A stretch of DNA of 63,812 bases, filler included, from Octopus bimaculoides (GCF_001194135.2; 5 parts of 5 records of this genome joined end to end with filler, not necessarily neighbours in it), one strand, 5' to 3'; shown: positions 1 to 63,812, counted from the first letter of the whole stretch. Numbers and translations are program-made. Notes: a model not told the origin generated them from the letters alone.

Positions 1-58
<58 letters not shown>

Positions 59-59
59 C

Positions 60-1000
60 ATATATATATATAATGAATGTTTATGGGTATATAGTTAGAA
101 TGATATTTACGGGTGTATAAATTCAACGATATGTACGAGTGTATTTATAGAAAGATAGATGCAGGTGTATAGGTGGAAAGATATTTACGAGTGTATATTC
201 TTTTATTCTTTTATTCTTTTATTCGTTTCAGTCATTTGATTCCAGCTATGATGGAGCCCTACCTTGAAGGATTTTAGTCGAACAAATCGACCGCAGGACT
301 TATTTTTTAAGCCTAGTACTTATTCTATCAATCTATTTTGACGAACCGCTAGTTTACGGGGACGTAAACAAACCAACGCCGGTTGATAGGAGGACAAACA
401 CACATAAAGTCACACACACATATGTATATATTCGACATGTTTCTTGCAGTTTCTGTCCACCAAATCCACTCACAAAGCTTTGTTCGGCTCGAGGTAATAG
501 TAGAAGACACTTGCCCCAGGTGGCACGCAGTGGGACTGAACCCAGAATCATGTGGTTGGGAATGAAGCTCCCTACCACACAGCCACGCATGTGGAAAAAT
601 ATTTGTGAGTGTATAACTAGAAAGATATTTATATTTAGAAGGTTATTTAGAGTTATATAAGGTGGACTGATATTAATGGGTGTTTATATGGAAGGGTATT
701 TGTAGGTGTGTGAGGGGGTGCTGAAATGTTCCTTGCATTGGATAAAAGAAAATACAGGAGGATCAGTTAATTATAATTTTATTCAGCATATTTCCCTCTC
801 AGATTCACACAGTTGTTGCAGTTTTTCTAAGCCCTGTAAAAGAACGCGGAATGTTGGGCCTCTAACCAGGCTTTTCGCGATACCCTTAAAGTCAGGAGCT
901 TTTCAGCACCCCTTCGTATAGGTAGAGGGATATTTATGGGTGTATATTTGGAATGATATTTGCGGGTGTATAGGTAGAATGATATTAATGGGTGTATGTT
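60..1000. repeat. Degenerate AT-rich minisatellite (about 28-30 bp, TATTTACGGGTGTATAGGTAGAA-like), interrupted by a SINE
   Basis: Recurrent gatatttacg/atgggtgtata-ggtagaa units at about 70-200 and 590-1000. Confidence 0.55.
200..590 (-). mobile_element. Octopus tRNA-derived SINE, family A
   Basis: Reverse complement of head GGCTGTGTGGTAAG...GGTTCAGTCCCACTGCGTG...GGGCAAGTGTCTTCTACTAT and tail GCTCCAGCATGGC...GAAAC; the same sequence recurs more than 15 times in the window. Confidence 0.85.
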
Positions 1001-1009
1001 GGTTACATA

Positions 1010-1200
1010 GACTTATGAGCTGGCAGAATCGGTAGAATGTGGGACAAAATAGTATGCGGTATTTGTTACTGGTCTTTACGTTCTGAGATCAAATCCCACC
1101 GAGGTTGACTCAACCTTTCTTTCAGAGATTGATAAAATAAAGAATCAATCAAGTACAGAGATGCTGTAATCTACTGGTTCTCCTCAAAATTGCTGGTCTT
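1010..1200 (+). mobile_element. Octopus SINE family B (GAGCTGGCAGAATCGTTAG head)
   Basis: tRNA-like A box TGGCAGAATCGG and B-box-like GTTCTGAGATCAAATCC; similar to the copy at 59695-59910. Confidence 0.7.
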
Positions 1201-1849
1201 GTACTGACAGCAGGAACCACCACCCTCATCAGCAATAAAGAAATTAAAAAAGTGTTGCTAGAACAATAAGGAAATAATTATTAGAAACGATAGTTACTTC
1301 TATCTTGGTATTCTATAGATAACTGATGTGGAGAAGTACAATGATATTCCCGACGAAAATTAACTGTTTACTCCTACTCTATCTTAATTCTCCCTATAGA
1401 ATTACATTCGACTACATTCCTAACCCCTCACTCGTTTTTTCCCCTTCTCATCCACTTTTCCTTTTTCACACTCTCCCTACACTTTTCCCCTTTTGAAGAA
1501 CTAACGTCCGAAAAGTTATGACTCTTTCCTTTCCCTTTTTAATCGTTAAATTAATATAATATCTGTTTAAACTTGTTCTTTCTGTGTTGCATTTTAATTT
1601 TAATTTTTGTTCATTGCATTTCCATTTATGTTTCACTATATATATATATATNNNNNNNNNNNNNNNNNNNNNNNNNNNNNNNNNNNNNNNNNNNNNNNNN
1701 NNNNNNNNNNNNNNNNNNNNNNNNNNNNNNATGTTAGAACAATTTTGTATTGGAAAACATATGCTGCCAAAAATTCCAGCATAGTCAAATTTTAAGCATA
1801 TAATCACAATTCACTCGTACTTTCATATTTTCTGTTATAAAGTTTCCAG

Positions 1850-3430
1850 TGAATAACGTTGTTGTAGCCTCAGTAACAAAAGATTACAAATGCAGCCTGT
1901 GAATTTAGGCTAAATGTTCTTATTATTAATAATGTCTAATGTACATTAATAAGTTACATTTGAATTTTTCAATAAAGTATTTCTCTTTAATGGACCTTCT
2001 ATTCATTAAAGAAAACCCCCATATGGTAAAAGCTCATCCACTACAATTATCCAGCTGTTTGTTTAACAGAATATTTTTTTGTACTGCGGTTGTGTTATGT
2101 GTTGCCAGTACATCCGCACCCTCTCAGTCAATGCATTTCAGATTTATTCAACATAAATAATTTTGCAATAGCTGCATTCAATGGTATATATAAAAGATTT
2201 TTGTTTTTTTACAAATGATATCAGCTTTTGGATATATGGTGGTACCGGATTTGGTATTTAATTCACTACTGCTTTTAATATCTCACTAAGTACCGAATCA
2301 ACCATTATTATATACTTGCACTTTAGATATCGCCTATCCTTGTCCATGTCGAATTTTGCTGGACTCAATAATAGTTAAAAGTTTTCCTGTTGTCATTCTC
2401 TTCGAATTACTGGTGAACTCTGAACAAGGAACGTCATATTTGCTCTTGCTACGGCAAAAATACCGCAAAAATGTACGTGTCTTGTGTTATAAGGGGTATC
2501 TTACGGAGCTGTTGCATCGGGTTTATTTGTCTTTTGCATATATTCTCGGGAAGTTATGAATCCTTCCAGCTCTTGCAGGCGATTGTTTCGTCGACTTCAG
2601 CTATTGTACATGCTTTCCGATTTAGACAGTATGGCATATTATTTTTGCATAAATCTGGTGGTAGCAACTGAAGTTTAAATATTGATACATATCGATGTAA
2701 AAAAATGTCAGTTTTTATATGGGTTCTATTTTTAATTATTAGAATACTTAGAAAAAACAATTCATAATTACTTGTCTTTCTTGTGAACTGTGTGGTTTAT
2801 ATAAAATACTAGAAAATTCTTCCAGTGCTTCATCAAATTTTTTTTCCATATGATAAATATAAATAACGTTTTCATGAAGATTCAATATGTCGGACAATGT
2901 CAATGTTGAATATGGTCTCCACGTCTTGGTTACACCTTCTGTTTTAAGAACACCATAACAAGGGATGCGTAAGTAGGCGTAAATGTACCTATGGGTGTTC
3001 CACTAGTCTGGATAACAATTTTTCATTGAAATAGAAGGAGTTGTATTTTAGAACAAGTATAGTGGAATCCGAAAGTAGCTCGGGAGAGGATTTGCCTTTC
3101 TATGTTTTACCACCGGAGTATTATGTAACAGCGATAGCTAAAACCATGACGCATATTTCAGTAAAGGCGAGTTGCAGCAAAACTTAAAAATGAGCAATTA
3201 TATCTCTTGTGGCTAGATGTTTCATCTCAATATTTTTCCATTTGCTTGTCTCATGAACTTCGCAACAGTAAATCCCTCTAACTGATACCATGATGATAAG
3301 CGTCGGGCATTAGACACTTACGCTATTCACTGGTTCCAAGAGTGATCTTTTCTTACTGATATACTGACAATGCTATTTCCCAAAAGATTTGTTTCTACAA
3401 AACATGTAAGTATTAATGAATTGTGAATTC
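1850..3430 (-). mobile_element. Decayed Penelope-like element (RT, thumb and GIY-YIG endonuclease)
   Basis: Manual - strand translation through stops and frameshifts: GTPIGTFTPTYASLVMVFL (RT), *KRYL..IIW (eroded YxDD), FLSILIIKNRTHIKTDIF, MPYCLNRKACTIAE..RLQELEGF, IFAVARANMTFLVQSS, then FIYTIECSYCKIIYVE..NALTERVRMYWQHITQP (GIY-YIG). This is the canonical PLE domain order. Confidence 0.8.
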
Positions 3431-3914
3431 TTCATCAATATCAGGTTATGCAGAAGGGCATACTCAGTAATATAATTTTAATTACGTTATTTCTGAAAAT
3501 AAAACCGTGTGATTACAGTTGTTTATAAATCTCGTATGTTGTGGGACTGAACGACAACGACCACAGCAGCAGCAGCAGCAGCAATAACCAGAGCAAAGTT
3601 ATCAACGAAGAAACCTCATGGCAGTTACTTAGTCTGCTACGAAATATCAGCGAAATCTCTTTCAATTCACACATTACATTATTTACAGAAGGAAGAACTC
3701 TGAATATTGTAGTAGTAGATATACTGTTTTTCCCTCACAAAACAAGACTGGAATTCACAGCTTGGAAACCTTTGATTATAAGTCGCTCAATCAGAGCTGC
3801 CCAAAGGCTAAACACCACCACCATCAACACCAACAGCAACAAAAGCAGCAGCAGCAACATTAACAACAACTGCAACACTAAGTTATGTTATTGTTATTTA
3901 CCGACCAGATGGCC

Positions 3915-4090
3915 TTAGACTTAAACGGATATTCCAGCCAGGACAAACCTGTTTTATGTTTGCTTGTCATAGTGCACCTCGGAATACATTATCCTATATA
4001 TCTCTCTTTCAGAGTGTGATTTAATGGAGATTTGGCTACAAAATTTAGCAGATTGTCTGATCATATAAAGACTATAGTTCATCAGACATA
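3915..4090. mobile_element. Dispersed octopus repeat, family F (GATTTAATGGAGATTTGGCT core)
   Basis: Related sequence at about 24900-24990, 32020-32235, 39920-40140 and 44540-44640. Confidence 0.5.
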
Positions 4091-4295
4091 AAATAAGTTA
4101 TAATTTACAAAAAAAAAAAACACACACACAACAAAAACAAAAACAAAATAAAACAAAATGAAACAAAAAAAAAATTCTGAATCTAGACAAAATTCATCAT
4201 TTGGAAACAGTGTAGATAGGCCACGAATATTTATAACATTTTTCCTATATGTAATAACCTCTCCCTAGTTCTGTATGCTTGATTAGATCATTATT

Positions 4296-4327
4296 CTGAT
4301 GAGGTTTAAAAGACCGAAACAAATGTC
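4296..4327 (+). ncRNA. Degenerate minimal hammerhead-ribozyme core
   Basis: CTGATGA-GGT(TTAAAAG)ACC-GAAACAAATGTC; core boxes and helix II are present, but no helix I pairing was found. Confidence 0.35.
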
Positions 4328-4825
4328 CCTTGTTGTACCTATTTCTGCAAACAAATATGAACCATTCCTTCCTTTAAATGTATAAATTATTTTGGTAAAT
4401 TAATTGTGAAGTCCTCGAAAGTATCCTCAACTTTTTTTGATTGTCTTTAACGTTTACCTGTAGGTTTTTGCTTACTTCCTCCAACTAAAAGCAAAAACTT
4501 AATTAATTATTTTTGCGTGTGTGTGTGGCATCCAGTACATCATTACCTTAACTTAATTATGAAAATTTGGGTCATTGGTACTCTTGAATTATTTCCTTTA
4601 GCTAATTTTATTATATATATATATATATATATATATNNNNNNNNNNNNNNNNNNNNNNNNNNNNNNNNNNNNNNNNNNNNNNNNNNNNNNNNNNNNNNNN
4701 NNNNNNNNNNNNNNNNNNNNNNNNNNNNNNNNNNNNNNNNNNNNNNNNNNNNNNNNNNNNNNNNNNNNNNNNNNNNNNNNNNNNNNNNNNNNNNNNNNNN
4801 NNNNNNNNNNNNNNNNNNNNNNNNN

Positions 4826-5050
4826 TGTGTGTGTGTGTGTGTGTGTGTGTTTGTGTTTGTCCCCAAGCATTGCTTGACAACCGATGCTGGTGTGTTTATG
4901 TCCCCGTCACTTAGCGGTTCGGCAAAAGAGACCGATAGAATAAGTACTAGGCTTACAAAGAATAAGTCCTGGGGTCGATTTGCTCGGCTAAAGGCTGTGC
5001 TCCAGCATGGCCGCAGTCAAATGACCGAAACAAGTAAAAAAGAGTAAAAA
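4826..5050 (+). mobile_element. SINE family A, 3' half
   Basis: TTGACAACCGATGCTGG...GGTTCGGCAAAAGAGACCGATAGAATAAGTACTAGG...GCTCCAGCATGGCCGCAG. Confidence 0.9.
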
Positions 5051-5769
5051 AAGAGAGAAAAAGAGTAAATTATTCTGGTCATAAACATTCTCATTTATTT
5101 TCTTATATATAAAACTCTTTCCACTGATCTGCAGGCATGGTCAAACTATCTAATACCGATAACGTGCAGTAGACCAAAAGGCTTATTTGCCTTCTAACAA
5201 TTGTCAAACTGTTCTTTCCCTAAACATTTCAATTAATTTGAGAAAATATTTCATAACTCTTTCACTATCGAAGGCAAAATCAGATGAGGTTACTCACGAT
5301 GTTTTCCCTATATAATTTAAATTGCTTTTTCATTATGTCTTTCAAGAAAACACATCACAAAAATCTGGAGATATATCGGACTCTGAAGACGTGGGGAAAT
5401 TTTTATTACTTATCAGGCATTTGAAGGTTTCTTTTGCTTCTCAGATTTCATTCCTTTATATTTTTAAAATACTAATAGTTATAATTAATGAAATTACATT
5501 TATGTAGTTTATTTCCAGACGTTTTCCATGTTTATTTTATCAAAGAATATTTTCCCTTTCAAATAAATAATTTTATATTTCGTCAGTATTTGTGGGTGTA
5601 ATACACAAATAAAGATTAATTCAAGAGGCAACCGGCAGCCGTAAATCCAAACGTCGGGTTATAGGAACCAGCAAAACTTAACAGTCGTATCACCATGTGC
5701 CCTCTACCCGAGCTTCTGACCAGAATGAACTACTCCCCGAAAATCATCCACAAAAACACGATGCACCGT

Positions 5770-5830
5770 GAAGAAAGGAGGCCATTTGAACAGGCCTCTT
5801 TTTGACGTGACGTCACTTCCCCTCGCTTCT
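5770..5830 (-). promoter_or_regulatory. Candidate promoter/enhancer: composite ETS-CRE motif plus YY1-like site
   Basis: - strand GGAAGTGACGTCACGTCA (about 5803-5820) followed by AAATGGCC, in a locally CpG-rich patch (5630-5850). Confidence 0.35.
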
Positions 5831-6520
5831 GATTCCTCGTCGTAGTTGCCTCCTTTATTCCTCTACAGTATTATAAATTATTATAATACAGACGAAACAA
5901 AATTATTAATATAACAAATTCAATTCTGATTTTCCTGCATTTTGAAGACAACGTATGACTCTTAGCTTGAAACAAGTCTAACATATGACCTCTTTTATTT
6001 TGCAAACGAAGCCCGTTTTAACTCATCGATGCAACCTATCTCATTACATAGATGAAACATGCTTCATTTCATGGATGAAACCTGTTTTAATTCACACATG
6101 AAATCTGTCTCGTTTCATACATAAAACTTGGTTTCATTTCGTATGTTGAATAGTGTGAACAGATTACATTTCTTACGTCCAAGAGAGTTACCTTCCCTTA
6201 TTTGAACACAGATTTGAGAGCCATATTATGACTCCCAAATGTGTCATAGGAAACGTCTGAGAACCGAATATGACTCTCAAAACAGTGTTAATATTCTATA
6301 TCATCTCCCCTTTTCTTCGAGAAATACTAACAATTGCTGTTAGATGTTTTTCCCCCATTTTCTTCAATTAAATGAGAAATTTCAATTAACTATGAATTTT
6401 TTTTCTTTACGTTCACCATTCAACACATCATCCTTTCACTTGAGTACCCAAATATATGCCATTACTACATTTGAGTTAATTCCCTTAGCTCGTTTTATTT
6501 TGACAGCCATAAAACATCCT

Positions 6521-6595
6521 ATAATGTCATATAATGCCACATAATGATACATAAGATCACGCAATGTCACGTAACGTCACGTAAAGTCACGTAAT
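6521..6595. repeat. 10-bp tandem repeat grading from ATAATGTCAT to GTCACGTAAT
   Basis: ataatgtcat ataatgccac ataatgatac ataagatcac gcaatgtcac gtaacgtcac gtaaagtcac gtaat. Confidence 0.75.
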
Positions 6596-6689
6596 CTCCC
6601 AGGCATGTATCTTTCTGAATCAGTAAATATTTAGTAGCTCACAGTTTTAAGAGAGATCAAGCAACGATCAAAGCAGACCACACTGTTAT

Positions 6690-7440
6690 TGATTGTGTTG
6701 TTGCTGTTGTCGTTGTTGTTACTGCAGTCGATTTATGTTGTTGCTGCTGCTGCTATTGTTAATAAAAATCAAGGTTTTATGGATCAGATATAAATGCAAT
6801 ATTGAGGTTGTAACTAAGTCTTTCATCTTTAGTGAGAAAAGGTGCAGCACTTTCGTTGTTGTCGTTGTGGTGGTGGTGGTGGTGGTCGTTGTTGTTGTTG
6901 TGTAACCCTTGGTTAACAATGAACCAGATAGACCTGTGATTAAAAGCATTCAACCTATGACCATTCTTCATATTTTTGTTTTTCAAGCAAACTGTACCTT
7001 TGACAACATTATGCAATATTTTTTTTTTTGTTGCTTAAGATGCAAGGGTGGAGTTTGAAGGAGAATTGAAACCCTGTGGGACGAAGGAAGTGTTTTAAAA
7101 TCAGAAACTATTTAGCAACTCTTAGTTTTAAGAGAATATGCAACGATCAAAGCAGATCACATTGGGCTGTTGTTGGTATTGTTGTTGTTGTTGTTGTCGT
7201 CACTGCTCTTGTCGTTACTCCTATTATTATTGTTATTGTAGTTGTTGTTTTGCAGTTGTTGCTGTCGTTGTTTTCGATGCTGTTGACATCATAGCTACCG
7301 TTATTTTTGATGTAGCTGTTGTTGTTCTTGCCGTTGTTGCTCCTATTAGCATTTTTGCTGGGCATTGTCACTGTAAGTGTGGTTGTAGCTGTTGTTGTTG
7401 TTGTTGGTGGTGGTGCTGTTGTTGTTGTTGCTCCTGTAAT
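6690..7440. repeat. (GTT/GGT)n low-complexity tracts within a local duplication
   Basis: GTTTTAAGAGA..GCAACGATCAAAGCAGA.CACA at about 6640 and 7125, each followed by a (GTT)n tract. Confidence 0.7.
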
Positions 7441-7764
7441 TACCACTGTTGCTATTTTCCTTCTTATTCTTGTTTAGCTTCACGTCAGCCCTAATCGATC
7501 CGATTTATGATCAAAGTTGTAGTGGCGTTATGGAATAACGCGGTGTAATGTTGTGAATGGTATTTTGTCATACTGTAGTACAATAATGTGACGTCGTAGA
7601 TGAGTGTAAGAATGTAGTACAATGCTGTGGTATTGCGCAACAGTGCAGTTTATTGCAGTAGAGAGATGTAGTGCTGGGCTCAGTGTTGTGCAGTAAGTCG
7701 AGTTGTGCAGGAAAGACCAAGTCTGGTGGCATTTATTTCAAGATATTCACTGGCCTGCATTGGT

Positions 7765-7800
7765 ATCCTTTTCTTTCCTTCTTTCTTTCTTTCTTTCTTC

Positions 7801-7843
<43 letters not shown>

Positions 7844-7991
7844 TCGTCCGTCCGTCCGTCTGTCTGTCTGATTGCCTGCCTGTATGCCTGTCTTTCTATC
7901 TACATCTATCCATCTATCTACATCTACATATCTTATATACACACACATATATTCATACATTGATATATACAAATGTGGATGTATGTATGTG

Positions 7992-8080
<89 letters not shown>

Positions 8081-8090
8081 GTATATATAT
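7765..8090. repeat. Compound microsatellite (TTTC)n/(GTCT)n/(CA)n/(TA)n
   Basis: Direct inspection. Confidence 0.95.
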
Positions 8091-8405
8091 AATCATAAAT
8101 ATATAGGGATTGACAGTAACCTGCTTCTCCAACATNNNNNNNNNNNNNNNNNNNNNNNNNNNNNNNNNNNNNNNNNNNNTTAATTAATTAANNNNNNNNN
8201 NNNNNNNNNNNNNNNNNNNNNNNNNNNNNNNNNNNCATATGTATATATATATGACCAACACTTTGAACATTTGTAATGGATTGCCTACTTCATTGCTAAT
8301 AAACCACACTTGATATCTCCCATGGTGCGTTACTTTGCGGCCACCCTAGTTACAAACGCGCGCGCGCACACACACACACACACATACACATTATGTATAT
8401 GTATT

Positions 8406-8441
<36 letters not shown>

Positions 8442-8699
8442 TGTTATTTGAAAAATGTGTAATTGAAATGTAGTCTTGAATGGAAATAACGGTGTTGACT
8501 TGCAAGGGGGACAACTCTCTCAGTGTAATTCAAGGGAAAGTACTCTCGTCATGGTGACTAATGCGTGAATTTTGAACTTGAATAGACAAGCGTGTATAAA
8601 ATCAACTGGTAGTAGATGTGGGCGTATGGCAATGGGTGAATGTCGTGAGTGTGTGCGTGCGCGCGCGCATATGTGTGTATATAAATATATATATATATC

Positions 8700-8898
8700 T
8701 CTTTTACTCTTTTACTTGTTTCAGTCATTTGACTGCGGCCATGCTGGAGCACCGCCTTTAGTCGAACAAATCGACCCCAGAACTTATTCTTTGTAAGCCT
8801 AATACTTATTCCATCGGTCTGTTTTGCCGAACCGCTAGATTACGGGGGCGTAAACACACCAGCATCGGTTGTCAAGCGATGATGGGGGTACAAACACA

Positions 8899-8944
<46 letters not shown>

Positions 8945-9157
8945 NNNNNNNNNNNNNNNNNNNNNNNNNNNNNNNNNNNNNNNNATATACATATATACGA
9001 TGGGCTTCTTTCAGTTTCCGACTACCAAATCCACTCACAAGGCTTTGGTCGGGTCGAGGCTATAGTAGAAGACACTGCCCAAAGTGCCACGCAGTGGGAC
9101 TGAACCCTGAACCATGTGGTTGGTAAGCAAGCTACTTACCACACACCCATTCCTGCA
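8700..9157 (-). mobile_element. SINE family A, near full length, with internal (CA)n and a gap
   Basis: Tail 8700-8900 and head 8990-9157 match the family consensus seen elsewhere in the window. Confidence 0.9.
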
Positions 9158-9254
9158 TGTATGTATGTATGTATGTATGTATGTATGTATGTATGTATGT
9201 ATGTATGTACATGTATATGCGCGTGTGTATGTGTGCATGTATGTATGTATTTTA

Positions 9255-9460
9255 TCTTTTACTTGCTTCATTCATTTGTTGCGGCCATGCTGGAGCACCG
9301 CCTTGATGAAGTTTAATTGAACAACTAGACACCAGGATTTTTTTTAAAGCATGGTGCTTATTCATTCGGTCTTTTTTTGCCGAACCGCTAATTTACGCGG
9401 CCGTAAATACACCAACACCGATTGTCAAGCGGTGATGAGAAGACAAGCAGAGAGACAAAT
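9255..9460 (-). mobile_element. SINE family A, 3' half
   Basis: GGCCATGCTGGAGCACCG...GCCGAACCGCTAA...TTGTCAAGCG. Confidence 0.8.
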
Positions 9461-9621
9461 TCGCACACACATATGAATATATGTGTATCGTCCATACTTT
9501 CGGTTGTTTTCCATTTAATTTAACCTAAGCTGTAAAACTTTTGTATAGTTCGGAACTACCCAGTCCAATCTCTATGAAATTACCACTAGTGTATGTGCGA
9601 ATATATTCCCGCTATATATGT

Positions 9622-9697
<76 letters not shown>

Positions 9698-10325
9698 AAA
9701 TATAGGTATGTGTGTAACAGAATCTCGTTTACAATAATATATCCAATAATATACTGAATATGTAAGTTAAAGAAGAAGAAATAATATTCCAGAAGACTTG
9801 TGGAGTAATAATTGATATATTTTATTACATGTATTACTCTGGATTTTGCAATAATATATAATATACGGAAGAAATGTCTTCTTCAAGTATGTTCCTTCCT
9901 CTGAAAGTCTGTCAATTTCAAGCTGAAATAGAAAGAAAATTAGTCTAGAAATACAGAATATATAGAAAATTAGCACATTAATGTATGTTAATTTTTGACG
10001 GAATATCTTTACGGTTAATTTAGATGTTATGAGCGCTGTGAAAGGAATGGTAAACTGTCCAAGAAGTAACTATGACTGCGGTATAGGTTTGAATTCCGTT
10101 CAAGATATTTCTCAAGAAACTTTCTTCTTTTAATAACTATTTCAAATTTCGGCACAAAGCCAGCAATTTTAGGAACTGTTGTTGAGTATGGTGATTATAT
10201 CCACACCAGTGCTTTACTGGTACTATTTTATCAACCTCAAAAGAAGTTGACCTCAATGAAACACCCGTAAACAATTTTCTCCTACACGCTAACCATTTCG
10301 CCAGCTCACCCTTTCTTTCTTTCCT

Positions 10326-10381
<56 letters not shown>

Positions 10382-10514
10382 TTAAGAATCCTTCCTACTG
10401 TAGGTACAATGCCTGGAATTAGTGGGGAGGAGAATGGTCGATCACATCGACCCCAGTACTTGATTGGTACTTATTTTATCAATCCGGAAAGGATGGGAAT
10501 TTGAACTCAGAACG

Positions 10515-10810
10515 TGAAGACGGACGAAATACCTATTTCTTTACTGCCCACAAGGGGCTACACACAGAGGGGACAAACAAGGACAGACAAACGGATTAAG
10601 TCGATTATATCGACCCCAGTGCGTAACTGGTACTTAATTTATCGACCCCGAAAGGATGAAAGGCAAAGTCGACCTCGGCGGAATTTGAACTCAGAACGCG
10701 GTGGCAGACGAAATACCGCTAAGCATTTCGCCCGGCGTGCTAACGTTTCTGCCAAGCGTTTCGCCCGGCGTGCTAACGTTTCTGCCAAGCGTTTCGCCCG
10801 GCGTGCCAAC
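10515..10810 (-). mobile_element. SINE family B with a triplicated 33-bp 5' head
   Basis: Body GAGTTCAAATTCCGCCGAGGTCGAC...GGGGTCGATAAATTAAGTACCAG; three tandem AAGCGTTTCGCCCGGCGTGCTAACGTTTCTGCC units at 10721-10810. Confidence 0.9.
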
Positions 10811-11619
10811 AATTATGCCTGCTCGTCGTCTTTTTCTCTCTTTTAATACCATCCCATCGTAAGTACGGTCTGTTTCGTTTATTCGGAGAAGCATCGTAGA
10901 CATTAGTTACTTGTTTCACGATTGAGAGTCGTTTATGGGGAAGACATTGTCTGCCGCAGATTCTGATGAACATGCCGCCCAGTTTTCCCTTTACGTTGTC
11001 CCTCACACTACACTATACTAAAGTTACAAGCATGGCAAGATTGAATTACGTATTTTCTTTAAGGCTTGATAATATTATACGGAACTTATAACGAGTTATG
11101 AGTCAAATATGTAGAGTTTAGTGTACTGCGTAAGGAGCCGTACCTTTGTAAACTTCTCACCCGTTTATCTCCAGACATAGACAGGAGCAACGGCTTCAAA
11201 CTTACTAACACAGCTCTCACATATGGCTCCTGGAGGTCGGTAGTGCACACGTAGGGTCACTCCACGGTACCTCACTTCGGCCTGTGAGCAAAACTCATTT
11301 AAAGATATCAGTAATCTCGAAAGGATTGTTGTACAGGAAACGTCAACCCGGAAGAATCAATATGCTCGATGTTTTAGAAGATATCACAGCCAGATGTGTG
11401 GCACATTTAGGGCCACACATCTGGAATTCAGATTTGTGGCCAGCTTCCATAGGAACGATTCGGGCCATACCATGTCCCTAATTTCACATGTGATACATCA
11501 ATGGATATTAGACTGCTCTAATTGTGTCGTTGGTATTCAAGAATCTAAAAGCAGATGACATCTAAGGACGAAATATGCCTACCTCAAAATGAATCAAATA
11601 TAAATATAAAATGAATATA

Positions 11620-11770
11620 GGCGTAGGCATGACCGTGTGGTTGAGACATTTGCTTCCCGAACATGTGGTCTTGGGTTCGGTCCCACTGCACAGTCACTTG
11701 GCCAATAATCTTCTACTATAGCCCCTGGATAAATAAAGCCTTTTAAGTGGTTCAGTAGATGAATACTAAA
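11620..11770 (+). mobile_element. SINE family A, head
   Basis: GGCGTAGGCATGACCGTGTGGTTG...GGTTCGGTCCCACTGC...TCTTCTACTATAGCC. Confidence 0.7.
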
Positions 11771-11989
11771 AAAGCATGTTCTATATATGTATTTATATAC
11801 AGGTATAGTGATGCAAACAAGAAAAATAGAACTCACATTATGAGTATATGTAAATTTTTATTAAAATTTAGTAAAAGCAACAGGGTGAATTAAGATCCGA
11901 CAGTTTCGTGCATTGGTAATTATCGAAACAGCGCACGAAACTATTTAGACTTGAGTCACCCTGGTGCTTCTGCTAATTATTAATATATA

Positions 11990-12114
11990 TATATGTACGT
12001 ACGTACGTATGTATGTATGTATGTATGTATGTATGTATGTATGTATGTGTGTATGTATGTATGTTTGTATGTATGTATGTATGTACACATATACATATGT
12101 ATATATATGATATA

Positions 12115-12177
<63 letters not shown>
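11990..12177. repeat. (TATG)n plus (AAT)n microsatellites
   Basis: Direct inspection. Confidence 0.95.
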
Positions 12178-12620
12178 CGTACTAGGATTACAGTAACAGA
12201 GGTTAACCCCAGAACATTGAAGTTTGAAGGCCCAAATGCTAGATCGAAGAATATAGTTTATCAATGTAAGGTAACGTCCCAAACAGATGTTAACATATAC
12301 GTGGGTTGTTCTTCGGGACAAATTTGTAAACGAATATCGAATCATTATAATACATTTAGAGATAGAAGTAAAATGGCGAATACTACTCTCAGTAAATTTA
12401 TTTGGGAACTGAAGGAACAAAACAAAAAAAGCAATATTCGTTAGAATGGTCAATTATTGGAAAACATTTCCTTTATGACAAAGGTAAGAAATATTGCTCG
12501 TTGTGTAATCTAGAATTATTTTTTATATTGTTTTCTAGGAGTAAGTTAATAAATAAACTCACATACAATGCTTTCAGATGTAGTCATTTTCTTAGGCATA
12601 CGTTTTTCTGGTTTAAATAA
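12178..12620 (+). mobile_element. Penelope-like element 3' fragment: GIY-YIG endonuclease
   Basis: NIVYQCKVTSQTDVNIYVGCSSGQICKRISNHYNTFRDRSKMANTTLSKFIWELKEQ, a frameshift in the A-run at about 12420-12430, then YSLEWSII...CSLCNLELFFIL...LINK...CSH. This is a typical PLE GIY-YIG C-terminus. Confidence 0.88.
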
Positions 12621-13106
12621 CTTATAAATTTCAGTATGATCGGGTATTATAATATATTATAATGTAATATATTATAATATAATATTAGATTTAAAAGACA
12701 GGATATATTAACTGTATGATTTATTATTACTAATAATCTAATTGTATATTTATTTACTAAAGTTTCTAGAGATAATATAATATAGATTTCCATTAGTTTA
12801 GAACTTATTACCAGTGATCAATAATTTGTATTATTTGATTGTTTATAATTAATAATATTATTAGGGTTTTCTCTCTTAGACGGACTTTTATTTGAGGGGG
12901 AATTTCGAATATAGATCAGCCTCAGAGATTATAAATTTTTTGGGGTGTTTACTTTTTATATTGAGGATGTGTAAGGAAATTTACTTATTTAACTTGAATT
13001 AAGAGTTGAATATAACCTTATATAGAAATGTTTACTTGGGTAATAAACTTTAATATATATGGATTTAGCGTCAGAGCTCTTATTTAAATTTTTGATATAT
13101 ATATAC

Positions 13107-13169
<63 letters not shown>

Positions 13170-13178
<9 letters not shown>

Positions 13179-13415
13179 GTGTGTGTGTTTGTATGTCTTT
13201 GTGTTTGTGTCCACCGCCACCACAGCTCGAGAACTACTGTTGGTCTGTTTACATCCCCGTAACCTAGCGGTTTGGCTAAGGACACCGAACACCGATAAAA
13301 TAAGTACTAGGGTTAAAAAGAAGGTTCTCGGATTGATTCAATCAACTGAAATTCTTCAAGGTGGTGCCCCAGCATGGACGCAGTCTAATGACTGAAACAA
13401 GTAAAAGATAAAAAA
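13170..13415 (+). mobile_element. SINE family A, 3' half
   Basis: CCCGTAACCTAGCGG...AAATAAGTACTAGG...CCAGCATGGACGCAG. Confidence 0.75.
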
Positions 13416-13894
13416 ATAATGACTTCAAAATTTGGTAGAATGCGTACAAATTTAGGAGGGGGCCTAATGTGATTATATCGATTCTAGAACTTGACTGGTA
13501 CCTTATTTTATCGATTTTAAAGGGTGAAAGGCAAAAGTTGATCCTGGCGACATTTGAACTGTCGCTTAGCTGTTTGTCTGACACGCTAACAACTCTGCCA
13601 GCTTCGCCATTGTCATTACAAAATCTACGTTAGACGAAAGGCTGACAGATGTAAGGGAAATAATACTGACTGATTTGTAACGAAAATCAAAAGAGGGAAA
13701 AAAGAAGTGAGTAATCTCCCTTGAAAATTGCATTTGTTCAAATGAAACGCTGAAGATGTATTCAACATAATATATACAGGCAGGGGATTTGCAGAATCGT
13801 TAAAGAGCTTGACAAAATGCTTGTGCTATTTAGCTAAATTTTTTTACGTTCCTTTCCATGGTCAGTCTAAGTTATGCATGGCATTATAATATAA

Positions 13895-14134
13895 GACTAA
13901 GACTACCTAGAGACACCCTCATTGGTTTATATAACAGCTAAGTGCTGAGTTCATTAAAAATTCCTATAAAGCATCCTAGCCGTGAAAGGAATTATAACAG
14001 AATACTATGACTACCTAGTGGTTCACTCATTTGTTCATATACGTAACAGTTAAGTACTCAGTCCATTTAATATTCCTACAGAGCATTCTAGTTGATTAGA
14101 GGAGGCCCTTTTACAGGGCCTCCTCTAATCAACT
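13895..14134. repeat. Two diverged tandem units of about 120 bp ending in a perfect 20-bp hairpin
   Basis: GACTACCTAG...CTCATT.GTT.ATAT...AACAG.TAAGT.CT.AG...ATTCCTA.A.AGCAT.CTAG occurs twice; AGTTGATTAGAGGAGGCCCT (14090-14109), TTTAC, AGGGCCTCCTCTAATCAACT (14115-14134). Confidence 0.8.
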
Positions 14135-14218
14135 TGTAATAAATTTACATTAGAAGAGAAGTTCCTTCTCTACCCTGACGTTTCGTTCTCAGAAGGAGCT
14201 TTAAAAACGTCAACGAGA

Positions 14219-14590
14219 GCAGGAGTGGCTGTGTGGTAAGACGTTTGCTTCCTAACTACATGGTTCCGGGTTCAGTCCCACTGCGTGGCACATTGGGCAA
14301 ATATTTTCTACTACATCCCCGAAATGAGCAAATCTTTGTGAGTGGATTTGGTAGACGGTGTGTCTGTATTTGTCCCCCACCACTGCCTCTAAACTGGTGT
14401 TGATGTGTTTTTACCTGCCCGTAATTTAAGGGTTCGGAAAACGATACTAATAAAATAAGTACCAAATTTTAAAAAATGGGAGAGTCGATTCGCTCGAACT
14501 CCCCCTCCCCCTTTGTTTTTATTTGAAACATCTTCAAGGTGCTGCCCCGTCATGGTCGCAATCTAATGACTGATACAAATATTAAAAAGG
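14219..14590 (+). mobile_element. SINE family A, diverged, with head and tail
   Basis: GCAGGAGTGGCTGTGTGGTAAG...GGGTTCAGTCCCACTGCGTGG...ATGGTCGCAATCTAATGACTG. Confidence 0.85.
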
Positions 14591-14984
14591 AGGTTTTGAC
14601 CGAAGAGGAAAGTGTGATTTCAGTCCTTTCATTAACGTCCAGCATAGAACCGTTTTAGCTAGAGTAAATATACGAAACTGCTTGCCGTTCCCAGAACAGA
14701 AACGCGGCGGAACGGTCTTCACGATAAACTCAGCCCCATTAACGGATCCATCCGGTAGTTATTCAGTCGACCCCGAAAAGATGAAATGTAACGTCGATTT
14801 TGGCGGAACTGGAATCCAGGAGACAAAGAGCTGGAAGAAATGTCACAAAGCACTTTGTCCGTCGCGCTAACTATTCGCCAGTGATTAATACGAGGTGGGG
14901 GGAATATTTATAATAACAATGAATAAAAGGCAATGACTTGGAATGTTGTTTGCGAAAAGGTAACCTGAAACCGGGTGCTGGGGT

Positions 14985-15303
14985 AGGATCATAGCCATGT
15001 GTTGAGAAGAATTCTATGAGGTTTAAATGTTTCAACACTGAAAACATGGATGTTTTGTTCCTCATCCTTAAAGAACCCTTATTCAGGGACCTTTTGTGCG
15101 GGATGGGCTACCGGACCTGAAGAAAATTCTAACTGGGCCCCACCTGTAATGTCATACGCTGTTTATCTTGATATAAGATTACCATTTCATGCACATATGG
15201 TTGTAATGCAAGTATTTGGTGTACTCTTGTCTGACAGGTAGTCATGATGGGTATATTTTGCACCCCAGTGTTACATTAACGGCATGCATTGCTCACTTTC
15301 TCA
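14985..15303 (+). mobile_element. Non-autonomous repeat, family E, ending in (AAT)n
   Basis: CATCATAGCCATGTGTTGAG...CCCTTATTCAGGGACCTTTTG...GGTAGTCATGATGGGTAT; matches 16545-16960 and 20770-21380. Confidence 0.8.
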
Positions 15304-15363
<60 letters not shown>

Positions 15364-15366
<3 letters not shown>

Positions 15367-15616
15367 CCCGTGCTAAAATTGCTGCCTTAGATATTATGAC
15401 TGAAAAATGGCATGGAAAACCTCTCAATGGCAAATACCCAAAGAGAGTGAATAATGCAGATATTGACAAAGCCCTTACCCATCAATGGCTAATGGCCTCT
15501 GGCTTGAAATCAGAAACAGAGGGGTTTATCATAGCAGCCCAAGATCAATGCCTACCTACAAAGAACTACCAGGCCAACATATTAAAGAATGGCAGCTCCC
15601 CATTATGTCGTATATG
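15364..15616 (+). mobile_element. R4/Dong-clade non-LTR retrotransposon fragment (region before the zinc knuckle)
   Basis: KWHGKPLNGKY...THQWLMASGLKSETEGFIIAAQDQCLPTKNYQANILKNGSSPLCRI; the ETEG.IIAAQDQ.L.T.NY...CR motif is characteristic of RLE LINEs of the R4 clade. Confidence 0.88.
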
Positions 15617-16409
15617 NNNNNNNNNNNNNNNNNNNNNNNNNNNNNNNNNNNNNNNNNNNNNNNNNNNNNNNNNNNNNNNNNNNNNNNNNNNNNNNNNNNN
15701 NNNNNNNNNNNNNNNNNNNNNNNNNNNNNNNNNNNNNNNNNNNNNNNNNNNNNNNNNNNNNNNNNNNNNNNNNNNNNNNNNNNNNNNNNNNNNNNNNNNN
15801 NNNNNNNNNNNNNNNNNNNNNNNNNNNNNNNNNNNNNNNNNNNNNNNNNNNNNNNNNNNNNNNNNNNNNNNNNNNNNNNNNNNNNNNNNNNNNNNNNNNN
15901 NNNNNNNNNNNNNNNNNNNNNNNNNNNNNNNNNNNNNNNNNNNNNNNNNNNNNNNNNNNNNNNNNNNNNNNNNNNNNNNNNNNNNNNNNNNNNNNNNNNN
16001 NNNNNNNNNNNNNNNNNNNNNNNNNNNNNNNNNNNNNNNNNNNNNNNNNNNNNNNNNNNNNNNNNNNNNNNNNNNNNNNNNNNNNNNNNNNNNNNNNNNN
16101 NNNNNNNNNNNNNNNNNNNNNNNNNNNNNNNNNNNNNNNNNNNNNNNNNNNNNNNNNNNNNNNNNNNNNNNNNNNNNNNNNNNNNNNNNNNNNNNNNNNN
16201 NNNNNNNNNNNNNNNNNNNNNNNNNNNNNNNNNNNNNNNNNNNNNNNNNNNNNNNNNNNNNNNNNNNNNNNNNNNNNNNNNNNNNNNNNNNNNNNNNNNN
16301 NNNNNNNNNNNNNNNNNNNNNNNNNNNNNNNNNNNNNNNNNNNNNNNNNNNNNNNNNNNNNNNNNNNNNNNNNNNNNNNNNNNNNNNNNNNNNNNNNNNN
16401 NNNNNNNNN

Positions 16410-16504
<95 letters not shown>

Positions 16505-16544
16505 TAATAATAATAATGATGATGATGATAATAAAATCTCTGAT

Positions 16545-16960
16545 ACAATACCAGGCAGTGGCTCTCATGGCTTCTGATTTTAATTAATTGGAAGTATTAT
16601 CATGTACATTGTTTTATCTTAGTATAAAAGATGGGCAACAACAAATATTCTGTTCAATACCACAGATTTACTTGTCAGTTGCTTGACCTTAACCTGTGGA
16701 GCATGTCCCTTAGTAGCTGACGATATGTGCATCCCCGGTCACGCGCAGAAGTAGTGGGGCAGCATCATAGCCATGTGTTGAGAGGAATTCTTTGGAGTTT
16801 GAATATTTCACCTCTGGAAACATGGGTGTTTTGTTCAACATCCTTAAACAACCCTTATTCAGGGACCTTTTGAGCGGGATGGGCTACTCAGCCTGATGAA
16901 AATTGTAACTGGGCCCCACCTGCAAGGTCATGCGCTGTTTATCTTGATATGAGGGCATCA
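16545..16960 (+). mobile_element. Family E non-autonomous repeat (5' part), preceded by (AAT)n
   Basis: Nearly identical to 20830-21240. Confidence 0.85.
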
Positions 16961-18325
16961 ATGTTGTGATTGAGGAATTAAAACAGAGTTTGAAAGCTAA
17001 AATACTTAAACTAAAGAGATATGAAGAGATTTGAGCAGTACGGATTAAACAGATTTTTCGAACAAAATCAGAAACGAGTCTATGAGGAAACGGATGGCAA
17101 AGAAAAAGGTGAAAAGGCTGTGCCGGATGCTGAAGAAAGCAAAATATTCTGGTCAAACATAAGGTCACAAGAGAAACAACACAAAACTGAAGCAGAGTGG
17201 GCTGTTGTTGTAGTGTACCCATCCTGAAATGGATGCAAGCGGAAATCGATCGCACTATGCGAAAGACAATGGCAATGCATGGTGTCCTCCACCCTAAGGC
17301 AAATGTACACTGGCTCTACATGAAGAGAGGTAAAGGTGGACGTGGGCTGATTGGCGCACAGGAGTTCATCAACATTGAAAGAAAAAACATAGCAGAATAT
17401 TTGGTAAACAGCAAACAAGACCTGCTACAGTATGCTGCTAATGCAGAAGGATTTACCAAAAATGGACTTGAGAGTGCTCATGAATTCCGATCAAGAACAG
17501 CTAACGAGAGAGAAGAAATCCTACTCCGCATGGAATTACATGGTCAGTTCCACTGTGAAACCAAGAAATTAAAAGACCAGGAAGCATCATGGAGGTGTTT
17601 CAACGAGGGTGACCTAATCATCGCTGCCCAGGACCATGCATTGAGTACCAACTCAGTCAAAAAGAATGTATACCACACAAGCGCAACGAACTTCCACAGA
17701 ATGTGTGGGAAGAGGGATGAAAGTGAACTCATTGTTGGTGCTTGTGAAAGTCTTGCACAGAAAGAGTACAAGCTTATACACAACAACGTAGCCCAAGATC
17801 TCCACTGGCCGTAAGTATGGATATAAGATTACGGGTGCTTTGTACCAACATACACCGGAAAATGTAATGGACGAAATGGGGATTTCCAGACAAACAAGGT
17901 GTTAGAGCACCGAAGGCCGAATATAGTAACCCTTAGGATGGACTAACAAGAGTGTCTAACAATCGACGTAGCAGTGCCAGGTGATCAACATGTTGTCATG
18001 AAAGAAAGAGAAAAATTTGATATATATGGAGACCTGAGAATTGGGGTCGCTAATATGTGGCAGCTACGAGAGTCGAACATAAAGGTTATCTCTACTGTCA
18101 TCGGAGTATTGGGTTCAATACCACCCAATCTGGAAAAAAAAAGCATTTGAAAACCTTAGAAATATCCTACAATCTAGATGTATTGCAAAAGTCGGCATTA
18201 CTTGAAACTGCACGCATATTGCTTAAAGTACTGTCTGTCTGAGATCCTTGTTATGACTTGACAAACAGTTAAATCCCCCGATGGACACAATATCTTCAAT
18301 CAACAACCTAACGATATTGTATATT
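16960..18325 (+). mobile_element. R4/Dong-clade LINE, internally deleted (pre-RT region fused to thumb, CCHC and RLE)
   Basis: NRFFEQNQKRVY...SKIFWSNI..EAEW joined to AVVVVYP..LYMKRGKGGRGLIG...LIIAAQDHALSTN..RMCGK..ELIVGACESLAQKEY..HNNVAQDLHW...RPNIV..CLTIDVAVPGD...LQKSALLETARILLKVLSV*; 3' UTR then (AAT)n. Confidence 0.88.
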
Positions 18326-18330
18326 GTGCG

Positions 18331-18382
<52 letters not shown>

Positions 18383-18424
18383 TAATAATAATAATGATAA
18401 TAATAATAATAATCATAATAATAA

Positions 18425-18954
18425 ACTAGATATTGTTGTGAAAGGCAAAAGCAATAAAGTCTGTTTACTGATTGACATGAGTATACCCTGTGATCATAAT
18501 ATCTCGGCAAAAGAATTTGATAAGCTCAGAAAATATAAGGATTCACTAATCGAAATCGAAAAGATGTGGCATCTCAAGATGGTTACAATACCAGTGATTG
18601 TAGGAATGGCCAAATAAAGGAACTAAAATATATTTAAGAATGATCTCTGGCTTACCATCAATGCAAGAAGTGCAAAAGATTGTCTTAACTGCTAAGTCAC
18701 ACGTATTGAGGAGACCACTGTCGGTGTGAATTTTCTTTCTTTCTCCCCCCTTATTTGTTTACTTTCCTGTTCTGTATTTTTTCCTTTTTCCCTCTGTCTT
18801 CCCCATTTCCTCCATCACATGATTCTGTAAATGAACAATCTGGTATGCTTGTTTTAATGACCTGCCAATGCATACAGTACGTTTCTCTGCCCTAGGTGTC
18901 AGGAAAACACTCGGCAAGAAATGGAAACAAAACTTGAGAGAAAATGCAAATGAA

Positions 18955-18955
<1 letters not shown>
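18425..18955 (+). mobile_element. R4/Dong-clade LINE 3' end (RLE plus 3' UTR) between (AAT)n tracts
   Basis: LDIVVKGKSNKVCLLIDMSIPCDHNISAKEFDKLRKYKDSLIEIEKMWHLKMVTIPVIVG (PD..D..KxxKY RLE motif). Confidence 0.88.
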
Positions 18956-19006
<51 letters not shown>

Positions 19007-19109
19007 TTAATCCTTTGTAGTAAAGGCAAAACGCCTACNNNNNNNNNNTCGGTGGAATTTGAACTCAGAACGTAAGGACGGACGAAACGCCGTTAAGCAT
19101 TTTTCCCAG

Positions 19110-19430
19110 CATACAAAGAATGACCATTGGCTTACCATCAATGCAGAAAGTGCAAGAGATTCTCTTAACTGGCACATCACTCCTACTGAGAGGAGCATTG
19201 TCGCTGTGTATTTTCCTTCCCTTTTCCCCTTTATTTTTTGTTTACTTTTTTATTTTTATTGTTCCTTTTTCTCTGTCTTTCTTCCTCTTTTTCTCTATCA
19301 CATTACTTTGTAAATGAACAATCTGGTGTGTTTATGTTAATGGCCTACCAATGTACACAGTGCGTTTCTCTGTCCAAGATGTCAAGAAGACGCAGCAAAA
19401 AATGGAAACAAAATTGAAAGATGATAATAA
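19110..19430 (+). mobile_element. Second copy of the same R4/Dong 3' end
   Basis: GGCTTACCATCAATGCAG...AATGAACAATCTGGT is similar to 18650-18850; ends in an (AAT/AAC)n tract. Confidence 0.8.
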
Positions 19431-19464
19431 TAACAACAACAACAATAATAATAATAATGAGAAT

Positions 19465-20200
19465 ATTTATAATAATGGGTGAGAAACTCAGGACTCAAAG
19501 CAGAGACTGGAGAATTTTTCATTGCAGCACCGTGAAGCCTTCCCACCAGAAATTAATAAAAGCATGTAATGAAAAGAAATACAAGTGACTCCAGAATATG
19601 CGGAGATGGAGAAGAAACAATAAATCCAATTATCTCTGGCTGCCCAGTCTTGACTAAGAAGGAATATATTCACAGACAGAGTTGGGACCTACATACACTG
19701 GAAGCTATGCCAACACTTTGGGATAACAACAGAAAAAAGATGGTATAAGCATACGCCAGAAAAGGTCACAAAAAATGAGAAAGCAACCATACTCTGGAAT
19801 ATGTCAATACACACATATAAATTAAGGTCAATAGGCCGGATATAGTTGTCAGAAATCTCCAAGAAAAAATGCTTTCTAATCGATGTATCAATACCAACAG
19901 ATGCCAATGTTTCTCTAAAAAAAAAGAAAACGGAAAAACTTTCAAAATATAAACATCTCGAAACAGAGGTAACTCGAATGTGGAGTCTAAAATCAGAAAT
20001 AATTCCTGTCATAGTAGATGCATTAGATATGGTAACAAAATATTGACACAAATGCATCACAAAAACACCAGGACTAACAAGTTTGTCTCTTTGGGACAGC
20101 AAGGATTATGAGGAAGGTTCTAAGCACTTGAGAAATTGTTGAAAACTTGTGGATACCTAAGGTTACCCACATAATTCTTACCAGGAATAAGAACGAACCT
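19465..20200 (+). mobile_element. R4/Dong-clade LINE fragment (CCHC zinc knuckle plus RLE)
   Basis: RICGDGEETINPIISGCPVLTKKEYIHR...HWKLCQHFG...ILWNM...RPDIVV..KCFLIDVSIPTDANVS..KLSKYKHLETEVTRMW (frameshifted). Confidence 0.88.
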
Positions 20201-20314
20201 GAGCCATACAAAAAAAAAAAAATAATAATAATAAAAATATAATAATAATAAAGATAATAAAAGTAATAATAATAATAATAATGACGCCAAAAATAATAAT
20301 TGCAATGATAAAGC

Positions 20315-20765
20315 ACTGTACAAGCACTTGAGAATGAATGAAACTGAAAATAGGTGGATAAAGAAAAGAATGGATGGACATAGAAAAAGATGGCTACGGA
20401 TGACTAAAAGTGATTTAAAACCGAAAGCGGAGGCTTTAGTCTGTGCTGCCTAAGTGCAAGCATTAAGAACCAATTACATCAAATACAGAATTGTCAACAC
20501 ATCAGAAAGTGATAAGTGCAGAATTTGTGGTAAAAACGTATGGTATATTATGAGTCAATGTATGCTATTAGCCTAGAAAGTAAAAAGGAGACATCATGAC
20601 AATATAGCAAGGATTGTTCATTGGACACTTTGCAATAAATATGGACTAGACAGAGCAAAAACGTGGTACGAACATAACCCTAAGGCATAATCGAAAATGA
20701 TAATGCAATGATCCAATGGGATTTTATGATTCAGTGCGACCATGAAATAGAGAATATGAAATAGA
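20315..20765 (+). mobile_element. R4/Dong-clade LINE fragment (zinc-knuckle region, different subfamily)
   Basis: LKPKAEALVCAA.VQALRTNYIKYRI..SESDKCRICGK...HDNIARIVHWTLCNKYGL..KTWYEH...WDFMIQCDHEIE. Confidence 0.82.
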
Positions 20766-20769
20766 GATT

Positions 20770-21378
20770 TGAAAGCGTTATCATGTACATTGTTTGTCTT
20801 GGTATAAAAGATGGGCTACAGCAAATGCCCGGATGCAGTACCAGGCAGTGGCTCCCATGGCTTCTTATCTTAATTGATTGGAAGTATTATCATGTACATT
20901 GTTTGTCTTGGTATAAAAGATGGGCTACAGCAAATATTCTGCTTAATACCACAGGTTTGCTTGTCAGTTGCTTGACCTTAACCTGTGGAGCGTGTCCCTT
21001 AGTGGCTGACGATATGTGCATCCCCGGTCACGCGCAGAAGTAGTGGGGAAGCATCATAGTCATATGTTGAGAGAAATTATTTGGGGTTTGAGTAATTCAC
21101 CTCTGGAAACATGGGTGTTTTGTTCAACATCCTTAAACAACCCTTATTCAGGGACCTTTTGAACGGGATGGGCTACTCCGCTTGACGAAATTTGTAACTG
21201 AGCCCCACCTGCAAGGTCATGCGCTGTTTATCCTGATATGGGTCACCATGTCGTACACCTATGGTTGTGATGCATGTACCTGGTGTACCCTTATCAGACA
21301 GGTAGTCATGATGGGTATTCTGGGCTTCATATATTTTACCCCAGTGTCACTTTGATGGCATGCACTGCTCTCTCACTC

Positions 21379-21380
<2 letters not shown>
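20770..21380 (+). mobile_element. Family E non-autonomous repeat (most complete copy), ending in (AAT)n
   Basis: Spans both the 16545 and 14985 copies; the 5' segment TATCATGTACATTGTTTGTCTTGGTATAAAAGATGGGCTACAGCAAAT is duplicated at about 20779 and 20887. Confidence 0.85.
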
Positions 21381-21430
<50 letters not shown>

Positions 21431-21610
21431 GCAGCAGTGGTAATAGTGGTGGTGGCGGTGGTTATGTTATTGGTGTTGCTGCTGCTGATGATGATGAGGA
21501 TGTTGATTATAATGAGGTTGATGACGATGTTAGTGATGATGATAATGATTATGATGATACTGACGATGATGATGATGGATAAAATCTCTCAATATAAAAG
21601 ATATATTTAC

Positions 21611-22918
21611 CTTCCAAGGGCAGAGTTCGGTATTGATGAGTCAAAGGTAATTTATCAACCAATAATACTGTCTTTATCTCGTGTTGTTCTATGGGTAGTG
21701 TAAATTGGATATTGCGTTGTCCGCCATCTTGGGTACTGGGTGGTGTACCAAGGTCTGTATCGTGTTGTCCGCCATCTTGGATACTGGGTGGTGTACCAAG
21801 GTCTGTATTGTGTTGTCCACCATCTGGGGTACTGGGTGGTGTACCAAGGTCTGTATTGTGTTGTCCGCCATCTTGGATAATGGGTGGTGTACCAAGGTCT
21901 GTATTGTGTTGTCCGCCATCTTGGGTACTGGGTGGTGTACCAAGGTCTGTATTGTGTTGTCCACCATCTTGGGTACTGGGTGGTGTACCAAGGTCTGTAT
22001 TNNNNNNNNNNNNNNNNNNNNNNNNNNNNNNNNNNNNNNNNNNNNNNNNNNNNNNNNNNNNNNNNNNNNNNNNNNNNNNNNNNNNNNNNNNNNNNNNNNN
22101 NNNNNNNNNNNNNNNNNNNNNNNNNNNGTCCGCCATCTTGGGTACTGGGTGGTGTACCAAGGTCTGTATTGTGTTGTCCACCATCTTGGGTACTGAGTGG
22201 TGTACCAAGGTCTGTATTGTGTTGTCCACCATCTTGGGTACTGAGTGGTGTACCAAGGTCTGTATTGTGTTGTCCACCATCTTGGGTACTGGGTGGTGTA
22301 CCAAGGTCTGTATTGTGTTGTCCACCGTCTGGGGTACTGGGTGGTGTACCATGGATTGTAGCAAGGTGTTGTCCACCAACTCGGGTACTGGGTAGTGTAC
22401 CACGGCCTGTATCTATCTGTCGTCCATCTTGGATAGCTGGTAGTATACCACGGCCTGTATTTATTTGTCCTCCATCTTGGGTAGCTGGTAGTATACCACG
22501 GCCTGTATCTATCTGTCCTCCATCTTGGATAGCTGGTAGTATACCACGGCCTGTATTTATTTGTCCTCCATCTCGGGTAACTAGTAGTGTACCACGGCCA
22601 GTAGTTTGTTGTACCCCATCTTGGGTAGTTAGTAGTGTACCACGGGTTGCATAGATTTGTCCACCATTGAGGCTTATTTGTGGTGTACCACGGCCAGTTG
22701 GGTGTTGTACCCCATCTTGGGTAGTTGGTAGTGTACCAAGGCCAGTAATTAGTTGTACCCCATCTTGGGTAATTAGTGGTGTACCTCGGCCAGTAATTAG
22801 TTGTACCCCATCTTGGGTAATTAGTGGTGTACCTCGGCCAGTAATTAGTTGTACCCCATCTTGGGTAGTTGGTGGTGTACCTCGGCCAGTAATTAGGCGT
22901 ACCCCAGTTTGGTGCAGG
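21611..22918 (-). CDS. Probable large internal exon of an unidentified gene: about 25 copies of a 16-aa repeat (GTPPSTQDGGQHNTDL / GILPATQDGGQINTGR / GTPLITQDGVQLITGR) plus a short unique tail
   Basis: One - strand frame has no stop on either side of the internal N gap (22002-22127). There are no indels between diverged units. The Gly after QD uses all four GGN codons. The unique tail NIQFTLPIEQHEIKTVLLVDKLPLTHQYRTLPLE ends at GAAG|GTAAAT (phase 1). The 5' end is lost at the assembly spacer. Confidence 0.6.
21705..22918. repeat. 48-bp tandem array with three sequence zones
   Basis: Unit GTATTGTGTTGTCCGCCATCTTGGGTACTGGGTGGTGTACCAAGGTCT and variants; the 48-bp period is constant. Confidence 0.95.
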
Positions 22919-23018
22919 NNNNNNNNNNNNNNNNNNNNNNNNNNNNNNNNNNNNNNNNNNNNTTAATTAATTAANNNNNNNNNNNNNNNNNNNNNNNNNN
23001 NNNNNNNNNNNNNNNNNN

Positions 23019-23951
23019 AAAGCGAAGAACTCTGAAATGTCAGTTTCGACCTCCTCCTGGCTTACAAAAGTTATGTCCCCCAAATGATTCTGTAAACTAC
23101 GAAACAAATGGTAGTCTGAAGGAGCAAGGTCAGGAGAATAAGGTGGATGAGGAATTTTTCCCAAACAAGCTCTTCGATCTTCTGTGATGTGATCTTTGCA
23201 GTGTGGGGTCATGCATTGTCCTGATAAAACATCACTCCTTTTCGATTCACTAAAGTGGGTCTTCTTTTCTTCAAAGCTTGGTTCAAATGCTCTAATTGCT
23301 GACAGTAGACTTGAGCATTGACTTTTGCATTAGGTGGTAACAATTCAAAGTGAATTACTCCTTTGCATTCCCACGAGATAGAGAGAACCTTTTTCCCATG
23401 AAGTTCCCTTCTCGATTGTGGTTGAGATTTTTCCCTTTTACCAAGCCATGGTTTACGACGTTTAACATTTTGATAGAAGATCCATTTTTCATCACCAGTC
23501 ACAAGTCTATCCAAAAAGGGTGAAATAAGTTCGATAGAATGGAGAGAAGAGCAGATGTCGACTCGGGATTTGCGGTTGCTTTCGGACAATTCATGAGACA
23601 CCTATTTTCCAAGTTTAGGAACCTTTCCAAGTTGTTGAAGATGACGATGAACAGTAGTATGGTTTGAACTAAGCTTTATTGCCAATTCTTCAACTGATAA
23701 TGCAGGATTTTCTTCAAGTAATTCCTCAAGGAGCTTATCATCAAACTCAACTGGACGTCCTGTTCAATCTTCATCTTCAAGGCTGAAATCTCCATTTCTG
23801 AATTTTGCAAAGCATCTTCTGCAAGTTCTTTCATTCAAGTATTCTTTCCCATAAGCTGAGTGTATGTTTCGAGTTGCTTCGGCTGCAGAGTTTCCTTTTT
23901 TGTACTCATAAAACATTGTCTCAAATGCTCTTTGGATGCTTTCATGTTAGA
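23019..23951 (-). mobile_element. Mariner (DD34D) transposase remnant
   Basis: DRLVTGDEKWIFYQN...HGKKVL...ELLPPNAKVNAQVYCQQL...FYQDNA, then IPHPPYSPDLAPSDYHLFRSLQNHL; N-terminal MKASKEHLRQ; termini lost in gaps. Confidence 0.93.
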
Positions 23952-24354
23952 NNNNNNNNNNNNNNNNNNNNNNNNNNNNNNNNNNNNNNNNNNNNNNNNN
24001 NNNNNNNNNNNNNNNNNNNNNNNNNNNNNNNNNNNNNNNNNNNNNNNNNNNNNNNNNNNNNNNNNNNNNNNNNNNNNNNNNNNNNNNNNNNNNNNNNNNN
24101 NNNNNNNNNNNNNNNNNNNNNNNNNNNNNNNNNNNNNNNNNNNNNNNNNNNNNNNNNNNNNNNNNNNNNNNNNNNNNNNNNNNNNNNNNNNNNNNNNNNN
24201 NNNNNNNNNNNNNNNNNNNNNNNNNNNNNNNNNNNNNNNNNNNNNNNNNNNNNNNNNNNNNNNNNNNNNNNNNNNNNNNNNNNNNNNNNNNNNNNNNNNN
24301 NNNNNNNNNNNNNNNNNNNNNNNNNNNNNNNNNNNNNNNNNNNNNNNNNNATCT

Positions 24355-24690
24355 TTTACTTGTATCAACCATTAGATTACAGCCATGCTGCAGCATCACC
24401 TTGAAGGGTTTTAGTCATACAAATCGACCCCAGTACTTATTCTATTGGTCTCTTTCACCAAACTACTGAGTTGTGGGAACATAAACAAACCAACAGCGAT
24501 TGTCAAGCGGTGATGATGGACAGACATACATATATATGTATATATATATACAAACTTATTTCAATTTTTACACACCAAATCCACTCACAAGGCTTTGGTT
24601 GACCTGAGGCTATAATTGAAGACACTTGTCCAAGGTTCCACATGGACTGAACTCAGAATCATGAGGTTGGGAAGCAAATTTCTTACCTCA
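24355..24690 (-). mobile_element. SINE family A, diverged
   Basis: CCATGCTGCAGCATCACC...AAATCCACTCACAAGGCTTTGG...GAAGACACTTGTCCAAGG. Confidence 0.8.
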
Positions 24691-25044
24691 GTAAACAACT
24701 TTGAATAAAAGTAATTTTCGTTAGATTATCTTCTAGTTGATTGATGTTTCCAACACTGGAGAGTTCACAACTTTCTGTAATTATGTCGTACATAATTCAT
24801 GTTTGTCTAGTTACAAAAGTGTTTAAAAAAGGAGAGTCTATTGAAATTATAGTTATAGATTTCCATGTGAATAATGTGCTGCAATAAAAACACAAAACTT
24901 CAATCTGGTTGGTTGCTTGACATGCTAGAGATAGCAGTCAAATCCTCCTCAAATCAACAAGAAAACAGAATCTAGACTAGAAATGTTATTTATGAAGAAG
25001 TCATCTAAGTAAATGTAAATACTGTACTATATATATATGGGAGA

Positions 25045-25239
25045 ATTTACGAAAAAAACAACAGACGACGACAGGTGGTGTAAACAACAAATGGATGTAT
25101 TAGTTTAACGCTCGGGAATAGAGAAAGTCTTTGACGTTTCGAGCCTACGCTCTTCAACTGAAAGTAATACAGAAAGAAACAAGGAGAGAAACAAGGAGAA
25201 AAAAATATAAATGTAGTGGTCAGCGATCTATCATGGCGA

Positions 25240-25245
<6 letters not shown>
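25045..25245 (-). mobile_element. Short hammerhead-bearing (PLE-related/retrozyme-like) dispersed repeat
   Basis: - strand CTTT-CAGTTGA-A-GAGC(GTAG)GCTC-GAAAC-GTC-AAAG; the architecture matches the element at 39490-39685; lies next to (TA)n/(AAT)n. Confidence 0.5.
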
Positions 25246-25322
<77 letters not shown>

Positions 25323-26029
25323 NNNNNNNNNNNNNNNNNNNNNNNNNNNNNNNNNNNNNNNNNNNNNNNNNNNNNNNNNNNNNNNNNNNNNNNNNNNNNN
25401 NNNNNNNNNNNNNNNNNNNNNNNNNNNNNNNNNNNNNNNNNNNNNNNNNNNNNNNNNNNNNNNNNNNNNNNNNNNNNNNNNNNNNNNNNNNNNNNNNNNN
25501 NNNNNNNNNNNNNNNNNNNNNNNNNNNNNNNNNNNNNNNNNNNNNNNNNNNNNNNNNNNNNNNNNNNNNNNNNNNNNNNNNNNNNNNNNNNNNNNNNNNN
25601 NNNNNNNNNNNNNNNNNNNNNNNNNNNNNNNNNNNNNNNNNNNNNNNNNNNNNNNNNNNNNNNNNNNNNNNNNNNNNNNNNNNNNNNNNNNNNNNNNNNN
25701 NNNNNNNNNNNNNNNNNNNNNNNNNNNNNNNNNNNNNNNNNNNNNNNNNNNNNNNNNNNNNNNNNNNNNNNNNNNNNNNNNNNNNNNNNNNNNNNNNNNN
25801 NNNNNNNNNNNNNNNNNNNNNNNNNNNNNNNNNNNNNNNNNNNNNNNNNNNNNNNNNNNNNNNNNNNNNNNNNNNNNNATATATACTGAGTTTGCAGAAT
25901 ATGAAATAAAATATTTCAAAAGCTAACATTTTTAGTTAAACAATATTACAAAACAATTTGTTAATCCTTTACTAAGAAAACCTAAGTTTCAAGAATTTAC
26001 CCAATTAAAAAGTGCTTACTATAAGGTAT

Positions 26030-26240
26030 CCTTCATCATCATCATCATCATCATCATCATTTAACGTCCGCTTTCCATGCTAGCATGGGTTGGACGATTT
26101 GACTGAGGACTGGTGCAACCGGATGGCTACACCAGGCTCCAATCTAATTTGGCAGAATTTCTACAGCTGGATGCCCTTCCTAACGCCAACCACTCAGAGA
26201 GTGTAGTGGGTGCTTTTACGTGTCACCCGCACGAAAATAA
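26030..26240 (+). mobile_element. Octopus repeat, family C ((CAT)n-TTTAACGTCCGCTTTCCATGCT...GGATGCCCTTCCTAACGCC)
   Basis: Also at 31090-31320 (-), 36830-37050, 37540-37870 and 43510-43762 (-). Confidence 0.85.
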
Positions 26241-26949
26241 AAATAGGCCTGAAGTTAATAACTTTCTAATAATTCTTACAAAAATTGTTCGTATTTAAAC
26301 TGAATATATTTTATATTTAAAGATAGTATTTTAAACAGACAAACTATTTAAATTTAAAATTTTCTCATCTTACTACCAGCAAAGGGTTATCAGGATAGAT
26401 AGCACCCCAGACAAAATGCTTAGCAGCATTCTTTCTGGCTTTATGTTGAGTTCAAACTCTTCCAAGGTTAACTTTCTTTTTCATCTTTTTAGGGTCAATT
26501 AAATAAGTATCAGTTGAGCAATGTAGTCATGTTAACCAGTTCCCTAAAATTGATGGCACCGTGCCAAAATTTGAAACTAATAGTCATATACTCAATTTCC
26601 TTCTGTATAATTTTGATAAAAATTTAGCCTTATTGTTCTTAATAGCTTTTTTTTTTGCCTTTGGATCTGCAGCCCTTGGTTGTTAATACAAAGATACAGT
26701 AATACCAACAGGCTTTCATTCCAGGTATGGATATACTGCACCAAACACAGTCAGTCTGAACTGTTTTCTTTGATGAAGCACAACTGTGGGTGGAAGTTAG
26801 ATTTCTCAGATGACATCTAGTTTGAGCTAAAATATAAAGCTGGCTTGCTGAGCCACACAGTCTATACTAAATTGATGGAACATGATGTTGAGGAAAATAA
26901 AATTTAAGCACAATAGATTGAGATATTAACAGCATGTTAACTGAATTGG

Positions 26950-29920
26950 CAAGTTTTAAGTGAATTGACATTTCTTTGTGTACAGAAATATATGGAAGAA
27001 GCAAAAATCAACATCAGCTACAGCAGTAACAGAAAGAATATCTGCTTGACAGCAGCAGCAACAAACATAGATAGTGGCAATAGTAAGTGCAACAGCACCT
27101 ACATCAACATAGACAGCAGCAGCAGTGATTATTAAAAAGAATAATTACAACAGCTGGAAATAGCCATTCGTCTGGGTCTAGAACAAGTGGCCAAATATGG
27201 CCAAAGCATCTGATGCCAGACAAATGGAAAAAAAGTGAAGCAATTCAGCAGGAACAGGATTATCAGGTAAGTTGTGATTGGGGCAGAGCACAGTTTCTCA
27301 CAGACAATATCACACTAAAAGCAGAAAATTTAACTTCATCTAAATTTGGAAATTTATGCAAATTTCAAGTCTTGGATTCTTCAATGACTTATGAAGACAG
27401 GATCCCTTCTTTGAGAACTTGGAAATGACATCTAACTATTTGAAGAATACAAACTACTGCAGTACAATAATTGGAAAATCAAAGTTCTTATACTCACAGA
27501 GGCTTCAATTCTTTGGATGAAAATGCATTTCCCAAATAATACTGGGAAAAGATATGTAGATTTAGATTAGTGTGTATGAATGATTCTTGAAAATTGCAGC
27601 TTGGAGCCATAGAAAATATCGTTGAGTTTAAAGCTGGTAAATTAACACCTAACATTAACAAAAATTGAAACAAGGCAGCTATTGATAAGGGAAAATACAA
27701 TGACAATAAAGAAAGCAGTATCAACAGTAATTACCTCACATTTCATTAAGACCTTAAAGATAACAACAGAAACATGGGTACAAAGCTAAAAGCCACAACA
27801 GCAATGAAAACAATACCCAAACTAAGATTGAAATATTAACTTTGCAGAAAACACACCAGTCCTTCTGGATGGTATACTGAGTAAAGAGCAGCTGAAAGTA
27901 CTTCATCTATCGTTACTGAGAGAGGCAATGACATCTCATTGGATGTCAGCTGGTCTAATGCGACAGCACTGGATTTAGCTCTAAAGAATGCTGGAGTTTA
28001 TAACTGTGTTGTCTTTGTCAATACAATTATTGTTAAAAAGGAAAACTCTGAAGAGGAAACTATTTCAGAGGCTGATTGCCATGATTCATGGGACAAGGTG
28101 TCAAATGTAGATATGAGACAAGAAACTATCCAACAAAAAATGTATATCATAAGCTATTTTTCTCAACTGTGCAAATCATATTATGAAATCACAGAATCAA
28201 GTCATGAACCAATTGTCAAAGAATACATTTAGTTTCCTTAAGTTTTTCAGCTTTATTGGAAGGAATATTCTTTGTCTTGTGCATTCATTAATATTGCAAT
28301 TAACCATCATTTGATGTAAGGTTACTTAACAATTTATCTAAGCTGGTAATGAACTTCAGAAATAGGCAAAGTTGTCATTTGATATGCAGAAAAATTGTAC
28401 AAACATTCTGTCAGTTGGTTATACATGACCTCTGTTCAGATGTGGTACTCAGTCTGAGTTTTATGTCTCATTATCCCTCACAATTACTAAAGTTTAATGA
28501 CTCTGAAACCCATCTGGTGTTGCCCACTTTTGAAGATTTCATCCATTACATTTATTTTTTAACTATGGAACTGATACTCTAGAGGCATTCCTGTGATGTG
28601 CAAAAGTTTCACAAAACTGCATTTCTAGTAGAAATATAGTTTGCTGAAACCAGTATCAATTTCTTTGTTCATTGCATTCAAAATAACACAACACCTGATC
28701 CTGATAGGCTGCTTTCTCTTAAATGTCTTTAAATTCTTAAATCTAATATCAAACTAGGTGATGTCTTTGACTTGCTAGTTTATAACAAGGGTGACACATT
28801 TTCCCCATAAAGTAAGACCATTAATAAGATATTTCTCATTCCTCAAAAAGCTGTTCCTGCTTTGAAATTAAAATTGATTCACAAGTAGCTTATGCTATAG
28901 TCTGTTTGCAGTTAGACTGACACTGCTCTAGCTGCAACATGATCACAAATAGGGTATTCTATTGCCTTTTACTCTCAGATCCTTTCAAAAACTGAATGGT
29001 TACATTCACCTTTTGAGAAAAAAGAGCTATTACAATTGTTGAGTGCAAATGAAATAGCAAGATTACCTCTCAGGAAGCTACATTATCCTCATTACATCCC
29101 CCCCCCCCCAAAAAAAAACATCTAAATTTATGTTTCTTAATTTTATACAGAATCAAGAATAAAATATACTGGAGGGTCAAACTTTATGTAGTTCTGACAT
29201 TTTCTACTGACATAGAAAAGAGAATGTGTGCCCTGATTTCTTGTCTCAAATATACTTTTTCCAACCAGATTACCTATTTCTTCAATGATGAATTGAGTCA
29301 TCAGGATGTTCAAAGATTGTTACTTTAGGTAAAAGCAACAAAAAAGAAAAAAGTTCATTTTTTTTTTACTAAAGGTGTTTGTTCTAGACTAAAATCAAAA
29401 TTTTACAAACCTACAGATGTTGGGTCAGAGACTTGATCTATTGCACGGTTTAACTCCAACACCACTGAACCTTGGTTATTCTTAACTGTAAGTATTCAGG
29501 CCAGTCTCTCTCCCAAACATCACAGAAGCCTTGAAAAGGACCATGGAAACACCCTTCCTTGTAAGAGATTTAAAGAGATATATACTTCAGGCTATGGAAC
29601 AAATTACATTGGAATTTGTGGTATCTAACCAGTTGGTAGCTCAAAACAAATATCTTTTCGTGGTAGTTCATGAATACATATATCACACCTTTGTTTTCTT
29701 TTGTTCAATGTCTCATGGAGCTGATCTCTCATTGGAATTCACAATGCTGTCCACATTGATAGAGGAATTCTATCTTAATGCAACAGTAACTATCTCTTTT
29801 AATTCACAAGATGGCTGATATCTACAGTTGAAATAATTATATTGTTGCAGAGTCGACTTACTCCTGGCTTTCACTGCTCACTCCATGCCAATACAATTTC
29901 TCAATAGGAAAACTCTTTGA
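26950..29920 (+). pseudogene. Unidentified decayed long reading frame (pseudogene or ancient TE ORF)
   Basis: About 3 kb with almost no repeats. One frame runs about 28322-29120 with only about 8 stops and protein-like stretches (ILSKTEWLHSPFEKKELLQLLSANEIARLPLRKL); the ORF at 29531-29818 is in the same frame. No family recognised. Confidence 0.3.
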
Positions 29921-30659
29921 ATAACAGGAATGATAAGATTATTTCACCAAGTCCTGCCCTATTTTCTTATTGATAGCCTTCAATGTTCAAAAGGAAAGAT
30001 TAAAACACTTGACAGGTTTAGTTTGTGGCTTTATTACTACTTGAATTGTATTATCTTATTAATGTTTGCTAAATTGTATAAACACAAAATTTAATATTAG
30101 TTTTGTCAAACATGTTTACAATCAAAAGCTAACAATACCAAGCCTGACCTCTAGTACAAAATGGAAGTAACATAGAACCACCTGTATAAACAATGCTTAT
30201 AAAATATGCTAAAAAAACAGCAATTCAGTCAGTTTGATTCACCTTAGTCTTTTATATTTATAAGCTACATTAAAAAACAGTAAATTAGTCATTTTCAAAA
30301 GACTTAGCAGTCACCAACATATAACAACCTATTAATACAATAGTATGTTCCTATCAACATGCTTTTGTCACACTAAGGGAAGAAAACTCAATAGAGTTAG
30401 AAAGAAACAGTTAAGCAATGGTGGTGGCAGAGAAGAGATAGAAAGTAAAAGTTAGAGGAAATAAATAGACAGGGCATGAGGGAGAGAAAAAAGTGTAAGA
30501 GAGGTGAAAAATAGTGGAATCAAAGAAGCGATAGAAAAAGAAAACAATTGTAAAAAGGAGAGGAAAATAGCAACTTAAAAAAAGGAAAAGAAAAGAAATG
30601 ATAAAGGGTGATGATAGCAGTGATGCTATATATTCTGAAATGCCAAAGAGTGGGAATGG

Positions 30660-30668
30660 GGAGAGAGA

Positions 30669-30722
<54 letters not shown>
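30660..30722. repeat. (GA)n microsatellite
   Basis: Direct inspection. Confidence 0.95.
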
Positions 30723-30726
<4 letters not shown>

Positions 30727-31089
30727 TGTAAGAAGGAGTTCAGTAAGTTGGGGCAAGGATGGGGAGAGAGAGAGAAGGAAGAATTTAAATATGTAGCAAA
30801 ATTTGTGACATCATTGCGTCTTTTGTTACTTCTCTCTTGACATTCGTTTGAAGTATGTATTTTGAAATATATCATAGTATTATATAAGAGCTGATGAAAA
30901 ATGTACATGAAGAAAGTTGCTAATGAATATGAGGATGTAAATAAAAATGCCTAAATAACAAGACAATAAGAAAATTATTTTTATTGCTCTGTAGATATCA
31001 AACAGATTTGATTACTTTTAATATGTCCAATATACTTTAGTCAATAATTCACTTGTTATTCAACATTGTGCTATTTTATCATGAAACTA

Positions 31090-31320
31090 GCACATAAAAA
31101 GCACCATTCGAGTGTTGGGCCTCACGAAGGCAATGTGGCCAATACCGGTGTCACATAGCTGACAGGTAAAAGCACTCATTACACTCTCAGAATGGTTAGC
31201 ATTAGGAAGGGCATCCAGCCATAGAAACCATGCCAATTCAGACTGGAGTCTGGTGCAGCATCTCAACTTGTCAGCCCTGGTCAAACTGTCCAACCCATGC
31301 CAGCATGGACGATTATGACG
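31090..31320 (-). mobile_element. Repeat family C copy
   Basis: GGAAGGGCATCCAGCC...CCAACCCATGCCAGCATGGA. Confidence 0.8.
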
Positions 31321-32254
31321 TATGAGTATCTCAAAAACTTCTCAAATGTATGCATATTCACACATGGGTACATGATTTTACAAACGGATCACATACATTT
31401 TCTGAAGGTTGTCAAGGGACAGCAAGTTTAGTTTATGCAAAAGCTGCACATCTACAACATATGGGACACATTCTGTGCAAACACCTCAAATGTACATAAT
31501 AAGCATCATTATTTACTTTTACTGCAAAAGTTCCAAACATTTCCTGCATAGACATGAAACAGCACCAACACACCTTAGACTTCTTAAATTTCAATTTCTA
31601 ATATCAAATTATTTGTTGTTTGTTCTGCTTAAATCAAGAAATGCATGCTGTAGAAATAGGCTCAATACATGATACATCTTAGTAAGTGGAATAAAAAAGG
31701 CTATAGAGGAATATATGAAACAGAATGATTAATAATGCTATTAATGTAAATACAAATACATTTAGCATACTAAATATATATTGATGACATACAACATATA
31801 TATAAGAATTACTAACGAGAGAAAGGAGAAAATTAATTTGGTCTTCACAATTTATGAACATAGACATATTTGTTGAGTACTGGTATTTTATTTTATTGAT
31901 CTCAGAAGGATAAATGGCAAATATGACCTTCACATGATTTGATCTCAGAATGTGAAGAACCAGAATATTGTTCTAATGGTTCTGCAAATTCCTCCTTTCC
32001 ACCAACTTCAAATGGTTAACTCTTCAGCATTCCGATTACTCTGTCAAACGTAATGCTAATTTATTCACATTGTTTTCAATTGATCATGCATTATCTGGTA
32101 GCTTTGATGTGAATGTTTATTTTTAGAATAACATTGTAGGGCAAGTATGAGAGACCAGATTTGGCTGGTTTGAACATAAAACTGTTAGAATATTTGGGCC
32201 AGATAAGGCTGGTTTAAATGCTAAAAGGTTAAGTATTACTCACACAAAAAAAAG

Positions 32255-32545
32255 TATACATACAAAGCATTGTGAATAGATTTGGTAGACGGAAATTAAA
32301 TGCACATTGTATATATATCCATGTGTGTATGTCTTTGTGTCTGTGTTTGTCCCACCATCACCACTTGACAACCAGTGTTGGAGTGTTTACGTCCTAATAA
32401 CTTAGTGGATCACCAAAAGAGACCTATAAAATAAGTACTAGGCTCAAGAAATCAGTCCTGGGGTCGATTTGTTTGACTAAAAAAACACTTCAATGTGGTG
32501 CTCCAGTATGGCCGCAGTCAAATGACTGAAACAAGTAAAAGAATA
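32255..32545 (+). mobile_element. SINE family A, diverged
   Basis: GGATTTGGTAGACGGAAA...TTGACAACCAG...GCTCCAGTATGGCCGCAGTCAAATGACTGAAAC. Confidence 0.85.
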
Positions 32546-32571
32546 CAAATATACTTAGTGCATTATATATA

Positions 32572-33846
32572 CAAGGGTGTACCCAAAAGTAACCAGAAAC
32601 GTTCTCTGAAGAGCAAGCCAGTAGTTCAGACTTCTGTCTCTAGAAGCCATTTGATGCGACCGTCAGACATCAGTCTGCCAACTGGCATCATTGTGTAAAC
32701 TCATACTGCCACATGGTGCATCAGTTTTGCAGTGCTTCTCCTCTGTTTGTCGATTTTAGCAATGGCTGAAACAAAGGAACAGTGTGCTTTCGAGAAATTC
32801 TGTTTTCTGTAGGGGAAAACGGTGACCAAAACAGTTGTATGCTTCAAACAACTTACAAGGATGCTGCCATGAGCAAAACACAAGTTTACAAGTTATTTTC
32901 ATGCATTAGGAATGGTCACTTGTTTGAAGACCAGTCTCATTCAGGGCGACCGTTGACCTCCTGTACGATTGAAAACATGACGGAAATTCATGAACTTGTC
33001 GACATGATTGGTGTGTCTTGGATTAGTGTGCCTACCAACGAATTTTGAGTGGAATTGCGAATGAAAAGAGTTGCAGCAAAATTTGTGCTCGCTTGCTCAT
33101 GGAAGCTCAAAATCAGTCAAGACTGAATGCATGTTGTGAACTGAAAGGAAAGTTGGAAGTTGATCTGGACCTTTTTTGAAAAGTCATCACTGGTGATGAA
33201 AGCTGGTGCTACGGCTACGACTCGGAAACGAAGCAGCAATCAAGTCAATGGAAGCATTCAATGTCACCATGTCCAAAAAAATCACATCAAGTGAAATCCA
33301 ATGTCAAGATGATGCTGGTTTATTTCATCGATGTGGAAAGAATTGTCCACACAAAATTTGTTCCTCCTGGTCAAACTGTTAACCAGACATTTTACTTGGA
33401 AGTTCTGAAGCATTTGCAAGACACACTGAGACATAAACATCAAGACCTGTGGCAAAGTGGAGAGTGGTGGTTTTACCACAACAATGCACCTGCATACACC
33501 GCCTCAAATGCAAGACAGTTTTTGACAAAAAAGCATGACTCCCCTTACCTACCCTCCCTATTCACCCAATCTTTCTCCCTATGACTTTTTTTTTTTTGTT
33601 CCTCTGAATGAAAAAAGTCCTTAAAGGAAAACGTTTCGCAGAGTGAAGAAGTGAAGAAAAGAATGATGGAGGCATTAAAAGGCATCACCACGCAAGAGTT
33701 CCAGGACTGCTTTGAACAGTGGAAAACATGCCTGGATCGATGCATTTCTTCAAATGGAGAATAATTGGAAGGTGATAAAAGTGTAAACATGTAAAAGTGA
33801 GTAAAATGATATTGCAAAATTCCGGTTTCTTTTGGGTACACCCTCG
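32572..33846 (+). mobile_element. Full-length (1275 bp) but inactivated mariner element, irritans-like, with TIRs and TA TSD
   Basis: TA|CAAGGGTGTACCCAAAAGTAACCAGAA ... TTCCGGTTTCTTTTGGGTACACCCTCG|TA. Frameshifted transposase: MSKTQVYKLF..GRP; VITGDESWCYGYDSETKQQSSQWK; HNNAPAYT; YSPNLSPYDFF. Confidence 0.93.
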
Positions 33847-34556
33847 TATATTGATGGCATGATTAGCTGAAAATCTTAATTCACTGCATGAAAGTGATAC
33901 ACTGCTAAGATTTTTTGTCTTGTCTGGCTGTCTGTATATATCTTAGTGTATGTAATAAAAAGAGATATCTGTTAAAATTCTAAAACTTACTATCATACAT
34001 TATAAACCATTGCATTATATTAGAAGATTGCATCATGTGATGGATGGAATTTGTGCATTTTGAAAGCTTATACTATAAATGTAGTTGGCAACATTGAATT
34101 TTAACAAAAGTAACCATATACTTTTTTGTTCTGCTGTGAAATTTCCATGGGATTCACTAACACTTGTGTTCTGGCTGCATAGTTGCTTCCATTCTGTATG
34201 GCTCTATTGTTTCATATCAGAAATCATGGCTGGTTTTTTTCATTGCTTACATGTTTGACAAGTCTACCAATTTTACTTTACTACTTAGTTTATTTGTTTA
34301 TAAGCAGATGTTGGGCAATCTTCCAGAGAACATATATGAGAAGTGAAAGTATTTGTTCAGTATTTTCCATAATTTGTTTTTTATATCTTTAATATAGTTC
34401 TATACTATTCTATATTTCTGAGATAAAGTATTTTGTACATATTTACAATGGACGGATAGGTGTCCTCACCTTGTTTGTTGAGGACATGTATCCATCCATT
34501 TAATATAGCTTTTCCAGCTGAATTGTTTATGTATTTTTTTGTGTATGTATATGTTT

Positions 34557-35000
34557 ACAAGGTGATCCAAAAGTTCTGCTACAAAGGTTAAACAATGTAT
34601 TTCAACCAAATCTGAACCAATTTACTTGAAAACTTGCACACTAGTTTTTAACATTTTCAGCAATGTTAGAAAATAAATCCATCTTGCTTCTTTATTACAA
34701 CCTTAAGTTTACCAGGCCCTGCTTTAACAGAGGCTCACAATACTTCTAGTGGTATTTTGTACCATTCATACTGCAGAGACTTCTTCAAAGCCACTACTAA
34801 TCAATGAGATTTAGCACAAGCATTGGTCTCCAAGATGGAAGGAAAAAGGGAAAAAGACTCACAAGAAGTCGTGCACTGCTTGAGCAGCTGGATACTCATG
34901 GCTTGGACAATGTGCTCTTCACAAACAAGAAGTTGTTCACTGTTGAAGAAGCTCACAACAGCCAAAATGACAGAGTCCTTGCGGAAAATGCTTAGTCGTG
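34557..35000. mobile_element. maT/DD37D-type (Tc1-mariner) fragments in opposite orientations
   Basis: - strand 34800-34680: ALKKSLQYEWYKIPLEVL*ASVKAGPGKLKVVIKKQDG (C-terminus), with TIR-like TACAAGGTGATCCAAAAG at about 34557. + strand 34804-34995: VLFTNKKLFTVEEAHNSQNDRVLA (eroded FSDEKxF motif). Confidence 0.7.
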
Positions 35001-60270: not shown

Positions 60271-61469
60271 CAGTGTGATTTATAGGGTTGTGTGACACAT
60301 CCAGTGCAAGAGTGCTGTGTATTTGGCGGGTCAAAGGTATGGCTACTGTCTTCTCGCTATGCTTACATCTGACAGCCACTGAAACAAGAACCGGAGTCCC
60401 AATCTGGAAATCTCGGCTGGCAATAGACAGCCGCTCCGTGGCCGCAGGAGCTACACAAGATCATAGACAGAGTAATGGTTTATATGCGATCCTGGTAGAT
60501 GTATACCTTGGGATTTATCAACCTCAGCCGTAAATCTATGTAAGGTTAATCCAGAAGACAAGGGATACAGTAGTTCATCTTGAAAGAGAGAGAGAGAAAG
60601 GGAGAGATAGAGAGAGATACAGAAATACGACAACTTTAACAGGAAATAACTTGCGATGTAGGTTTTTTGTTAAGAAGACTAAGAGTAAAAGATGTTTTAT
60701 ATGACACATTCTACCAGTGTCCCAAGTTTCAAAGTGTTTCGTTAAGAAAATATTGGTGCCCCTGTTTTGAACAAGATCCGATGATGCTTCCAATAGCTTG
60801 AAGGAAATTCCAGTTGTCTTGCACATCCCTCCTTATCACTGGATTTGTCTCCTTCACATGATAATAGTTACTAGGAATACAAGCTCCTAATGTGACAACG
60901 AATGATACCCGGCGCCCCGAATGCTACCCAGCGCCCTCCGTCTCACATTTCATTCTTATTAATTAATTGGTAATTATTTCTTGATTACATATCGATTTTA
61001 AATTGTTCATTATCGATCAGTTATTGATATAACAATGACATTCAATAAAGCAAGTATTTAAAGAACGCAAGTATTCGGTAATGAACGGATACCCAGTTTC
61101 GATTATGTCCTTCAATAGCCTTCCGTAGTTACTGTTGATGACTGTAAATCAATGAGACCCGTGTCTGCCGCCTGCACTGAACGGTTTGATGAGAACCATA
61201 AAAACTTAATTAGAAAGTGATGAAATTATATTATACAAAAAAATATAGCAAAGCCCAGAAAGATTTACATGTAATTCTCATTAAACCAGAAACTCTTGTG
61301 TCAGGATAATTATAGTCGAGTTTTGAAACAACACAAAACTCACCACTTCCAACAAAGTCGCAGCTCCATACTTTTCACTCGTTCGTGCTTCTTTCTCTCT
61401 GTTTACGAGTCAAAGTAAAGAGACAGCTATCTCATCCTTTCACTCACTTTTCATTTTTTTTACATTCCC

Positions 61470-61479
61470 CCCTTCCTCT

Positions 61480-61513
<34 letters not shown>

Positions 61514-61596
61514 ACTCTACACCTCTCACTTTCACTTTCTCCCCCTTTCTCTCTCTCTCACACACACATTCCACACCTCTCTCTTTTACTCTCTCC

Positions 61597-61632
<36 letters not shown>

Positions 61633-61747
61633 TACACCTTTTGTCTCTTTCACTCTCTGCCCCTTTCTCTCTCACTCTCTCTTTCACTCTCTGCCACGCT
61701 CTCTCTCACTCTCTCTTTCACTCTCTGCCACGCTCTCTCTCTCTCTC

Positions 61748-61805
<58 letters not shown>
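61470..61805. repeat. (CT)n/(CA)n low-complexity tract
   Basis: Direct inspection. Confidence 0.9.
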
Positions 61806-62474
61806 NNNNNNNNNNNNNNNNNNNNNNNNNNNNNNNNNNNNNNNNNNNNNNNNNNNNNNNNNNNNNNNNNNNNNNNNNNNNNNNNNNNNNNNNNNNNNNN
61901 NNNNNNNNNNNNNNNNNNNNNNNNNNNNNNNNNNNNNNNNNNNNNNNNNNNNNNNNNNNNNNNNNNNNNNNNNNNNNNNNNNNNNNNNNNNNNNNNNNNN
62001 NNNNNNNNNNNNNNNNNNNNNNNNNNNNNNNNNNNNNNNNNNNNNNNNNNNNNNNNNNNNNNNNNNNNNNNNNNNNNNNNNNNNNNNNNNNNNNNNNNNN
62101 NNNNNNNNNNNNNNNNNNNNNNNNNNNNNNNNNNNNNNNNNNNNNNNNNNNNNNNNNNNNNNNNNNNNNNNNNNNNNNNNNNNNNNNNNNNNNNNNNNNN
62201 NNNNNNNNNNNNNNNNNNNNNNNNNNNNNNNNNNNNNNNNNNNNNNNNNNNNNNNNNNNNNNNNNNNNNNNNNNNNNNNNNNNNNNNNNNNNNNNNNNNN
62301 NNNNNNNNNNNNNNNNNNNNNNNNNNNNNNNNNNNNNTATATATATATATATGCGTTTGTGTCTGTGCGCGCACGCGTGGGGGAGTTCGGCTGAAAAGTT
62401 CCAGACATTCTCATGGAATGTGACGAAATAAGGTTTAATTTTCAACATTGTCCATACCGAATGTCTTCATGCAA

Positions 62475-62925
62475 TACCTACCTGATAAGAAACTCAAACT
62501 CAGACACTCTCATGTCCCAGGCGATGGTCCCTTAGAGGGATCGTTGTCAATCACAGTCAAGATCTCACCAACAAATCCAGGAGCTCTTTTCTCATCAGAA
62601 CGATCAGAGGGAGTTTTCCAAGCTGCCGTACCTTCGTAATCACCATTAGACTCGTCCAACTCTTTCTGAATTCTCTGCACTTTCCTCAGATTGATACCCA
62701 AACACTCTGAAATGTTCGTATTGGAGCTTCTGGCGCGAATGCCAGACAGTACAGCATGTCGTTTCCAAATTTCTGGCAGAGTAAATTGCATCATGGTACT
62801 ATTTTTCTCACAGACGGTGCACAACTGATCCTATGATACTGTGTAGCCGACAAAATCAAAAACAAACAATGCATATGCGCGAAATTAAAAATATTAAATG
62901 TTGACAATTTACCCATCGAATCCTG
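62475..62925 (-). mobile_element. maT/DD37D-type transposase 5' fragment (HTH region)
   Basis: EIWKRHAVLSGIRARSSNTNISECLGINLRKVQRIQKELDES...RSDEKRAPGFVGEILTVIDNDPSK; a mariner-like TIR fragment lies at 62378-62460. Confidence 0.7.
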
Positions 62926-62994
62926 AATATATAACACTAAGACGAAACGTTCTTCTTAATTGATGAAGTCTGTCTGTTTGATACAAGACAAGGA

Positions 62995-63230
62995 AACGAA
63001 ATCAACAAGGTAGATATATACGAGGACCTGAAAAGAGAGAGATAAGCAGGTTGTGGGGTTGCAGAAAGGTGAAGTCGTACCAATTGTCAATGGAGCCTTA
63101 GGGACGACAGGCGGAAGGGCTTAAGGAGCTAACAGGAAATATTGGTTTGGAGAAGAACATAGAATACATGCAACTGACCTGCTTGTTAGGAACAGCGAAG
63201 ATCAGTCGAAACTTCCTAGATGGCTCAGTT
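62995..63230 (+). mobile_element. R4-clade LINE extreme 3' end (RLE)
   Basis: YEDLKRE.SRLWGCRKVKVVPIVNGALGT...IEYMQLTCLLGTAKISRNFLD. Confidence 0.8.
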
Positions 63231-63309
63231 CCCAAATTGGTGACTTGTTATCCAAGAATAAACTCACCAAATTCCATCATAGAGGTGAGATACGAAAAAT
63301 TTCGAAATA

Positions 63310-63480
63310 CAGTAATCTCTCGCCATATCGCGATTCACGTATCGTGATTCACCTATCGCGGTTCACCTATCGCGGTTTATTATCTAAGCTAACGTCGATT
63401 CCTCTGTGGTGGTGTTTTGCATTTATAATAAAATAAATATATACAAATTACAAAAATAATTTTTAAAAGTATACAGTACA
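63310..63480 (+). mobile_element. pogo/Tigger-like MITE end with 14-bp subterminal tandem repeats
   Basis: TA|CAGTAATCTCTCGCCATATCGCG, then ATCGCGATTCACGT / ATCGTGATTCACCT / ATCGCGGTTCACCT. Confidence 0.5.
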
Positions 63481-63483
63481 TAG

Positions 63484-63646
63484 GCGCAGGACTGGCTGTA
63501 TGGTAAGTAGCTTGCTCACCAACCACATGGTTCCGGGTTCAGTCTCATTACGTGGCACTTTGGGCAAATGTCTTCTACTATAGCCTCAGGCCGACCAAAG
63601 CCTTCTGTGTGGATTTGGTAGATGGAAAACTGAAAGAAGCCCGTCG

Positions 63647-63681
<35 letters not shown>

Positions 63682-63812
63682 TTGTATCTGTGTATTTGTA
63701 TCTGTGTTTGTCCTTCCCAACATTGCTTGACAACTGATGCTCGTGTGTTTACGTCCCCGTAACTTAGCGGTTCGGCAAAAAGAGACCGATAGAATAAATA
63801 CTAGCCTTAGAA
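63484..63812 (+). mobile_element. SINE family A, truncated by the window end
   Basis: GGCGCAGGACTGGCTGTATGGTAAG...GGTTCGGCAAAAAGAGACCGATAGAAT. Confidence 0.92.

What the first reader, a model, noticed from the sequence alone, without database searches (positions are those of the whole stretch)
21611..22918. Cryptic 16-aa-repeat protein exon inside an apparent minisatellite
Seen: the - strand frame LHQTGVRLITGR(GTPPTTQDGVQLITGR)...(GILPATQDGGQINTGR)...(GTPPSTQDGGQHNTDL)n-NIQFTLPIEQHEIKTVLLVDKLPLTHQYRTLPLE has no stop on either side of the internal gap. Even the most diverged units (GTPQISLNGGQIYATR, GTLPSTRVGGQHLATIH) keep the 48-bp register. Differences include synonymous ones (GGT/GGC/GGA/GGG, CGT/CGA, CAA/CAG). 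It ends at GAAG|GTAAAT, followed by intron-like microsatellite. The ORF track misses it as one ORF because the start lies in the spacer and the nominal gap length breaks frame. Inference: an exon of an uncharacterised, possibly cephalopod-specific protein, either an O-glycosylated Thr/Pro-rich spacer or a Gly/Thr beta-solenoid-like repeat. I do not recognise the family.
Basis: partly seen in the sequence, partly recalled or inferred. Interest (0 to 1): 0.7.

Follow-up and report, generated by a model that had tools for sequence, protein, structure and literature searches.

The report
Coding-like 48-bp minisatellite, different reading frame

Summary
A 48-bp tandem array (21 full units, one of them 51 bp) fills 21700-22918 on the - strand. 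An N gap interrupts it and the piece's edge cuts it off.

- Only 2% of point changes could make a stop in it.
- Two of the three - frames are open.
- Its pN/pS is 0.99.
- Variation peaks at its second codon position, giving P<->L and T<->I swaps.

The other open - frame reads YTTxYPRW-xTTxYxPW and looks coding:
- It has no stops although 11% of point changes would make one (P=0.003).
- Synonymous changes are in excess: 32 of 74 parsimony events against 17 expected (P=0.0002). A conservative count gives only P=0.08.
- Y1, T2, T3 and P6 are invariant yet use 2-4 codons each.
- The two half-units match at 5 of 8 residues with only 14 of 24 bases.

No homologue, Pfam family or related locus was found. 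Expression is untested. Across the gap, frame continuity needs a length of 5 mod 48; the nominal 126 breaks it.

My best reading, at about 0.55, is the 3' coding end of an orphan repeat protein.

The parts
22128..22918 (-). Array segment above the gap. It holds a degenerate leading part-unit (PAPNWGTPNYWPR), then 15 full units (one of 51 bp) and a 31-nt partial unit. The inferred coding frame has its codons starting at 22918. The piece's edge cuts it off at the 5' end.
   Evidence: TRF; six-frame translation; unit tables; codon table.
22002..22127 (.). Assembly gap inside the homogeneous part of the array. The true length must be 5 mod 48 to keep the register, or at least 2 mod 3 to keep any frame. 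The nominal 126 satisfies neither.
   Evidence: The flanking units are identical in type.
21700..22001 (-). Array segment below the gap: a 12-14 nt lead plus 6 units (94% alike). The last unit degenerates at the array boundary (YTTQYPRWRTTQYPIY).
   Evidence: TRF.
21658..21699 (-). Short non-repeat C-terminal tail in the inferred frame: TTHRTTRDKDSIIG.
   Evidence: Translation.
21652..21657 (-). Double stop, TGA TAA, ending the inferred frame.
   Evidence: Translating 21655-21999 (-) gives 114 aa plus a stop.
21605..21614 (-). It is present, but it lies downstream of the stop of the constrained frame. I do not count it as part of the coding sequence.
   Evidence: Sequence.

Best explanation
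The - strand of about 21655-22918 is most likely the 3'-terminal coding part of a gene for an orphan tandem-repeat protein. It is read in the frame TAC ACC ACC CAG TAC CCA AGA TGG | TGG ACA ACA CAA TAC AGA CCT TGG.

This encodes at least 21 copies, plus those in the gap and beyond the piece's edge, of a 16-residue unit. The unit is built of two related octapeptides, YTTxYPRW and xTTxYxPW. A short tail follows (TTHRTTRDKDSIIG), then TGA TAA.

Shown here: the array varies with period 3 and is constrained at the amino-acid level in this frame and in no other.

Inferred from composition only: the product is a disordered, low-complexity extracellular or structural domain. The consensus unit is about 25% Thr, 19% Tyr, 19% Trp, 12.5% Pro, 12.5% Arg and 12.5% Gln. 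The Thr-Thr pairs are candidate O-glycosylation sites. The Tyr/Trp and Arg residues could act as cation-pi or pi-pi 'stickers', as in adhesive or coacervating repeat proteins.

The array grows and homogenises by unequal exchange in 48-bp steps, which always preserve the frame.
For: 1. Stops. The frame has no stop in 21 units, although 11.1% of point changes to the consensus would create one. The expected number is 4.2 among 48 variant alleles, P=0.003.

2. Synonymous excess. On a UPGMA/Fitch reconstruction, 32 of 74 events are synonymous against a null mean of 17.0, P=0.0002. No other frame combines synonymous excess with openness.

4. A tree-free permutation of columns shows that variation concentrates in one codon phase: P=0.03 by entropy and 0.019 by pairwise difference.

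5. Codon table:
- Y1 is 21/21 (TAC 18, TAT 3).
- T2 is 21/21 (ACC 14, ACT 7).
- T3 is 21/21 (ACC, ACT, ACA).
- P6 is 21/21 (CCA, CCT, CCG, CCC).
- T10 is 21/21.
- P15 is 19/21 (CCG 9, CCT 10).
- W8 is 20/21.
- The third bases of the non-degenerate TGG codons W8 and W16 never vary (column entropies).

6. Five of the six C>T variant alleles fall on third positions.

7. The two half-units are 5/8 identical as peptides with only 14/24 identical bases.

8. The period (48) and the one indel (3 bp) are both multiples of 3.

9. G+C of the array is 0.48-0.50, against 0.29-0.37 in most of the flanks.
Against: - There is no external support. Neither frame has a relative in the 5.8-billion-protein search.
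- The 57 phmmer hits in the 1.84-billion-protein representative library are unrelated periodic or low-complexity proteins at 15-45% identity.
- No Pfam family passes its cut-off. DUF7736 scores 16.9 and 19 bits against a cut-off of 25.
- Nothing was found among PDB sequences, in the metagenome or genome contigs, or in papers.
- The most conservative count, with each column allele counted once, gives a synonymous excess of only P=0.08.
- The nine youngest units have too few variants to show constraint (3 synonymous of 7, P=0.19). Present-day function is therefore not shown.
- A protein with 19% Trp is compositionally extreme.
- No AATAAA or ATTAAA lies within 2.39 kb downstream of the stop.
- The 5' part of the gene (start, signal peptide, acceptor) is beyond the piece's edge.
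- The gap may hide a stop or a frameshift.
- AF2 gives no structure (pLDDT 35.8). That fits disorder but proves nothing.
Confidence: 0.55

Rival explanations
1. This is an ordinary non-coding minisatellite in repeat-rich intergenic or intronic DNA. The open frames follow from a stop-free 48-bp unit being copied. The period-3 pattern is chance, or the fading imprint of a sequence that once coded (a dead relic).
For: - The surroundings are microsatellites, a dispersed repeat of about 660 bp with an (AAT)n tail (20769-21430), and retroelement-like ORF fragments.
- No other exon is evident.
- Several frames are open.
- The tree-free tests are only moderately significant: P=0.02-0.03, and synonymous excess P=0.08.
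- The young units show no significant constraint.
- There are no homologues anywhere.
- No poly(A) signal lies near the stop.
- The implied Trp content is extreme.
Against: - The absence of stops in a stop-prone frame (P=0.003), the synonymous excess (P=0.0002), the invariant residues carried by 2-4 codons each and the peptide-level similarity of the half-units all point to the same frame.
- The period and the one indel are both multiples of 3.
- The array is not part of the neighbouring dispersed repeat, whose other two copies lack it.
Confidence: 0.33
2. An internal exon is read as (GTPPSTQDGGQHNTDL)n, with the unique tail NIQFTLPIEQHEIKTVLLVDKLPLTHQYRTLPLE, and is spliced out at GAAG|GTAAAT (21611). 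It encodes a Thr/Pro spacer or a Gly/Thr beta-solenoid.
For: - The frame is open on both sides of the gap.
- Residue 9 is Gly in 21/21 units with all four codons, and Q11 uses CAA and CAG.
- A reasonable donor-like site follows the open stretch.
- The single-sequence AF2 model is beta-rich with pLDDT 55.9 and pTM 0.43.
- The non-significant Foldseek hits are mostly beta-helix proteins.
Against: - pN/pS is 0.99.
- Synonymous events are depleted: 16 against 23.5 expected, P(>=obs)=0.986.
- Variation is maximal at codon position 2.
- Pro/Leu alternate at residues 3 and 4, and Thr/Ile at residues 2 and 6. These swaps are hard to reconcile with a solenoid or any constrained peptide.
- Openness is uninformative: stop-proneness is 2.1% and P=0.33.
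- The half-units are 2/8 alike as peptides.
- The best Foldseek match has E=1.0 and TM at most 0.33.
- There are no homologues.
Confidence: 0.07
3. The array is coding on the + strand, in the frame PPSWVLGGVPRSVLCC.
For: The frame has only one stop in 21 units.
Against: - pN/pS is 0.95, with no synonymous excess: 21 against 22.9 expected.
- The + frame that does show third-position excess carries 18 stops.
Confidence: 0.02

Closest known systems
Coding minisatellites / exonic VNTRs of mucin-type and other tandem-repeat proteins
   Same: - The DNA unit is a multiple of 3 (48 bp).
- It forms a long array within one exon-like stretch, with the units at one end homogenised.
- The peptide is rich in Thr and Pro, with paired Thr residues.
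- The array collapses into an assembly gap.
   Different: - Thr+Pro+Ser is only about 38-40% of the unit, and Trp, Tyr and Arg make up half of it. That is not a typical PTS domain.
- No signal peptide, flanking mucin domains or glycosylation evidence can be seen.
- There is no sequence homology to any annotated protein.
Short-peptide-repeat adhesive or structural proteins of molluscs, such as the mussel foot protein 1 decapeptide repeats. This comparison comes from my own knowledge and was not tested.
   Same: Many tandem copies of an 8-10 residue motif that combines Tyr, Pro, Thr and a basic residue. The composition suits cation-pi and aromatic interactions.
   Different: - Arg replaces Lys, and Trp is abundant.
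- No homology was found.
- Tissue, secretion and modification (DOPA, Hyp) are unknown.
- The organism itself is unidentified.
Known cephalopod structural repeat proteins (reflectins, suckerins, beak His-rich proteins)
   Same: They are lineage-restricted, repetitive, aromatic-rich proteins encoded by repetitive exons.
   Different: - No Pfam family, and so none of these, reaches its cut-off in either frame.
- The motif and composition differ: no Met/Asp reflectin motifs and no Gly/His/Ala modules. That comparison is from my own knowledge.
- The cephalopod origin is not verified.
Non-coding minisatellite
   Same: A head-to-tail array with a 48-bp unit and an internal 24-bp sub-period (TRF), in microsatellite- and transposon-rich DNA.
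   Different: It shows period-3 variation, synonymous excess and stop avoidance in one frame.

Membership tests
Protein-coding tandem repeat (exonic minisatellite) | Unit length and indels are multiples of 3 | tested here: met
   The period is 48 bp. The only length variant is one 51-bp unit.
Protein-coding tandem repeat (exonic minisatellite) | One frame stays open beyond chance, with an excess of synonymous variation | tested here: met
   In the alternative - frame there are 0 stops against 4.2 expected (P=0.003). Synonymous events number 32 against 17.0 expected (P=0.0002), but the conservative count gives only P=0.08. pN/pS is 0.41.
Protein-coding tandem repeat (exonic minisatellite) | The array is transcribed and translated | not testable with these tools
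   No transcriptome or proteome of the source organism is available. Exact-product look-ups found nothing.
Protein-coding tandem repeat (exonic minisatellite) | The frame is continuous over the whole array | tested here: inconclusive
   The gap at 22002-22127 must be 5 mod 48. The nominal 126 is not, and the true length is unknown.
   pN/pS is 0.99. Synonymous events are 16 against 23.5 expected. Variation peaks at codon position 2.
Beta-solenoid repeat protein | A confident solenoid model, or a significant structural match | tested here: not met
The best Foldseek PDB match has E=1.0 and TM at most 0.33. The alternative frame gives pLDDT 35.8 and no secondary structure.
Mucin-type PTS domain | Repeats dominated by Pro/Thr/Ser and O-glycosylated, in a secreted protein | tested here: inconclusive
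   The alternative-frame consensus unit has 4 Thr and 2 Pro in 16 residues, with Ser in some units. Aromatic residues plus Arg make up 8 of the 16. Glycosylation and a signal peptide are not testable, because the N-terminus lies off the piece.
Any curated protein family (Pfam-A), including DUF7736 | Score at or above the family's gathering cut-off | tested here: not met
The only matches are to DUF7736 (PF24875), at 16.9 and 19 bits against a cut-off of 25, in the alternative frame.
Internal minisatellite of the neighbouring dispersed repeat or transposon | The array is present in other copies of the element | tested here: not met
   The copies at 16533-16953 and 14979-15364 lack it. The unit's 24-mer occurs only inside the array.

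The most novel reading that the evidence does not exclude
The array is the repeat domain of a lineage-restricted structural or adhesive protein of a previously undescribed type. It would be an octapeptide-pair repeat with about 19% Trp, 19% Tyr, 25% Thr and 12.5% Arg, and no detectable relative among billions of predicted proteins. It would work through aromatic/arginine sticker interactions, perhaps coacervation, and Thr glycosylation.
Probability: 0.15. Interest if true: 0.6.

Novelty: new member of a known kind. Interest (0 to 1): 0.35.

Why it matters
If it is expressed, this would be an unannotated orphan gene for an unusually Trp/Tyr/Arg-rich repeat protein. Short-read assemblies and ORF finders miss such sequences, and this one sits in a gap-broken minisatellite. 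It is a candidate for the repetitive structural, adhesive or mucus proteins that interest biomaterials research.

There is also a methodological point. In a tandem array whose period is a multiple of 3, an open frame is nearly worthless as evidence. The phase of the variation identifies the frame, and here it overturns the frame chosen by eye.

Tried and rejected
Rejected on pN/pS 0.99, synonymous depletion and position-2 variation.
- **+ strand frames.** Rejected.
- **Protein homology.** Both frames were searched against 5.8 billion proteins with no result. The alternative frame was run with phmmer against 1.84 billion representatives and gave only spurious periodic or low-complexity hits.
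- **Control search.** A retroelement-like ORF from the same piece found only a 32% match in coelacanth. The word-indexed database therefore seems to hold little from this organism, and its silence is weak evidence.
- **Family and structure libraries.** Pfam, PDB sequences and Rfam gave nothing, and ARAGORN found no tRNA.
- **Related loci.** The protein-pattern scan of the metagenome contigs found none. The DNA 21-mer scan gave one chance match in a bacterial-looking contig that has no array. The genome contigs gave none.
- **Exact-product look-ups.** None found.
- **Literature.** The peptide strings and DUF7736 were not found. A keyword search returned nothing specific.
- **AF2 and Foldseek.** Low confidence and no significant match.
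- **Constraint among only the youngest units.** Too few variants to say.
- **Donor site before the alternative-frame stop.** By inspection of the sequence, only weak candidates exist (ACA|GTATTA, TTG|GTTGAT).
- **Organism.** It could not be identified.

Full report
**1. What is there**

Tandem Repeats Finder reports a 48-bp array at 21710-22001 (6.1 copies, 94% matches) and at 22128-22896 (16 copies, 84% matches). A 24-bp sub-period shows at 22745-22867. On the - strand I cut the array into 21 full units: 15 above the gap and 6 below it. One of them (B10) is 51 bp.

The array runs into the edge of the piece at 22918, so its 5' side on the - strand is not visible. A 24-mer from the unit occurs only inside the array.

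**2. The gap**

The sequence above the gap stops 31 nt into a unit. The sequence below it resumes with the last 12 nt of a unit. The nominal 126 is 30 mod 48 and 0 mod 3, where 2 mod 3 is needed, so it breaks every frame.

Both flanks are the same unit subtype. The partial unit equals the first 31 nt of A1, and A0 equals B12. The gap is thus a collapse within the homogeneous part of one array. Continuity is plausible but unproven.

**3.

No. In an array whose period is a multiple of 3, any frame that is stop-free in one unit is stop-free throughout.

- Two of the three - frames are open over both segments. One + frame has a single stop.
- Zero stops among the 48 observed variant alleles therefore has P=0.33.

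**4. Which frame, if any, is constrained?**

Variation among units is phased. Column entropy sums are 5.05/12.28/7.74. A permutation of columns that uses no tree gives P=0.03 (entropy) and P=0.019 (pairwise difference) for such a concentration in any phase.

That position is the third position of the other open - frame:

TAC ACC ACC CAG TAC CCA AGA TGG TGG ACA ACA CAA TAC AGA CCT TGG = YTTQYPRW WTTQYRPW.

Results for the two frames:

|---|---|---|---|
| pN/pS | 0.41 | 0.99 | 7 |
| Synonymous events of 74 (null mean) | 32 (17.0), P=0.0002 | 16 (23.5), depleted | 12 |
| Share of point changes that make a stop | 11.1% | 2.1% | 11 |
| Stops among 48 variant alleles (expected) | 0 (4.2), P=0.003 | 0 (1.0), P=0.33 | 15 |
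| Conservative synonymous count (expected) | 14 (9.8), P=0.08 | 15 (13.0), P=0.28 | 15 |
| Mean pairwise amino-acid identity (nucleotide identity 0.777) | 0.734 | 0.605 | 15 |
| Half-unit peptide identity (14/24 bases identical) | 5/8 | 2/8 | 25 |

The per-position codon table for the alternative frame is the clearest evidence:

- Y1 is 21/21 (TAC 18, TAT 3).
- T2 is 21/21 (ACC 14, ACT 7).
- T3 is 21/21 (ACC, ACT, ACA).
- P6 is 21/21 (CCA, CCT, CCG, CCC).
- T10 is 21/21.
- P15 is 19/21 (CCG 9, CCT 10).
- W8 is 20/21.
- The third bases of the single-codon Trp residues W8 and W16 do not vary.

Five of the six C>T variant alleles lie on alternative-frame third positions.

**5. Caveats on the statistics**

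- The parsimony count treats a recombining array as a tree, which may inflate recurrent events.
- The conservative count gives a synonymous excess of only P=0.08.
- Among the nine youngest units there are only 7 variants (3 synonymous, P=0.19). Recent constraint is therefore not shown.
In the alternative frame this is simply a variable residue (G/W/R/T).

**6. Consequences for the anatomy**

The constrained frame continues past the last unit as ...YPRWRTTQYPIYTTHRTTRDKDSIIG. It ends at TGA (21657-21655) followed by TAA (21654-21652).

They are not part of the inferred coding sequence. Only weak donor candidates precede the stop, by inspection of the sequence. The simplest model is a terminal coding exon.

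Against that model, there is no canonical AATAAA or ATTAAA on the - strand for 2.39 kb downstream. That stretch holds an (ATC/ATG)n microsatellite at 21486-21577 and a dispersed repeat of about 660 bp with an (AAT)n tail at 20769-21430. Two other copies of that repeat in the piece lack the array. G+C is 0.48-0.50 in the array and 0.29-0.37 in most of the flanks.

**7. External evidence: none**

- Neither frame has a relative at E<=0.01 in the 5.8-billion-protein search.
- An exhaustive phmmer of the alternative frame against 1.84 billion representatives gave 57 hits (best 1.3e-16). At 15-45% identity these are unrelated periodic or low-complexity proteins.
- A control search with a retroelement-like ORF of the same piece found only a 32% coelacanth match. 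The indexed database seems to hold little from this organism, so its silence is weak evidence.
- Pfam gave only a sub-threshold DUF7736 match (16.9 and 19 bits against a cut-off of 25).
- PDB sequences, Rfam, metagenome and genome contigs, exact-product look-ups and papers gave nothing.
- AF2 from a single sequence gave pLDDT 35.8 and no secondary structure for the alternative frame. That model has no significant Foldseek match; the best has E=1.0. Such low-confidence beta models are common for repeat sequences, in my experience.
- The cephalopod attribution could not be tested.

**8. Best explanation and function**

With confidence of about 0.55, the array is the 3' coding end of an orphan gene for a repetitive protein, (YTTxYPRW-xTTxYxPW)n. 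It expands and contracts in frame-preserving 48-bp steps.

Function is inferred from composition only. I expect a disordered extracellular or structural domain. Its Thr pairs may be O-glycosylated. Its Tyr/Trp and Arg residues could drive adhesive or phase-separating interactions.

Rivals:

| Rival explanation | Confidence |
|---|---|
| Neutral minisatellite, or dead relic of a former coding sequence | 0.33 |
| + strand coding | 0.02 |

**9. Novelty and verdict**

Coding minisatellites and orphan repeat proteins are a known kind of thing. This would be a new member with an unusual composition. Interest is moderate to low (0.35) until expression is shown.

Noticed in passing
window 20769-21430 (+); copies at 16533-16953 and 14979-15364: A dispersed repeat of about 660 bp ends in an (AAT)n/(TAA)n tail. 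It has three copies in the piece, 81-92% alike, and looks SINE-like or like a non-autonomous retroposon. One copy sits about 230 bp downstream of the array's stop codon on the - strand. Rfam and ARAGORN found no match, so no tRNA origin is shown.
   Followed up: partly
window 15216-15620 (+), 17197-17814 (+), 18324-18617 (+), 19846-20046 (+): These are ORF fragments. From my own knowledge, their motifs (IIAAQDQ/H......DxSIPxDxN...KYKxLxxExxxMW...IPVIVG) resemble the C-terminal parts of ORF2 in non-LTR retrotransposons. Pfam gave no hit. The only database match is a 32% identical uncharacterised coelacanth protein.
   Followed up: partly
window 10437-10810, 13498-13563, 14754-14819, 19049-19117: A second family of short dispersed repeats (families D10, D15 and D16). 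One copy carries a 33-bp tandem repeat at 10721-10810 (2.7 copies, 96%).
   Followed up: no
window 8702-8944 versus 13158-13414: Inverted copies of another repeat adjoin (CA)n/(TG)n microsatellites. They are 76-89% complementary and about 4.2-4.6 kb apart (I1 and I4).
   Followed up: no
window about 8945-8990, 15620-16375 and about 19050: Further N runs (assembly gaps) lie inside the piece. They show up as X stretches in the ORF list. The large one sits between a retroelement fragment and an (AAT)n microsatellite.
   Followed up: no
window 22128-22918 versus 21700-22001: The array has three unit subtypes in blocks: YTTNYPRWGTTNYWPR/W (B0-B5), YTTSYPRWRTNKYRPW (B6-B9) and YTTQYPRWWTTQYRPW (B10-A5). 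Homogeneity rises towards the 3' end. This suggests recent expansion at that end.
   Followed up: partly
The + strand reads as a poly-Asp/Asn pseudo-ORF (21274-21582). It is not evidence of a gene.
   Followed up: no
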